DNA of 64,000 bases, from positions 8,103 through 72,102 of the forward strand of contig CAVKRN010000005.1 of NCBI GenBank assembly GCA_963658695.1, read 5' to 3'. This DNA comes from a bacterium (GTDB taxonomy: Bacteria > Bacillota > Clostridia > Lachnospirales > Lachnospiraceae). Position numbers and translations under genes: made by a program. The notes beneath the pieces are model-generated. The model was given only the letters and a program-made list of their open reading frames with translations. It made no database searches and was not told where the DNA came from. Positions 1 to 64,000 of the stretch are shown here, piece by piece. The first letter of the stretch is position 1. Each line of letters starts with the position of its first letter.

Positions 1-186
1 GTCAATGACAACAATGCGCTTGAGAATACCAACCTGCGGCGCCGCCAATCCGACTCCATTGGCCTCATACATGGTCTCCAGCATATTCTGAATCAGCTCC
101 CGGATCCGGGGCGTCACTTCCTTTACTTCTTTTGCTTTCTTATTCAGAATCGGGTCTCCGATTTCACGAATGGTCAATAATGCCAT
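1..186 (-). CDS. def: Peptide deformylase (5' part; runs off window start)
   Basis: Hand translation MALLTIREIGDPILNKKAKEV...NGVGLAAPQVGILKRIVVID contains the PDF motif GxGLAAPQ; the priA-def order is conventional. Confidence 0.95.
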   Translation of the reverse strand, partial: MALLTIREIGDPILNKKAKEVKEVTPRIRELIQNMLETMYEANGVGLAAPQVGILKRIVVID

Positions 187-255
187 AGTCTTACTGCCTT
201 TCTTTTATTTAGAAAACTTATGAATGAAAACAAATGCTACTTAATCATTTGCCGA

Positions 256-2532
256 TCAGTATGGACTTAGCGGATCAAAATCAAACTGGAACACCGTATC
301 CATTCCGGCGCTCGCCTGCATCGCCCGTTTTGCCGCAGCCTCTACCGCATCTTTACAAGCGATCAGTGTATCATAATCAGCGCTTTTAACATAGAGAACA
401 TAGCGGTACTCATCCCGCAGCTTTTCCAGCGCCGCCGCTGCCGGGCCGATCAAAATACAGCCCTTTTTTGTCTCCGGAAGCTTTTCCAAAAGGGTCCTAG
501 TCTGCCGGGCAAAGAGTGCCGCATGCTCCTCCGACCTTGATGTCATCTGAATTGCCAGCATATGCTCGGCCGGAGGATATTTCAAAAGTCGGCGGTAGGT
601 CATCTCTTCTGCGTAGAAACCCTCATAATCCTGCCGCGCCGCATAGACAATGCTGTAGTGGGACGGATCGTAGGTCTGGATCACCACATTCCCCGGCTTC
701 GCTCCGCGCCCGGCGCGCCCGGCCGCCTGGGTAAGCAGCTGAAATGTCCGCTCTGCCGCCCGGTAATCCCCCATATGCAGTGACATGTCCGCCAGCAGCA
801 CCCCCACCAGCGTTACATTCGGGAAATCATGTCCCTTCACAATCATCTGGGTGCCAATGAGTATATCCGCTTCCTCATTGGCAAAAGACGATAATATTTT
901 CTCATAGCTGCTCTTCGTCTTGGTGGTATCCGCATCCATGCGCAGAATCCGCGCCTGCGGATAGGCCTTTCGAAGGAGCTGCTCAACCTGCTCGGTCCCT
1001 GCCTGAAATCCGCTGATATAGGGCGAGCCACACTCCGGACAGGTTGCCGGCATCTGCGTTTCATAGCCGCAGTAATGACACACCAGGCGTCCCTTCCCAT
1101 GCAGGGACAAGGACACGCTGCAGTGCGGACATTTGGGTACGTAGCTGCAGTTCCGGCAGGAAACAAAGCCGGAAAACCCACGGCGATTTAAGAACAATAT
1201 GCTCTGTTCCCCTCGCCCCAGCCGCTCCTGCAGTAAAGCCGAAAGACGTCTGGAGAGAATAGAATGGTTGCCGCTTCGCATTTCCTGCCGCATATCGGCA
1301 ATTTCTGTCTGCGGAAGATTTCCGCCAGTCAGGCGCCTTGTCAGACGGTACATGCGAAAATTGCCTTGCATAGCCTGATAATACGACTCCAGAGACGGTG
1401 TCGCCGACCCGAGAACGACGACACCTCTGTGCATGGCTGCAATACGGATGGCTACCTCTCTTGCATGGTACTTGGGCATCGTTTCATTTTTGTAGCTGCT
1501 TTCATGCTCCTCGTCCATGATGATGATGCCGACCCGCGGAAACGGCGTGAACAAAGCCGACCTCGGCCCGATAATTACATCGATTTCTCCTCTTCTTGCC
1601 CGCTCGAACTGGTCGCTTTTCTCGCTCTCCGACAAAGAGGAATTCATTACCGACACCCTCTCTCCAAAATGACGGTAGAACCGCATCAGCGTCTGGTAGG
1701 TCAGCGAAATTTCCGGGATAAGCATGATGGCCTTACCGCCCTCTGCCACAATTTTCTCGATGATTGTAATGTATACCTCGGTTTTGCCGCTGCCGGTAAT
1801 GCCGTGGAGAAGGCTGACCCGCGGCACTTCCTCCTGATCAGAGGGGAGCATTCGGATTTTCTGATAATCGTTCCAGATGCCGCTAACGGCATCGCGCTGC
1901 TCTTGACTAAGCTCCTTTTGCCCCTGTTCCTTCGCGGCACCCGCCACCGGATTTCGAAGGCTCTTTTTTGTCTGAATTTCCAGAATCCCCTGCTTTTCCA
2001 GAAAAACCAGCGCTTCCCTCGTCACGTGGAGCTTTTGCAGCATCAGCTGGTACGGCTGCGGACTTGCTTCCAGAAGCGCTCGCACAATCCGTTCTCTTGC
2101 CACCTGATGTTTTATGGCGAACTGATGCCGTTTCTTCTCCGCTTCCTCCGGCGACAGAAGGAGTCGAACGGTTTTCTCCTCCACCGGTTTGGCCGATCCC
2201 CGGCTGGTCACCACCGTTTTCAGTGCTGCCGCAAACGTGGATCCGTAGCGCCGTTTCATCCACAGGGCCAGCTGCACCGAATACCCGCCAGTCTCCCCAG
2301 AGTCGCCCCGCGCCACCTCTTGAATCTCCTTGATCTGTGCATCCGGGTAGTCACAGGTGTCCGAAAAACCAACGACGTACCCCTTTCGCACAGAATTTCC
2401 CTTTCCGAAGGGTACAACAACAAGACTCCCGAGGCCCAACTCCGAATCCAAAGCCTCCGGAATCTTGTAGGTAAACGGCCGATCCAGCCGCCCGTGTGAA
2501 ATATCAATGACAATCTGCGCGTAACGATGCAT
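256..2532 (-). CDS. priA: Primosomal protein N' (replication restart helicase)
   Basis: GITGSGKTE Walker A, DEEH box, Cys-rich Zn module CRNC..CPHC..CHYC..CPEC, QAAGRAGR. Confidence 0.97.
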   Translation of the reverse strand: MHRYAQIVIDISHGRLDRPFTYKIPEALDSELGLGSLVVVPFGKGNSVRKGYVVGFSDTCDYPDAQIKEIQEVARGDSGETGGYSVQLALWMKRRYGSTFAAALKTVVTSRGSAKPVEEKTVRLLLSPEEAEKKRHQFAIKHQVARERIVRALLEASPQPYQLMLQKLHVTREALVFLEKQGILEIQTKKSLRNPVAGAAKEQGQKELSQEQRDAVSGIWNDYQKIRMLPSDQEEVPRVSLLHGITGSGKTEVYITIIEKIVAEGGKAIMLIPEISLTYQTLMRFYRHFGERVSVMNSSLSESEKSDQFERARRGEIDVIIGPRSALFTPFPRVGIIIMDEEHESSYKNETMPKYHAREVAIRIAAMHRGVVVLGSATPSLESYYQAMQGNFRMYRLTRRLTGGNLPQTEIADMRQEMRSGNHSILSRRLSALLQERLGRGEQSILFLNRRGFSGFVSCRNCSYVPKCPHCSVSLSLHGKGRLVCHYCGYETQMPATCPECGSPYISGFQAGTEQVEQLLRKAYPQARILRMDADTTKTKSSYEKILSSFANEEADILIGTQMIVKGHDFPNVTLVGVLLADMSLHMGDYRAAERTFQLLTQAAGRAGRGAKPGNVVIQTYDPSHYSIVYAARQDYEGFYAEEMTYRRLLKYPPAEHMLAIQMTSRSEEHAALFARQTRTLLEKLPETKKGCILIGPAAAALEKLRDEYRYVLYVKSADYDTLIACKDAVEAAAKRAMQASAGMDTVFQFDFDPLSPY

Positions 2533-2537
2533 GTGCT

Positions 2538-4067
2538 TTACCGGGCCGCATCCTTCTGCAGAATCTCTGCAATGATGACACGTTCGTCCATCGGATGCTT
2601 CTTGCCCTTAATCTCCTGATAATCTTCATGGCCCTTGCCGGCCAGAACAATGATGTCTCCGGGCTCGCCGTGGTGAATCGCATACGCAATTGCCTCCCGC
2701 CGATCCGGAATGGTCACATACGCTCCTGTCGTTTTGGAGATTCCTGTCACAATATCCTGAATGATATCCATCGGCTCTTCATCCCGCGGATTGTCCGATG
2801 TGATGATGGAAAGATCCGAGAGCCTTCCGGACACCTCCCCCATCTCAAAGCGCCGCACCTTCGAACGGTTTCCGCCGCACCCAAATAGCGTCACCAGACG
2901 ATGCGGGTGATATTCCTTCAGCGTAGTCAAAAGGCTCTCTAGCGCAACCGCATTGTGAGCGTAATCAATCATCAGTGTAAAATCATCGCTGACCTTTACC
3001 AGTTCAATACGTCCTTTTGCTCTTGCTCCTGCAAGTGCCGTTTCTGCATCCTCTGCCTTAACGTCAAACGCATGGCAAATGGCGATGGCAGACAATGCAT
3101 TGTAAACACTGAATCGTCCCGGTGTCGGCACTTCGCAGTGTAGCTCCCAAATTCCCTTTGTCACGAAGGAAATTCCAAGCTCCCCCGGCTTTTTACTCAG
3201 CAAAAGCTCCTCAGCATACAGATCATTGGAGGGATTCATTCCGTAGGAAAGCACGCGGCAAGAGCTCCCCTCCAGAATCTGCTTAGTGTGCGGATCGTCT
3301 CCGTTGACAATGGCCAGACGGCACTGACGGAACAAAAGGCTCTTACAATGCATGTAATCCGCAAAATCCTTGTGTTCATTCGGTCCGATATGGTCCTCCG
3401 ACAGATTGGTAAAGACACCGATATCGAACAAGATTCCCGCCGTCCGGTCCAGCATAAGTGCCTGGGAGGATACCTCCATGACAACCGCCTCCACACCGTC
3501 ATCCGCCATCTCCCGCAGCGTTTTCTGCAGCGCAAGGGACTCCGGCGTCGTGTTATTCGCCGGCCGGTGTACTTCATGCCAGGTGGACTCGATGGTGCCG
3601 ATCAGTCCCACATCCATTCCGGCCTTTTCCAGAATGGAACGCACCAGATAGGTGGTTGTGGTCTTCCCTTTGGTCCCGGTAATGCCGATCATCTTCAGCT
3701 CCCTTGCCGGATATCCGTAAAAGGCAGCCGATACCAGCGCCATTCCCCTGCGCGTGGACCTCACACGGATCAAGACCAGATTCTCAGCAAACGTCCCCTC
3801 TACCGGATCAATGTCATGCTCTGTCAGAATAGCCGTAGTCCCTGCTGCCGCCACCTGCGGGATGTAGCTATGTCCGTCCGATTTTGCTCCGCATATGGCA
3901 AAAAACAGGATTCCGCAGCCGGCATTCCGGGAATCGTTTGTGATCTCCCGGATGTCCTGCTGCAGAAGACGTCGTCCCTTCTCCGATTCCTTTGCAACTG
4001 GCTTGCCGCCCGCATCATAGAGCTCATATTCCAGTTCCTGTATCAGTTTTTCCAGCTGCATAGCCAT
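2538..4067 (-). CDS. murE: UDP-MurNAc-dipeptide--meso-DAP ligase
   Basis: GITGTKGKTTT, NTTP, MEVSS, DYAH, DNPR (DAP specificity), AGKGHE. Confidence 0.96.
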   Translation of the reverse strand: MAMQLEKLIQELEYELYDAGGKPVAKESEKGRRLLQQDIREITNDSRNAGCGILFFAICGAKSDGHSYIPQVAAAGTTAILTEHDIDPVEGTFAENLVLIRVRSTRRGMALVSAAFYGYPARELKMIGITGTKGKTTTTYLVRSILEKAGMDVGLIGTIESTWHEVHRPANNTTPESLALQKTLREMADDGVEAVVMEVSSQALMLDRTAGILFDIGVFTNLSEDHIGPNEHKDFADYMHCKSLLFRQCRLAIVNGDDPHTKQILEGSSCRVLSYGMNPSNDLYAEELLLSKKPGELGISFVTKGIWELHCEVPTPGRFSVYNALSAIAICHAFDVKAEDAETALAGARAKGRIELVKVSDDFTLMIDYAHNAVALESLLTTLKEYHPHRLVTLFGCGGNRSKVRRFEMGEVSGRLSDLSIITSDNPRDEEPMDIIQDIVTGISKTTGAYVTIPDRREAIAYAIHHGEPGDIIVLAGKGHEDYQEIKGKKHPMDERVIIAEILQKDAAR

Positions 4068-4141
4068 CCTCTCTTCCTTATATTCCTTGGTGCATCCGTT
4101 TAGAAATGCTTTAGACTTTTTAGAAATTCCTTAGATCGCGT

Positions 4142-4172
4142 ACACATTTTCAACACATTTTCCCGTTATGAT
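4142..4172 (+). promoter_or_regulatory. Direct repeat ACACATTTTC x2 (11-bp period) over the -35 position plus -10 TATGAT
   Basis: Repeats at 4142-4151 and 4153-4162; TATGAT at 4167-4172. Confidence 0.45.
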
Positions 4173-4179
4173 CTTTATC

Positions 4180-4261
4180 AAGATAGTTACTTACTCACTA
4201 TCTCCCCCCTCATAAGAAGTAGTAAAGAAGAAAGGCATCTGCACCCGCAGGTGTCTTTTTT
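4180..4261 (+). ncRNA. Candidate ~80-nt sRNA with C-rich seed
   Basis: 5' hairpin AGATAGT/ACTATCT, then CCCCCCTCAT, then terminator AAAGGCATCTGC/GCAGGTGTCTTT+T-run that pairs fully (G-U) only on the + strand although both neighbours are minus-strand genes. Confidence 0.45.
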
Positions 4262-4264
4262 CTG

Positions 4265-5230
4265 TTATTGTAACCGGCTGCGTATGCACAATCTCTCCCC
4301 GGTAAACGGCTGATCCAGCTCCACGCAGACAGCCTGCAGCATAGCATGCCGTCCCGTTTTCCCCGTTCCCTCCGCCATAGACTTTACGTGATCCATCTCC
4401 TCTGTCTTTGCCGCCGATCCGTACAGCGTATCATCCACTAAGGGATGCCCGATCGAAGCCATATGCACACGGATCTGATGGGTCCGTCCGGTGTCAATGT
4501 GAAGCCGCAAGAGGGAGTACTGAGCTGTCAGACTCTGCTCCGCCCCTGACGGTTTTGCCGTAAACTCCCGCAGCACTTCATAATGCGTAATTGCCCGGAG
4601 GCCGGTTATTCCCTCCCCACACACACGCATCTTCATCAAAACGCCCGGAACCTTCTCCATGTCGTGATCGATGGTCCCCTTTTTTTCGTATTCCGGAAAC
4701 CATCCCTCGCAAAGCGCCTGATAGGTTCGAATAAATCTCCCCTCCTCCCGTTGCCGCTGCAGCCTGGCCGCAGACGCGCGGTTTCTGGCGAAAACAAGTA
4801 CGCCCGATGTCTCCTTGTCCAGTCTCCCGATGATGCGAAGCCCGGAGGAATCCTTTAGATACTCCGTCAGGTAATTTGCCACGGTATCTGCGTAATGTCC
4901 GGGGCAAGGATGCACCACCTCGCCCGCCTCTTTGTCCACGGCAATCAGATCCTCATCCTCATAAAGAACCCGCACCGGTCCTTTCACCGGCAAAAGCTTC
5001 CCTTCGTCCCGTTCCTCCGGAAGAACAATCTGTAAGGTCTCCCCCGGTTGCATTCGCTCAGTCACCCGAATGGATTTTCCATCGCAGGTGATTCCGTCCG
5101 GGCAAAACTTCGCCGCGCTGATTTCATGTCCTGTCACGCGCACGCAGCTTTTAAGCACCAGATTTACCAGGCCACCCGCAGTCTTTTCCAGATCCTCTTC
5201 CCGTAACGTATAACGTAGTCGTTTGTCCAT
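4265..5230 (-). CDS. RluA/RluD-family pseudouridine synthase
   Basis: GRLDKETSG catalytic Asp motif, TGRTHQIRVH. Confidence 0.93.
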   Translation of the reverse strand: MDKRLRYTLREEDLEKTAGGLVNLVLKSCVRVTGHEISAAKFCPDGITCDGKSIRVTERMQPGETLQIVLPEERDEGKLLPVKGPVRVLYEDEDLIAVDKEAGEVVHPCPGHYADTVANYLTEYLKDSSGLRIIGRLDKETSGVLVFARNRASAARLQRQREEGRFIRTYQALCEGWFPEYEKKGTIDHDMEKVPGVLMKMRVCGEGITGLRAITHYEVLREFTAKPSGAEQSLTAQYSLLRLHIDTGRTHQIRVHMASIGHPLVDDTLYGSAAKTEEMDHVKSMAEGTGKTGRHAMLQAVCVELDQPFTGERLCIRSRLQ

Positions 5231-5257
5231 CGTTTCTTGTTACCGTTTTTATGTCAT

Positions 5258-6919
5258 TTACTTCCAGAATCGGAAGCCCTTGCGATCTTTTTTGGGTTTT
5301 CGATAACGGTAGTATATATTCCGCAGCACCAGGAACATGCTCGCGCCAAGAGCAAAAATAAAACCGGCAGCCCCCAGTACCGGAATCCCCATCACCTTTG
5401 GCTGCATGTCCGTCGTGCATATGATGGCCGACGACATGAGAAGCGCCGCTATGCACACGCCGATGACCAGATTCCGAACCAGCGCATAGGCCACCACTGT
5501 AAACTCGTCCTGTGCGCTCATGATGATGTTCACCTTTGCGCGTCCATGCAGAAACTCATTCAACGTATCCGTCGTCAGAGCCGGAATCTCCGCCCCTTTT
5601 TTGACAGCCCGGTACAAGGTTCTTCCACTCTTTCCCAGCTCCTTTTTCCAGTCAAGCTGGTGCAAATAGTCCTCAGAAAACCTCGTCACCGCGATCTGGA
5701 ACATGTTGATATCCGGACTGATCTCGGCAAGCACTCCCTCTACGTGGGCAAGCCCCCGACACAACATTGTCACCCCATGGGGAAGGCTGATGCCGTTTTC
5801 CTTCATGATCTCCATCAAATCCGCCAGAACCTCTGCAATGTCGATGCCTCCCATGGAAGCAGAGCCGTAGTCATCCAGAAACTTTCGAAGATCCTCCCAA
5901 AGCTTGGCCCGATCCGGTCGGCCGCGGAATTCGCCGATCTCAAGGACCGCATTCTCCACCATCGTAATGTCATGAAGAGCAATGCCCTGTACCCCCTTGA
6001 CCATGACCTTCCGGTCTTTCTCCGAAAGCCGTCCCATCATGCCCATATCGATCCAGACAATCTTCCCGCCACTAACCTTTACGTTGCCGGGATGCGGATC
6101 TGCATGGAAAAAGCCATCATCCATCACCTGCTTGATGAAATTATTGACGTACTTGGTGCCGATTTCATGAAGATCGTAACCGCCGTCTAAAAGCGTTTCC
6201 TTGTCATTGATGGCAGTGCCTTGAATATACTCCATGACCAGCACGCGGCTGGTCGTAAATTCATGGTAGAGCCTGGGGCAGGAAACGTAAACAATTCCCT
6301 TATTGTTCCGTGCGAACTCCTCCATATTGGCAGCTTCCTTGAGGAAATCCATCTCCTCCTGCGCCACGCTCCAAAGCTCGTCCAGAACCATGTTGAGATC
6401 CACCAGGTTCTTCAAATCCCCCACCGGCGGCATCAAATGCACCAACCGGTGCAAAAGACTGATGTCCCTTGCCATAATGTCATAAATGCCCTTGCGCTGC
6501 ACCTTGACAACAACATCTTCTCCGGTTAAAAGAACGGCCTTATGAACCTGCGCAATGGAGGCCGATCCAAGCGGCTTCGGATCAATATAGGAGAACACCT
6601 CATGCCAGTCCTGACGGTAGGAACGGTTGATCACCTCCTCCACCACCTCAAACGGCATCGGTGCAACGCTGGAATTCAGTTTCAGAAGCTCATCGCAATA
6701 CCTGGCAGGCAGAATATCCGAATGGAGAGACATGATCTGCCCGATTTTGATGTAGGTCGGCCCCAGCTCCTCCAGAATGGTGCGAAGCTTCTCCGGCGTC
6801 ACACCTCTTGTAATTTTATTGCGAACCAGAACATCCTTGATTTCCGCCAAGCGAGACTTGTTGTCCTGGACGGCTGTATCTTTATGTTCACTTTCCCTTG
6901 TTGCGTTTTCTGTCTGCAT
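5258..6919 (-). CDS. AarF/UbiB/ABC1 atypical kinase-like protein
   Basis: LGPTYIKIGQ (KxGQ), SASIAQVH, VVVKVQ, HADPHPGN, C-terminal TM helices. Confidence 0.93.
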   Translation of the reverse strand: MQTENATRESEHKDTAVQDNKSRLAEIKDVLVRNKITRGVTPEKLRTILEELGPTYIKIGQIMSLHSDILPARYCDELLKLNSSVAPMPFEVVEEVINRSYRQDWHEVFSYIDPKPLGSASIAQVHKAVLLTGEDVVVKVQRKGIYDIMARDISLLHRLVHLMPPVGDLKNLVDLNMVLDELWSVAQEEMDFLKEAANMEEFARNNKGIVYVSCPRLYHEFTTSRVLVMEYIQGTAINDKETLLDGGYDLHEIGTKYVNNFIKQVMDDGFFHADPHPGNVKVSGGKIVWIDMGMMGRLSEKDRKVMVKGVQGIALHDITMVENAVLEIGEFRGRPDRAKLWEDLRKFLDDYGSASMGGIDIAEVLADLMEIMKENGISLPHGVTMLCRGLAHVEGVLAEISPDINMFQIAVTRFSEDYLHQLDWKKELGKSGRTLYRAVKKGAEIPALTTDTLNEFLHGRAKVNIIMSAQDEFTVVAYALVRNLVIGVCIAALLMSSAIICTTDMQPKVMGIPVLGAAGFIFALGASMFLVLRNIYYRYRKPKKDRKGFRFWK

Positions 6920-7091
6920 ACTCTTATCCCGGTACGGCGTCGAATTTTAACCAATCGTGTAACGGTGCAAGGCCTTACTCGCAAAAGCACTGCCATCCAA
7001 CGAGTAAGAGGGCCGCAGATTGCTCTGTGACCCTCTCCTATCCTCTTCAATGACATCGGAGACAAAAGGTCCTTTGTCCCCCGGCAGTAGC

Positions 7092-7439
7092 TTACTCCGC
7101 CTCTTTTTCTTCCTCTGCAGCGGCATCCGCTTCAGGCTCTGCTGCCTCTGCAGTCTCATTCTCTAACTGAGCAATCTGCTCCTTGAGCTTAACAAGATCC
7201 TCTGTACTCAGCCCGGAAACAAAATCCGTGAAGTTCTTCTGCTTTTTTTCCTCTTCGAACTTCTTTTTCTTCTCCTCAGCGTTGTGACGAAGCTCCTGAT
7301 TCAGCGCTTTCCCCTGCTCAACGGTCAGCTCTCCCTTTTTCACCAGGTCGCTCAGGATCTCTCCGGACTTCTCAACCGAAGTTGCCGCCGCGCCAATACC
7401 AATCAGAAAAAATTTCTTAATTCCATCACCAAGTTCCAT
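7092..7439 (-). CDS. Phasin-like small helical protein
   Basis: KKFFLIGIGAAA...LVKKGELTVEQGK; start chosen after GGAGGT RBS; sits upstream of the ubiB-like gene. Confidence 0.7.
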   Translation of the reverse strand: MELGDGIKKFFLIGIGAAATSVEKSGEILSDLVKKGELTVEQGKALNQELRHNAEEKKKKFEEEKKQKNFTDFVSGLSTEDLVKLKEQIAQLENETAEAAEPEADAAAEEEKEAE

Positions 7440-7565
7440 TTGTAACACCTCCATTTACATCCCTTGCGGGTGATTGATACAGACAATTATACCATCGTTC
7501 ACCACAAGCGGCACGATATTTTGTATCTGTTCAGCACCTGCCGTCATCCCATGTTACAGTACAGA

Positions 7566-7728
7566 CGCCAGTCAAGCGACAGGGTGGCGGAGAATGTCCA
7601 GATCAGGGGCCTTGCGAGGCCTCGGTGCTTGCGAGCGTATTCTGCGAGCTTAGCACCGCTAGGTCCGAGGATGGAGCGGGAGCGTCCCCAGATCGGACAA
7701 CTCCGTCAGGACCCGTCGCTGGCTAGCG
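7566..7728. other. Long imperfect inverted repeat with branched apex (structured RNA or MITE-like element)
   Basis: Nested pairs CGCCAGTC/GGCTAGCG, AGCGAC/GTCGCT, GGGT/ACCC, GGCGGAG/CTCCGTC, TGTCC/GGACA, GATC/GATC, GGGG/CCCC. Confidence 0.6.
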
Positions 7729-7740
7729 AGTGAACTGTTA

Positions 7741-8184
7741 TCATCCCATTCGCAGCAGGAGCTTAGGCAAAAAGATCCACAGTCCTATGATCGCCGCAAA
7801 AATGGCTGCAATCAAAACCGCACCGGCCGCGGCATCCTTAGCCTTCTTGGCAAGCGGATGCCGCTCCTTCGTCACAAGATCCACCACCGCCTCCACTGCG
7901 GTATTCACGCACTCCAGACTCATCACAAGCCCGAACAGGATCAGGCAGACAAACCACTCCTCGCGGCTCAAGCCAAGCCACAAGCCAAAGACTGTAACCA
8001 GAATCACCGCGCAGCAGTGAATCTGCATGTTTCGTTCCTTTTGAATGGTGTGAAAAATCCCCTCAAAGGCATATCCAAAGCTCTTATAGAGCGGCTGCTT
8101 CCGGTCTCGTCGCAATTGGCATGACGTTTTTTTATTCATCTGGTTTCCGGCCATTGGGTTTGCCTCTTTTATTTTCTTGGTCAT
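7741..8184 (-). CDS. dgkA: Prokaryotic diacylglycerol/undecaprenol kinase
   Basis: SFGYAFEG, ERNMQIH, ECVNTAVEAVVD, AKDAAAGAV; true start may be a downstream Met. Confidence 0.9.
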   Translation of the reverse strand: MTKKIKEANPMAGNQMNKKTSCQLRRDRKQPLYKSFGYAFEGIFHTIQKERNMQIHCCAVILVTVFGLWLGLSREEWFVCLILFGLVMSLECVNTAVEAVVDLVTKERHPLAKKAKDAAAGAVLIAAIFAAIIGLWIFLPKLLLRMG

Positions 8185-8245
8185 GACATTTTCACCTCAT
8201 GTGCCCGTTCCGCATCCGCGTTCTGTGTTGGTTTCCGGCAGCTGT

Positions 8246-9241
8246 TCACGGCAACTGTACCTCATGCTCGGTTGCCTCTCCCCGCACAAACGCATCTGCT
8301 GCCTCATAGCAGCTTCCCACCATATGTCCCACGGCCTGTTTCGTATAAAACGCGGTGTGCGGGCTCATAATCACATTTGGAAAGGACCGCAGCACTGCCA
8401 TATCCCGGTTGCTTATCACATCGCCGATACGATTGTAATAATACAGCCCATCTTCCTTCTCCAGAACGTCCAGCGCTGCTCCGCCCACGCGTCCGCTCTC
8501 AAGTGCCGCAATCAGATCATCGGTATCCACCAGCTTTCCCCTTGCCGTATTAACAATGAGAACACCGTTCTTCATCTGATCAAAGGCATCTTTATTCAAC
8601 AAGTGATAATTCTCTCCGGTTGCATTGGTATGCAACGTAATCACATCGCTTTCCCGGTACAGTGTTTCCAGGGAAACATACTCCGCCAGCTTTTTCACAT
8701 CCTCATTCTGATAAGGATCGTAGCAAACAATCCGGCATCCCATACCGGAGAGATGTTCAATCACGGTTCTGCCAATGCGTCCCGTTCCAATCACGCCCAC
8801 GGTCTGAAAGGAAATATCATCTCCGATTTTACCCTTCAGGGAATAATCCTGAATTCTGGCTCGGCTCAGAATCTCTTCGATTCTCCGCTGCAGCATCAGC
8901 ATAAGCATAATGGCATAATTGGCAACGCCAGACGGCGGATAGCTCACATTGGCGACACGCATTCCCATTTTCGCCGCACACGCAAGATCAACATGATCAT
9001 ATCCGATGGACCTGCAAAGAATGTACTTTACCCCGATTGATGCGAACCGCTCTACCATTGCAGAAGACATGTCGCACGGCGTCATACTCACCGCATCCGC
9101 CCCCTGTGCCAGCCGATAATTATCCGCATCCGGATAATCCGTGGTATATCCAAACTCGATCCCATACTCTTTTGCATATTGCTCTGCAAAGGACAGCTCA
9201 TCAAATTCCCGCAAGGTATAGAAAAAAATCTTCATGCGCAA
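8246..9241 (-). CDS. D-lactate dehydrogenase-like D-2-hydroxyacid dehydrogenase
   Basis: GVIGTGRIG, VNTARG, ALDVLE, SPHTAFYT. Confidence 0.9.
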   Translation of the reverse strand: MRMKIFFYTLREFDELSFAEQYAKEYGIEFGYTTDYPDADNYRLAQGADAVSMTPCDMSSAMVERFASIGVKYILCRSIGYDHVDLACAAKMGMRVANVSYPPSGVANYAIMLMLMLQRRIEEILSRARIQDYSLKGKIGDDISFQTVGVIGTGRIGRTVIEHLSGMGCRIVCYDPYQNEDVKKLAEYVSLETLYRESDVITLHTNATGENYHLLNKDAFDQMKNGVLIVNTARGKLVDTDDLIAALESGRVGGAALDVLEKEDGLYYYNRIGDVISNRDMAVLRSFPNVIMSPHTAFYTKQAVGHMVGSCYEAADAFVRGEATEHEVQLP

Positions 9242-9397
9242 CCAATTCCTCCTATTAGCTATTCAGGGCCTACTTGAAAGATCACTGCTGCGCAGCCTCC
9301 CTTTGCTCATGCGGCGTCCTCACAAGATAAAAATCCAAAAACAAGCCCCGGAATGGTTACAGTATAACACTTCGCAGGCAGGATGCAGAACACATGG

Positions 9398-9436
9398 AAA
9401 AGGGTATCCATCACATCCTTGCGTGATCGATACCCT
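9398..9436 (-). terminator. Intrinsic terminator closing the ~600-nt non-coding unit
   Basis: Minus strand AGGGTATCGATCACG-CAAGGA-TGTGATGGATACCCT followed by TTT. Confidence 0.75.
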
Positions 9437-9997
9437 CTCAATGAATGAAGCGATTAATCTGCATTCCACAGCCTCTCTTTCTTCTGCTATATTCAGTTGT
9501 CCTTTCCATCCTCTGTTACTTCAAATCAGGTTCCCATCGGACTATACCTGCTAAGCGGTGGTCAGAAGCCTCTCCTCACCGGATTCCCGGCGTTTCCTGC
9601 CGGATACCTCTCCCGGATCATCGGACACCTTCGGCTTTTCTTCTCACTCTTACATGACTGCTTCCTAACATTTCTATGACCTGTTCATCGGACCATCCTC
9701 CGAACCTATCATCCACCTGTTCCGGAGCTTCCATTACTTAGTACATTGGAGTTTCCTCTTTGAATGAACTTCTATTTGACCTCGAAACCAATTTGGGAGC
9801 GGTTCCTGCTCAAACTCTGAATGATTCTGGAAATTTTGTCTGCGATTATCGTTCTGTGTACCGTACCTATGCCGTTGGACCGTCCTCCTTTCGCTTATTT
9901 TTGTTTACCGATCCCTCTAGGAATTCGGATTCAGGGAAAACATCTGTTGCCTTCGATCCTTTATTTTCTTTCTTTTCTTTCTTGTTTCCCTTTGTTG
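9398..9997 (-). ncRNA. Candidate large (~600 nt) non-coding RNA
   Basis: Near-consensus promoter upstream, terminator downstream, no minus-strand ORF >=60 aa in the track, repeated AGGA-loop hairpins. Confidence 0.6.
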
Positions 9998-10002
9998 ATT
10001 GT

Positions 10003-10031
10003 ATAGTACTACACCTCGTTCATTGTGTCAA
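10003..10031 (-). promoter_or_regulatory. Sigma-A promoter TTGACA-N17-TACTAT
   Basis: -35 at 10031-10026, -10 at 10008-10003, 17-bp spacer. Confidence 0.8.
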
Positions 10032-10189
10032 TCATTTTTGAGCGCTTTTTATAATTGTCTGCGTATTCGCAATTTGCCGCAGAATTCTTACAATTATTCA
10101 CATTCACTCAGTGTCTGTCATATTTTAACGCGAGCCTACTGCTTGCAGACAAATTCACGATTGAAATTGGCAAGTGGGCGAGGTGCGAA

Positions 10190-10218
10190 GCGACAGTGTA
10201 ACAGAGACATTGTATAAT
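10190..10218 (+). promoter_or_regulatory. Probable promoter GCGACA-N17-TATAAT for the amino-acid symporter
   Basis: Consensus -10 at 10213-10218, 4/6 -35 at correct spacing. Confidence 0.5.
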
Positions 10219-10305
10219 ACAAGGATCGCTGCTGTTCGCACGTCAGACAAACGACAGAGCAACGTTTATACAGTAATGACGTATCTGATGCATCGGAGGG
10301 GACAT

Positions 10306-11703
10306 ATGCAAATTGTACAGCTGATTGAAACCGTCTATCGCTTTTTATGGGGAGATCTGTTTGAAATCCCGCTGCCCGGAGGCGGCTCCGTCGGCATTTC
10401 ACTGCTGATTCTGTTTCTGGTCCCCGCCGCCGTTTATTTTACCATCCGCACTCGGTTCCTTCCGATCCGGCTTTTCCCGGATATGATCCGCGCCTTGATG
10501 CAGCAGGAGGAAAATGACCATGGCCTGTCGGCGTTTCAGACGCTGATCGTGTCCACCGCAACACGCGTCGGAATGGGAAATCTCGTCGGCGTCGTAGCGG
10601 CCATATCCGCCGGCGGCGCAGGTGCCGTGTTCTGGATGTGGATCACGGCTGTTCTAGGTTCCTCCACTGCATTCATTGAGGCAGTCCTTGCACAGCTTTA
10701 CAAAGAAAAGGACCCGCTCTATGGCGGGTATCGCGGAGGTCCGGCCTATTACATCCACCGTTTCTGGGAGCAAAAGGAAGGCAAGAAAAAGCGGTATGTC
10801 ATTCCGGCCGTTCTTTTTGCACTATCCGGTCTGATCTGCTGGTGCGGCATCAGCCAGGTCATCAGCAATTCCGTTTCCGAGTCCTTTGCAAATGCGTTTT
10901 CCATACCGCCGCTGTATACAACAATTGTTCTGGTTCTTCTTGCCGCCGTCATTGTTCTGCGCAAGGATGCCACGGTGAAGGTTCTGGACATCATGGTGCC
11001 CTTTATGGCCATCATGTACTTTGCCATCACGTTATTTATCATCTTTAAAAATATCTCCGCCCTTCCATCGGTTCTGCAGAGAATCTTCGAGGAAGCCCTT
11101 GGACTGCGTCCGTTTGCAGGCGGCACGTTTGGTGCTGTGCTTATGAACGGCATCAAGCGCGGTTTGTTTTCCAACGAGGCAGGCTCCGGCTCGGCCCCCT
11201 GTGCTGCCGCCGCAGCCGATGGCAAATCCCCGGCTGCCATGGGTCTTGTACAGTCGCTGGGTGTTTTTATTGATACCATTGTCATCTGCAGCTGCACCGC
11301 CTTTATCATGCTTCTTGCACCGCAGGAAATCACCGAAGGCCTGTCGGGAATGGCCCTTCTGCAGTCAGCCATGGCCTACCACCTGGGATCCTTCGGTGTC
11401 ATCTTCATCGCCATTACTCTGGGTTTATTCAGCTTTTCTACGTTCCTGGGCATTTTGTTCTATGCCCGTTCCAACGTAGCCTACCTGTTCGGTGACCGCT
11501 TTGTGTGGCAGACGCTCTACAAGCTGCTTGCACTGGTTATGCTGTTCATCGGCGGCATTGCTTCCTACACCTTCGTGTGGGATCTGGGCGATGTCGGCAT
11601 CGGACTGATGACGCTGTTCAACATATCGATTCTGTATCCCATGTCGAAGGAAGCACTCTCTGTGCTGGCCGACTACGAAGCAAGCAAAAAGCACGGACGT
11701 TGA
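10306..11703 (+). CDS. Alanine/glycine:cation symporter (AGCS family)
   Basis: RVGMGNLVGV, GGAGAVFWMW, RGLFSNEAGSGSAP, FIDTIVICSCT; start after GGAGGGG. Confidence 0.93.
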   Translation: MQIVQLIETVYRFLWGDLFEIPLPGGGSVGISLLILFLVPAAVYFTIRTRFLPIRLFPDMIRALMQQEENDHGLSAFQTLIVSTATRVGMGNLVGVVAAISAGGAGAVFWMWITAVLGSSTAFIEAVLAQLYKEKDPLYGGYRGGPAYYIHRFWEQKEGKKKRYVIPAVLFALSGLICWCGISQVISNSVSESFANAFSIPPLYTTIVLVLLAAVIVLRKDATVKVLDIMVPFMAIMYFAITLFIIFKNISALPSVLQRIFEEALGLRPFAGGTFGAVLMNGIKRGLFSNEAGSGSAPCAAAAADGKSPAAMGLVQSLGVFIDTIVICSCTAFIMLLAPQEITEGLSGMALLQSAMAYHLGSFGVIFIAITLGLFSFSTFLGILFYARSNVAYLFGDRFVWQTLYKLLALVMLFIGGIASYTFVWDLGDVGIGLMTLFNISILYPMSKEALSVLADYEASKKHGR

Positions 11704-11821
11704 ATCGTTACATCTGCTTTTTCAAGCAAAGGTAACTCTTCAGAACAAAGTCGTTGCTCCGCAACTTTTTGTTTGCTCATGGGGTGTTTTCGTTAAACAA
11801 ATTCACAAAGGAGATTACACT

Positions 11822-12982
11822 ATGACAAAAGAAACCACTTCTATTGTATTTACCGGTGATATCGGATTTGATCGCTACATGGATAAAAGATGGGAGGATG
11901 CGCAGCTTCTGGCAGGACCGGTTCTGAATTTTTTCCACAGTGCCGATCACGTAGTCGCCAATGTGGAGGGTGCGCTGATTCGTGCAGAGGATGATGGATC
12001 ACGGGGCGTGTTTTTCCACAGCATGGATCCTGCAGCCGCCTGCGTGCTGCAGACCATTCACGCCGATATCTGGAGCATCGGGAACAACCATACCATGGAT
12101 GCCGGAACTGAAGGCGTAAAGAGTACAAAGGCCCTTGCTGCTGCCATGGGAAGCCGCACCATGGGCGCCGGTATGAACGACACCGAGGCCTCCGAGCCGA
12201 TTTATCTCGAGGAGGCCGGCGGCATCGGTATGTTCTGCGTGGCGTATCAGACGGAGTGCATACCCGCCACTAAAACCGAGCCCGGCATTTTCCGCTGGGA
12301 TGATATGGATGCAATTGCTGTCCGGATCCGGGAGATCAAGAAAGCCTGCCGCTGGTGTGTTGTGGTCTCCCACGGCGGCGAAGAGTTTGCCCCCATGCCA
12401 AGTCCCTATACGAGGGATCGCTATCTGAAATATCTGGAGCTTGGCGCCGATGTCGTCGTGGCACACCACCCGCACGTGCCGGAGAATTACGAGCTCTTCG
12501 ACGACGGGAAGGCCGTCTTCTATTCCCTCGGGAACTTCATCTTTGACACCGACTACCAGCGCGCGCACGCATACACCGACACCGGTATTCTTCTGAAGCT
12601 GATTTTCACCGAAACGAAGTTGGATTTTGAGGCAATGGGCATTCAGATCGTGCGGGGCAGCGAATGCATTGCAGCTGCGCCGCTCCCCGCCATATTTGCC
12701 GATATCCCGCAAAGTGAATACGAGCTTCTTTCCCCGCTTGCCACCGCCGCTCTTGTCCAAGAAGAAAAGCGCAAAATGTGCTATCTGGAGCCAGAGCGCT
12801 TTCTCAACGCATCGAAAGAGGTCTGGAACGGCTACTTTTTCAGCACAGAGCCGGATGGTTATTTTGAAGGAGCCCATATGGACTTCCATGTCCTGGTTCC
12901 GCTCGCGGAACGCGCGCAACAGGAAGGCTGGAAAAGAAGCTCGAAAAAGGACGTTATTTCCTATATTCAAAGGCTTTTGTAA
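11822..12982 (+). CDS. CapA/PGA_cap-family metallophosphoesterase-like protein, no signal peptide
   Basis: FTGDI, ANVEG, GNNHTMD, SHGGEE, HHPHV, YSLGNFIFD. Confidence 0.85.
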   Translation: MTKETTSIVFTGDIGFDRYMDKRWEDAQLLAGPVLNFFHSADHVVANVEGALIRAEDDGSRGVFFHSMDPAAACVLQTIHADIWSIGNNHTMDAGTEGVKSTKALAAAMGSRTMGAGMNDTEASEPIYLEEAGGIGMFCVAYQTECIPATKTEPGIFRWDDMDAIAVRIREIKKACRWCVVVSHGGEEFAPMPSPYTRDRYLKYLELGADVVVAHHPHVPENYELFDDGKAVFYSLGNFIFDTDYQRAHAYTDTGILLKLIFTETKLDFEAMGIQIVRGSECIAAAPLPAIFADIPQSEYELLSPLATAALVQEEKRKMCYLEPERFLNASKEVWNGYFFSTEPDGYFEGAHMDFHVLVPLAERAQQEGWKRSSKKDVISYIQRLL

Positions 12983-13003
12983 CCGGCAGATGCTGAACAG
13001 ATA

Positions 13004-14209
13004 TTACAAATTCCGGATTGATGTTACCACCCAGTATCCGTCTGCCGTCTTGGAGATGACAACCTCCGGCGCTTCTCCTAAGAGGCTGATGCTAAAGGAA
13101 TCTCCCGTCACTTCGGCATCGTACAGGCTGCAGTATTGCACGTTGCGTGCAAGATCATCGGAAACAACGTCCGCAAACCGCAGACCGGTAAACTCCTCTG
13201 CCGAAGCAATTTGCCTGCCGTCCAGTGTTAGCGGAAAGCTGCAGACACCGGCAAGCATATCCAGGCTCTCCATGTGGAGCGCCAGCTGTACCTGCGATGC
13301 CGTATACATGGCCTCGTAGTCCTTTTCCGGGGTCTGTGCGTCAGTATTTTCCAATGATTCAAAGGTGATGTTCGATGCATCCCCATCGGCCCCTAAAAGT
13401 CCCTTATACTTCATGCTGTAACAGTGTCCAACCTGTATACCGCCCGCAAGATTTCCGGTGCTGATGTCCTCTCCGCTGATGGTGACAAACTCACCGGCGT
13501 ACGTCACCATTGTAAAGGAATGCATGGAGGCATCTGCAATCACACCGTATGTCTCCCGTTCCACAGAGGCCATCGACTCCGCATACGTCATGTCCACCCG
13601 CTGAGCCCCCTCCGGAAGGACAATGGAATTCTCCAGCTTATCTACGCTGTTGTAAAGCGTTTCGTATGCCGACTGTGTTCCCTCGCCGCACTGCACATCC
13701 GTAGGAAAGGAAACTGCAACATAACCATCCACGTCGCTGCTTCCATCGGCCTTCACACCGCAAATAAAATCTCCGCCGACGAATTCAATAAATTCCGGCG
13801 GCGCTGTCTGGTACACAACCCCGCACACAAATCCGCCTTCGCCATTGTCCTTGGCTGCTGTGCAATAAAAGTTCAGCGTATAAGATTCCGCATTGTCATC
13901 GGACGACTGATACACATCCCAGCTGTAATCGCCATTCCAGTCCGAAGGAATCGTCACTGCGAAATACGGTGTCGTCAGTACATTGCCGCTCACCGTCACC
14001 GAATCAGATGTTCCTTCCTTGCTCTCATCGGCAATGACATCCTGCGTATTCTCTGTTCCGGCAATTTCCGCAGAATCTGTCGTAGCTGCTTCAGCTGTGA
14101 CCTCCGTAGACGCAGCAGGCGATGCCTGTGTGCCATCCGTGTCTGCACACGCCGCCATCGACACTCCCATTCCCACTGCCAGCAGCACTACTGCCACTTT
14201 ATTCTTCAT
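13004..14209 (-). CDS. Acidic lipoprotein of unknown function
   Basis: MKNK + hydrophobic stretch + lipobox-like MAAC; AAAGGAGG RBS; Thr/Ala-rich linker. Confidence 0.75.
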   Translation of the reverse strand: MKNKVAVVLLAVGMGVSMAACADTDGTQASPAASTEVTAEAATTDSAEIAGTENTQDVIADESKEGTSDSVTVSGNVLTTPYFAVTIPSDWNGDYSWDVYQSSDDNAESYTLNFYCTAAKDNGEGGFVCGVVYQTAPPEFIEFVGGDFICGVKADGSSDVDGYVAVSFPTDVQCGEGTQSAYETLYNSVDKLENSIVLPEGAQRVDMTYAESMASVERETYGVIADASMHSFTMVTYAGEFVTISGEDISTGNLAGGIQVGHCYSMKYKGLLGADGDASNITFESLENTDAQTPEKDYEAMYTASQVQLALHMESLDMLAGVCSFPLTLDGRQIASAEEFTGLRFADVVSDDLARNVQYCSLYDAEVTGDSFSISLLGEAPEVVISKTADGYWVVTSIRNL

Positions 14210-14361
14210 CTTGGTTGTTCCTCCTTTATCACTCTTCTGCAAGACCATCATAACAGGCTCGCAGCTACTCAGAATCGCATTCGCAAAACTTGCTATGCAG
14301 GCGTTACTGTACAGACGCCTGCCTGCGACGGGTGAACCGTTATATGCAGGCTTCTTTTGGC

Positions 14362-15363
14362 TCATGTGGCGCTCTCGCCGTATTGTGCCTCAATCTCCCG
14401 CACCCTGCGAAGAAGATACTCATTAACCGGCATTTCCAGTCCCAGTTCTCTTCCCTGTCGAATCACCGTCCCCGCAAACATGTCGACCTCCGAACGTCTT
14501 TTTTGCCGACGGTCCTGCCCCATAGACGGAACCGCATTGGGATCCAGCGTTTTTTCCAATGCAATATACTCCGCAAGCTCCTTCTCACCCACCATGATGC
14601 CTTTGGCCTGTGCCAGTGCACACACCTCACGCATCGCTCCAGTCATCAGTGCAAATTCAAGGCTCCCCAGCTCCAGGCACGGTCCATAGCCCTTATCCGC
14701 CACCATGCAGACCTGGTTGCAACCCACATTCAGCATGAACTTGCTCCAGATTCTATGAAGAATGTTCTCTTCTCTAACGTAAGAAACTCCGCTTTGGTCA
14801 AAAAAGCGGCAGACCGCATCCAGTTTTGCCAGAAGTATTCCACGCAGCTCCTCTGCCTGTTCCAGGGTAAGAGGATTTTGAGCATCCAGAGTCATCAGCT
14901 GCTCCCCAGACGGTACACCGATATACAGATGCCCGTGCTGCGTATAGGTCAGGTTGGTACCATACCTTTGTGCATCCATCCCCTGCGAGACATTAAACAG
15001 AACCTTTTCTCGTCCAAACCGCTTTCCTAAAAGCTCTTCGCTGTCCACGCCGTTCATCATTGAGAGAATGGTGGTCTCTTCTCCCACTGATGAGGCCATT
15101 GTCTCCATCGCCGAAGCAAACTGAGGATATTTTACACCGACGAGGATCAAATCAGCCGGTCCCTCCTCACGGGCCTGCTCGGGTGTTAGCATCGTAAACT
15201 GTACTTCTTCTCCATTGATTGTGTAAATATCCTTCCGATGCCGTTCCAGTCGTTCCGCATCCATTACGAATTCAATTTTTCCGCCTTCCGGCAGGTTCTG
15301 ACGCATTTGATCCGCAAACAAAAGTCCCAGTGCTCCTGCACCGATAAAACGAATCCTCTTCAC
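14362..15363 (-). CDS. Ketopantoate reductase family protein (ApbA/PanE)
   Basis: IGAGALG, MNGV, IWSKFMLN, PSMGQD...RRSEVD; GTG start inferred. Confidence 0.88.
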   Translation of the reverse strand: MKRIRFIGAGALGLLFADQMRQNLPEGGKIEFVMDAERLERHRKDIYTINGEEVQFTMLTPEQAREEGPADLILVGVKYPQFASAMETMASSVGEETTILSMMNGVDSEELLGKRFGREKVLFNVSQGMDAQRYGTNLTYTQHGHLYIGVPSGEQLMTLDAQNPLTLEQAEELRGILLAKLDAVCRFFDQSGVSYVREENILHRIWSKFMLNVGCNQVCMVADKGYGPCLELGSLEFALMTGAMREVCALAQAKGIMVGEKELAEYIALEKTLDPNAVPSMGQDRRQKRRSEVDMFAGTVIRQGRELGLEMPVNEYLLRRVREIEAQYGESAT

Positions 15364-15482
15364 TCCCTTGCCTCCTCTTTTCAGAATCGTAACCATCCAG
15401 TACCCCGTTTGCAAAACTGCTTGGCCCCGAATAGTTTCTCAGAATCGCGAAGCATTGCGGTAACCATTCTACCACAACCGAC

Positions 15483-15528
15483 AAAAATCGCCCGGAGAAT
15501 ACTCATTTAAGAAGTACTCCCCGGACGA
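15483..15528 (-). terminator. Terminator downstream of Nif11-like ORF
   Basis: TCGTCCGGGGAGTACT/AGTATTCTCCGGGCGA + TTTTT on minus strand. Confidence 0.7.
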
Positions 15529-15577
15529 TCACCACTGCCGTCAGGATTTCTGTCAGCCTCTAATACTACATTGGTAC

Positions 15578-15964
15578 TTATAAAATAGGTTCATTGGCCA
15601 GCCGTTTTCTTCTCCGAACCACAGAAACATCAAACCCTAAAATCGACTTGCACTGCTCCATAAGACGCAGCCCCGATTCTATGCCCGCATCTGCCGCCAG
15701 CTCTGCGTTCTGTACTGCATGCGTCTGAACCTTTACCTTGCGTGTCACATTTATTCCACCGACAACATCATCCAATTCTGCATCGGACACTTCCTGAACA
15801 AGATCATCCAAATCCGTCTCCGTCAGATCAATGCCCTGCTCCTTCCAGAAATCCAAAATAACAGCTGTCGTAGGCTCTCCGTTCTTCTCAATTTCAGCGA
15901 TTTTCTGCTGAACATCCGGCTGTGCTGCAATCTGCTGCATCTTTACCATCTTTTCTTTTTCCAT
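15578..15964 (-). CDS. Nif11-like leader / double-glycine precursor protein
   Basis: KEQGIDLTETDL...EVSDAELDDVVGG matches the Nif11 leader pattern ELSDxELxxVxGG; AGGAG RBS. Confidence 0.7.
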   Translation of the reverse strand: MEKEKMVKMQQIAAQPDVQQKIAEIEKNGEPTTAVILDFWKEQGIDLTETDLDDLVQEVSDAELDDVVGGINVTRKVKVQTHAVQNAELAADAGIESGLRLMEQCKSILGFDVSVVRRRKRLANEPIL

Positions 15965-16158
15965 CTCTTCTCCTTTTCTGGCCGGTTGCTTTCACAAACG
16001 TGCACCGACTAACAAACGATAAAATGAATGAGACGATTACATGTGTAGTGTATCACAGTTGAGAGGCGCAGGGAATCCATGCAAGGTAGTTTTTCAGTCA
16101 AATGTTACTGTACAGTAACTTATAGCTTATACATTTTCAACTTTTTTTAAAAAAGATG

Positions 16159-16187
16159 TTGACAGTGTCGGCTTAATTTTGTATATT
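16159..16187 (+). promoter_or_regulatory. Sigma-A promoter TTGACA-N17-TATATT for tRNA
   Basis: Consensus -35, AT-rich upstream tract. Confidence 0.8.
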
Positions 16188-16218
16188 AAATGAGCTGCAG
16201 CGATGCAGCGAATGATAT

Positions 16219-16292
16219 GGCGAGGTAGCTCAGCTGGCTAGAGCACGCGGTTCATACCCGCGGTGTCGAGGGTTCAAGTCCCCCCCTCGCTA
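16219..16292 (+). tRNA. tRNA-Met (CAT), elongator type; CCA not encoded
   Basis: Cloverleaf GGCGAGG acceptor, D arm GCTC/GAGC, anticodon arm CGCGG-TTCATAC-CCGCG, GGTTCAA T loop; no initiator C1 mismatch or 3 G-C anticodon stem. Confidence 0.95.
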
Positions 16293-16303
16293 CGGTAAAG
16301 ATT

Positions 16304-16342
16304 CCCTAGAAACGTTGAAAAATCAACGTTTCTAGGGTTTTT
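16304..16342 (+). terminator. Perfect hairpin terminator after tRNA
   Basis: CCCTAGAAACGTTGA/TCAACGTTTCTAGGG + TTTTT. Confidence 0.8.
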
Positions 16343-16468
16343 CTTTGTTCATTTTTTTATTCTGTATTGCGATATACCGTTAAACCGCCCGCTTACGTCA
16401 GTCCGCAACAATGCATCTCATTCACAAAATCGCTACTACGTAGCTTTTCAGGATTCCCATCCCCGCAG

Positions 16469-16503
16469 AAAAAGCTCCCCGCATTTTTTTTGCGGGGAGC
16501 TTT
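16469..16503 (-). terminator. Terminator downstream of ppdK
   Basis: AAAGCTCCCCGCA/TGCGGGGAGCTTT. Confidence 0.75.
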
Positions 16504-16617
16504 CAACATGGTGCAACGTCTTCTTTTACGATTCATCAGAAATAAACTTTGTGCTCTATTCCTTTATTTTCTTTGAGATGTTCCATGTCAACATCCCCCT
16601 TCAACGCTGCAAACAAT

Positions 16618-19251
16618 TCAGGCCTTCGCATTTCCATCCTTAATCGCTGCCTGTGCCGCCGCAAGTCTTGCAATCGGAACACGGAACGGAGAGCAGCTGA
16701 CATAGGTCAGACCTACACGGTTGCAGAACTCAATGGAAGCCGGATCGCCGCCGTGCTCACCGCAGATTCCCAGGTGAATGTCCGGACGAACCTTCTTGCC
16801 CTTCTCAACTGCCAGCTGAATCAACTGACCAACGCCGTTCTGATCCAGATGTGCAAACGGATCCTGCTCATAGATCTTGGACTTGTAGTAATCCTGCAGG
16901 AATTTGCCGGCATCATCACGGGAGAATCCGAAGGTCATCTGCGTCAGATCGTTGGTTCCGAAACTGAAGAACTCTGCCTCCTGTGCAATCTGATCTGCCA
17001 TCAGGGCTGCACGCGGAATCTCGATCATGGTGCCGATGTGGTAGGTAATATCGGAATTTTTCTCCTCTTTCACCTTCTCCGCCGTCGCAACAATTTCCTT
17101 CTTTACAAAGGAAAGCTCCTTCACATCGCCGACAAGAGGAACCATAATCTCGGGAACGATATCATAGCCCTTCTCTTCCTTCACCTCGATGGCAGCCTCC
17201 ATAACCGCTCTGGTCTGCATTCTGGCAATTTCCGGGAAGGTAACCGACAGACGGCAGCCGCGGTGTCCCATCATCGGGTTAAACTCCTTCAGATCATCGC
17301 AGCGTCTTTGTACTTCATCTTCTGTCAGATTCATCTCAGCCGCCATTGCCTTGATTTCATCCGGTGTATTCGGCACGAACTCATGAAGCGGCGGATCCAG
17401 GAAGCGGATGGTAACCGGTCTTCCCTCCATAGCCTTATAAATGCCCTTGAAGTCACCCTTCTGGAACGGAATCAGCTCATTGAGTGCAGCCTCTCTCTCC
17501 TCTGTCGTATCCGAAAGGATCATCTTGCGGATCTTCGGAATACGATCCGGGTTAAAGAACATGTGCTCGGTGCGGCAAAGGCCGATGCCCTCTGCGCCAA
17601 GGTGTACGGCATTTGCCGCATCCTCCGGTGTATCCGCATTGGTGCGAACCTGCAGCACACGATACTTGTCTGCCCAGTCCATAATGCGCTGGAAGTTACC
17701 GGAAATGGTTGCCTCTACGGTCGGAACATCGCCCAGATAAATCTTACCGGTAGAGCCATCCAGAGAGATGTAGTCTCCCTCCTTGACTTTATGGCCGCTC
17801 AGTTCAAAGAACTTTCTCTCTTCGTCCACACGCATGTCGCCGCAGCCGGATACGCAGCAGGTTCCCATTCCTCTTGCCACAACCGCAGCGTGAGAAGTCA
17901 TGCCGCCGCGCATGGTCAGAACGCCTTCTGCTGCATGCATGCCGTCAATATCCTCCGGAGAGGTCTCCTGACGAACCAGAATGACACGGTTTCCTGCGGA
18001 ATGCGCTGCAACTGCATCCTCTGCGCTAAAGTATACACGTCCTGCAGCAGCTCCCGGAGATGCCGGAAGAGCTTGGCCGATTTCCTCTGCTCTTTCCAGC
18101 TTGGACATGTCAAACCCGGGATGCAGCAGCTGATCCAGAGACGCCGGCTCGATACGGGTTACCGCCGTTTTCTCATCGATCATGCCTTCATCAACAAGGT
18201 CGCATGCAACCTGAATAGCTGCCTGTGCGGTTCTCTTGCCGTTTCTGGTCTGCAGGAAGAACAGCTTGCCGTCTTCAATGGTAAACTCCATATCCTGCAT
18301 ATCCTTGTAATGATCTTCCAGCTTGTGTGCAATTGCCAGGAACTCCTCGTAGCACTCCGGAAGGTCCTCGCCAAGCTTTGTAATGGGCTGCGGTGTGCGA
18401 ATACCGGCTACTACATCCTCGCCCTGAGCATTGATCAGATACTCACCAAAAATACCCTTTGCGCCGGTTGCCGGATTTCTGGTAAAGGCTACGCCGGTAC
18501 CGGATGTGTTGCCCATATTTCCGAATACCATGGACTGCACGTTAACGGCGGTACCAAGCTCATACGGAATGTCATACATACGGCGATACGTATTCGCTCT
18601 GGGATTATCCCAGGAACGGAACACCGCCTTGATAGCCTCCATCAGCTGTACACGGGGATCCTGCGGGAACTCCTCACCCTGCTGATCCTTATAAAGCTTT
18701 TTGTACTCTGCAATAACGTTCTGCAGATCCTCTGCCGTCAGCTCGGTATCAAACTTGTAGCCGTGCTTGCTCTTCTCACCTTCCAGTATTGCATCAAAAA
18801 GGGTCTTGGGCTGTCCCATAACAACATCCGAGAACATCTGGATGAAGCGGCGATAGGAATCGTAGGCAAAGCGCGGGTTCCCCGTCTTCTTCGCAAAGCC
18901 GACAACCGAAATATCGTTCAGGCCAAGGTTCAGGATGGTATCCATCATGCCAGGCATGGACACCGGTGCGCCGGAGCGGACAGACACCAGAAGCGGATCC
19001 GTCTCATCCCCGAACTTCTTGCCGCGGATGCCTTCCAGCCAGGACAGTGCATCAAAGATCTGCTGCTGCGTATCCTCGTTGATCTGCTTGCCGTCGTTGT
19101 AATAATCGGTGCAAGCCTCGGTGGAGATGGTAAAGCCTTGCGGTACAGGCAGTCCAAGATTGGTCATCTCTGCAAGATTGGCGCCCTTGCCGCCGAGAAG
19201 ATCACGCATTTTAGCATTGCCTTCTTCGAACTTGTAAACCCTCTTACTCAT
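16618..19251 (-). CDS. ppdK: Pyruvate phosphate dikinase
   Basis: LLGGKGANLAEM, GGMTSHAAVVAR (phospho-His), SFGTNDLTQ, GICGEHGG; start after GGAGGT. Confidence 0.98.
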   Translation of the reverse strand: MSKRVYKFEEGNAKMRDLLGGKGANLAEMTNLGLPVPQGFTISTEACTDYYNDGKQINEDTQQQIFDALSWLEGIRGKKFGDETDPLLVSVRSGAPVSMPGMMDTILNLGLNDISVVGFAKKTGNPRFAYDSYRRFIQMFSDVVMGQPKTLFDAILEGEKSKHGYKFDTELTAEDLQNVIAEYKKLYKDQQGEEFPQDPRVQLMEAIKAVFRSWDNPRANTYRRMYDIPYELGTAVNVQSMVFGNMGNTSGTGVAFTRNPATGAKGIFGEYLINAQGEDVVAGIRTPQPITKLGEDLPECYEEFLAIAHKLEDHYKDMQDMEFTIEDGKLFFLQTRNGKRTAQAAIQVACDLVDEGMIDEKTAVTRIEPASLDQLLHPGFDMSKLERAEEIGQALPASPGAAAGRVYFSAEDAVAAHSAGNRVILVRQETSPEDIDGMHAAEGVLTMRGGMTSHAAVVARGMGTCCVSGCGDMRVDEERKFFELSGHKVKEGDYISLDGSTGKIYLGDVPTVEATISGNFQRIMDWADKYRVLQVRTNADTPEDAANAVHLGAEGIGLCRTEHMFFNPDRIPKIRKMILSDTTEEREAALNELIPFQKGDFKGIYKAMEGRPVTIRFLDPPLHEFVPNTPDEIKAMAAEMNLTEDEVQRRCDDLKEFNPMMGHRGCRLSVTFPEIARMQTRAVMEAAIEVKEEKGYDIVPEIMVPLVGDVKELSFVKKEIVATAEKVKEEKNSDITYHIGTMIEIPRAALMADQIAQEAEFFSFGTNDLTQMTFGFSRDDAGKFLQDYYKSKIYEQDPFAHLDQNGVGQLIQLAVEKGKKVRPDIHLGICGEHGGDPASIEFCNRVGLTYVSCSPFRVPIARLAAAQAAIKDGNAKA

Positions 19252-19454
19252 TTTAACCTCCAAACTGCAGCCCTTACGGCTGACGTTTCATTATGTGAAA
19301 TTAGTATACTCTATCTCTGGTATTTCGCCCACCCTCTTCTTGCTCTCTCTTATACATCTTGTGCGAAAACGACAATTTTAATATTACATTTTTGGTGCAT
19401 CTGTTAGAGTCACTTCGCAACTAGTACATCGTTTGCAAAATAACTGGCCTAATA

Positions 19455-19500
19455 ACGCAGAAAGCGGATATGTCAACAAAGACATACCCGCTTTCTGCGT
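19455..19500 (-). terminator. 20-bp stem-loop downstream of queA
   Basis: ACGCAGAAAGCGGATATGTC/GACATACCCGCTTTCTGCGT. Confidence 0.7.
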
Positions 19501-19520
19501 AGCAATTTATACTTCTATCT

Positions 19521-20612
19521 TTATTGTCCTTCTGTTTTCCGATTGCGGAATTCGGTGTCAATAAACAAGCACGCATCCCCAAAGGAAAAAAATCGGTATC
19601 TCTCCCTCACTGCCTCCTCATAGGCATGCAGTACGTGCTCCCGACCCGCAAAGGCAGAAACCAGCATCACCAGTGTGGATTCCGGCAAATGGAAATTGGT
19701 AATCAGGCCATCCATCACCTTAAACCGATATCCCGGATAGATAAAAATAGAGGTATTATCCGCACCGGCCTGCACCAATCCGTTTTCATCCGCCGCCGAT
19801 TCCACCGTGCGGCAGCTTGTTGTCCCGACGCAGATGACCCGTCCGCCCTCCGCGTGCGTCCGGTTGATCTGCTCGGCTGCCTGCGGCGGAACATTATACC
19901 ATTCCGTGTGCATGTGATGATTGGTTACATCATCCACCTTCACCGGGCGAAACGTTCCCAGGCCCACGTGAAGCGTCACATACGCCAGATGCACGCCTTT
20001 ATCCTGTATCTTCTGCAGAAGCTCCTCCGTAAAGTGCAGCCCCGCCGTGGGCGCCGCAGCGCTTCCGTCAAACTTGGCATACACCGTCTGATACATATTC
20101 GGATCCGCCAGTTTATGCGTAATATAGGGCGGCAGCGGCATCTGGCCGAGCCGGTCCAGGACCTCTTCAAAAATCCCCTGGTAATAAAATTTCACCAGTC
20201 GGTTTCCGTCCTCAACCACATCCAGAATTTCCCCGCGAAGCTGCCCGTCGCCAAAGCTTACCATCGCCCCCGGTCGAAGCTTCTTGCCCGGACGCACCAG
20301 TGTTTCCCACACATCGTTTTCACGGCGCTTGAGCAGCAAAACTTCAACACCCGCCCCGGTTCCCTCCTTGGTACCCAGGAGTCTGGCAGGAATCACCTTC
20401 GTATTGTTCAGAACCAACGTGTCCCCCGGCTCCAGATACTCAATCACGTCATGAAATATGCGGTGCTCCAGTTCTCCGGTGTTCCGATCGACGCACAAAA
20501 GCCGGCAGGCATCTCTTACCTCATTGGGGTCCTGCGCAATCAGCTCCTTCGGAAGATCAAAATAATAATCCGCTGTTCTATGGCCAATCGGCACATTTCC
20601 CTGTTCTACCAT
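19521..20612 (-). CDS. queA: SAM:tRNA ribosyltransferase-isomerase
   Basis: [44 protein letters not shown]. Confidence 0.97.
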
Positions 20613-20630
20613 CTGTATTTCCTTCTTTCT

Positions 20631-22091
20631 TCAGGCATTGCGCAGCGATGCATACTTTAAGAATGCCTTGTATCCGCGATAGGCTTCATAAATATCCGCT
20701 TTGGATACAGTCTCTGCCGGAGAATGCATCGAGAGCACCGGTACGCCGCTGTCAATGACATTCATGCCGTAGAGTGCCAGGATGTAGGCGATGGTTCCGC
20801 CGCCGCCAACATCGACCTTTCCAAGCTCTGCGGTCTGCGTTACAACACCTTCCCGGTCAAAGATATCGCGCAAATGTGCGATGTATTCCGCATTGGCATC
20901 ATTGGAATCATACTTGCCGCGGGAGCCTGTGAATTTATTGAACACCATTCCGCGGCCAAGGAATGCGGTATTCTTCTCATCGAAGCAATCCGCCCAGTTC
21001 GCATCATATGCCGAAGATACATCACTGGAAAGCATATCCGAATTAGCAAGGCAGCGGCGAAGTGCAAGATCACTGTAGCAGCCGCAAAGATTCATCACCT
21101 CGGCCATTGCATTTTCAAAATATCTTGACTGCATACCAGTTGCACCTACCGATCCGATCTCCTCCTTATCAACCAGGAGGCATACACTGGTGCGCTCCGG
21201 CGCATTAGCCTCATTGTCATACTGCGCATCCACCAACGCGCGGAAGGAAGGATATGCACAAACGCGGTCATCGTGTCCATAGCCCAGAATCATGCTGCGA
21301 TCAAAACCGGCATCTCTTGCAGGGCCTGCCGGAACCACCTCAAGCTCAGCGGACTCAAAATCCTCTTCCTCGATTCCGTAGGTCTCCTTCAGGATGGTCA
21401 GAAGCGAATTCTTGACTGCCTCCTTATCCTTTTCTCCCTCCTTGCTGCCGCTCTTTGTCTTGGCATCAATGATGATGGGCTTATTACCGATGATCAGATC
21501 CAGAGCCTCTCCGTCAATCACCTCATTGGCCTTCTTCTGCATCTGGTTCTGCGCCAGGTGAATCAGCAAATCCGAAATGAAGAAGACCGGATCATCCGGA
21601 TCCTCTCCCACATTCAGTACGATGGTCTCTCCGTTTTTCTTAACAAGAACCCCGTGAAGCGCTAGCGGCCTTGCAACAAACTGGTACTTTTTAATACCGC
21701 CGTAATAATGCGTATCCAGATATCCAAAGCCGCCCTTTTCGAACAGCGGGTTCTGCTTCACATCCATGCGTGGGCTGTCGATATGAGCACCAAGGATATT
21801 CACGCCCTCCTCCAGTGCATGGGTTCCGATGCGAAACAGCACCATCGACTTATTCATCCACGTCATATAAACCTTGTCACCGGCTTTGAGCTTTGTGCCA
21901 TTCTTCTCATTCTCAGCAATGGCGCGGGAAAGCTCTACATAGCCTGCCGCCTCTGCCTCATTGACGAACGTATCCACGCACTCACGCTCCGTCTTGTTCT
22001 CTGAAAGGAACACGCGGTACTGCTCTGCAAAATCAAGGCAGTTCTTCTGCATTTCCAGATCATACGTATTCCACACATTCTCTCGTTCCAT
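20631..22091 (-). CDS. M18-family aminopeptidase
   Basis: GAHIDSPR, YGHDDR, DKEEIGS, GGGTIA, LSMHSP. Confidence 0.93.
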   Translation of the reverse strand: MERENVWNTYDLEMQKNCLDFAEQYRVFLSENKTERECVDTFVNEAEAAGYVELSRAIAENEKNGTKLKAGDKVYMTWMNKSMVLFRIGTHALEEGVNILGAHIDSPRMDVKQNPLFEKGGFGYLDTHYYGGIKKYQFVARPLALHGVLVKKNGETIVLNVGEDPDDPVFFISDLLIHLAQNQMQKKANEVIDGEALDLIIGNKPIIIDAKTKSGSKEGEKDKEAVKNSLLTILKETYGIEEEDFESAELEVVPAGPARDAGFDRSMILGYGHDDRVCAYPSFRALVDAQYDNEANAPERTSVCLLVDKEEIGSVGATGMQSRYFENAMAEVMNLCGCYSDLALRRCLANSDMLSSDVSSAYDANWADCFDEKNTAFLGRGMVFNKFTGSRGKYDSNDANAEYIAHLRDIFDREGVVTQTAELGKVDVGGGGTIAYILALYGMNVIDSGVPVLSMHSPAETVSKADIYEAYRGYKAFLKYASLRNA

Positions 22092-22132
22092 GTTCTCTCC
22101 TTCCTTTGCCGCAGCCCATCTGCAGCCACGCA

Positions 22133-23734
22133 TCACTCTGTCTCGCCTTTCGCTCCGCGCACGCTGGACTTGTGATAATACTCTGCAAGCTTCTGATTCA
22201 CCCAGTCTTCAGGGTCTTCACTCACATCCATATAGTACAAGAGAGCCGGCTGTTCAATGTGCCTTGGCAGCTCCGCATCCGGTTGTCCCTCGTCCTGCAA
22301 AATAGCAAGGCGCTGTGCATTTTCCTCGCCGTACCGCGCGGCCGATCCATTTATAAGATCCGTGACCGCTCGGGATGCGGTGTACAGATCCGGATTCCCC
22401 TTCACCGCCAGCAGTGAAAAGACAAGCCAACATCCGGCAATGCCCATACATACAACGCGCCCTGACCGGATGGGAGCCGTAAATCCCGCACGAGCCAGTC
22501 CTCCGATAAGATACCACTCCAGTATCAGCAGTACAAGGACCGCATGTAGCCAGAAGGTGCTCTGAATGCGGCCGGCGTCCATATTCCCCTGTGCATACAG
22601 AGCCGGTGTTACTACCGCACTGACAAGACCATAAGCAAAAATAGTGGCCAAAAGAGGATGCCGGTAGGACAGATTCTCCTTCATTTTACCTGCCGTCTCC
22701 GAACGAAATGCCGTCGCAAATACAACTGCCGCAATCACTAAAATCGCAATGATCGCCCAGCTTAGCCACTGATTCATCGGGTAGGACAACGTATAATACA
22801 GTGACAGCACAATTGATTTCACCGCGCCATATCCGCCGGTCTGCTCTCCGCGGATCCGGTTTCCCGGTGCAAGACCGCTAAGTGCCAGACCCAACAGATT
22901 CCAAGCCGCCGGAGCCGCATGCATCCATTTCCAGTCTGCCGCAAAAAGAACATGACCCTTTTCCGGCAGCAACCTCCCCATACAGCCGCTTTGCCGCAGC
23001 AACAGCAGAATCAAAAACGCTGCCGACACAATGGCATAGGAAAGTGCACTGAGATAATTACCGCCTCCTGTAAGAAAGCCCAAAAGGCAAGCCATTCCCC
23101 ACCAAAGAATACGTTTCTTTCCGCCCCCCGCGTACACCGCCAGAATAAGGCACCCCAGATAGCACAGTCCCAGTGAAAAGGTCAGCGTATAATTGCCGGC
23201 CCCGCTGTACCAGTAAAAGGCTTCGGCCCGCGGAGCGCCCTCCGGCATCAGCTGCACCATCAGAAATAGCATCAAAATGGTCATACAGCGTCTCGCGTAT
23301 CGGTCCATGCCAAGGAGCCGTTCCATCAGTACATACAAAAAGAACACAACACCGATGTGAAGTCCGACCAGAATAATAATCGGCGTCAACCAATACCAGC
23401 CGTCTCCAAAGGTTGCCGGGGATACGGTTGTAAACAGACACGAGGTAAAATATCCAATCCAGGTTTGGTAATACCGGACGGTCTCCGAGAGTATTTTGCC
23501 CAAAACTGCAGACACCGATCCCGTTTCTTCATAAATCAGCCGGGTGCCAAGTCCCATAGAAAAATCGTCCGCCGATGGTGCATCGTACCGCCCGATCCAT
23601 ACGACCGGAATCAGCATCAAGACGTAAACAACCAGCAGGATCCACGACAGCTTCTGAAGATCCATCGACTTCTCCGATGGGCTTGTGCCGTTCTCATGCT
23701 GACACAGATTCTTTTTCCGATATCCACGGTCCAT
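22133..23734 (-). CDS. Polytopic membrane protein, probable GT-C-like/DUF6056-type glycosylation protein
   Basis: TM1 followed by PSADDF, FYWYSGAGNY, LAPGNRIR, ~12 hydrophobic segments. Confidence 0.6.
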   Translation of the reverse strand: MDRGYRKKNLCQHENGTSPSEKSMDLQKLSWILLVVYVLMLIPVVWIGRYDAPSADDFSMGLGTRLIYEETGSVSAVLGKILSETVRYYQTWIGYFTSCLFTTVSPATFGDGWYWLTPIIILVGLHIGVVFFLYVLMERLLGMDRYARRCMTILMLFLMVQLMPEGAPRAEAFYWYSGAGNYTLTFSLGLCYLGCLILAVYAGGGKKRILWWGMACLLGFLTGGGNYLSALSYAIVSAAFLILLLLRQSGCMGRLLPEKGHVLFAADWKWMHAAPAAWNLLGLALSGLAPGNRIRGEQTGGYGAVKSIVLSLYYTLSYPMNQWLSWAIIAILVIAAVVFATAFRSETAGKMKENLSYRHPLLATIFAYGLVSAVVTPALYAQGNMDAGRIQSTFWLHAVLVLLILEWYLIGGLARAGFTAPIRSGRVVCMGIAGCWLVFSLLAVKGNPDLYTASRAVTDLINGSAARYGEENAQRLAILQDEGQPDAELPRHIEQPALLYYMDVSEDPEDWVNQKLAEYYHKSSVRGAKGETE

Positions 23735-23847
23735 TATCTTTCCCTTGTCGCAACTGCGCGTATACCTAAAACAGAAGTAACTGTAGAAGAGGCCCGAGCC
23801 TTATCCGCTCGCGCCTCTTCCAAAGATCTTTCTAAATGAGTACCTAC

Positions 23848-26382
23848 TCAGGAGCGGAGCTCAATGTTCAGACCCTCCAGACCATTCAGGATCTTCTTCA
23901 TTGCCTTATCCACTTCCTCCGTCTCCAGCGTACGATCCTTGTGACGGAATGTGAGGCTATACGCCATGGACTTGCAACCGGGCTTTACCTGTACGCCTTC
24001 ATACAAATCAAACAGACGGTAGGACTCGAGGAGCTTTCCGGCTCTTAGCTCAATAACCTCTTCAATGGCGCCCGCCGTAATTTCCTTCGGAACCACCATG
24101 GATATGTCACGGCTCATCGCAGGGAACTTGGCAATTCCCTCATAATGATGTGCAAAAGAAGCCTTCTCCAGTACGAGCTTGAGATCAATGCATGCAATGT
24201 ATGCCCGATCGCCGATACCATATGCCTTGGCAACCGTAGGATGCACCTCTCCCATGTAGCCGATCAGTGTCTGAACCGGCGTTCCCTTCGGTCCGCCGTG
24301 AGGATTCGAGAGAATGATATTAGCCTGACGTCCCGGATGTAGGAAGCTCTTCCCCGACTGCGGATCGCACAGCATCTTCTCCTTGACACCAACGGTCTTT
24401 AAGAAATCCTCTACAACACCCTTTAAGGTATAGAAGCTGCCATCACCATAGAAGCCCAGGGTCAAAAGCGGCCGTTCGTCCGGATACTCCGTAAGCGGCA
24501 GCTCCTGTGCCTGATAGATCTTGCCAAGATCAAAGAGCTTTACGTCCTTGTTGCGGCGCGCATAATTCGTTCCCAGTGATGTCAGAATGGAATTGACCAT
24601 CTGCGTCCGCATAATCGAGAAATCCTCTCCGAGCGGATTGGAAATCTTAATGGCTCTGCGTTCCGGTGCCTCCGGATCCAGGAGCAGAAGATCAAAAACC
24701 TTCGGGCTTTCAAAAGAGAAGGTCTCTGCTTCTGAATACCCGTAATCCATAGCAACTGTTCTTGCCGCATCCTGCAGCTTCATCATCGGCTGAAGACCGC
24801 CCACTGTTGCTGCACTGGCGGGCAGTGTCGACGGTACCTTATCATAACCGTCAAATCTTGCTGCCTCTTCGGCAATGTCACACATAGCCTTCAGATCCTG
24901 GCGGAACGAGGGAATTACCAGATCGCCCGTCTCCTCATCATAGACAAGCTCTTCCCGCCGGAAAATGTCCAGCATCCGTTCTCTGGTATAGGATGTTCCC
25001 AGATATGCGTTGATCTTCTCCGGCTCAAACGGAATCCGGCGAAGGGCCGGAAGCTCTCCGTGCACGTCCACATAGCTCTTTGCCACCTTGCCGCAGCCAA
25101 GCTCTTCCATCAGCTGGCAGGCACGATCCATTGCATCTAGTGCATTGTAAGGATCCAGTCCCTTTTCGAAAATGGCCGAAGCCTCGGTGCGAAGTCCAAC
25201 TCGTTTGGAAGATTTGCGGATGTTCGTGCCGTTAAAGGTTGCAGCCTCAAACAGAACTGTGTGTACATTCTCCGTAATCATGGAGTCCTCACCGCCCATG
25301 ATGCCGGCGATGCCCACCGGGCGCTCCGCGTCATTGATCATCAGAACGTCGCTGTCGAGCTTTCTCTCCTGATCATCCAACGTTGTAAACGTATCTCCGT
25401 CTGCTGCCCGTTTTACAATGATCTTACCGCCATGAATGGTATCAAAATCATAGGCATGCATCGGCTGACCGTATTCCATCATAACAAAATTCGTGATATC
25501 GACCAGATTGTTGATCGAACGAATTCCGTAATTGGCAAGCCTGCGCTGCATCCAGCGCGGGCTCGGTGCCAGCTTTACATCCGTACAGATGGCTGCCACA
25601 TACCGGCTGCAAAGATCCGTATCCTCAATCGAAACCTCTACATAATCCGAGGTGTCCTTCTCGCCCTCATGCTTTACCTCTACCTTGGGTGCCACAAAGG
25701 GCTTCTCAAAGGTGACAGCCGCCTCCCTGGCAATACCCAGGATGGAATAGCAATCCACGCGGTTTGAAGTGATCTCATACTCAAACACGGTATCATGCAG
25801 TCCCAGCGCCTCCAGCGCATCGCTGCCAAGAGCCAGATCCTTTGCCTGGTCCTTCAGGAATACATAGATTCCGTTCTCCGGTGCCTCCGGATACATATCC
25901 CTTGATGCACCAAGCTCTTCAATGCCGCACATCATACCAACGCTGGCCAGTCCTCTCATTTTTCCGGACTTGATCGCAATTCCGTTCTCCGGAAGCGGAC
26001 CGCCGTCATGTCCGCCGGCCACTCTGCCTCCGTTTAAGCAGGTGGGAATGACATCCCCGACCTGAAGATTCTGCGCACTCGTTACAATCTGGATGCAGTC
26101 CTTTGCTGCCGCATCGTGCTCGGAAAGGCCATCGGTTTCCTCCGTATAGCCACCGGCAGCATAACCTTTTCCAATGTTAATCCGGCATACCCACAGATGG
26201 TCGGCGTCCGGATGTTTTTCCATAGCTTCCACACGGCCTACAACAATCTTTTCGCAGTTATGGTCCAGATTTCTCCAGTTCTCAACCTTTGTTCCCGAAA
26301 GGGTCATGCGGTCATAATATTCCTTGTCCGTGCACTCCAGCTCCGGAACATAATCCTTAATCCATGAAATTGGTGTATTCAT
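23848..26382 (-). CDS. pheT: Phenylalanine--tRNA ligase beta subunit
   Basis: KHPDAD, EITSNRVDC, GQPMHAYD, ISNPLGED, FPAMSRDIS. Confidence 0.98.
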   Translation of the reverse strand: MNTPISWIKDYVPELECTDKEYYDRMTLSGTKVENWRNLDHNCEKIVVGRVEAMEKHPDADHLWVCRINIGKGYAAGGYTEETDGLSEHDAAAKDCIQIVTSAQNLQVGDVIPTCLNGGRVAGGHDGGPLPENGIAIKSGKMRGLASVGMMCGIEELGASRDMYPEAPENGIYVFLKDQAKDLALGSDALEALGLHDTVFEYEITSNRVDCYSILGIAREAAVTFEKPFVAPKVEVKHEGEKDTSDYVEVSIEDTDLCSRYVAAICTDVKLAPSPRWMQRRLANYGIRSINNLVDITNFVMMEYGQPMHAYDFDTIHGGKIIVKRAADGDTFTTLDDQERKLDSDVLMINDAERPVGIAGIMGGEDSMITENVHTVLFEAATFNGTNIRKSSKRVGLRTEASAIFEKGLDPYNALDAMDRACQLMEELGCGKVAKSYVDVHGELPALRRIPFEPEKINAYLGTSYTRERMLDIFRREELVYDEETGDLVIPSFRQDLKAMCDIAEEAARFDGYDKVPSTLPASAATVGGLQPMMKLQDAARTVAMDYGYSEAETFSFESPKVFDLLLLDPEAPERRAIKISNPLGEDFSIMRTQMVNSILTSLGTNYARRNKDVKLFDLGKIYQAQELPLTEYPDERPLLTLGFYGDGSFYTLKGVVEDFLKTVGVKEKMLCDPQSGKSFLHPGRQANIILSNPHGGPKGTPVQTLIGYMGEVHPTVAKAYGIGDRAYIACIDLKLVLEKASFAHHYEGIAKFPAMSRDISMVVPKEITAGAIEEVIELRAGKLLESYRLFDLYEGVQVKPGCKSMAYSLTFRHKDRTLETEEVDKAMKKILNGLEGLNIELRS

Positions 26383-26400
26383 TGCTGCTTCCTGCCTCCG

Positions 26401-27423
26401 TCAGAACTGATCAATAAAGCGCTTGTCATTCTCATAAAGAAGACGCATGTCATCGATCTCATACTTAAGAAGCGCTATACGTTCCAGACCCACGCCAAAG
26501 GCAAAGCCTGAATAAACTTCCGGATCAATGCCGCTCATCTCCAGAACATGCGGATGCACCATGCCGCATCCAAGGATTTCAATCCAGCCCTCGTTCTTGC
26601 AGAAGCTGCATCCCTTCCCGCCGCACTTAAAGCAGGACACATCCATCTCTGCAGACGGCTCTGTAAACGGGAAATGATGCGGGCGGAAACGGACCTTCGT
26701 GTCCTCTCCGAATACGGATTTGGCAAACTCCGCCAGTGTTCCCTTCAGGTCCGCAAACGTGATTCCCTTATCAATGACAAGCCCCTCCACCTGATGGAAT
26801 ACCGGGCTGTGGGTTGCATCCACCTCGTCCGCACGATACACACGTCCCGGAGCGATCATGCGAATCGGAATCCGCCCCTTCTCCATCTCGTGGATCTGCG
26901 TGCCGGATGTCTGTGTACGCAGCAGCATCTCCCCGTTGATATAAAAGGTATCCTGCTCATCCTTGGCCGGATGATCCGCCGGAATATTAAGGGCCTCAAA
27001 ATTATAGTAGTCCTTCTCTATCTCCGGTCCTTCTACAACCTCATAGCCCATGCCGATAAAGACCTCTTCGATCTCACGAAGTGCCACGGTATTGGGGTGA
27101 AGATGGCCTCTTTCTTCCTTTCTGGCAGGAAGCGTAACATCGATGGTCTCTGCCTTTAGGCGTTCCTCCAGAAGCTTAGCCTCCACTTCCTTTTGATGGG
27201 AGCTGATGGCCTCCTCGATGCGGGCTCGCGTCTCATTGACCATCTGTCCCACTCTCGGACGGTCTTCCGCTGTCACATCCTTCATTCCCTTCAGAATACC
27301 GGTCAGCTGTCCCTTCTTTCCCAAGAAATCAACCTTAATCTGATTAATCTCTTCCGGAGAAAACGCCTTTTCCAGGCGTTCTCTGGCTTCCTGACGGATC
27401 CGTTCCAGATCTTCCTGTATCAT
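26401..27423 (-). CDS. pheS: Phenylalanine--tRNA ligase alpha subunit
   Basis: HPAKDEQDTFY, LLRTQTS, FPFTEPS, GFAFGVGLER. Confidence 0.98.
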   Translation of the reverse strand: MIQEDLERIRQEARERLEKAFSPEEINQIKVDFLGKKGQLTGILKGMKDVTAEDRPRVGQMVNETRARIEEAISSHQKEVEAKLLEERLKAETIDVTLPARKEERGHLHPNTVALREIEEVFIGMGYEVVEGPEIEKDYYNFEALNIPADHPAKDEQDTFYINGEMLLRTQTSGTQIHEMEKGRIPIRMIAPGRVYRADEVDATHSPVFHQVEGLVIDKGITFADLKGTLAEFAKSVFGEDTKVRFRPHHFPFTEPSAEMDVSCFKCGGKGCSFCKNEGWIEILGCGMVHPHVLEMSGIDPEVYSGFAFGVGLERIALLKYEIDDMRLLYENDKRFIDQF

Positions 27424-27593
27424 ATAAATAATCTCCTTTAAGATAGTTGTAACAATTCTGTGCGCCGCAATACCGGAGAATTCTTCCCCAACATAAACAG
27501 ACAGAGTCCATTATACATGGACTCTGCACAAATTACACGGAAAACCTATTTTCTTTTCTTCTCTTCACAGACGCCAGCCTGTGACAAACTTTT

Positions 27594-30482
27594 TTACTCC
27601 TTGGAGCGGCGATGGCGCACAGCAGAAGTAATTCCAAGGATCAGCGTAATGACAATCACCGCAATCACCACGCCAACGACAATTTTAAGGACGAAGGAGG
27701 CGATGCCGGTTTCTCCTTCCTGGTACGCAATGGCGTAAGAGGAGAGGCGATCCGTCTCAAAGGTAATGGTGTCCGGATCCTCATCCAGATCCTGCAGGAA
27801 GCTGATGGATAAGGAGCCATCCTCTTCTTCATGGGAACGAACGATGCAATACGCCCGGCTGCTTTCCTTGATGGAATCCGGAATCGGCATAACCACCTGC
27901 ATGGGGGTGGTTAATTCCGTAACCACCTGCGTCTCTCCATGCGTGGTTTTCATCATCAGGACTTCGAACAGCTCTCCTGCAGACAGGTTATTCTTATCAC
28001 AGGCCTCCTGAATCTGACGGTCCGCATCCGTCGGATAATCGTTCGTGGAATACATGGTCAGATTAAAGGACACTTCGTTTCCCGCAAAGGCACACATCTT
28101 ATCCTCTTCGGTCAGAATCCCATTAACCACATATTCCAGATTCGGGAAGTTGGCTGTACTGTCAAAATGGCTTCCCGCTGTTGTATTGTCATCCGTGCTG
28201 TAGTCATTATGGATGTTCACCATAATGTAATCCTGATTATAAGCAAGCTGCAGAAGCTGTGCATCCTCGCCGTTTTGGATCGCCGTGCGCGCATCGCTGG
28301 GCGTAATGTTCAGGATCTGGAACACACCGGTCTGGGCATTGTAATCCTCCAGCGTATCCGGATCGGTCAGATCCGCATCGTCATAGTGAGCATCGTAATT
28401 CCCATCCTCATCCAGAGGAAGGTCGCTTTCCGCTGCCTGTACATCGGAAGAAGCGGATTCACTTTGCTGCGAAGAGGACGTACTGCCTGTGGAAGCACTG
28501 GGCGATGTTGCTGCGGAGTCACTCTTCTTTACAGATGCTGTGCTGCCCGCATCCGCACTTTGCTTCGAAGAGGATGTTCCGCCTGTGGAAGCACCGGATG
28601 AAGCCGCTGCAGAGTCACTCTTTTTTGCGGATGCCGTGCTGCCGGCCGCTGCGCTTTGCTTGGACGCGTCAGTGTCTGTGGCGGCCGTGGATGCGGTGGT
28701 TGCCGGCACCGGCTGGAAAGCCACTGCAATCGCGTGATTGCCCTTCACCGATGTAAAGGTATACGAATATACCGCTCCGACAGAGGTGTTATCCACAACG
28801 ACGTTGGAAACCATATACCCTTTATCCGGGACAATGCTGTAGATCGCATTGCTTCCCTCGGAGACCGTAGACGTCCCGGCAGGGGAAATCGTTCCTCCCT
28901 TGTTCGCACAGGTGGCGGTAATGGAATATTTTTTCGCCTGGTCTTTTGCAAAGTTTGCAACGATATTGGCATCCACCTGCAGATTGTTGATCACAAGCGT
29001 TGAATCCGTGCCGAGTACCTTGTCACCACTCGTCCATTTTTCAAAATGATAACCCTGATAGGCGGTCGCAGTCAGCGTAACATTATCGCCGGCATTGTAT
29101 GTGGCGCCGCCTGCCGTGTATCCGGTGTCCTGTGGCGTCACCGATACACTGACCTTATACTGCGTCCGCGAGAAATAGGCAGTAAATTCACGATTGCCGG
29201 TGATATTGGAGACGGTATACTTGGCATCCTTGGAGATGACATTATCACCTTCCTTCCAGCAGTCGAACCGGTATCCGCTGCTGGCCTTGGCCTCCAGCGT
29301 AACGGCGCCGCCGTAACCGACATTCTGGCTGGATGTGACGGAGCCGGCATTGTCATGATTTTTCCGGACGGTGACATAGCAGTTAACCTGTTTAAAGGAT
29401 GCCGTCACGTTCATATCCTCTGTGACAGAAGGAATGGTGTAGTGTGAATTGGTAGAAATAACCTGATTCTTGTATTTCCAGCCGACGAACTGATACCCAT
29501 TGTTCGTCGTCGCATAGATTTCACAGCCGGCACCATCGGCAATCGCGCCACCACCCCATACAGCACCGCCCGCAGAGGGATCTGCCTGTACCGAAACGGT
29601 ATGATTACCTGCCTTCAGTGTCACATAGGCACAGTCATTCACACCCGAATTCTGTACCGACGTAGCAGTGACCACCAGATTATTGGAGCCTTCTTTTGCA
29701 TCCACCACCAGTTTGCCGCTGTTATCGATGTAGGTACCGCTGCTCTGGTTATTGGAGACAGACCAGGTGACATCCAGATTAGGATTGTTATCCCCCTTCA
29801 CGTTGGCCGAGAAGCTCATAGTGCTTCCTTTTGCCACGGTAGCCGTCTCCGGAAGAACTGTAACGCTGGTAACAGTCGGTACCTTCTCCTCGATGGTCAC
29901 AGACAGCGGAAGAACCACGCCGTAATTGCCGCCCGGATCCAGATTATCACTTGCGCGGAACGCGGCATTATAGGTCCCGGCCGCCTTCGTAGCATCTACG
30001 CTGACATAAAATGTGCAGGAAGTTCCGGACTCCAAATGCAGATTAGATGGCTGATCAACCTGAAAGGGCCCGTTTTCGTTTCCCGTCATATACCAAACAA
30101 GATCAATCGGAGTCGATCCGGTATTGGTCAAAACAAAAGGCTGATAGATCCGGTCCGATCCCTTCGTAATCTTTCCGAAGCTCACCACCTTCTGATCACA
30201 GGTTAAGCTGTATTCATACGGATCGGTGCCGTCGCTGTAATCCGAGTAGGTCTCGACATAACCGTTAAAATCACTGTCTGAGGAATAACTGCTATCTGCG
30301 CTACTGCTGTCTGCATAGCTGTCATCCGAATACTCGACCGCCGAATCATCGTCGTCGCCGCTTGCCTTTACGTGAAGCGACTGTATGCTTCCCACGAACA
30401 AAAGACCGGCCATCGCCAGACAAAGTGCACGTTTGGGATGCAGGAAAGATTTTATTTGCGAGAACAGCTGTGATCTCTTCAT
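27594..30482 (-). CDS. Surface protein with Ig-like and divergent InlB B-type repeat domains, C-terminal membrane anchor
   Basis: Signal peptide; repeated GYxFxxW beta-domains; Ser/Ala linker; TM + RHRR tail. Confidence 0.8.
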   Translation of the reverse strand: MKRSQLFSQIKSFLHPKRALCLAMAGLLFVGSIQSLHVKASGDDDDSAVEYSDDSYADSSSADSSYSSDSDFNGYVETYSDYSDGTDPYEYSLTCDQKVVSFGKITKGSDRIYQPFVLTNTGSTPIDLVWYMTGNENGPFQVDQPSNLHLESGTSCTFYVSVDATKAAGTYNAAFRASDNLDPGGNYGVVLPLSVTIEEKVPTVTSVTVLPETATVAKGSTMSFSANVKGDNNPNLDVTWSVSNNQSSGTYIDNSGKLVVDAKEGSNNLVVTATSVQNSGVNDCAYVTLKAGNHTVSVQADPSAGGAVWGGGAIADGAGCEIYATTNNGYQFVGWKYKNQVISTNSHYTIPSVTEDMNVTASFKQVNCYVTVRKNHDNAGSVTSSQNVGYGGAVTLEAKASSGYRFDCWKEGDNVISKDAKYTVSNITGNREFTAYFSRTQYKVSVSVTPQDTGYTAGGATYNAGDNVTLTATAYQGYHFEKWTSGDKVLGTDSTLVINNLQVDANIVANFAKDQAKKYSITATCANKGGTISPAGTSTVSEGSNAIYSIVPDKGYMVSNVVVDNTSVGAVYSYTFTSVKGNHAIAVAFQPVPATTASTAATDTDASKQSAAAGSTASAKKSDSAAASSGASTGGTSSSKQSADAGSTASVKKSDSAATSPSASTGSTSSSQQSESASSDVQAAESDLPLDEDGNYDAHYDDADLTDPDTLEDYNAQTGVFQILNITPSDARTAIQNGEDAQLLQLAYNQDYIMVNIHNDYSTDDNTTAGSHFDSTANFPNLEYVVNGILTEEDKMCAFAGNEVSFNLTMYSTNDYPTDADRQIQEACDKNNLSAGELFEVLMMKTTHGETQVVTELTTPMQVVMPIPDSIKESSRAYCIVRSHEEEDGSLSISFLQDLDEDPDTITFETDRLSSYAIAYQEGETGIASFVLKIVVGVVIAVIVITLILGITSAVRHRRSKE
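28461..28663. repeat. 96-bp (32-aa) intragenic tandem repeat, just over two copies
   Basis: Unit starts at 28461, 28557, 28653; SKQSAxAGSTASxKKSDSAA... Confidence 0.9.
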
Positions 30483-30510
30483 AAGTTTTCTCCCTTTCTC
30501 TTTACTCTTT

Positions 30511-30545
30511 CTAAGAAAACACTGATTATATCAGCATTTCCCCAA
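30511..30545. repeat. 35-bp palindrome family copy
   Basis: CTAAGAAAACACTG-ATTATAT-CAGCATTTCCCCAA. Confidence 0.65.
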
Positions 30546-30574
30546 TAGGTGCTGAACCGTTGCCTCCCCTTTGA

Positions 30575-31720
30575 CTACTCTCCGAGAATTGCCGTATGCC
30601 AGGCTCTTTGTACCGCCTCCAGCAGAAGATCATACATCTCCAGATGCTGCTCCAGGAACCCCTGCACACCGTAAATCTGATCCAGCTGGCAGGAAATAAA
30701 CTCATAGCCAAGCCAGGCTCCCAGTATGTTTCCTGTCACAGATCCAATTGTATCAGAATCTCCGCTCTGATTCACCGCTGCATGAATGCCGGAATAATAA
30801 TCATTCTGATACCGAATCGCAAGATAAATGCTAATGGCAAGCACCGATTCGCCTGTTGCGCCTTTCCCCAGGCTCTTAAGCGCCATCCCGGGCTTTTCCG
30901 CCGGGTTCTGTGCGCTGGCAAGGGCCTTCTCCATCAGGGCAACAAACTCCGGAAGCTCCTTTACTCCTCGAAACTGCTGCTCCACCTGATAAAGTGCATT
31001 GGTGATCAGTCGTTCCAACGTCGGATCAGCGGCTCTCCGATAGGTGATGCGGCTTACAATTTCCGAAAGGAGCGATGCGGAAAGCCAGGCAAACGGATGC
31101 CCATGAGTAATCGCCGCCGCCTTTGCCGAAACCATTGCCACGCTTTCCGCCTGCAGATTGTAATTCTCAACGTGGAGCATCAGCCCGATGGGCGCCGATC
31201 GCATCAGCGCACCGCTCCCTCTGCTCTGATTGAGCGGATGCTCCAGCGTTCCGCGGCTGGCGATGTCAAAGGTATCTCTTGGATTTCCTGTTCGAATGAA
31301 CTGTTGTGACAGCGCGCTCATACAGGTTCTTCCCGGCGCTCTCTGGGCACGCAGTCTGTGATCGGAATAAACCGATGTGAACGGGTGGCTGTATCGAAGG
31401 CGCGGCTGCTGCGTCGCGTACCAGTCCAGATAGGCCCGGTCCAGATAGACCTCCGCCTTCGCATCTGTCCGATGCTCCCTTGCTCTTCGCATCCCACACG
31501 TAAGACCATCCATGGTAAATAATGTCAACTGGGAATCATCACTGATGATGATTCTTCCATTGGGCCCCACCTCCGGTCTGACAATTCCGTGCGGGCCATA
31601 TTTGCTGACAATCTCGGAAAGCTCCATGAACTCTACCGGAAAGCCAAAGGCATCTCCGAAGGCGCCGCCCATGATGCACCCCAAAAATACGTTGTAATAT
31701 CGTCCCGTCGGATCCTGCAT
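30575..31720 (-). CDS. ADP-ribosylglycohydrolase (DraG/ARH family)
   Basis: GDAFGFPVEF, SDDSQLT, GALMRSAP, ITHGHP, GDSDTIGS. Confidence 0.9.
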   Translation of the reverse strand: MQDPTGRYYNVFLGCIMGGAFGDAFGFPVEFMELSEIVSKYGPHGIVRPEVGPNGRIIISDDSQLTLFTMDGLTCGMRRAREHRTDAKAEVYLDRAYLDWYATQQPRLRYSHPFTSVYSDHRLRAQRAPGRTCMSALSQQFIRTGNPRDTFDIASRGTLEHPLNQSRGSGALMRSAPIGLMLHVENYNLQAESVAMVSAKAAAITHGHPFAWLSASLLSEIVSRITYRRAADPTLERLITNALYQVEQQFRGVKELPEFVALMEKALASAQNPAEKPGMALKSLGKGATGESVLAISIYLAIRYQNDYYSGIHAAVNQSGDSDTIGSVTGNILGAWLGYEFISCQLDQIYGVQGFLEQHLEMYDLLLEAVQRAWHTAILGE

Positions 31721-31800
31721 ATATCTCCCTTATCCTGTTCACACGGTGTAACGATTTCCAGATACTGTCGTTGCGCCCTTCGGTCCATCCGGATCACTGC

Positions 31801-33432
31801 CTATCGCCCATCTCCGGAACCACCACCGCGCAGCCGCTTATACGCTGCCGCCATCTTACCGCAAAGCCATACAATTCCCCAGGACGCCAGCGGCAACATG
31901 GTCAGATAATACCGCATCGTATACCGTCCCGAAGCCTCCCAAAGCTGATGGAACAGCATACCTCCCAGAATGAATACAACAAGAAGCAGCTCTCCCGCTG
32001 CAATGGCATCTCGCTTCCCGTCCCCTGCGCCGGAATGCATTGCCTTCCATAGTCTCTCCCACAGATACAACGTCGTTCCCAGATAGATCATGGAATGAAT
32101 CACGTTCATTCCCCACTGAAGGATCCGGCTCCCCGTCCCGAAAATCAGCGTCTCCGAAAGGGCAGATGCCGCATCGTGGCGCTTGGTCTCTTCCATCTCC
32201 CGCATGGATACGCAGGTCGGATCCCCCCACTGCGAGAGAAATTTCCGGAGATAAAACTTCACCAAATAACGGCCGGAGTTCCGAAACTCTCCGATGGACG
32301 CTTCAATGGATTCCTTCGCCGCCTGCGTTGTCTGGTCCCTATCAAATCCAGCATCACGGAACAATCCCACATTGCTGCCGTTGTACCAGCCGCATTTTCC
32401 TTCCGTCTCCTGCATGCCCATGGCGATATAGGTGATGGCCGGTGTTCCCGCCGGCATTGCATCAAGTCCCGCTGCCGCTGCCACCGCAGTATTTAAAAGT
32501 TTCTGGCTGCCAAAGGTCAGAAGAAGCAGACAAGCCGTCAGCGCAATTCGGCGCAGGACTTCCTGTGAGGCTCCCCGCCGAACTTTCCGGGGAGCTTCCT
32601 GCGGAGCTTCCTTTCGGGAGGACTCCTGTTGCAGAAGATCCCAGAACAGAATAAAAATCATGGCGATCAACGCCACATATCCATTGGTTTTCAACAGGAT
32701 TGCTGCTGCAATGCAGACCCCCGCACCGATCCCCTGGCACAGCCGTTTCTGCCGCAGATAACGTATTTCCAGATAAAGCGCTGCCGTCTGCAGTGTAAAG
32801 GACCACAGGTCCGAATAGACAAACGTGGCAAACACATAATAAAACCAGCAGCCCATCGACAGGATCTGCATCGCCGTGCAAACCTTCGGACTTTGAAATA
32901 TCTCCCAGGCAATCTCGTACAGAATATACAAATTGATGAGAATGGAAAGCACATTCAGAAGCTGATAAATCAGATAATTGGACGGGCCGCATACCGCTGC
33001 AATTGCCTGCCCGATCAGTACATAGCTCACCTGAAACGGATAGACAAACAGGTACCCTCCTGTCTGCAGCGAAGCATAATTCCCGGCGGAGAACTCCTGC
33101 ATAATTGTATCCAGCTGCAGAGCGTCATTGGTGGCAAAGCCCCGAATCGCCAGGACCAGGAACAGTGACATACCGCCGGCCGTCAGCATCATGGGCCAGG
33201 GAAACTTCTTTTTATCCCCGGTCCGCGCCAGTGCCGCCATCACAATCAGCAACAGAACTACCATACAAAGCGCCAGCAAAAGCGGCCGATCCGCCGTCAC
33301 ATCAAACAGGTCATTTTGTTCGTATTGGCGGAAGGAAATCACCGTAACGAGACTGAACAGAAGAACAATCCCTGCCAGAATCCCCACTGCCGTATAGATC
33401 AGCATCGCCAGCCCGTTTTTAATGACACCCAT
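31801..33432 (-). CDS. Polytopic GT-C-like (PMT/ArnT-like) membrane protein
   Basis: NDA..GGYLFVYPFQ loop, FVYSD, IAMGMQE..GWYN, WEASGRY. Confidence 0.6.
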   Translation of the reverse strand: MGVIKNGLAMLIYTAVGILAGIVLLFSLVTVISFRQYEQNDLFDVTADRPLLLALCMVVLLLIVMAALARTGDKKKFPWPMMLTAGGMSLFLVLAIRGFATNDALQLDTIMQEFSAGNYASLQTGGYLFVYPFQVSYVLIGQAIAAVCGPSNYLIYQLLNVLSILINLYILYEIAWEIFQSPKVCTAMQILSMGCWFYYVFATFVYSDLWSFTLQTAALYLEIRYLRQKRLCQGIGAGVCIAAAILLKTNGYVALIAMIFILFWDLLQQESSRKEAPQEAPRKVRRGASQEVLRRIALTACLLLLTFGSQKLLNTAVAAAAGLDAMPAGTPAITYIAMGMQETEGKCGWYNGSNVGLFRDAGFDRDQTTQAAKESIEASIGEFRNSGRYLVKFYLRKFLSQWGDPTCVSMREMEETKRHDAASALSETLIFGTGSRILQWGMNVIHSMIYLGTTLYLWERLWKAMHSGAGDGKRDAIAAGELLLVVFILGGMLFHQLWEASGRYTMRYYLTMLPLASWGIVWLCGKMAAAYKRLRGGGSGDGR

Positions 33433-33492
33433 GCGCTCTCCTTGCAAAAAGGCTGCCTGAAGCATCGCTCCAGACAGCCTGCATTCTTTAAC

Positions 33493-33698
33493 ATAACCCG
33501 TCCGCCCCGTGCACTTTGACTCCTAGCCTCGGCCAGGTGGGTACCCGCGGCAACTACTTTTGCCATCCCTAGATAACGGAACCTGTGTCCCGCCTCTTCC
33601 GTCTGCTGACAGGGGCGCGGCAGCCATAATGCAAGCTGAGTTCCCGTTTAAAGTATTTGTAGGTTCAAAATAACACGGGAAAAATGCTTCCGGGTCAC
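33493..33698 (-). ncRNA. ssrS: 6S RNA
   Basis: 5' GTGACCCG pairs with 3' CGGGTTAT; TTGAACC and ACCCACCT motifs recalled from Firmicute 6S; ~206 nt; dedicated promoter. Confidence 0.8.
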
Positions 33699-33702
33699 AC
33701 CC

Positions 33703-33731
33703 AGTATAGCAACCCATTCGGGTCTTGTCCA
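33703..33731 (-). promoter_or_regulatory. Promoter TGGACA-N17-TATACT for 6S RNA
   Basis: -35 33731-33726, -10 33708-33703. Confidence 0.75.
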
Positions 33732-33742
33732 CCGGCCATGCC

Positions 33743-35566
33743 TTAGATTTCCCGGCACTCTTCTCTTAACCAGGCGGCCTCTTCCTCATTCAGGAACGGC
33801 AGGATATTCTCCAAGACCTTCTGATGGTACTCATTCAGAAGATTTCTGGTGTGCGGTGTCAAAACCTCCGGATCCAGGAGTTCCCGGTCGAGCGGAGCAA
33901 ACGTCAAGGGCTCAAAGCAAAGGAATTCTCCATCCGGTGTTTTCCCCCACTCTTTGCACAAAAGAATGGTTTCAATGCGGATGCCGTACCTGCCCTCCTT
34001 GTAAACACCCGGCTCATCCGAAATCACCATTCCCGGCTCAAAGGGTGTTGTGTCTGCTTCATTTCTTTTTTTCCACCGGATATTCTGCGGTCCCTCATGA
34101 ACATTCAGAAGGTATCCGATTCCGTGCCCTGTTCCGCACTTGTAATCCATGCCGTTCTGCCACATCGGCTCTCTTGCCATAATGTCAAGCGACATGCCAT
34201 TACACCCTTTAAGGAATACGGTTCCCATCAGCTGCAGCTGCGACACAGCTGTCAGTGTGTAACTCCGGCGCATCTCCTCCGTCACAGGGCCCAGTGACAT
34301 AGTCCTGGTCACATCCGTTGTGCCGCGGAGGTACTGTCCGCCGGAATCCACCAGGAGCATTCCTTCCGGAAGAATGTCCGCTCCGCCATTCTCATCCGGC
34401 TCATAATGCATCATTGCAGCGTTGCTGCCGTAGGCCGAAATGGTTCCAAAGGAGAGCTCAATGTAGTCCGAAATCTCCGAACGCAGATGATCCAGATGGG
34501 CAGCAGCACTTCCTTCCGTCAGTGCCACTCCTTCCTTTACACTCTTCTTCAGCCAATAGATGAATTTCGTAAGTGCTGCACTGTCCTCGATGTAGATGCT
34601 CTTGAAGTTGCGAATCTCCGTCTCATTGCGCACCGCCTTCATCAGCGCAACCGGACTCGAAAGCTCCAGAACCTTACGCTTCTTTTGTGCGGTAAGACTC
34701 TTCCACATCGCAAAGCTTGCTTCCTCCGGATCGATCCAGACGCAGTTTCCGATGGAAAGCTCCGGAAGCTCTGCCCAGAAGCTCTCATACGGGCGCAGTG
34801 TGATCGCTTGCTTTTCCAGATAATCCCGAACACTGCCGTTCACTTCACTTTCCTGCAAATACAAAAACGTCTGTCCCTGCGTAATCACAGCGTAGGAAAG
34901 TGCCACCGGATTGTATTCCACATCATTGCCCCGAATATTCAAAAGCCACATGATCTCGTCCAGCTTGCCGGTCACAAAGGAATCCGCGCCGTGCTCTTTC
35001 AGCTTATTCCGAAGTCTTGTAAGCTTCGAATCCGCAGTTTCTCCGGCAAACTTTTCCGCATCCAGAACAAAGACCTCAGAGGACGGAAGTGCCGGGCGAT
35101 TCTCCCAGCAGGCTGCAGCCAGATCCAGATCGGTCCGCACAGTAATGCCTTCCGTGCCAAGGGAATCCTCCAGATCCTTTCCCTCCTTCTTTGTCAGGCA
35201 TCTGCCGTCAAAGGAAAGAACCTCGCCTTCGGAGAGTTCTTCTTTAAGCCACTCCGCGATGGTCGGAACACCTTCCATTCCCATCCGCATGAGAGAAACG
35301 CCGCTTCCCTCCAGTTCATCTGCCGCCTGGATAAAATAACGTCCATCCGTCCAGAGCGCCGCGTTCTTTCTGCCTACCACAACCGTGCCGGCAGAACCGG
35401 TAAAGCCGCAATAATACTCTCTGGCCTTAAAATGATCTGCCACATATTCCGAATTGTGATCATCTGCCGTCGGGATCAGAACCGCCGATACCTGTTCCCG
35501 CTCCATTGCCTCCCGCAGCTTTTGCAGGCGGCAGGCACACGGATTCTCTATAATATCACCAACCAT
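33743..35566 (-). CDS. Xaa-Pro aminopeptidase (M24B)
   Basis: WTDGRY, DSGGQY, GTTDVTRT, GTGHGIG..VHEGP, EPGVY, GIRIE. Confidence 0.93.
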   Translation of the reverse strand: MVGDIIENPCACRLQKLREAMEREQVSAVLIPTADDHNSEYVADHFKAREYYCGFTGSAGTVVVGRKNAALWTDGRYFIQAADELEGSGVSLMRMGMEGVPTIAEWLKEELSEGEVLSFDGRCLTKKEGKDLEDSLGTEGITVRTDLDLAAACWENRPALPSSEVFVLDAEKFAGETADSKLTRLRNKLKEHGADSFVTGKLDEIMWLLNIRGNDVEYNPVALSYAVITQGQTFLYLQESEVNGSVRDYLEKQAITLRPYESFWAELPELSIGNCVWIDPEEASFAMWKSLTAQKKRKVLELSSPVALMKAVRNETEIRNFKSIYIEDSAALTKFIYWLKKSVKEGVALTEGSAAAHLDHLRSEISDYIELSFGTISAYGSNAAMMHYEPDENGGADILPEGMLLVDSGGQYLRGTTDVTRTMSLGPVTEEMRRSYTLTAVSQLQLMGTVFLKGCNGMSLDIMAREPMWQNGMDYKCGTGHGIGYLLNVHEGPQNIRWKKRNEADTTPFEPGMVISDEPGVYKEGRYGIRIETILLCKEWGKTPDGEFLCFEPLTFAPLDRELLDPEVLTPHTRNLLNEYHQKVLENILPFLNEEEAAWLREECREI

Positions 35567-35586
35567 ACCATTCTCCTCTCATTCTC

Positions 35587-37137
35587 CTATTCCGTAATTC
35601 CAAGGAAGCATTCCACCTCATGCAGCATCGCTGCCGTGTCCTTGTCACAAACGGTCTTATGCCGGATTTCGGCATCCCGAAGGCCGGAAACCGCCTTCGG
35701 TACAGCAACACCGCTGACCTCAGAAAGTGCATCTGCAAGCTCCAGATCCGGAAGATCATGCGGCTTTCCCAGTGCCTCCATCACCGCCGACTCAAACTTA
35801 AACGGAGAGGCCGTAGACACAATGACCGTTCGCGTTGCATCCCCGGTCTGCTTTTGATACTTGCCGTAAACCGCCGAGGCAACTGCCGTGTGCGGATCAA
35901 TGACATAGGCATCCTCTTCAAACCGTCTGCGAATTTCCTCTGCAGTCTCCTCCTCCGAAGCCCATCCGCCGTAAAAGACATCAAGGTTCTCTCGCATGGC
36001 TGCAGTGATCTCGTATTTGCCCTGCTCCGAAAGATTCTGCATATAGCCGGCATCCGCCGTCGCATCATCTCCTGCAATGTGATAAATCAAACGCTCCAGA
36101 TTGGAAGAGATCAAGATATCCATGGAAGGAGATGTCGTCAGGATAAATTCGCGGTTCCTGTCGTAAATTCCCGTCTCAAAAAAGTCGAACAGCACCTTAT
36201 TGGAATTGGACGCACAGATCAGCTTGTGTACCGGAACTCCCAGCTGCATCGCATAGAAGCCTGCAAGAATATTGCCAAAGTTTCCGGTCGGAACCACAAA
36301 ATTCACCGCCTCACCGGCCGAAATGCCGGCATCTGCTGCTACACCGCCGCGAATGCTCTCCGGCTTTCCGGCGTTTGCTGCCGCTCCAAGGAGTCTTGTA
36401 TACGCCCAGACGTAATAAGCAATCTGCGGCACAAGACGTCCGATGTTGATGGAGTTAGCAGACGAGAACTGATACCCTGCTGCCGCAAGCTTCTCTTTTT
36501 CTGCGGGGTCTGTGAAGATTTTCTTTACCCCGCTCTGGGCATCGTCGAAGTTCCCGCGGATACCGATGACGCAGGTGTTGTCTCCCTGCTGTGTCACCAT
36601 CTGCCGCTCCTGGATGGAAGAAACGCCGTCCTTGGGATAAAAGACCACGATTTTCGTTCCGGGAACATCGGCAAAGCCGGCAAGCGCAGCCTTTCCGGTG
36701 TCGCCGGAGGTGGCTGTTAAAATGACAATTTGCTTATCCTCGTTGTTCTTTCTGGCTGCTGTAATCATCAGATGCGGCAGAATCGACAAAGCCATATCCT
36801 TAAATGCAATTGTTGCGCCGTGGAACAGCTCCATATATTCTGCGCCGCCGGCCGCATGGAAGGGAGCAATGGCCTTTGTATCAAACTTCTCATCGTAGGC
36901 TGCATCAATGCATCCGCGAAGCTCTTCCTCCGTATAATCCGTAAGAAACAGCTTCATGACCTCATAAGCAACCTCCTTATAGGTTTTACCTGCCAGCTCC
37001 TCCAAAGTTACATCCAGCTTCGGAAGACTGGTCGGGACAAACAAGCCGCCATCGTCCGAGAGTCCCTTCAAAATCGCCTGTGATGCCGTAATCGGCGTGC
37101 TGTCACTTCTGGTGCTGCGATACATAATTTTTTCCAT
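35587..37137 (-). CDS. thrC: Threonine synthase
   Basis: YRSTR, FHGATIAFKD (PLP Lys), ATSGDTG, NSINIGR, PTGNFGN. Confidence 0.96.
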   Translation of the reverse strand: MEKIMYRSTRSDSTPITASQAILKGLSDDGGLFVPTSLPKLDVTLEELAGKTYKEVAYEVMKLFLTDYTEEELRGCIDAAYDEKFDTKAIAPFHAAGGAEYMELFHGATIAFKDMALSILPHLMITAARKNNEDKQIVILTATSGDTGKAALAGFADVPGTKIVVFYPKDGVSSIQERQMVTQQGDNTCVIGIRGNFDDAQSGVKKIFTDPAEKEKLAAAGYQFSSANSINIGRLVPQIAYYVWAYTRLLGAAANAGKPESIRGGVAADAGISAGEAVNFVVPTGNFGNILAGFYAMQLGVPVHKLICASNSNKVLFDFFETGIYDRNREFILTTSPSMDILISSNLERLIYHIAGDDATADAGYMQNLSEQGKYEITAAMRENLDVFYGGWASEEETAEEIRRRFEEDAYVIDPHTAVASAVYGKYQKQTGDATRTVIVSTASPFKFESAVMEALGKPHDLPDLELADALSEVSGVAVPKAVSGLRDAEIRHKTVCDKDTAAMLHEVECFLGITE

Positions 37138-37194
37138 CGTTCTTCCTTTCTGCCGCGCAGTTATGGTCGCGTTTCGTCACTCATTGCGCTTTCT

Positions 37195-37229
37195 TTAGGA
37201 AAACGCTGATTAAAACAGCATTTCCTTGG
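37195..37229. repeat. 35-bp palindrome family copy
   Basis: TTAGGAAAACGCTG-ATTAAAA-CAGCATTTCCTTGG. Confidence 0.7.
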
Positions 37230-37258
37230 AAAACCTCAACGTGGTTAACAGCTGTATT

Positions 37259-38608
37259 TCACTTCTTCTCTTCCTTCCGGGACGCCTCTGCCTCCGCATA
37301 AGCTTCCCGAAGGAGCGTATCATCTCCGGTATATCTTGCCGTTTCAAGGCCTCTTGCTTCCTTCTCGATGATTTCCTGGAACTTGCGGAATTCTTCATCG
37401 ATCTGCTCGTTGGTCATCTCCGTAGCAAGAATTGTCGTCCGGGGCTTCTCCGCCTCTTCTTGAACCGTCTTCTGATCGGTTTTCGAATCCGCTTTCAGCA
37501 CCGATTTCCATGCAGTCTTTTGCTTTGTTTGTGCCTCCGTCTGCAGCGCCTTCCCCATCTTCGTCCTGATCCGGGATTCGACGGGCTTTGCCGGCTTCCG
37601 AGGTGTCACTGCTTCTTCCGGAGCAGGTGATGCCGGTTTTCTGCGCTTGCCTCTGCTCTCCTTTATGACCCACTTTTTCGCTGTTGTGCCAAAGGGCTTC
37701 GGCGCCAGCTTTTTATCCAGAAGCGGCCGAAGAAGATTTACAACAAGCAGGGCATAGACAACGCCGTCCTCGTACAGACCAAGCTTTCGAAAAACAAAAG
37801 TAAAGCCGCCAAGCAGAACCCCATACAGGATTCTGGCTGACCTGGACACCGGCGTCGTGGTGAAATCCTCCGCCATAATAAAAATGGTGAAAAGAAAGCT
37901 CCCGCCGCACAGCTGAATCGCGAGGGTATACGATGACAGTCCATATCGTCCAATCAGCACATAGCATACCGAAAAGGAGGCCATCGCCGCAAGCGGAATG
38001 GAAAGATCCAAAAGCCCTGCCAGAAACAGTATCACCACTGCAGCCAAAACGGCAAGTGCAGAGGATGTTCCAATGCAACCGGGGACACTTCCTGTCAGCA
38101 TATCCCAAAGGCTCGGCGTTTCTCCGCTTTGCAGAAGCTCCAGCGGCGGAAGTGTCGCATACGCCGGTGTTGTCAGATCCGTCATCATCTCGCGGCACAG
38201 AAGCAACAATACGCATTTTCCGGCCATGGCCGGGTTGAAAAGATTTTTGCCCAGGCCGCCAAAGGCGTGCTTAAAAAGCACAATCGCAAGTCCGGAAAGC
38301 GCCGCCCCCGCCCAAAGAGGAGCTCTTGGCGGAAGAATGAGTCCCCCGATCAATCCCGTCACCACACAGGAATAGTCCATAACGGAGGATGTCCTGCTGT
38401 GCCAGATCCAGCCGCAGACAAGCTCGCTTGCGATGGCTGTTCCCACTGCCGTCCCTATCAAAAGAGCCGCATGAAAGCCGTATCGGTAAATGCCAAATCC
38501 TGCGCAAGGCAGCAAGGCCAGCAAGGCCAGATACATCAGATCTCCGGTCGTGATTCTGGTTCGCACAAAAGGCGCCGCCCCGAAGGCTTTGTAGGTCCTG
38601 CTCTTCAT
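37259..38608 (-). CDS. rnfD: RnfD-like membrane subunit, divergent, with charged C-terminal extension
   Basis: KHAFGGLGKNLFNPA, PGCIG, MAEDFTTTP; canonical GATPL replaced by TLPPL. Confidence 0.85.
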   Translation of the reverse strand: MKSRTYKAFGAAPFVRTRITTGDLMYLALLALLPCAGFGIYRYGFHAALLIGTAVGTAIASELVCGWIWHSRTSSVMDYSCVVTGLIGGLILPPRAPLWAGAALSGLAIVLFKHAFGGLGKNLFNPAMAGKCVLLLLCREMMTDLTTPAYATLPPLELLQSGETPSLWDMLTGSVPGCIGTSSALAVLAAVVILFLAGLLDLSIPLAAMASFSVCYVLIGRYGLSSYTLAIQLCGGSFLFTIFIMAEDFTTTPVSRSARILYGVLLGGFTFVFRKLGLYEDGVVYALLVVNLLRPLLDKKLAPKPFGTTAKKWVIKESRGKRRKPASPAPEEAVTPRKPAKPVESRIRTKMGKALQTEAQTKQKTAWKSVLKADSKTDQKTVQEEAEKPRTTILATEMTNEQIDEEFRKFQEIIEKEARGLETARYTGDDTLLREAYAEAEASRKEEKK

Positions 38609-39966
38609 GACTGGTACCTCCTAGCGTAATTTCCGGCCAGTGCCGTATTCTTCAGGCAGGCCTGCTTCATGGCGCCGATTTCCTCCGAAAGATTGATCTT
38701 GGCAGGGCACACATAGCTGCAGCATCCGCAGTCACAACACTCCAGCCCCGCATGCTCCACAAACGCCGGCTTATTGTCTGCGCGAACATCCCGGATCAGC
38801 TGCATCGGTACAATCCGGTTGGGACATACCTGTGTGCATCTGCGGCATCGAATGCAAGGCGTCTCCTTCTGCTCCTGCACGGTTCGCTTGGGAATGCAGA
38901 TCAGTGAAGAAGAAAGCTTGGTGATCGGCGCATCCAAATTCTGAATCTCCGTCCCTGTCAGTGGCCCTCCCGCAAGAAAGAGAGTGTTGGTCTCCTTGGA
39001 AAAGCGTCGAAGCCCTCCCGCCTGTTCCAGAACATCGCGGTAAGTTTCTCCACAACGCACACGCAGATTGCAGGGGTGCGCTGCCGCCTGTCCGGACACG
39101 GTGATGATTCTCGTAAACAAGGGCTCCTGCATCAAGACCGCCTGATTGATGGCAACCAGGGTCTCCGTATTGAGCACCATGCAGCCAATCTCATAGGGCA
39201 GCATTTTGGCATTCAGCGTTCGCCCCGTAATCGCGTGAATCAGCTGGCGCTCCGATCCCTGCGGGTATTTATCCCTGCACCGCTGCACATAAATACGCGG
39301 ATTGTTGATCAAAAGCTCCCGAAGAAGCTGGTATCCCTCCCGATTGGATTCCGAAACCGCAATAATTCCTCTGGCCTTTGGGAAAATAGAAAGGCACACA
39401 GCCAGTCCGCCGATGACCTTCCACGGATCCTCCAGAATGCGCCGGTAGTCTCCCGTCAGATACGGCTCACATTCCACACAGTTTGCAATCACCGTATTCA
39501 CAGTGTTCTTATTGGCCGTCATCAGCTTGTAATGCGTAGGAAGGCCTGATCCGCCAAGTCCCACAATGCCGGCATCCCGAACGAGTGTCAGCAGCTGATC
39601 GGCAGAGAGCCGGGAATAATCCAGATTCTCCGGATAATACCGTTCCCGGTAGGTTCCGTCATTACGAACGATAATGCATTCCTGCGCAACTCCCCGGATG
39701 TCCGGAACCGTTTCGATTGCAACCACCTGTCCGGACACCGAAGAAAAAACGTGGGCCGACAGTTCCCCGTCCGCCCGCGCAATCATCTGTCCTGCACTGA
39801 CATAATCACCAATATGTACCACAGGAACGGCCGGTGTACCAATGTGCTGCTGCAGCGGATAGAACAGCTCACTCTCTGGCGGCAGCACATTCTGGATCGC
39901 CTCGTTCCTTGTAAGTTCCTTTCCGGAATAAGGGTGTATTCCACCCACAAAGGTTAGTCTTGCCAT
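38605..39966 (-). CDS. rnfC: RnfC-like subunit
   Basis: TFVGGIHP, QHIG, GIVGLGG.GLPT, ECEPYLT, KYPQGSE, two CxxCxxCxxxCP clusters. Confidence 0.9.
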   Translation of the reverse strand: MARLTFVGGIHPYSGKELTRNEAIQNVLPPESELFYPLQQHIGTPAVPVVHIGDYVSAGQMIARADGELSAHVFSSVSGQVVAIETVPDIRGVAQECIIVRNDGTYRERYYPENLDYSRLSADQLLTLVRDAGIVGLGGSGLPTHYKLMTANKNTVNTVIANCVECEPYLTGDYRRILEDPWKVIGGLAVCLSIFPKARGIIAVSESNREGYQLLRELLINNPRIYVQRCRDKYPQGSERQLIHAITGRTLNAKMLPYEIGCMVLNTETLVAINQAVLMQEPLFTRIITVSGQAAAHPCNLRVRCGETYRDVLEQAGGLRRFSKETNTLFLAGGPLTGTEIQNLDAPITKLSSSLICIPKRTVQEQKETPCIRCRRCTQVCPNRIVPMQLIRDVRADNKPAFVEHAGLECCDCGCCSYVCPAKINLSEEIGAMKQACLKNTALAGNYARRYQS

Positions 39967-40007
39967 AAAAAATACTCCTGTCTGCCTTCGTGGCATACAG
40001 GAGTATT
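39967..40007 (-). terminator. Hairpin + T-run overlapping the rnfC RBS
   Basis: AATACTCCTGT/ACAGGAGTATT followed by T-run and ATG. Confidence 0.55.
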
Positions 40008-40027
40008 ATATCTGTCTTACCCATTCT

Positions 40028-40270
40028 TCACCAGATGGAAGACGATCTCTTCTCAAAGAAATATTTGCCGATGTCTTCACTGGCAATTCCCAGCACCTCT
40101 GCCGACTTTGCCACATCAATGACGCTGAAGTTGCTCTTCCCCTGAAAGACCTTCGAAATGTAGTTGGAGCTGCGTCCAATGGCCTTTGCATACGCTCCCT
40201 CCGTCCCGAAATGCTCACGGATCGCTCCCCGAAGCTTTGCATAATCAAACACCGACTGACTTGGTTTCAT
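40028..40270 (-). CDS. DUF739-type Cro-like HTH protein
   Basis: FDYAKLRGAI.E.FGT...YAKAIG.S...I.KYFF pattern typical of Firmicute phage DUF739 proteins. Confidence 0.8.
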   Translation of the reverse strand: MKPSQSVFDYAKLRGAIREHFGTEGAYAKAIGRSSNYISKVFQGKSNFSVIDVAKSAEVLGIASEDIGKYFFEKRSSSIW

Positions 40271-40383
40271 ACTCTTCCCATTCCCTTCCTGTGCTGCATG
40301 TGTCTGGTACATCGATTTTTAAATAACCAGCCCAACTAACCAGCCTTTTGCCCTGATTGCACATGTAAGCAAGTGCAGTATCA

Positions 40384-40439
40384 AGCATAGTTCACATACT
40401 TTGAACCGTCAATCACATCCGGTTCACACACTTTGAACC
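40384..40439. promoter_or_regulatory. Two GTTCA-N7-TGAAC operators and leftward promoter TTGACG-N17-TATGCT
   Basis: Operators 40390-40406 and 40422-40438 (16/17 identical); -35 40412-40407, -10 40389-40384. Confidence 0.75.
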
Positions 40440-40512
40440 AAAGATTTTCAGGCTGCAGTATATAATGGCCCATAATCTACTCTTTACGAGCAGAGGGCAA
40501 GGAGGTGCTGCA

Positions 40513-41025
40513 TTGGATTATCACGACAACAAGCTTTTCTCCCAGCGCCTTCGTTCCGAAATGAATCGGGTCGGCCTGGACGCTTCCACACTTGCAAAAG
40601 AGCTCGGTTTCTCCAAGGCCTCCGTCTCAAACTGGCTTAATCAAAAGCACGGTGCACAGTCCTATACACTGGAACGCCTTGCCAATTATTTCGGCGTCTC
40701 CCCGGCCTGGCTTGCCGGAACCATTAATGATCGTGCCATTTCTTCTGCGAGTTTACAGCATATCTCCGATGATCCAACCCATACAGTTGTTTCTTCCGCA
40801 CCATGCTCCGGCGAGCATCTGCCGCCTGTGTTCAAGGAACATACTTCACAGGGCCCAGCAGTAAAAGAGCCGCTTCTGCAGCCCCAGTTCAATCCTTGGA
40901 GAGCCGCCAATCCACCCGCCATCACTGAGGGTGACCTCATGGTCATCAATACCTATCTGAATGCATCTGCCGATTCCAAAGAAGCCATTCAGTCCTTTGT
41001 TCTGTCTCTCCTAAAACATCGATAA
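40513..41025 (+). CDS. XRE/CI-like HTH regulator
   Basis: FSQRLR..LAKELGFSKASVSNWLN..LERLANYFGVSPAWLAG; TTG start after AGGAGGT. Confidence 0.85.
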   Translation: MDYHDNKLFSQRLRSEMNRVGLDASTLAKELGFSKASVSNWLNQKHGAQSYTLERLANYFGVSPAWLAGTINDRAISSASLQHISDDPTHTVVSSAPCSGEHLPPVFKEHTSQGPAVKEPLLQPQFNPWRAANPPAITEGDLMVINTYLNASADSKEAIQSFVLSLLKHR

Positions 41026-41142
41026 CCCATTCTTACGAAGCACTGTAGCACGTTGCAAAAGGTCAAATGTGATCGAACTGTGAAAATATCGTAACTATTT
41101 AGCACCCGCATCTTAATTTTCCTTTGGAACATTAAGATAAGC

Positions 41143-41183
41143 AAAAAAGACACCCGCCCGGATAACTCCAGACTGGTGTCTTT
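41143..41183 (-). terminator. Terminator downstream of rpsA
   Basis: AAAGACACC/GGTGTCTTT with T-run on minus strand. Confidence 0.6.
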
Positions 41184-41216
41184 CACTTTTATTGCTAATA
41201 AATCGAAGAACTGAGT

Positions 41217-42401
41217 TTAGTTCTCTTCCTTCTGCTGAGCGATCATAGCGTCGATGTCAACGGTAACAGCCTCATCATCGCCATTTCCCTTTGTGGGAAC
41301 TACAATCTCATCTTCCTTCTCAGCATCCTTCTTAGCCTTCTCTTCCTCGTTCTTCAGAGCCTTCACGGAAAGAGAAATCTTGTTGTTCTCCGGATTGAAG
41401 TCAACAATCTTCGCAGTAACCTCATCGCCAACCTTCAGAACATCCGAAGGCTTCTCGATGTGCTCCTTAGAAATCTGAGAAACATGAAGCAAAGCATCAA
41501 TGCCGGACTCCAGCTCAACAAATGCGCCGAAATCTGCCATACGAGCTACCTTTCCGGTAACAACCTTGCCTACAGCATACTTGTCCTCAGCGCCGATCCA
41601 CGGATTCTCATCAGGGAACTTCAGAGAAAGCGCAATCTTGCGTCCGTTAATATCCTTTACAAGAACACGAAGCTTCTGGCCAACCTTGAAGACCTTCTTC
41701 GGGCTCTCAACACGGCCCCAGCTCATCTCGGAAATGTGGAGTAGTCCATCTGCACCGCCCAGATCCACGAATGCACCGAAGTCGGTAATATTCTTAACCG
41801 TACCCTCTACAACATCACCAACCTGAAGAGACTCGAAGAGCTTTGCAGCTGCCTCTTCTCTCTTTGCAGTCAGAAGCTGCTTACGATCGCCGATGTAACG
41901 GCGTCTTCTCGGATTGTACTCTGTAACAACGAACTCGATTTCCTGGCCAAGATACTTGGACAGATCCTTCTCATAGGTGTCGCTGACAAGAGAAGCCGGA
42001 ATAAATACGCGGATTCCCTCAACTACAACGCAGATACCGCCGGACAGAACCTGAGAAACTTCGGCCTTCAGGACGGTCTTGTTCTCAAATGCATCCTCGA
42101 TTACCTTGTTGCCGCGATCCAGAGCCAGTCTCTTATAAGAAAGAGCAACCGTACCCTCGCGGTCATCCACCTTCAGGACCTTCACATCCAGCTTATCGCC
42201 TACGCTAAGCTTTGTGGTCAGATCCAGAGAGTTGTCATTGGAATACTCCTGACGGGTCAGGATTCCATCGCTCTTGTATCCGATGTTAAGAACGGCTTCT
42301 TCCGGCTTAACATCAATGACGGAACCTTCGACCACCTCTCCATTATGAATTGTCTTAAATGATGCGTCGAGCATCTGTTCAAAAGTCTGTTCTTCTGACA
42401 T
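41217..42401 (-). CDS. rpsA: 30S ribosomal protein S1 (four S1 domains)
   Basis: FGAFVDLGGADGLLHISE, FGAFVELESGIDALLHVSQ; start MSEEQ after GAGGAGG. Confidence 0.95.
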   Translation of the reverse strand: MSEEQTFEQMLDASFKTIHNGEVVEGSVIDVKPEEAVLNIGYKSDGILTRQEYSNDNSLDLTTKLSVGDKLDVKVLKVDDREGTVALSYKRLALDRGNKVIEDAFENKTVLKAEVSQVLSGGICVVVEGIRVFIPASLVSDTYEKDLSKYLGQEIEFVVTEYNPRRRRYIGDRKQLLTAKREEAAAKLFESLQVGDVVEGTVKNITDFGAFVDLGGADGLLHISEMSWGRVESPKKVFKVGQKLRVLVKDINGRKIALSLKFPDENPWIGAEDKYAVGKVVTGKVARMADFGAFVELESGIDALLHVSQISKEHIEKPSDVLKVGDEVTAKIVDFNPENNKISLSVKALKNEEEKAKKDAEKEDEIVVPTKGNGDDEAVTVDIDAMIAQQKEEN

Positions 42402-43968
42402 TACTTTGAACCTCCTCAATAATATTTTTCGGGGTCGAAGCCCCAGCGGTGATTCCAATGATCTTCTCGTCTCCTGACAACGCAAGATCAAGATCCTCAA
42501 CCGTCTGAATGAAATAGGTCTTCCGACATACAGCGCTGCAGATTTCATAAAGCTTGGCGGTGTTGGAAGAACCTCTTCCGCCGATCACAATCATGACATC
42601 CGCCTGCTGCGCAATCCGGCGGGCCTCTGCCTGCCGCTCACTGGTAGCGTTGCAGATAGTCTCATTCGTCTCGATATTGTACCCTTTTAGCGCAATTAAC
42701 GCAACAATTTTTTCGAATTTTTCTGCATTAAATGTGGTCTGTGCTACAATGCAGACCGGCTTATCCGGATTCCCTTCGTAACTGCGCGCTTCTTCCTCAG
42801 TCTCAATGACCGTTGCCGGTGTGCTGCTCCAGCCAACCGTTCCTTCTGTCTCCGCATGGCCATGGTTGCCGATGATGACAATCTGCTTTCCGTCTGCACT
42901 TGCCTTTTGAACAATTTCATGGATTTTCTTCACAAAGGTGCAGGTTGTATCCACCACCCTGGCAGTTCCTTTGTTCAGGATATCCCATGTGGGTTTGCTC
43001 ACGCCATGGGAACGGATCACAATCGTTCCGCCGTCCTGCGCGATAGCCTCTTCTACACTGCCCAGAATCCCGACGCCTTTTTCCCGCAATTCCTCTACCA
43101 CCGTTTCATTGTGGATAATCGGGCCAAAGGTGTTGATCGGGCCGCTTCCCTTTTTCTCAATTTCCCGGTATACCGTATTGACTGCATTCTGTACACCAAA
43201 GCAAAAGCCTGCTGTTGCTGCCGTAATCACCTGAGGTCTGCCCAGCTTCTGTGCTGCAAGGTTCAGCACCGCTTCCGTCACCTGATCCGCAGTCATCTCC
43301 GTGGAATCGATAAGAACCGCATCCTCTGCCTGCCGCAGCGGCGACACTGCTCTTGTCATGTCCCGGTGATCACGCTGCTCGATGTCCGCCTTAATCTTCT
43401 CCAGATCCAGATCGTCCTTTGATTTATTAGCGCCGGCCCGGGCTGCTTTCTGGTTCTCAATGTAGCGGCGTCTCGCCCTTCCCTCTGCGCTGGCCGCAAG
43501 ATATATCTTCACCTGTGCCGCAGGCAGGACTACCGTTCCGATGTCTCTGCCATCCATGACAACATTCCGCCTGGAAGCCAGTTCCTGCTGCAGCTGTACA
43601 AGTCGAGTGCGAATCTGCGGCACTGCGGAAATGACACTGGCCATAGCGCTCACATCTTCGGTGCGAAGATAGGCGTTTACATTTTCTCCGTCCAGCAAAA
43701 CAACCTGTTCTCCGTTTTCGTATGCAATTTCAATCTGAACGTCTGCACATAATCGCAGCGCTTCCTGCGCAAAGGCCGCTTTTTCTTCCGCGTTGTCCTC
43801 CGCCGGCTTCCTCAGTCCCTTTCGGAGTAAATACAAGGCCATTGCCCGGTACATAGCCCCGGTGTCCACATAGACAAATCCCAGCTGTGCTGCTGCCTTT
43901 TTGGCAACGGTACTCTTCCCGGCACCGGCCGGACCATCAATTGCGATGTTAAATGACGTATTCTCCAT
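42379..43968 (-). CDS. cmk-ispH: Cytidylate kinase-IspH (LytB) fusion
   Basis: IAIDGPAGAGKST, MDGRDIGT (Cmk); AGFCFGV, IIHN, TICNAT..RQ, SSNT, TAGASTP (IspH) in one frame. Confidence 0.92.
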   Translation of the reverse strand: MENTSFNIAIDGPAGAGKSTVAKKAAAQLGFVYVDTGAMYRAMALYLLRKGLRKPAEDNAEEKAAFAQEALRLCADVQIEIAYENGEQVVLLDGENVNAYLRTEDVSAMASVISAVPQIRTRLVQLQQELASRRNVVMDGRDIGTVVLPAAQVKIYLAASAEGRARRRYIENQKAARAGANKSKDDLDLEKIKADIEQRDHRDMTRAVSPLRQAEDAVLIDSTEMTADQVTEAVLNLAAQKLGRPQVITAATAGFCFGVQNAVNTVYREIEKKGSGPINTFGPIIHNETVVEELREKGVGILGSVEEAIAQDGGTIVIRSHGVSKPTWDILNKGTARVVDTTCTFVKKIHEIVQKASADGKQIVIIGNHGHAETEGTVGWSSTPATVIETEEEARSYEGNPDKPVCIVAQTTFNAEKFEKIVALIALKGYNIETNETICNATSERQAEARRIAQQADVMIVIGGRGSSNTAKLYEICSAVCRKTYFIQTVEDLDLALSGDEKIIGITAGASTPKNIIEEVQSNVRRTDF

Positions 43969-44037
43969 CTTTTCTCCCCGTTTCAAGCTCCGCCTCACTG
44001 CTTTGCAGCCAAACACTCTTTCCCTAACACAATAGCG

Positions 44038-45432
44038 TCATGCTCCGGCAGCACTTTCCCCGGCCAGGTGTCCTGTTGACCACGCAATCTGCAGGTTAAA
44101 TCCTCCCGTATAGGCATCTACATCCAGCACCTCTCCGGCAAAAAATAAATCCGCAACCTTCCGGGCTTCCATCGTAGAAGGATTGATCTCCCGGACACGA
44201 ATTCCTCCCGCTGTTACAATTGCTTCCGAAAAGCCTCTCGTCCCCACTGCGTGCAGCGGAACCGCCTTCAAATATCCAGCAAGCAGCCGCAGCTCCTTCT
44301 CATTGAGCGTATAGGAAAGGCGCTGTCCACCGCCTTGTGCCGCCGGAGCTGCCAATGTTTCCGAAAACTTCTCCGCCAGAATCCCGGCCAGTCTCTCCGG
44401 CAAAAGTGCTTTCAGCAGATTGCGAAGCTCCTTTCTGGGCGCAAGAGCAATTTCCCGCACAATTCGGGCCACCAGCTCCTCTTCCGAAAGTGCAGGCTTC
44501 AGATCCAGATAAAGTCCGTATCCTTCCGGGTGCTTTTGAAAGTCCGTGTGGCAGGACGCCGTCAGGACAAGCGGCCCGCTGATGCCAAAATGGGTGAACA
44601 GCAGTTCCCCAAAACCCTCGTAGATCGATTTCCGATTCTTTTTTGTTTTGGTTTTACCCAGTGCAGGTTCCGCCGTCTCCCGCGCCTCTTCCCACGGTTC
44701 CATCCGGAGGGAAACATTGCGAAGAGAAAGCCCCTGAAGGTCCTCCGGCCATTTTTCTTCGAGGACAAGCGGCACCAAAGAGGCCCTTGCCGGTTCAGTC
44801 AGAATCCCCAGATCCTTGGCGAAACGCCATCCGTCACCGGTCGAACCTGTAGAAGCATAGGACATTCCTCCTGTTGCTATAATTACCGCATCCGCTTCCA
44901 GTTTTTTCCCATTCGCAAGACCTACGCCGGTCACTTTCGCGTCCGGTCCTTTTTTCCTGTCTTTTGTCCGTTTTGTCTGTGCGTCATCGTATAAATCGTC
45001 CTCAACATCCGAAAGCGGTCTTGTCAGAACGCTTGTCACCTCGGCATGAAAGCAAAGCTCTGCCCCCTTCGCCCGCAGATGACGAACCAGTGCATCCGTC
45101 ACATCAAATGCGTGATCTGAAGCCGGAAAACACCGTTTTCCTCGCTCCTGCTTGGTTGCGCATCCGTTGTCGTTTAAAAATTTAGTCACCGCTGACGAAT
45201 CAAATCCATAAACTGCGCTGTACAGAAACTTCGGATTTCTCGGTACATTTGCAAAAAAATCTCCCGTTTCGCAGGCGTTGGTGTAATTGCAGCGGCCTTT
45301 TCCGGTTATGTAGATCTTCTTGCCCGCTTTTTCATTGTGCTCCAGAACCGTTACCTGCGCACCGGCATCACTGGCTGCGCAGGCAGCCATAAGCCCCGCA
45401 GCGCCCGCACCGACGACAATAACCTTTCGCAT
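44038..45432 (-). CDS. HI0933/BaiN-family flavoprotein
   Basis: GAGAAG, GKKIYITGKGRCN, GELLFTHFGISGP, TGGFNLQIAWSTG. Confidence 0.92.
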   Translation of the reverse strand: MRKVIVVGAGAAGLMAACAASDAGAQVTVLEHNEKAGKKIYITGKGRCNYTNACETGDFFANVPRNPKFLYSAVYGFDSSAVTKFLNDNGCATKQERGKRCFPASDHAFDVTDALVRHLRAKGAELCFHAEVTSVLTRPLSDVEDDLYDDAQTKRTKDRKKGPDAKVTGVGLANGKKLEADAVIIATGGMSYASTGSTGDGWRFAKDLGILTEPARASLVPLVLEEKWPEDLQGLSLRNVSLRMEPWEEARETAEPALGKTKTKKNRKSIYEGFGELLFTHFGISGPLVLTASCHTDFQKHPEGYGLYLDLKPALSEEELVARIVREIALAPRKELRNLLKALLPERLAGILAEKFSETLAAPAAQGGGQRLSYTLNEKELRLLAGYLKAVPLHAVGTRGFSEAIVTAGGIRVREINPSTMEARKVADLFFAGEVLDVDAYTGGFNLQIAWSTGHLAGESAAGA

Positions 45433-45467
45433 AAAAGAATGTATCTCCCTCTTTTCCAATCAATGTA

Positions 45468-45502
45468 CTAAGGAAATGCTGATTTAATCAGCGCTTCCCT
45501 AA
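45468..45502. repeat. 35-bp palindrome family copy overlapping the LCP stop codon
   Basis: CTAAGGAAATGCTG-ATTTAAT-CAGCGCTTCCCTAA. Confidence 0.75.
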
Positions 45503-47076
45503 TAGCCTGAGCGCGCGCTGACCTCATTGCTGATGCTCTGGACCGTTTCCGAAACCTGATAGGATTCATCCCCGAACAGATACTTGTGAAGCCAGACCAC
45601 ATTGTCCGAAAGATGAATCGGAATCACACAGGACTGGTCTCCGATGTATCCCACCGTCCGCAGCTCCTCATTCGGAAAACCGTTTGTCTCGCTGATATTA
45701 AAACGGAATGCCTTTAGCGCAAGACTTAAAATCTCCACCGCATTCAGGGATGTCCGTATCTCACTGGACAAGCTGTTGGCCGCCTTAATCATGGTAATCG
45801 GTCCCGATTTTTTGAGCTTGGCAAAGGTCTTGGAAAGGACTTCTTTCTGCCGCTCCGTTCGTTTAAAGTCGCCGCCGTCGGTATAACGAATCCGGCAATA
45901 GGCCGTTGCCTGCAGACCATTTAATGTCTGCGTCCCGGACGAGGTCACCGGAACATACTCTTTCCCCAGTTCCACTGCCATCGTGGACTGATAATTGTTC
46001 AGATGTTCGATCTCATCCTGCTGGACATCAATTTCAATACCGCCCACCGCATCGATCATATCTGCCACGCCGCCAAAGCCTATGGTGGCATAGTCGGTAA
46101 TGTTCAGATCCAGATTGGTGTTGAGCATCTTGATGGCCTGTTCCGGACCGCCGTACGCATAGGCTGCATTGGCCTTCTGATAATTCCCATCCCCGATATC
46201 CAGATAGGTGTCACGATACACCGAAACCAGCTTCACATCACCCGTTTTGTCATTGATGGATGCAATAATCATAACATCCGTACGGTTGTTTCCGGAATCC
46301 AGACTCTGCTGTGTCGAATCCAGACCAAACAAAGCAATATTGGTATACCCCGCCATTGCTCCCGTTTCCTGACTTTTCTTCACCTCATCGCTGATGAGAT
46401 TCCGGATGTCTGCCGTACTGATGCCCTCCATAATGCCGGACATCCTTGCCAGAATAAACAGCGCCGGAAAAACAAGCAGCACGAGCACCAGCAGCGTGAT
46501 GAGGATACGTCGCACAGGATGCCTTTTTTTGCGGCCTCGTCGTCCCTGCTCCTTTTGCTCCTTATAGGCCAGGAATTCCTCATATTCCCTCCGGTCCGCT
46601 CGAGACATCCCACGGTCCCGTTCTCTTGTATCTTCGCGCCTGTTCCGTGGTTCTTTATCTCTTGCCTCCTCGCGCTTCTCCCGTGACTTCCTGTCTCTTG
46701 TATTCTCTCGTTTCTTCCGAGGCTCCCGGTAACGGTCCGTGCGCGTTTTGCTGCGACTTGTGCCGCGCATCGACGACACATCCATTTCCGATTCCTCCTC
46801 TTCGAACAACACCGAATCCTCCTCCGACTCATATTGTTCCGGATCCAGATCCCCTTGTTTCAATTTTCTTTGCCCCAGATCCCTTTGCTCCGCTTCTCTT
46901 TGCTCACGAAGCGTCTGACGCTGAATCGCATCCTCCAGATCCATTGTCCAGTCATCCTCTGTATCCGATTCATAATTCGCTGCTGTCAGAATGTCTTCTG
47001 GGGATACTGTTTTTTTATGATTCTCTGCCAGAATATCCTCCGGCATAATACCGTTCCGATTTCGTTTGTTCTCCAT
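45499..47076 (-). CDS. LytR-CpsA-Psr (LCP) family protein with long charged N-terminal tail
   Basis: NIALFGLD, RTDVMII, SVYRDT, KANAAY, YCRIR, DFKRTERQ. Confidence 0.92.
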   Translation of the reverse strand: MENKRNRNGIMPEDILAENHKKTVSPEDILTAANYESDTEDDWTMDLEDAIQRQTLREQREAEQRDLGQRKLKQGDLDPEQYESEEDSVLFEEEESEMDVSSMRGTSRSKTRTDRYREPRKKRENTRDRKSREKREEARDKEPRNRREDTRERDRGMSRADRREYEEFLAYKEQKEQGRRGRKKRHPVRRILITLLVLVLLVFPALFILARMSGIMEGISTADIRNLISDEVKKSQETGAMAGYTNIALFGLDSTQQSLDSGNNRTDVMIIASINDKTGDVKLVSVYRDTYLDIGDGNYQKANAAYAYGGPEQAIKMLNTNLDLNITDYATIGFGGVADMIDAVGGIEIDVQQDEIEHLNNYQSTMAVELGKEYVPVTSSGTQTLNGLQATAYCRIRYTDGGDFKRTERQKEVLSKTFAKLKKSGPITMIKAANSLSSEIRTSLNAVEILSLALKAFRFNISETNGFPNEELRTVGYIGDQSCVIPIHLSDNVVWLHKYLFGDESYQVSETVQSISNEVSARSGY

Positions 47077-47186
47077 GTGCTCCTTCTTTGGCTCTGCCTT
47101 TCGCAGTTGCGTCGTTCAAGGTGTATTAGCCAAAGTAATACACCTTTTTTACCGTTCCCGCAAGCGCCACATGGTATAATACCCCC

Positions 47187-48290
47187 ATGAATAATTCTGA
47201 ACTTTTTCAAAACCAACCAATGCAACTGCATTTTGACCGTATCCGAAGCGTAGCAGCCTGCCTTGTCGTGCTAACACACGCGAGCGCGCAGTGGCTGGAT
47301 GCTTCCTGCACATTGGGCATGCCTGCCTTGTTATTCGCGCAGCTTTGCAACATAGTATCCTTTGCCGGCATCACTTTATTTGTCATGCTCAGCGGCGCCA
47401 TCTATCTTGCTCCGTCGCACAAGAGCAAGAGCTGCAGCGTGCGCGTTATGAGCAAACGGGCACTGCGTTTCCTGTTATTGTACAGCTTCTGGAAGCTGTT
47501 CTACCTGGCCGAAAACCTTCTTCTGCATTCGGAGCTTTTGCAACAGAGTTCATTGAAGGAATCTCTTTTTCTGGCTTTTTTTCGGACAAACGGCAAATAC
47601 CATCTCTGGTACCTGCCCATGTTCTCGCTCCTTTTGATTTTAGTACCACTCCTGTATGAGGGTGCGCAGCGCCGCGGTGCCTGCATTCTGTACCTTTTGC
47701 TGTTTATCCTCACTGCCATTATACTTCCTAACGCATTTTTATATGAATTCCCGTTCAAATATCTGCTGCTGGACATGCGAAACCTCTTTGACCTGAATTA
47801 TTTTCTCGGGTATCTGGGCTATTTTCTGTTAGGACATGTGCTGGCAGAAAATGTGCAAGCAGGCAACTTGAATTGTAAAACGCGGTATTCCATATGGATT
47901 TCTGTTTTCCTGTGGGCCGGTGCGGCATTGTCATTGACAGTTGCTCTTTTTAAAAGCGTCTTCTGCTCCATTGGGCAGACCTCTGCGTATACATCGCTTG
48001 CAACCCCGTTTTCGGTACACATTTTGCTACTGGCAGCTGCCGTATTCCGGCTGCTATGCACCAGCCATAAGGCGTCTCTATTCTCCATTACATTTCGACT
48101 TTCCAAGGCATCCTTCGGTATCTATTTGCTGCACCCGTTCCTTTTGGACCTTCTGCAAAAAACAAATCTTGTCACTGATGCTGTCAGCCCGCTCCTTGGA
48201 ATTCCCGTCCTTTGGCTGGTACTGGTCACGCTTTCGTGCTGCCTGTCCCTGTTTCTAAAGCGCCTTCCGCTCATTCGAAGACTTCTCTAG
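47187..48290 (+). CDS. Acyltransferase-3 family membrane protein
   Basis: FDRIR..VVLTH, LFVMLSG, YHLWYL, SFGIYLLH. Confidence 0.85.
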   Translation: MNNSELFQNQPMQLHFDRIRSVAACLVVLTHASAQWLDASCTLGMPALLFAQLCNIVSFAGITLFVMLSGAIYLAPSHKSKSCSVRVMSKRALRFLLLYSFWKLFYLAENLLLHSELLQQSSLKESLFLAFFRTNGKYHLWYLPMFSLLLILVPLLYEGAQRRGACILYLLLFILTAIILPNAFLYEFPFKYLLLDMRNLFDLNYFLGYLGYFLLGHVLAENVQAGNLNCKTRYSIWISVFLWAGAALSLTVALFKSVFCSIGQTSAYTSLATPFSVHILLLAAAVFRLLCTSHKASLFSITFRLSKASFGIYLLHPFLLDLLQKTNLVTDAVSPLLGIPVLWLVLVTLSCCLSLFLKRLPLIRRLL

Positions 48291-48330
48291 AGAAACGCTG
48301 ATGAAAGCATCGATTTTTGCTTCGCAGCGA

Positions 48331-48363
48331 AAAAGGGAGTCAGTCTTTGACTGGCTCCCTTTT
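48331..48363. terminator. Bidirectional terminator between convergent genes
   Basis: AAAAGGGAGTCAGTC/GACTGGCTCCCTTTT. Confidence 0.85.
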
Positions 48364-48390
48364 CGCTGCACCTTAAGATTTACTGCTGTT

Positions 48391-49143
48391 TTACTTGTTG
48401 TAGTTAACGATCTCTCCGAAATCAGCCTTCAGAGCTGCTCCGCCGATCAGACCGCCATCGATGTCCGGCTTTGCCAGAAGCTCCTTGCAGTTTCCTGCGT
48501 TCATGGAGCCACCGTACTGGATACGGATCTTCTCCGCTGTATCAGTATCATAGATCGAAGCGATGGTCTCGCGAATAGCCGCGCATACCTCCTCCGCCTG
48601 CTCAGCGGTTGCGGTCTTTCCGGTTCCGATTGCCCAGATCGGCTCATAGGCAATCACAAGCCCCGCTGCCTGCTCAGCGGTTACGCCCTGAAGATCCGAC
48701 TTAATCTGGAGACGAATCCAGTCAAGTGTAACACCGGCTTCGCGCTGCTCCAGCGTCTCGCCGCAGCACAGGATCGGTGTCAGACCATTTTCAAGAGCCT
48801 TCAGTACCTTGCGATTTAAGAACGCATCGTCCTCACCATAGTACTGTCTTCTCTCGGAGTGTCCGATGATAACATACTTTACACCGGCATCCAGCAGCAT
48901 TGCTGCCGAAATCTCTCCGGTATACGCACCCTTGTCCTGATCCGAAATGTTCTCTGCACCCAGCTGAACATTGGTTCCCTTGATCGCCTCTGCAACCGGT
49001 ACAATGTCAATTGCAGGAACGCAGTACACAACATCTACGTCCGGGTTGTCTACCAGCGGCTTCAAGAGTTCCACCAGCTCCCTTGCCTCGCTGGGTGTCT
49101 TGTTCATCTTCCAGTTGCCTGCAATAATCTTTTTACGTGCCAT
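48391..49143 (-). CDS. tpiA: Triosephosphate isomerase
   Basis: [28 protein letters not shown]. Confidence 0.98.
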
Positions 49144-49233
49144 TTTCCCTCTCCATCCCGCAGCTTATCTGCGGCAGCACGGGAGAATTCGACGCCTGCG
49201 AATCCTCCGCATGCGACTCATTGCAATTATCTC

Positions 49234-50472
49234 TTACTTATCATCTGCTGCGTATACGCCGGGCAGCTCCTTGCCTTCCAGGAATTCCAAAGAAGCACCG
49301 CCGCCGGTAGAAATGTGGCTCATCTTATCTGCATAACCCAGCTGATTGACTGCTGCTGCGGAATCGCCGCCACCGATGATCGTGGTAGCATCGGTCTCTG
49401 CCAGAGCCTTTGCAACTTCCTTCGTGCCTGCTGCCAGAACCGGGTTCTCGAATACGCCCATCGGTCCGTTCCATACAACGGTCTTTGCTGTTGCAACTGC
49501 CTCAGCATACAGTGCAATGGTCTTCGGTCCGATATCCATGCCCAGCTTGCCTGCCGGAATCTTATCGATATCAACGATCTCCGTAGCGATCGAAGCGTCA
49601 TCGATCGGATCCGGGAAATGATCGGTTACAACCGCATCTACCGGGAGCAGGAGCTTCTTGCCGAGCTTTTCAGCCTTCTCCAGCATCTCCTTGCAGTAAT
49701 CCAGCTTAGTATCGTCGCAAAGAGAAGCGCCGATTTCGTATCCCTGTGCCTTTGCAAACGTAAATGCCATGCCGCCGCCGATGATCAGCGTATCGCACTT
49801 CTCCAGAAGGTTGGAGATAACGCTCAGCTTGTCAGCAACCTTTGCACCGCCCAGAATCGCAACAAACGGACGAACCGGATCCTCTACAGCATTGCCAAGG
49901 AACTTAATCTCCTTCTGCATCAGATAACCAACTGCACAGGTGCCGCCCTTTTCACGGATATACTTGGTAACCACTGCAACCGAAGCGTGTGCTCTGTGTG
50001 CAGAACCAAATGCATCACAAACATAATCATCTGCCAGATCTGCCAGCTCCTTGGCGAACTCTTCACCGGCATCCTGAGGCTTTGTCTCTTCCTTGCCACG
50101 GAAACGGGTGTTCTGCAGGAGAACAACGTCTCCGTCCTTCATAGCTGCAACTGCGTCTGTTGCTGCCTGACCGGTAACATTGTAGTCCGCAATGAACTTC
50201 ACTTCCTTGCCAAGCTTCTCCGACAGGCGTGCTGCAACCGGTGCAAGAGACTCTCCCTCGTTCGGTCCGTTCTTTACCTTGCCCAGATGAGAGCAAAGGA
50301 TTACCTTTGCGCCTTCCTCGATGAGCTTGTTAATGGTAGGAAGTGCAGCAACGATACGAGTTTCATCCGTGATCTTACCTTCCTTCAGCGGAACGTTGAA
50401 ATCGCATCTTACCAGTACTCTTCTTCCTGCCGCGTTGAAATCTTCAACCGTCTTCTTATTCAGTGCTGCCAT
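49234..50472 (-). CDS. pgk: Phosphoglycerate kinase
   Basis: [39 protein letters not shown]. Confidence 0.98.
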
Positions 50473-50497
50473 AGTGGCCTCCTTTATCTATGACAAA

Positions 50498-50533
50498 ACC
50501 GAGGTCCAGGCCTCAAAGGGCCCGGGCCTCGGT
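50498..50533. terminator. GC-rich stem-loop between gap and pgk (partial terminator or stabiliser)
   Basis: ACCGAGGTCCAGGCC/GGCCCGGGCCTCGGT. Confidence 0.6.
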
Positions 50534-50566
50534 GTCAGTTCTGTATGATACTGTTAATCGTATGGA

Positions 50567-51586
50567 TTACTTGTTCAGCAGAGAACCGAAGTGCTTGATG
50601 GTGCGAACCATCTGGCTGGTGTAGGAGTTCTCGTTGTCATACCAAGAAACAACCTGAACCTCAGTAGTTCCGTTGTCCAGAGGAAGAACCATGGTCTGAG
50701 TTGCATCGAACAAAGAGCCATAGGTCATGCCAACGATATCGCTGGAAACGATCTCATCCTCGTTGTAGCCGAAGGACTCGGTAGCAGCTGCTTTCATTGC
50801 TGCGTTGATCTGATCCTTGGTAACCTCACCCTCAACAACAGCAGTCAGGATAGTGGTAGAACCGGTAGGTGTAGGAACACGCTGTGCAGAACCGATCAGC
50901 TTGCCGTTCAGTTCAGGGATAACAAGGCCGATTGCCTTTGCAGCGCCGGTGCTGTTGGGAACAATGTTGACAGCAGCTGCGCGGGATCTTCTCAGATCGC
51001 CCTTTCTCTGCGGTCCATCCAGAGTCATCTGATCGCCGGTGTAAGCGTGAATGGTGCACATGATACCGGACTTGATGGGAGCCAGATCATTCAGAGCCTT
51101 TGCCATAGGAGCAAGGCAGTTGGTGGTGCAGGAAGCTGCAGAGATGATCTTGTCCTCTGCTGTCAGACCCTGGTGGTTAACATTGTAAACGATGGTAGGA
51201 AGGTCATTTCCTGCAGGAGCGGAAATAACAACGTGCTTTGCACCAGCATCGATGTGAGCCTGTGCCTTTGCCTTGGAGGTATAGAAGCCTGTGCACTCCA
51301 GAACTACGTCAACACCAAGCTCGCCCCAAGGAAGCTCAGCTGCGTTAGCCTTTGCATAGATCGTAATCTTCTTGCCATCAACGGAGATGTAATCCTCGCC
51401 AGCCTCAACCTTATCGCAAAGAGCATATCTGCCCTGTGTGGAATCATACTTAAGCAGGTGAGCAAGCATCTTAGGAGAGGTCAGGTCGTTGATTGCAACG
51501 ATCTCAAATCCCTCTGCTCCGAACATCTGACGGAAAGCCAGACGACCAATACGGCCAAATCCATTAATTGCAACTTTTACTGCCAT
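50567..51586 (-). CDS. gap: Glyceraldehyde-3-phosphate dehydrogenase type I
   Basis: [22 protein letters not shown]; start after AGGAGG. Confidence 0.98.
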
Positions 51587-51619
51587 CTCTGTATCCTCCT
51601 GAGATAATCTGTTTGATTG

Positions 51620-51705
51620 ACTCCCCTCGAAATTAAACTCCCCTCGAAAGTTTGTCAATTTTTTATCAGCGCTTATATAATACTAGCAGAACACAAGAAT
51701 TTCAA
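51620..51705 (-). promoter_or_regulatory. gap promoter TTGAAA-N17-TATTAT plus 13-bp direct repeat in leader
   Basis: -35 51705-51700, -10 51682-51677; ACTCCCCTCGAAA at 51620 and 51637. Confidence 0.6.
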
Positions 51706-51786
51706 GGTAACTATCTCAGAGGCAAGAAAAAATTCACAAATCAGACAGGGAATGCGTGCATTTCCAAGTCTCGCACGGAGGTCTTC

Positions 51787-52689
51787 ATGCCGATTATATC
51801 CGACTGCCATGTTCACTCTTCTTTTTCCGCCGACGCATCCGCGCCGATGGAGGAGCAGATTCGCGCCGCCATTGCTGCCGGTCTTCATTCTCTTTATTTT
51901 ACCGAGCACGTCGATCTGGATTCGCCGTTTACCAATGCGCCTTCCGATGATCCGGAATCGGATTTTCATATTGATTACGACGCGTACCGGGAAACCTATC
52001 TGCAGTGTAAAGAGCGCTATGCCGGCAGAATCTCACTTTATTTTGGTCTGGAGCTGGGGCTGAATGTCTCCTATGCTGCCAAGCTGCAGGATTACATCCG
52101 GTCGCATCCGGATTTTGACTTCGTCATTGGATCCACGCATTCAGCACGAAACGGAATGGATCCATATTATGCCAGCTTTTTCGACGCCCCCATTTCCGGT
52201 TCTTCCGCAGATTCAAAGGAGCCGGCAGCCGATTGGGATCCATATCGCCTTTATTTTGAAACAGCACTGCAGAACGTCCGTACCTTCTGTTGCCAGAAAC
52301 TCTTTGACAGCTACGGACATCTGGACTACATTCTGCGCTGCGGCCCCAGACGCGCCGACGCATCCTGCAAAGAGCAGACTTCTGACTGGTATTACAGGCA
52401 ATATGCCGACCTGATCGACGCTATTTTGCAGGAGCTGATCCAGCACGAAAGAGCGTTAGAACTTAATACGTCACCGCTTAAAAAAGGCTTTCCCGAGACC
52501 AATCCCGGAAAAGCCGTTCTGAAGCGTTACTATGAGCTGGGCGGGCGTCTTCTTACCATTGGCTCCGACGCCCACGCTCCGGAGGCGGTGGGGTTTGCAT
52601 TCGACCGCGCCGCTGCGCTGTTATCCGAATGCGGCTTTGACCGCTACGTCACCTACGTCAAGCGATCCCCCATCTGGCACGCACTGTAA
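51787..52689 (+). CDS. PHP-family histidinol-phosphatase-like (HisJ)
   Basis: DCHVHS, FTEH, GLELG, IGSTH, GHLDY, GSDAH. Confidence 0.88.
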   Translation: MPIISDCHVHSSFSADASAPMEEQIRAAIAAGLHSLYFTEHVDLDSPFTNAPSDDPESDFHIDYDAYRETYLQCKERYAGRISLYFGLELGLNVSYAAKLQDYIRSHPDFDFVIGSTHSARNGMDPYYASFFDAPISGSSADSKEPAADWDPYRLYFETALQNVRTFCCQKLFDSYGHLDYILRCGPRRADASCKEQTSDWYYRQYADLIDAILQELIQHERALELNTSPLKKGFPETNPGKAVLKRYYELGGRLLTIGSDAHAPEAVGFAFDRAAALLSECGFDRYVTYVKRSPIWHAL

Positions 52690-52698
52690 TGCGAAGCT

Positions 52699-53259
52699 CT
52701 ATACAGCCTCCAATTCCTTCAGTACCTGATACAAGTGTGCCACCGGAAGCCCCACAATGTTGTTGTAGTCGCCTACAATCCGTGTAACATATCGTCCGAA
52801 AAGGCCCTGTATGCCATACCCTCCCGCTTTGTCCATGGGCTCTGCGGAATCTGCATAGGCCTGCATCTCCTCGACCGTCATCGGTGCCACTTCCACCTGT
52901 GTGCACTCCACAAAGGACACCGTTTTCTGTCCGCATATAACCGTGACGCCGGTATATACCTCGTGCGTCCGGCCCTGGATTTTGCGAATCATTGCATAGG
53001 CAGCCTCGTGACTTTTGGGCTTTCCCAGAATCTGCCCGTCTACTGCAACGACAGTATCTGCGCCGATGACCACCGCAGGTTCCTCCTGCCGGCCCGCGAT
53101 ATCACTTGCCTTCTGCTGGGAAAGAATCCGCACCACCTCCCGTGGCGAGCTGGAGGAAACCACCTCCGGCAGCATACTGGGCTGCACACTCGCCTCAATG
53201 CCAATCTGCGCCAGAAGCTGCACGCGGCGCGGCGATCTTGATGCCAAAATAATCTTCAT
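52699..53259 (-). CDS. maf: Maf-family nucleotide pyrophosphatase
   Basis: ILASRSPRR, IGADTVV, LGKP, DKAGGYGIQ, VGLP. Confidence 0.93.
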   Translation of the reverse strand: MKIILASRSPRRVQLLAQIGIEASVQPSMLPEVVSSSSPREVVRILSQQKASDIAGRQEEPAVVIGADTVVAVDGQILGKPKSHEAAYAMIRKIQGRTHEVYTGVTVICGQKTVSFVECTQVEVAPMTVEEMQAYADSAEPMDKAGGYGIQGLFGRYVTRIVGDYNNIVGLPVAHLYQVLKELEAV

Positions 53260-53296
53260 TTTTTCTCCTTCTGCTTGCAGGCGCATTCACACTCTC

Positions 53297-56200
53297 TCAA
53301 TTTCCTGCATTCGCATCCACTCCCAAATAGCACGTATCCGGCATAACTGTTTCGGGATAAACTTCCAGCTTTTCCAGGATGATTCCCTCTTCCCTTGACA
53401 GCAGCTCCAGGCATTGTTTGCCCGCCTTCAGCGGAAGAACCGTTTTGACGGTGCGTTCCTGATCCAGTACCGCTATGCTCCAGTCCTTATTGGAGCAAAA
53501 GCCGATGGTTCGCGACGCCTCTGCGACTGTGACTTCACAGACGTCCGCATCCCCGACCTTCACGCCAAATGTCTGCGGCTTCTCAAAGCCTGTCGGATTA
53601 AGCGGCGCCATATGAAACTCCAGAACATAATTTCCTTCTGCCGGAATCTCCACACAGCAGGTAGCCGGCGCATTTTCCTTTGCGGGAGCCTTCAATCCGG
53701 AGCCGTACTTTCCGTAATAGGGCAGTACTTGCCACGATTCACTGGTAAAATCCTCCGGGAAAAGAACCTGAATTCCCTGTCTTCCGCTTCCCGGAAGCGC
53801 TGTTTCCTTCGATCTGGCCAGTATCTCCACCTGCGTTTTCGTCTCATCACTGCCGGTAATGGTAAGCGTGCAAGCTGCTGCCGCAGTCGTCATCCGTTCT
53901 CTTTGCACACGTACCTGTATCCGGCAAAGCTCTCCCGTCTGCAGGGTCCCATCGTCTGGCATCACATGCAGCCACTTAGGGCAATCGCCCACGCCGGACG
54001 CCGGACGCGTTTCCGACGCGTTTCCGGTGGCGCCTTCCGCCTTACCTACTCCCATATCCCGGTCATTCACCGTTGCACCGGTTTTAAAATGCAGCTCTCC
54101 GCTTCCATTGTTCGAAAGCTCCAGGTAAAACGACTCATTTCCCGCATAACAGAAATCCTCGGCAAGTATCTTTCCCGGACCGTCATAATCCCTCTCAAAG
54201 GTCTGCTCCGCATCCGCTCTCGATACCGACAAAATCGGTGCATCCTGCGGCTCAATTCGCATAATCACCGGATTCCGCCGTCCAAAGTCATTCCACTTGG
54301 TAAAGCCGATGTGATGCGCCAGCTCCATCCCTTTCCACTTCCCGTCAAGAAAAGCAGCCCACTCTGCGGCCAATGCTCTATCCCTGTCCAGGCACTGCTG
54401 CGTAAGATCGGCAAAACGGTTGGCCTCGGGCCGTCCCTGGGCGGCATAATGATGATTTTTGCCTGCATACAGATGTAGCTGCAAAAGGTTAGTGACCGCC
54501 CTGCAGGGCCATCCGATCATGCTGTAATAGCCGTCAAACGCCGGTGCCCCTTCCAGATCGTGCAGGATTTTCTCATTGGAATCCTCCAAGCTCTTCACTC
54601 TTTGAAGAAGCCGGTCTGTTTCCAGTTCATGGCAGGGATGAAAGATCTCCGGATGCAGCGATTCCGGGCGACGAAGCGATGCAAGCTGAATGTACTCCTC
54701 CAGCACATTAGCAGCTTCCTCAGCAAGTAAGTCACCAGATCTCTCACCCCTATTCACCGGCCGCTCTGCAGCCGCTTGCATGCGGTCGTCTTCCGGGAAC
54801 AGCTCCGAAGCCACCATGCGCGGATATTCCAGATAGCTTTGCGGATTGCTCCTGCCCCATTTCTCATAATCATAGGCAAGATCCATGAAATAGCGCAGCG
54901 TCACCTCATGAAATTTAAGATCCCCAACGTTGACAATCCAAAGCTCTTGTACGCCGTGCTCGTATGCCTCGCACATCTGCTCCCAGATCTGGGAAAACGG
55001 CGTCGAATCCACCCATTCATAGGATACCGGACCTCCGTGGTAATCCAGGTGGTAATACATCCCATACCCGCCTCTGTGCCGGCGCATGGCTTCGTCCGGC
55101 AGTGCCCGCAAATGGCCGAAATTGTCGTCACTGAGCATGCAGATAACGCCGTCCAGCCCTTCCCAGGAATAGAGTCCCTCCGCAGCATCGGCTCCGTAAT
55201 AATACCCTTCCACTTCCTTATATACTGCCAGCATTTCGCGCGTTTCTCGGCGGATGGTGCCGTCTTCTTTGCCTTCACGGATCAGTGCGCGCTGGGCAGA
55301 AATGATCTCCTTCAAAAGCCGGATATTGTCTGCTGCCGGACTGTCCTCTCCGAGTAGCGCAGAGTCCCGTTCGCCCCGCATGCCGATGGTAATCATGTTC
55401 TCATAGCTTCCGCGGTCCTTCAGCGCATCCTGCCAATATCGCAAAAGCCCTTCCCGATTTACCCGAAAGTCCCAGGCATTTCCGTACACAGAGTGTTCCC
55501 CCCGCACCTGATCCCACTCCTCACTTGCGCGCAGGCACGGTTCGTGGTGTGAAAAACTCCAGATAATACCATACTCATCCGCCAGCTCCATGTCCGCAGG
55601 TCCCGGACCATCCAGCGGAAAGGAGCTGGTCCACATCGCAGGCCAGAGATAATTGCCGCGAAGCCGCAGCAGCAGCTCAAATACGCAGTCGTACATGGAC
55701 GCATTGAAACCGCCGAAGTGCTCCGTGCACCAGGTCCCAAACGCCGGCCATTCATCGTTGATGAAAAAACCGCGGTATCGCACCGAAGGCTCTCCGGACA
55801 TGCTGTTCCATGTCGCGTCCAGCAGAATGTCCTTCTGTTGCCGCACCGGAACATCTCCCCAATCGGACAACGGTGAAACGCCCATTGCCTCCGACAGAGA
55901 AAATAGGCCGTAAATTGTTCCTCTCTTATCGCTTCCGAGAATCAGGAAAATATCTGACTCACTCTCATGGATTTCTCCTGAAGTCAGCTCTTTTGCCGCC
56001 GCCTCTTTTCCATCCGCAGCTGCAGAGCCTCTCCCCGGAATATACAGCCGAAGGTAGCATTCTCTTCTGCCAGACAGCTTCTCAATAAGTTCCTCCGAGA
56101 TTCGTCCCTCCTCCAGGAGGCGATTCGCCAAAGGACTGTGCCCCATGGTAGCTGCCAGAATGACCGGTCCCCCGTTCCATTCCTCGGCGCTTCTTATATG

Positions 56201-56344
56201 TTCCGGCCGTTTGCCGATCACCTTTTCCACATCCAAAGTCACCTTGTCTGCGATCCGTGAAACGCCCGGAAATGCCTCTTTCTCCGTCAAAAATGGAACG
56301 GCCGCGCCGCTTTTTTGTAGCATATGAATTCCTTGTTCCTGCAT
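53297..56344 (-). CDS. Glycoside hydrolase family 115 (alpha-glucuronidase-like)
   Basis: GSDKRGTIYG, YRGFFINDE, GNYLWPAMW, SHHEP, GMRGERD, YYHLDYHGGP, NVGDLK. Confidence 0.92.
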   Translation of the reverse strand: MQEQGIHMLQKSGAAVPFLTEKEAFPGVSRIADKVTLDVEKVIGKRPEHIRSAEEWNGGPVILAATMGHSPLANRLLEEGRISEELIEKLSGRRECYLRLYIPGRGSAAADGKEAAAKELTSGEIHESESDIFLILGSDKRGTIYGLFSLSEAMGVSPLSDWGDVPVRQQKDILLDATWNSMSGEPSVRYRGFFINDEWPAFGTWCTEHFGGFNASMYDCVFELLLRLRGNYLWPAMWTSSFPLDGPGPADMELADEYGIIWSFSHHEPCLRASEEWDQVRGEHSVYGNAWDFRVNREGLLRYWQDALKDRGSYENMITIGMRGERDSALLGEDSPAADNIRLLKEIISAQRALIREGKEDGTIRRETREMLAVYKEVEGYYYGADAAEGLYSWEGLDGVICMLSDDNFGHLRALPDEAMRRHRGGYGMYYHLDYHGGPVSYEWVDSTPFSQIWEQMCEAYEHGVQELWIVNVGDLKFHEVTLRYFMDLAYDYEKWGRSNPQSYLEYPRMVASELFPEDDRMQAAAERPVNRGERSGDLLAEEAANVLEEYIQLASLRRPESLHPEIFHPCHELETDRLLQRVKSLEDSNEKILHDLEGAPAFDGYYSMIGWPCRAVTNLLQLHLYAGKNHHYAAQGRPEANRFADLTQQCLDRDRALAAEWAAFLDGKWKGMELAHHIGFTKWNDFGRRNPVIMRIEPQDAPILSVSRADAEQTFERDYDGPGKILAEDFCYAGNESFYLELSNNGSGELHFKTGATVNDRDMGVGKAEGATGNASETRPASGVGDCPKWLHVMPDDGTLQTGELCRIQVRVQRERMTTAAAACTLTITGSDETKTQVEILARSKETALPGSGRQGIQVLFPEDFTSESWQVLPYYGKYGSGLKAPAKENAPATCCVEIPAEGNYVLEFHMAPLNPTGFEKPQTFGVKVGDADVCEVTVAEASRTIGFCSNKDWSIAVLDQERTVKTVLPLKAGKQCLELLSREEGIILEKLEVYPETVMPDTCYLGVDANAGN

Positions 56345-56496
56345 GGTTTTTCCTTTGTTTGTCCTTTGCATATGAGTCACAGTTCCCGCGCCTGCGCCAG
56401 TAACAGGGTGGCGGGCATCTATACAGCGTTCCTCTAATGTATGATAGAATGGCGCTTGGGTCAAAAGATTTTTATTCTGCATTAATGAGGAATTAT

Positions 56497-58290
56497 ATGA
56501 GAATCATCGATTATTACAACCTGTTGGCTACATTCTTGGAAGGCATCCTGGTCCTTACCGCCCTTTTCCTTGCAAAGCGTCAGCCCTCTAAGAATACGAT
56601 ACAGAATGCCGCTGCCGAGTCCGGTAGCGCCGGTGAGTCATCTCGTGTATTCCATGTGCTGTTGGTAGTTCTTCTGCTCTTTGGAAGCTTCCTTCGCGTC
56701 TGGAATCTTACCGGTCTGCCGGATGGCCTGCAGCAGGATGAGGCTTCCATCGGCTATGAAGCCTTCTGCCTTGCAACCACCGGCATGGATCGCAACGGAT
56801 TTCACTGGCCGGTATACCCCATCACCTGGGGCTCCGGCGGCGGAAGTCCGATCATGATCTATCTGAATGTCATCACTACAATCCTGTTCGGCTCCGAGAT
56901 CTGGTCCATTCGCATTGTTCCTGCTTTCCTTGGCAGCGTTACGCTCCTTTTGTTCTACCTGCTGCTGCGCAAGGGCTTTGGTAAGCGAACGTCCCTTGCC
57001 GGCCTTTTTCTTCTGGCAATGACTCCCTGGCACATCATTCTTTCGAGGTGGAGTCTGGATTCTAATACCATGCCCTTCTGGCAGGCACTGGCAACGCTTC
57101 TTCTGGCCCGGGCGGTTCTTTGCACAAACCACAAGGTGCAGACAAGGCGATATCTGATGGCAGCGTTCTTTTTCGGCATCTGTCTGTATTCCTACGGCTC
57201 TGCCAATGTGGTGATTCCGCTGACGCTCCTGTTTGCCTGCGTGTATCTCTTGTGCAGCAAGCGCATCACCTGGCCGCAGCTGGGCGGCTGCTTTGCTGTT
57301 TTCCTTGTGGTCTGCCTTCCCCTTGCACTGTTCTACGGTGTGAATTTCCTGGGACTTCCGGAGATTGCAGCGGACTGGATCTCCTTCCCAAGGTTTACCT
57401 CCAGCCACTTTGGCTCTGTTTTCGTTTCCTTTGACCGCACGCTTCCTTCTTCCCTTCTGCACAACGCAAAGGAGCTGGTGCGCACGCTCACCGTCGGCCT
57501 CGACGGTGAAGTATCCTGGAACGCGATGCCCGGCTACTGGACGCTGTACTGCTTCACCTGGCCGGTGACACTGGCCGGTGCCATCGTCTGCATCCGCACT
57601 GCCAAGGATCATGTCATCCATTGCATCATGCTGTCGGAGCTGGCCGCCGCGCTGGTGTTTTCTCTTTTTATCCAGCAGGACATCAACCGGGAGGTTCTCT
57701 TATTCTTGCCGCTGATCTATTGCATGGTGATGGGATTTCGCTGGCTGTATCTGACCCTTCGCCGGGCCGCCCGGCACTTTCCCGGAAAGGCCTTCTCCGT
57801 TCTTCCGTTGGTCCTTGTTCTGGTTGGCTTTGCCTCCTTTGCCAAGGATTACTACGGCGGAACCTACAACGAAGTCGCCGCAACCGATTTTATGCCCGGC
57901 TACGGAGATGCCATGGTCTATGCCGATCAGTTGGCCTGTGAGAGGGAGTCCGCCGGCAAGAACTGTACGGTGTACTCCACCTATGATCTGGTTGCTTCTC
58001 CCTTCATGCTGACACTGTATTACACCAAGTACGATCCGCAGGATTTCCGCGACACCGTTGTCTACAAGGATCCCGAGGCAGAATTCCGCGTGGCCTCCTC
58101 CTTCGGACACTTCATCTACGGTCTGCCCGTCGAGGGTGATGCGCTCTCCGCTTTAACACAGGACAGCTATCAGAGTGACATCTTTGTGCTCACAAAAGCC
58201 CAGGAGCAGGCGATGGCTCCCGATCCGGAGCAGTACGACATCGTCACCTTTAAGGACCGGTTTGTGGTTATCAGCCGCAAAGAGGCATAG
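56497..58290 (+). CDS. ArnT/PMT-like (GT39/GT83, GT-C fold) glycosyltransferase
   Basis: LRVWNL..LPDGLQQDEA..GY, PWHIILSRW, many TM segments. Confidence 0.8.
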   Translation: MRIIDYYNLLATFLEGILVLTALFLAKRQPSKNTIQNAAAESGSAGESSRVFHVLLVVLLLFGSFLRVWNLTGLPDGLQQDEASIGYEAFCLATTGMDRNGFHWPVYPITWGSGGGSPIMIYLNVITTILFGSEIWSIRIVPAFLGSVTLLLFYLLLRKGFGKRTSLAGLFLLAMTPWHIILSRWSLDSNTMPFWQALATLLLARAVLCTNHKVQTRRYLMAAFFFGICLYSYGSANVVIPLTLLFACVYLLCSKRITWPQLGGCFAVFLVVCLPLALFYGVNFLGLPEIAADWISFPRFTSSHFGSVFVSFDRTLPSSLLHNAKELVRTLTVGLDGEVSWNAMPGYWTLYCFTWPVTLAGAIVCIRTAKDHVIHCIMLSELAAALVFSLFIQQDINREVLLFLPLIYCMVMGFRWLYLTLRRAARHFPGKAFSVLPLVLVLVGFASFAKDYYGGTYNEVAATDFMPGYGDAMVYADQLACERESAGKNCTVYSTYDLVASPFMLTLYYTKYDPQDFRDTVVYKDPEAEFRVASSFGHFIYGLPVEGDALSALTQDSYQSDIFVLTKAQEQAMAPDPEQYDIVTFKDRFVVISRKEA

Positions 58291-58365
58291 CACTACGCAC
58301 ATCGCTGTTCATGCGCCGCGAGGCAGCAAATTCCTTTGCAAATCCGTGCACGCCAACGAAGGTTT

Positions 58366-58400
58366 CTAAGGAAATGCTGGACAAATCAGCATTTCCTTAG
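58366..58400. repeat. 35-bp palindrome family, perfect-arm copy
   Basis: CTAAGGAAATGCTG-GACAAAT-CAGCATTTCCTTAG. Confidence 0.85.
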
Positions 58401-58434
58401 AAAAAAGCCGCAGGAGTTATTCTCCTGCGGCTTT
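58401..58434. terminator. Bidirectional terminator
   Basis: AAAGCCGCAGGAG/CTCCTGCGGCTTT between convergent genes. Confidence 0.85.
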
Positions 58435-58449
58435 CAAATGCCGTAACTA

Positions 58450-60600
58450 TTACCAGATCTTTACCCGATCCTCCGGTGCGATGTACATGCCGTCACCCTC
58501 CTCAATGCCGAAGGTCTCATAAAATTCTTCGAACTGTGCCACGGTAACATTCGTACGCAGATAGCCCAACGGATGCTCATCATAGTTGGCACAATAATAG
58601 ACGTATTCCGGGGTCGTATTCTGCGCCCATACCCTTGCAAAGGACTTGAAAAACAGAGCATAGTCAAAATCCGGATCCTCCGCCGCCAGGTGCAGCATCA
58701 CTGCCATGCCGCCCATGTCCGCGCAGGCCTCTCCCTTATTCTGCTCCCCGCTGCAGGACATATCATCCCAAACGGTAATGGCATCGTAATATGCCACCAT
58801 CTTGTCCGTCTTTTCCTTAAACTTCTCCTGATCCTCTTCCGTCCACCAGCTGTTGCGGTTTCCTTCCGCATCGTAGGCAGCACCATCCGGGTCAAAGGCA
58901 TGCGAGATCTCATGTCCGATCACAACACCAAGCTTACCGTACACCTCCTCCTTTGGCATATCACTGCTATAAAGAACATCTCCGATAAGCCCGGGAAGGA
59001 TGTTGATCGAATTGGTCTGCGAATCATAAAACGCATTCTGCGTGATCGGTGTGCAGGAATCCCATTTATCCTTATTCACCGGATCGTAGAAGGTAGACAG
59101 CATCTTCTGCGTCTCGTACTCAGAGATCGCTACCACTGTGTCAAAATAACGATCCGGCAGTTCCAAACCATCATACATATATTCGCTCCAGTCGTCCGGA
59201 TACATGCATTTGATCCGCATTTTGTCCAGCTTCTCAATCGCTTTTCCCCTGGTAGCCTCTGAGAGGAACTCCTCCTTCTGCAGCATTTCCTTATAACCGC
59301 TGATCGTCTCCTCGATGAGATCATATACATTCTGCTTGTCTTCTTCCGAGACATACTGATCGCAGTAGAGCTTCGCAAGTGGCCATTGCAGCATGGAAGA
59401 AACCGTATTGACAGCATACTCACTTTCTTCCATATATCCTGTGGATCCCACTCTGGAATTCTGGATATCAATCCGCTTATAGTATGTCTCCTTGTCCAGC
59501 AGACTCATTGCAGATGCCGCCGTATGCGCCAGAAAATAATTCTTGATGCATTCAAGATTACTGTCGCTGATAATTTCATCCAGATGCTCGAAGAAGTCTA
59601 TTTTCTCGTACAGCCACATACCGGGAATCGTTTTCAGTCCATAGGCTGTTGCAGCCTGCTTCAGCAGGGAAAACCAATGGTACTGCTCCAGTTCCTCCGG
59701 TGCATAAATCTGCTCAGCGAGTTTTTCTGATGTTCTTGTAAGAGTATGTTCCTCGTTGGAATAGCAATACTGTGCCATTTGCTGTTCCAGCCAGATGGTA
59801 TCCTCATAAATCCGATCGATTTGTTCCTGCGTATATCCGCATTGCAGAAGGACGATCTCCACCATCTCCTTGCCGCTATCGTAAGACTGTCTTGTATAAT
59901 CGGACATATTCTCCAAATCTTCATAATCCGCCGCATCATCCAGAAAGAACTCCGGCGAGCTGATATACAGAATCTTCCGGGACGCATCCTGAGGGCTGGC
60001 GATAGGCCCGAACATCAGAACATCGGAAAACTTGTAATCTGCCTTCGTAATATAGGCCTCCAGATCTGACATATCCTGTATTTCTTCAATATCCTGCAGA
60101 TAGGGCATCAGCGGCTCTGTCCCTGCCGCAGCTCTTGCATCCCAGTCCAGAAACTCACTGTATAACGTATGAACAAGCGTTGCGTTATGATCCTCCGCAG
60201 AATCCTCCTGCATAATATCCAGAAGCCGCTCATGAAGGGTGTCTTCAAAGGAAAGAAGATACGCGTTTTCATAGTTGCCGGATTTGATCGGATTCTCCTT
60301 CACCCAGTTTCCGTTTACTGCAAGGTCAAAATGATCCTTCAAATCCACGTCGCCGGTCGCTGCCACATTGGCCTCGATGTTGGAATCCATCCACGGCGTC
60401 CCCGTCGTATAATCGGTATCAGCGGAAAGTTCCTCCGCATCCTCAGTCTCCGCCTCCTGATTATCCGCAGTCTCCGCTGTGAATGCCTCCTCCGACACCG
60501 CAGCCGACGGCTCCTCCGATCCGGTGCCTGCTGTGCTGCAGCCATACAGCCCTGTCAGCAGCGCTGCCGACAAAAGTAATGCCAACGCTCTTTTCTTCAT
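58450..60600 (-). CDS. M13-family (PepO/neprilysin-like) metallopeptidase, lipoprotein
   Basis: Lipobox LYGC; QNAFY, HEISH, GEACAD, EHP..R. Confidence 0.92.
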   Translation of the reverse strand: MKKRALALLLSAALLTGLYGCSTAGTGSEEPSAAVSEEAFTAETADNQEAETEDAEELSADTDYTTGTPWMDSNIEANVAATGDVDLKDHFDLAVNGNWVKENPIKSGNYENAYLLSFEDTLHERLLDIMQEDSAEDHNATLVHTLYSEFLDWDARAAAGTEPLMPYLQDIEEIQDMSDLEAYITKADYKFSDVLMFGPIASPQDASRKILYISSPEFFLDDAADYEDLENMSDYTRQSYDSGKEMVEIVLLQCGYTQEQIDRIYEDTIWLEQQMAQYCYSNEEHTLTRTSEKLAEQIYAPEELEQYHWFSLLKQAATAYGLKTIPGMWLYEKIDFFEHLDEIISDSNLECIKNYFLAHTAASAMSLLDKETYYKRIDIQNSRVGSTGYMEESEYAVNTVSSMLQWPLAKLYCDQYVSEEDKQNVYDLIEETISGYKEMLQKEEFLSEATRGKAIEKLDKMRIKCMYPDDWSEYMYDGLELPDRYFDTVVAISEYETQKMLSTFYDPVNKDKWDSCTPITQNAFYDSQTNSINILPGLIGDVLYSSDMPKEEVYGKLGVVIGHEISHAFDPDGAAYDAEGNRNSWWTEEDQEKFKEKTDKMVAYYDAITVWDDMSCSGEQNKGEACADMGGMAVMLHLAAEDPDFDYALFFKSFARVWAQNTTPEYVYYCANYDEHPLGYLRTNVTVAQFEEFYETFGIEEGDGMYIAPEDRVKIW

Positions 60601-60615
60601 TGTCTCCTCCTTAGC

Positions 60616-60652
60616 AAAAAGCCCCGGAACCTTTTAAAGTTTCCGGGGTTTT
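60616..60652 (-). terminator. Hairpin + T-run just upstream of M13 RBS
   Basis: CCCCGGAA/TTCCGGGG followed by CTTTTT on minus strand. Confidence 0.6.
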
Positions 60653-60735
60653 CCCTTTTCAAACGCTTTCATGCCTGTTTTGCCCCTATTCGCAAAATTG
60701 CTGCTGTGTAGCTTTTTGCTCATACGGCGTCTTGC

Positions 60736-62379
60736 TCACCTTGGCGTGAGAATGGACGCAATCGGCACGCCGATGATGGCCGAAGCAGCCGCCTGCGTCT
60801 CCTGGCTCTCAGCCGAAATATACCACGTCAGGGCCTTCTTGGCAGTCCCGCTTAGGTTGCGCACGCCCGTTGCCAGTCCCTGGGCAATCTCGACCGGATG
60901 GTCCATCTCTCGGGATAGAATGAAGGCATCAATGTGCTGGTTGTTCAGCGCCTGCGTATAGGCATAGATCACTGCAGCAGCCTGATAATCCTCCGACAAG
61001 GCACTGACATACCCCTGCTCGGAGCAGATGATGCTGCGCACCTGTCCGTTGGGTGCGAGCATCGCCGGCGTACACATGAAATCGGTGAAGATCTCAATGT
61101 TCGCCATCGTAATATACGGAGAATTCTGCGTGTGATTTACCTTTGTGGGGTAATTGGTCGCCTGCAGCCACACAATCGGATCGTACAGAGGATAATCATA
61201 CGGATGCACTGCCACATCCCAGCCAATATTACCGGTTGCACCAATCTGCTGATTAAACAGCGCCAGCCACGCCTGTCCTGCATAGTGCAGTGCCGAATCA
61301 GCAGCCGCATACTCGTTATCCACACAGGTGTATACGCGGCAGTTTGCGTTTTCCGACTTCAGACCATTATAGAAAATGCGAAATGCCTTTGCATATTCAG
61401 CTGTAAAGACATTGATACCGGCACTGGCAGACATATAGTGCCAGGGTGATCTGGCATTGATCTCATTACCGACCACCCAGTTGTCTACCGTTCCGTGCCC
61501 CGTACCGGAGAACCGCTGTCCCAGGAAGGATGCAAGCGCCTCCAGCTTCTCTACGGCCGCCTGATCCACGGTGTTAAACGCATAATAATTCTGCGCTGTA
61601 TTGTCTCTTGCCAGCGGATGCACGTAGGTTCCGCCCGCCTTCCAGTTGTTCAGTAAAATGAGCGTCACCTGAATTCCCTGGTTATTCATCATCGGAACCA
61701 GATTATCCAGCTGTCCCACAGCCGCCTGGCTGAAGGTGTAGGTTTTTCCGTTGTAGTTATAGGTAATGCCTGTACCGGAAAGAATATCTCCCACCAGGAC
61801 ATTGTATGTAATCTGCTGGATTCCGGATGCCTTCAGCGTTCCTCTTGTCAAAAGCGTGGATTCCGGAAGGAGTCCCTTCTTGCCGTGATCCCTTCTGGCG
61901 CTTGTATGCGTTGCAATGGCCTCCGGATTCTGAACATAGATCGCATTGGATACTGCTACATAAGCACCGCCTTTTTTCACACAGACAGTAAACTTCCTGT
62001 AGAGATTCGATGACGCCGTATTCTTATTCAGAGGAAAAACAAAGGTTGCTCCCGCCCCGGCCTGCGCCACCGCCACTTCTGTTCCGGCATTGTCTGCCTG
62101 ATTCACCGCACTGGCCAGCAAATGATAAACGCCGTCATCCGAGATCGGAATGGAGGTTGCCTTGGCAGTAACCACCACGTTATTGCCCTGAATGAGCGCT
62201 GCCGTATTGGTCACAGCGTACGCTTCCGCAGCCTCTGCCTGCAGCGCCGCCGCTGCAAAACGATCTCCCTCTGTGCCGGCAGACGACACGGCCCCGGCCA
62301 TCATCAGTCCTGCACACAGCACAACCGATGCTGCCACCGCCGCTGCCGCAGCTCGCAGGATTCCCTTCCTGTTCCTCAT
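60736..62379 (-). CDS. Secreted DUF5722-like protein (putative clan GH-A glycosidase fold)
   Basis: Signal peptide; KKGL, WVVGNEIN, VHPY, ITMANI, SEQG. Confidence 0.7.
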   Translation of the reverse strand: MRNRKGILRAAAAAVAASVVLCAGLMMAGAVSSAGTEGDRFAAAALQAEAAEAYAVTNTAALIQGNNVVVTAKATSIPISDDGVYHLLASAVNQADNAGTEVAVAQAGAGATFVFPLNKNTASSNLYRKFTVCVKKGGAYVAVSNAIYVQNPEAIATHTSARRDHGKKGLLPESTLLTRGTLKASGIQQITYNVLVGDILSGTGITYNYNGKTYTFSQAAVGQLDNLVPMMNNQGIQVTLILLNNWKAGGTYVHPLARDNTAQNYYAFNTVDQAAVEKLEALASFLGQRFSGTGHGTVDNWVVGNEINARSPWHYMSASAGINVFTAEYAKAFRIFYNGLKSENANCRVYTCVDNEYAAADSALHYAGQAWLALFNQQIGATGNIGWDVAVHPYDYPLYDPIVWLQATNYPTKVNHTQNSPYITMANIEIFTDFMCTPAMLAPNGQVRSIICSEQGYVSALSEDYQAAAVIYAYTQALNNQHIDAFILSREMDHPVEIAQGLATGVRNLSGTAKKALTWYISAESQETQAAASAIIGVPIASILTPR

Positions 62380-62519
62380 ACACCTCTCCCTTTGAATACA
62401 CACAACAGATGTCTAATCATAGCACGGCAGCACAATCCCGCAAAAGCAGTGGCAGAGGATGCGCTCGATTATATTACAGTTCACTCGCCAAGCGACGGTT
62501 CCTGATGTGTGAACTTTTC

Positions 62520-63683
62520 TCATTCTCCTCTGTACAGCGCCAGTGTCTTGTGCACCACTTCATCCCAGTTGTACTTGCCGCAGATAAAGTCAGAGGCGCC
62601 CTCGCGGTACTGTGCTACCTGCTGCGGGTGGTCCATCAGGTCCTGCAGTACACTTTGCAGGTCCTTCGTATCCCCCCGCCGGAACACAGGTGCGTGCTCT
62701 TCCACCACTTCTGTGCTCTCTTCAATATCTGAAACCAGGCAGCAGTTCCCGTAGCTCATTGCCTCCAGAAGGCTAACAGACATTCCTTCTACGTCCGATG
62801 GCAGTGCGAACAGATAGGCGTTGGACAAAAGCTCCGCCAGTGTGTCTCCTTCCACGAGCCCGGCCAGAATCACCCTTTCGTCTTTTGCCGCAAGCTCCTG
62901 TATTTCTTCAAAGTATTCCACGGCGTTGGATGGGCCGCCGGCCAGAACAAGCTTTTTGTCTGTCTGTACACTCTCGTAAGCCTTTAATAAGTAATGGAGC
63001 CCCTTTTCCGGCACAATTCGGCACAGCGTCATCATGTAGGAGTCCTTGGTCAGTCCCCACCGCTTTGTGATGAGATCGGCAGACTGCACATGCGGACGAT
63101 CAATTCCATTGGGAATAAAATGCGTTTCTCTTCCATATTCCTTCCGGAAATACTCCTGCAGATTGGCCGATAGCACAATTACCTCGTCCGCGTGTCTGGC
63201 CGCCATCTTCTCTCCTGCCTTCAGCATATGAGAGGCAAAATGTCCCCATTTAGCCCGTTGCCAGTCCAGACCGTGTATGGTAGCGATGACCCGAATGCCA
63301 AAGAGCTTCGGAAGCCAGCACATAAGGCAAGGTCCCTCTGCGTGAAAGTGGATTACGTCATAATGACCGAATAACGCACGCAAGGTAGCAAATACAGAAT
63401 AAACAATGGCATTGAGCTTCCCGTTTCGCACCGTCGGAATAGTAAGGATGCGGATCCCATCCTGAAACCATCCCTTTCTGTCTGCGATTTGCTCGTAATG
63501 CTTACGCGGAACAACGCCGTAGCCGGACCGGTTATAGCAGTCCACCTCTATCCCAAGGTCCCGCATTCTTGTTGCAAGCTCCCATACAACGACCTCTACG
63601 CCGCCCTCTCTGGAAGGAACGCGCTTTTGCCCGATCATGGCAACGCGTAATGGACGCTTCTCTCCAGATTTTCTCTGCTTCAT
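62520..63683 (-). CDS. Glycosyltransferase family 4
   Basis: GGVE, HFHAEGP, RIVPEKG, PSDVEGMSVSLLEAMSYG. Confidence 0.92.
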   Translation of the reverse strand: MKQRKSGEKRPLRVAMIGQKRVPSREGGVEVVVWELATRMRDLGIEVDCYNRSGYGVVPRKHYEQIADRKGWFQDGIRILTIPTVRNGKLNAIVYSVFATLRALFGHYDVIHFHAEGPCLMCWLPKLFGIRVIATIHGLDWQRAKWGHFASHMLKAGEKMAARHADEVIVLSANLQEYFRKEYGRETHFIPNGIDRPHVQSADLITKRWGLTKDSYMMTLCRIVPEKGLHYLLKAYESVQTDKKLVLAGGPSNAVEYFEEIQELAAKDERVILAGLVEGDTLAELLSNAYLFALPSDVEGMSVSLLEAMSYGNCCLVSDIEESTEVVEEHAPVFRRGDTKDLQSVLQDLMDHPQQVAQYREGASDFICGKYNWDEVVHKTLALYRGE

Positions 63684-63716
63684 GCGCAGTATCTCCTTGC
63701 TCTTTACTCTACCGAT

Positions 63717-64000
63717 TCATCCATTCTCGATGTGACGGTCCATGTACTCCATCGAAGCCATCAGGCGGCGGTACATCTCCTCCAGATCCACCTCCGGCTC
63801 CCATCCAAGGCTGCGGAGCTTGGAGGCATCCAGAAAGAGCTTTGTATCCGCGGCATATCCATAGGTATTCGTTTCCGGAATGTCATAGACGACGCGAATT
63901 GCCCCGCCGGCCAGGTTCTTTGCCACAAGCTCTGCCATCCCGGCGATGGTTGTGTGTGTCCGCTCATTGGAGACATTATAGGCTTCTCCGGACACGCCCT
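63717..64000 (-). CDS. NAD-dependent epimerase/dehydratase (3' part; runs off window end)
   Basis: GEAYNV, DASKLRSLGWEP..LEE C-terminal signature. Confidence 0.8.
   Translation of the reverse strand, partial: GVSGEAYNVSNERTHTTIAGMAELVAKNLAGGAIRVVYDIPETNTYGYAADTKLFLDASKLRSLGWEPEVDLEEMYRRLMASMEYMDRHIENG

What the first reader, a model, noticed from the sequence alone, without database searches (positions are those of the whole stretch)
9398..10031. ORF-free ~600-nt transcription unit with AGGA-loop hairpins: candidate CsrB/RsmZ-like sponge RNA in a Firmicute
Seen on the minus strand: TTGACA-N17-TACTAT (10031-10003), then ~600 purine-rich nt with no ORF >=60 aa, then an intrinsic terminator (9436-9398). 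The downstream dehydrogenase has its own extended -10 (TGTTATACT, ~9369-9361), so this looks like a stand-alone RNA rather than a leader. Short hairpins repeatedly show GGA in their loops: GAGC-AGGAACC-GCTC (9811-9797), CCGGC-AGGAAAC-GCCGG (9603-9587), TCGGA-GGATGG-TCCGA (9703-9688), GGA-GGACGG-TCC (9888-9877) and ATCACG-CAAGGA-TGTGAT in the terminator (9427-9410). My hand count is about 24 GGA and 12 AGGA; purine richness explains part of that. Established: CsrA/RsmA binds loop A(N)GGA with consensus near ACARGGAUGU, and CsrB/RsmZ titrate it in Gammaproteobacteria, whereas Bacillus CsrA is antagonised by the protein FliW. Inference: an undescribed protein-sponging or otherwise new large ncRNA.
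Basis: partly seen in the sequence, partly recalled or inferred. Interest (0 to 1): 0.8.

Follow-up and report, generated by a model that had tools for sequence, protein, structure and literature searches.

The report
Conserved small RNA carrying tiny genes
This is a real, conserved, stand-alone transcript of gut and rumen Lachnospiraceae that is not a CsrA sponge but a purine-rich RNA studded with ribosome start sites and ending in a conserved eight-codon gene, a kind of tiny-gene RNA not yet described.

Summary
Promoter, 5' end and terminator are conserved in relatives and sit in different genomic contexts.

The CsrB/RsmZ reading fails:
- No csrA or fliW in a 99.69% complete genome.
- GGA and AGGA counts do not exceed dinucleotide shuffles.
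- GGA in predicted loops is not enriched.
- Loop GGAs are lost in the nearest relatives.
- No Rfam family matches.

Comparison of about 45 family members shows a different anatomy:
- A conserved palindromic box upstream of a near-consensus promoter.
- A conserved A-rich 5' end.
- Two to five modules that look like translation start sites (strong Shine-Dalgarno, spacer ending CC-R, AUG, 1-5 codons, stop).
- A conserved ACAACUGAAUA box.
- A terminal ORF, MQINRFIH in the window, whose stop codon abuts the terminator stem.

The terminal ORF varies almost only synonymously, using five Arg codons including CGG to AGG. Start and stop codons also interchange. Distant members carry other 5-14-codon ORFs at the same place.

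Best reading: a regulated, translated micro-ORF RNA acting through ribosome engagement and its oligopeptide. Its function is unknown, and no expression data could be obtained.

The parts
10051..10088 (-). Conserved upstream box (GAATTCTG, about 9 nt, then AATTGCGAATA-CGCAGACAATT). Its core, 10075-10054, is an imperfect palindrome centred about 67 nt upstream of the predicted start. Candidate transcription-factor site.
   Evidence: It sits at a fixed distance from the -35 in most family members, whatever the neighbouring genes. A profile built from it finds only this one site in the genome, at E 9e-10, with the next hit at E 7.2.
10003..10031 (-). Promoter: TTGACA (10031-10026), 17-nt spacer, TACTAT (10008-10003).
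   Evidence: 10 of 12 consensus positions. Conserved in the relatives.
9981..9999 (-). Predicted 5' end with the conserved box AUCAACAAAGGGAAAC, followed by an A/G-rich leader. The start is predicted at about 9996-9999 and has not been mapped.
   Evidence: Near-invariant in the alignments. Related forms occur in distant members.
9867..9894 (-). Module A: extended Shine-Dalgarno-like AAAGGAGG, spacer ending CC-A, then ACG in the place of a start codon. It is AUG or UUG in other lineages.
9738..9762 (-). Module B: AAGAGGA, spacer ending CCA, then AUG UAC UAA (9746-9738). A two-codon mini-ORF.
   Evidence: In the relatives the start is AUG in every listed module B, the second codon is UAC, CAC, AAC, UAU or AAA, and the stop is UAA, UAG or UGA.
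9674..9704 (-). Module B': GGAGGA, spacer UGGUCCG, then AUG AAC AGG UCA UAG (9688-9674).
9562..9624 (-). A fourth CCGAUG (9624-9619) opening a 19-codon ORF. A 1-nt indel shifts its frame in the relatives, so it is not conserved as a peptide. The region holds the lineage-specific CCGG hairpins.
9526..9556 (-). Module C: CGCUUAGCAGGUAUAGUCCG, then AUG GGA ACC UGA (9537-9526).
   Evidence: Conserved across most members.
9484..9500 (-). Conserved box ACAACUGAAUAUAGCAG.
   Evidence: Nearly invariant core ACAACUGAAUA. There is no other copy or complement in the genome.
9438..9478 (-). Terminal micro-ORF with its Shine-Dalgarno: AGAGAGG (9478-9472), a 7-nt spacer, then AUG CAG AUU AAU CGC UUC AUU CAU UGA (9464-9438) = MQINRFIH.
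   Evidence: Among 30 sequences (23 unique) found by BLAST or by covariance model, variation is synonymous apart from Ile to Arg at codon 3 and the variable codon 8. An in-frame extension with a perfect Shine-Dalgarno exists in one lineage.
9398..9436 (-). Intrinsic terminator. Its stem starts 2 nt after the stop codon.
   Evidence: Covariation. The stop-to-stem gap is -8 to +1 nt in the 36 members that could be scored.
9361..9369 (-). Extended -10 (TGTTATACT) of the downstream D-2-hydroxyacid dehydrogenase gene (8246-9241). Not part of the RNA; it marks the next unit.
   Evidence: Pfam. TGnTATACT is kept in 4 of 5 clade genomes.

Best explanation
The region is a stand-alone, probably transcription-factor-controlled gene for a roughly 600-nt purine-rich, weakly structured RNA. 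The RNA is built to be engaged by ribosomes rather than by a sponge-binding protein.

It carries several translation-initiation-like modules. Each has a strong Shine-Dalgarno sequence, a spacer ending CC-R, an AUG, 1-5 codons and a stop. It ends in a translated 8-codon ORF (MQINRFIH) whose stop codon sits at the foot of the terminator hairpin.

Shown in silico:
- the independent unit;
- the repeated modules;
- coding-type conservation of the terminal ORF;
- the constant position of the stop codon against the terminator.

Inferred:
- Ribosomes or 30S subunits load at the modules. This keeps the RNA unfolded and may protect it, as strong Shine-Dalgarno sites do in Bacillus mRNAs.
- The terminal ORF is translated.
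- The effect is exerted through the oligopeptide, either free or as a nascent chain in a ribosome that must open the terminator stem. In that sense it would work like a small-ORF-bearing (dual-function) sRNA.

The cellular target and the inducing signal are unknown.
For: Independent unit:
- The family occurs in 17 of 86 genomes of the genus by blastn and in 28 of 86 by covariance model.
- There are up to 3 copies per genome, in different neighbourhoods.
- The promoter and an upstream box are conserved.

Translation of the terminal ORF. Among 30 sequences (23 unique) not found through the codon-shaped patterns:
- Third positions vary in 5 of 6 codons for codons 2-7.
- The first position varies only as CGG to AGG, which is synonymous.
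- The second position varies only in ATT to AGA.
- Arg is written CGC, CGG, CGA, CGT and AGG.
- All 12 upstream positions vary.
- Start codons are AUG or GUG, and stops are UAA, UAG or UGA.
- The Shine-Dalgarno lies 7-9 nt upstream in most lineages.
- One lineage adds an in-frame MKI with a perfect AAGGAGG plus 7-nt spacer. Another has a 14-codon form ending QINRFIR.
- Only 20% of single-base changes of these codons would be synonymous.

Modules:
- CC[AG]ATG occurs 4 times, against 0.30 in shuffles (0 of 1000 reach 4).
- Shine-Dalgarno plus ATG occurs 5 times, against 1.9 (49 of 1000).
- The consensus is AAAGGAGGACAGUCCAAUGG, and the ORFs are mostly 2-5 codons.

Architecture in distant members: other tiny terminal ORFs (MTLIRYVS, MQWIRAVL, MKLQFISK, MKLLIIH and others) end at the terminator in the same way.

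Precedents:
- Dual-function sRNAs, including the 110-nt rnTrpL with its 14-aa peTrpL (PMC12310071, passages).
- Ribosomes at a strong Shine-Dalgarno block RNase J1 on hbs mRNA (PMC5737220, abstract in the listing).
Against: - There is no expression or ribosome-occupancy evidence. No RNA run was listed, so the transcript, its ends and its translation are all inferred.
- The terminal peptide is not conserved across the whole family, whereas RNA-level boxes are (5' end, module spacer, ACAACUGAAUA). That points to an RNA-level function as well or instead.
- Module A has AAG or ACG instead of a start codon in many members. Among 136 unique module windows the count is 76 ATG, 39 AAG, 11 ACG, 6 TTG, 3 TCG and 1 TAG.
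- In some lineages the Shine-Dalgarno lies 11-15 nt from the start codon.
- One copy (G074c) has lost the stop before the terminator.
- Short ORFs are expected anyway in A/G-rich sequence.
- An 8-aa product is smaller than the products I saw listed for characterised dual-function sRNAs (14-26 aa in the passages).
Confidence: 0.55

Rival explanations
1. A non-coding decoy (sponge) made of start-site mimics. The repeated Shine-Dalgarno/CC-R-AUG modules would titrate 30S subunits (the anti-Shine-Dalgarno end of 16S rRNA), a protein that binds initiation regions, or a pyrimidine-rich small RNA. The mini-ORFs would be by-products.
For: - The modules are conserved in their spacer as well (GGUCC-R-AUG), beyond what a start site needs.
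- Module A often lacks a start codon but keeps an 8-9-nt Shine-Dalgarno.
- The RNA is 64% purine and weakly folded.
- Module number varies from 2 to 5 with RNA length.
Against: - The synonymous-only variation of the terminal ORF is not explained.
- No complement to any module or box within 2 mismatches exists elsewhere in the genome.
- No Hfq or CsrA was found.
- No binding protein is known.
Confidence: 0.2
2. A leaderless signalling-peptide gene, like the 8-10-aa LCP/SIP quorum-sensing peptides. The octapeptide would be exported, re-imported and sensed by a regulator that binds the conserved upstream palindrome.
For: - The ORF has 8 codons and no leader.
- Paralogues in one genome carry different peptides.
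- A conserved operator-like box lies upstream of the promoter.
- LCPs are 8-10 aa and their promoters carry the receptor's site (PMC10518010, passages).
Against: - LCPs are highly hydrophobic and lie next to a divergent ropB/Rgg receptor. MQINRFIH has Q, N, R and H.
- The neighbours here are a Na:alanine symporter and a dehydrogenase.
- No Rgg C-terminal domain (TIGR01716) was found in the genome.
- The same upstream box serves paralogues with different peptides.
Confidence: 0.1
3. A cis-acting leader with ribosome-dependent attenuation. A ribosome held at the end of the 8-codon ORF would mask the 5' arm of the terminator and let RNA polymerase read into the dehydrogenase gene, as with MsrDL or Erm leaders.
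For: - The stop codon is 2 nt from the terminator stem here, and within -8 to +1 nt in the 36 members scored.
- In the window's clade the dehydrogenase follows on the same strand.
- MsrDL (6 aa) stalls at its stop codon and lets polymerase bypass an intrinsic terminator (PMC10314930, passages).
Against: - In about 11 of 20 context classes the next gene is convergent, and the same-strand genes are unrelated to one another.
- The dehydrogenase keeps its own extended -10 promoter in 4 of 5 clade genomes.
- No antiterminator was found.
Confidence: 0.07
4. A CsrB/RsmZ-like sponge that titrates CsrA through GGA in hairpin loops.
For: - There are 24 GGA and 12 AGGA, and some lie in small predicted loops.
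Against: - No csrA or fliW in a 99.69% complete genome.
- The counts and loop placement are within what shuffles give.
- Loop GGAs are lost in the nearest relatives.
- No Rfam CsrB or Rsm match, even at E up to 10.
Confidence: 0.01

Closest known systems
CsrB/RsmZ family of CsrA-titrating RNAs
   Same: A long stand-alone RNA with its own promoter and terminator and many purine-rich short motifs.
   Different: There is no CsrA in the genome. GGA is not enriched, not loop-biased and not conserved. The repeated unit is a Shine-Dalgarno/start-codon module, not a GGA loop.
Dual-function (small-ORF-bearing) sRNAs, e.g. RNAIII with delta-hemolysin, SR1 with SR1P, rnTrpL with peTrpL
   Same: An independent, terminator-ended transcript that carries a small translated ORF. 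rnTrpL is a terminated RNA of about 110 nt with a 14-aa peptide just upstream of the terminator (PMC12310071).
   Different: The ORF is only 8 codons. There are several further 2-5-codon ORFs with strong Shine-Dalgarno sequences. No base-pairing target was found. It is not derived from a biosynthetic leader.
Arrest-type leader peptides of resistance genes (MsrDL, ErmCL, ErmAL1)
   Same: A 6-9-codon ORF with a strong Shine-Dalgarno placed so that a ribosome at its end interferes with a terminator or hairpin (PMC10314930). A loose likeness of R-F/Y/A-I/V to the IFVI and IAVV motifs is my own recollection and was not tested.
   Different: No conserved downstream gene is controlled. No drug dependence is known. 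The peptide differs between subfamilies.
Leaderless communication peptides (SIP/LCP with RopB)
   Same: An 8-10-codon ORF with no leader, in an intergenic region, with a regulator site in its promoter (PMC10518010).
   Different: The peptide is not hydrophobic. There is no adjacent RopB/Rgg receptor, and none was detected in the genome.
Two- to three-codon minigenes (lambda bar, the axe-txe minigene)
   Same: A strong Shine-Dalgarno, an AUG, one or two codons and a stop. Other lineages have AUG-AAG-AGG-UAA, with the rarest Arg codon. AGA and AGG near the start codon act as toxic minigenes do (PMC2490762, abstract in the listing).
   Different: Here they are conserved chromosomal elements in tandem on one RNA. 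Toxicity or tRNA sequestration was not tested. The lambda bar details are recalled.
Bacillus subtilis yrzI (spyTA) polycistronic small-peptide mRNA
   Same: One transcript in a Firmicute that encodes several very small peptides and whose fate depends on translation (PMC12067863, abstract in the listing).
   Different: There is no sequence relation, and the ORFs here are far smaller.

Membership tests
CsrB/RsmZ-type CsrA sponge | A cognate CsrA protein is encoded in the genome. | tested here: not met
   PF02599 gives 0 matches in G000 (99.69% complete), while the control rings in 3 of 14 genomes. FliW is also absent.
CsrB/RsmZ-type CsrA sponge | GGA motifs exceed what composition gives and sit preferentially in hairpin loops. 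| tested here: not met
   GGA 24 against 21.6 +/- 3.0. AGGA 12 against 8.3 +/- 2.6. Loop GGA 3 against 2.1.
CsrB/RsmZ-type CsrA sponge | Loop GGAs are conserved in homologues. | tested here: not met
   Two of the five hairpins lose the GGA in 4 of 4 clade relatives. The terminator-loop GGA is lost outside the clade.
CsrB/RsmZ-type CsrA sponge | A match to an Rfam CsrB/RsmX/Y/Z model. | tested here: not met
   No match at gathering scores or at E up to 10.
Known large bacterial RNAs in Rfam (ROOL, GOLLD, OLE, HEARO, raiA and others) | A covariance-model match. | tested here: not met
   cmscan of 9100-10400 at E up to 10 gave four sub-threshold chance hits only.
Dual-function (ORF-bearing) sRNA | An independent transcription unit with its own promoter and terminator. 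| tested here: met
   The promoter and a covarying terminator are conserved, and the neighbourhoods differ. This is in silico only; no RNA data were available.
Dual-function (ORF-bearing) sRNA | The small ORF is translated. | tested here: inconclusive
   The substitution pattern, the Shine-Dalgarno spacing and the exchange of start and stop codons fit coding. No ribosome data exist.
Dual-function (ORF-bearing) sRNA | A base-pairing regulatory activity. | tested here: inconclusive
   No complement within 2 mismatches to the boxes or modules exists in the genome. Short seed pairings are not excluded.
Leaderless communication peptide (LCP/RopB) | A leaderless ORF of 8-10 codons. | tested here: met
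   8 codons, 9464-9438.
Leaderless communication peptide (LCP/RopB) | A highly hydrophobic (aliphatic/aromatic) peptide. | tested here: not met
   MQINRFIH contains Q, N, R and H. The criterion comes from PMC10518010.
Leaderless communication peptide (LCP/RopB) | An adjacent, divergently transcribed RopB/Rgg receptor. | tested here: not met
   The neighbours are a Na:alanine symporter and a 2-hydroxyacid dehydrogenase. TIGR01716 gives 0 matches in the genome.
Ribosome-dependent attenuator leader (MsrDL/Erm type) | A short ORF placed so that a ribosome at its end overlaps an intrinsic terminator. | tested here: met
   The stop-to-stem gap is -8 to +1 nt in the 36 of 46 entries that could be scored.
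Ribosome-dependent attenuator leader (MsrDL/Erm type) | A conserved regulated gene downstream on the same strand. | tested here: not met
   About 11 of 20 context classes have a convergent next gene, and the same-strand genes are unrelated. The dehydrogenase has its own promoter.
Ribosome-dependent attenuator leader (MsrDL/Erm type) | Ligand- or drug-dependent ribosome stalling. | not testable with these tools
   This needs toeprinting or reporter assays.
bar-type minigene | A strong Shine-Dalgarno, an AUG, 1-3 codons and a stop. | tested here: met
   AUG UAC UAA at 9746-9738 with AAGAGGA 8 nt upstream. It is conserved as start-X-stop in the relatives.
bar-type minigene | Peptidyl-tRNA drop-off or tRNA sequestration on expression. 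| not testable with these tools
   This needs expression in a peptidyl-tRNA-hydrolase-limited background.

The most novel reading that the evidence does not exclude
These RNAs would be a new class of regulated 'micro-ORF RNAs' that work through the ribosome itself.

A chain of start-stop minigenes loads and releases ribosomes along an unstructured purine-rich scaffold. A short arrest-type nascent peptide (MQINRFIH and its variants) holds a ribosome on the foot of the terminator hairpin.

The RNA's fate or activity would then report on translation status, for example a tunnel-binding antibiotic or metabolite, or tRNA supply. Alternatively the RNA would sequester ribosomes or tRNA in trans. One transcription factor bound at the conserved upstream palindrome would control the whole set.
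Probability: 0.2. Interest if true: 0.85.

Novelty: new variant of a known kind. Interest (0 to 1): 0.62.

Why it matters
If the reading holds, abundant gut and rumen Lachnospiraceae carry a gene family that standard annotation cannot see. It has no Rfam model, and its ORFs are far below any gene-caller's cut-off.

The conserved product would be only eight residues long, among the smallest bacterial peptides kept by selection.

The design is unusual. Several strong ribosome start sites are followed by near-immediate stops, a terminal tiny ORF is pressed against the terminator, and a shared upstream operator is present. This gives a concrete, testable system for asking what very short ORFs and 'start-stop' elements do in Firmicutes.

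It also shows that a purine-rich, GGA-laden RNA need not be a CsrA sponge.

Tried and rejected
- **Rfam.** The whole window at gathering scores gave only a tRNA at 16219-16292. The region at E up to 10 gave four sub-threshold hits.
- **Expression.** No RNA holder was listed for 8900-10700.
- **CsrA, FliW, Hfq and Rgg C-terminal domain** in the own genome: none found.
- **A hairpin inside the modules (GGX...YCC).** The X:Y letters are not consistently complementary, so this was rejected.
- **Pairing of the ORF region with the upstream box.** This was judged by eye and is out of register between subfamilies, so it was rejected.
- **First collection pattern.** It was too degenerate.
- **Pattern bias.** The patterns force synonymous-type degeneracy, so their hits were left out of the codon test.
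- **Antisense ORFs.** ORFs of 60-106 aa lie on the plus strand. Four plus-strand ORFs, two of them inside the unit and two overlapping its ends, were scanned: no Pfam family. Indels between close relatives are not multiples of three.
- **Plasmid and phage collections:** no match.
- **Complements of the modules and boxes elsewhere in the genome:** none within 2 mismatches.
- **Upstream-box pattern in 401 genomes of the family.** It matched in 74 genomes. Of the 30 loci inspected, only 3 had a promoter-like site after the match: G000 itself, L251 and L228. Most matches lie in coding-like sequence, and the backwards control pattern also hits.
- **Literature.** The string QINRFI occurs in no paper of the library. 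A search for Lachnospiraceae small RNAs gave nothing relevant.
Full report
**What is at the coordinates**

The region lies in a roughly 1060-nt divergent gap. On one side is a D-isomer 2-hydroxyacid dehydrogenase gene (8246-9241, minus strand). On the other is a sodium:alanine symporter gene (from 10303, plus strand) (Pfam).

- TTGACA at 10031-10026, a 17-nt spacer, and TACTAT at 10008-10003.
- The five small hairpins.
- The hairpin plus T-run at 9436-9398.
- TGTTATACT at 9369-9361.

The largest minus-strand ORFs are 49, 44, 38 and 32 aa. The predicted RNA is 64% purine. GGA occurs 24 times and AGGA 12 times, exactly as hand-counted.

- The genome is 99.69% complete. It yields no CsrA (PF02599) and no FliW (PF02623), while the same searches ring in control genomes.
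- GGA (24 against 21.6 +/- 3.0; 268 of 1000 shuffles reach 24) and AGGA (12 against 8.3 +/- 2.6; 128 of 1000) are what the dinucleotide content gives.
- GGA lying wholly in predicted hairpin loops is not enriched (3 against 2.1; 35 of 100 shuffles).
- The whole RNA does not fold better than shuffles (z = -1.31).
- In the four closest relatives (81-85% identical) the GAGC/GCTC hairpin and its AGGA are gone. The CCGGC/GCCGG stem survives but its loop reads AGAAAC, AGAAGC or AUAAGAC.
- The GGA in the terminator loop is lost outside that clade.
- No Rfam family matches at gathering scores or at E up to 10.

**It is nevertheless a real, stand-alone gene**
- blastn finds it in 17 of 86 genomes of the genus.
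- A covariance model of the 3' part finds it in 28 of 86. Of these, 21 have strong matches, and there are up to three copies per genome.
- Four of the seven weak matches that I inspected show the same build.
- In a draw of 150 other genera of the family, 2 had weak matches with the same build.
- A pattern scan turned up one more likely distant member (L251).
- Public records holding members are mostly titled Lachnospiraceae.
- A metagenome scan gave 22 loci, all with the ORF and terminator. Eighteen are of one short type of about 215 nt.

The neighbours differ between lineages:
- The dehydrogenase follows only in the window's clade.
- Elsewhere the unit faces the end of a phosphoglucomutase-like gene, a D-aminoacyl-tRNA-deacylase-like gene, or other genes.
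- In about 11 of 20 context classes the next gene is convergent. This was judged by eye from stop-to-stop ORFs, not by a gene caller.

Further support:
- The dehydrogenase keeps its own extended -10 in 4 of 5 clade genomes.
- The terminator helix covaries strongly: 93% of cells paired, 9 of 14 pairs with changes on both sides, 0 of 500 shuffles as high.
- The simple scan did not list it, because its tail has only four T.
- There is no match in the plasmid or phage collections.

**Anatomy from the comparison**

Length varies from about 142 to about 650 nt. The conserved parts, from 5' to 3', are:

1. **An upstream box at a fixed distance from the -35.** In the window it lies at 10088-10051, with an imperfect palindrome at 10075-10054. 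It is present whatever the neighbouring genes and occurs only once in this genome. This suggests one regulator for the whole family.
2. **The near-consensus promoter.**
3. **An A-rich 5' end**, AUCAACAAAGG(G/A)AA.
4. **Two to five modules** with consensus AAAGGAGGACAGUCCAAUGG. Each has a strong Shine-Dalgarno sequence, a spacer ending CC-R, a start codon, 1-5 codons and a stop.
   - In the window CC[AG]ATG occurs 4 times against 0.30 expected (0 of 1000 shuffles).
   - A Shine-Dalgarno followed by ATG occurs 5 times against 1.9 (49 of 1000).
   - The window's modules are at 9894-9867 (ACG in the start position), 9762-9738 (AUG UAC UAA), 9704-9674 (MNRS) and 9556-9526 (MGT).
   - Among 136 unique module windows the start triplet is ATG 76, AAG 39, ACG 11, TTG 6, TCG 3 and TAG 1.
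5. **The box ACAACUGAAUA** (9500-9484 in the window).
6. **A Shine-Dalgarno and a terminal tiny ORF.**
7. **The terminator**, whose stem begins within -8 to +1 nt of the stop codon. This holds in the 36 of 46 entries that could be scored. Seven entries lacked a run of four T by my script's rule. Three gave no ORF within 8 nt, and one of those (G074c) has truly lost its stop.

**The terminal ORF looks translated**

In the window it reads AUG CAG AUU AAU CGC UUC AUU CAU UGA (9464-9438), giving MQINRFIH. AGAGAGG lies 7 nt upstream.

To avoid the bias of my own degenerate search patterns, I used only the 30 sequences (23 unique) found by BLAST or by the covariance model. In codons 2-7:
- Third positions vary in 5 of 6 codons.
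- The first position varies once (CGG to AGG, synonymous).
- The second position varies once (AUU to AGA, Ile to Arg).
- Arg is written with five codons.
- All 12 positions upstream of the start vary.

Only about 20% of single-base changes of these codons would be synonymous.

Other signs of coding:
- Start codons are AUG or GUG, and stop codons are UAA, UAG or UGA.
- One lineage has an in-frame upstream AUG (MKI-MQINRFIS) with AAGGAGG and a 7-nt spacer.
- Another lineage has a 14-codon form ending QINRFIR.

Distant members carry unrelated or loosely similar ORFs of 5-10 codons in the same position: MTLIRYVS, MQWIRAVL, MKLQFISK, MKLQVFSE, MRLLNFR, MKLLIIH and MESTDESNRT.

**What argues the other way**
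- There is no expression or ribosome evidence. No RNA holder was listed.
- The peptide is not conserved across the whole family, while several RNA boxes are.
- Module A often has no start codon.
- The Shine-Dalgarno lies 11-15 nt from the start in some lineages.
- Short ORFs are expected in A/G-rich sequence.

**How it most likely works**

I commit to a regulated, ribosome-engaged micro-ORF RNA.
- *Shown:* an independent unit, repeated start-site modules, coding-type conservation of the last ORF, and its stop pressed against the terminator.
- *Inferred:* ribosomes or 30S subunits occupy the modules. This keeps the purine-rich RNA open and perhaps protects it, as a strong Shine-Dalgarno does against RNase J1 on Bacillus hbs mRNA (PMC5737220, abstract seen in the listing).
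- *Inferred:* the last ORF is translated, and a ribosome reaching its stop must open the 5' arm of the terminator stem.
- *Inferred:* the oligopeptide, free or nascent, is the effector.

**Rivals**
- A non-coding start-site decoy. This is possible. However, no partner was found: there is no complement within 2 mismatches in the genome and no Hfq.
- A leaderless signalling peptide. LCPs are hydrophobic and sit beside a RopB/Rgg gene (PMC10518010, passages). Neither is true here.
- A cis attenuator of the MsrDL type (PMC10314930, passages). The variable and often convergent downstream genes speak against it.
- The CsrA sponge, which is refuted.

**Comparison and novelty**

The nearest known kind is the small-ORF-bearing, or dual-function, sRNA. 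The review passages I saw list peptides of 14-26 aa, including rnTrpL with peTrpL, a terminated RNA of about 110 nt with a 14-aa peptide (PMC12310071).

This family differs in three ways:
- its conserved ORF has only 8 codons;
- it has tandem 2-5-codon ORFs with very strong Shine-Dalgarno sequences;
- it has a shared upstream operator-like box.

Minigene effects of very short ORFs and of AGG near the start are documented (PMC2490762 and PMC8708949, abstracts in the listing). Details of lambda bar and of the Erm leader motifs are from my memory. AGG is the rarest Arg codon in this genome (8%) and recurs in module ORFs of other lineages, but not in the window's own module A.

The string QINRFI occurs in no paper of the library, and no Rfam family matches. 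I therefore rate it a new variant of a known kind. It is of real interest, but its function is unproven.

Noticed in passing
window 10054-10075 (box 10051-10088): An imperfect palindrome (AATTGCG, 8 nt, AGACAATT) lies about 67 nt upstream of the predicted start. It is conserved upstream of family members in unrelated neighbourhoods, which suggests a single unknown regulator. There is only one such site in this genome.
   Followed up: partly
L016 (G095, contig C50) 1218-2392: Two family copies lie in tandem about 200 nt apart. Several genomes hold three diverged copies with different terminal peptides (G058, G001, G074, G094, G095, G100).
   Followed up: partly
L212/L220 (G074, contig C126): One copy has CAG where its relatives have the stop TAG. 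Its terminal ORF therefore runs into the terminator and T-run and would give a non-stop RNA. It could be a decaying copy or a tolerated variant.
   Followed up: no
window 9241-9369: In the window about 110 nt separate the dehydrogenase's extended -10 (TGTTATACT) from its Shine-Dalgarno. In three clade relatives (G022, G097, G098) the -10 lies only about 10 nt before the Shine-Dalgarno. So G000 has an extra leader segment of unknown role. The likely start is the ATG at about 9235 rather than the TTG at 9241.
   Followed up: partly
window 15578-15964 (-): A 128-aa ORF has a weak, sub-threshold match to the type-A lantibiotic family (PF04604, E 9.8e-4, 19.4 bits against a cut-off of 21.7).
   Followed up: no
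window 13004-14365 (-) and 7092-7454 (-): ORFs of 453 aa and 120 aa have no Pfam family at E up to 0.001.
   Followed up: no
window 9575-9625 (-): A lineage-specific insert carries three ATCCGG/CCGG repeats that form nested small hairpins. It holds a 19-codon ORF that is frame-shifted in the closest relatives. It looks like variable filler between conserved modules.
   Followed up: partly
L251 (G459, another genus): A purine-rich unit follows a TTGACA promoter. It has a GGAGGUACGGUCC module and a 6-codon ORF (MIEISE) near its end, and is probably a distant member of the same family.
   Followed up: partly
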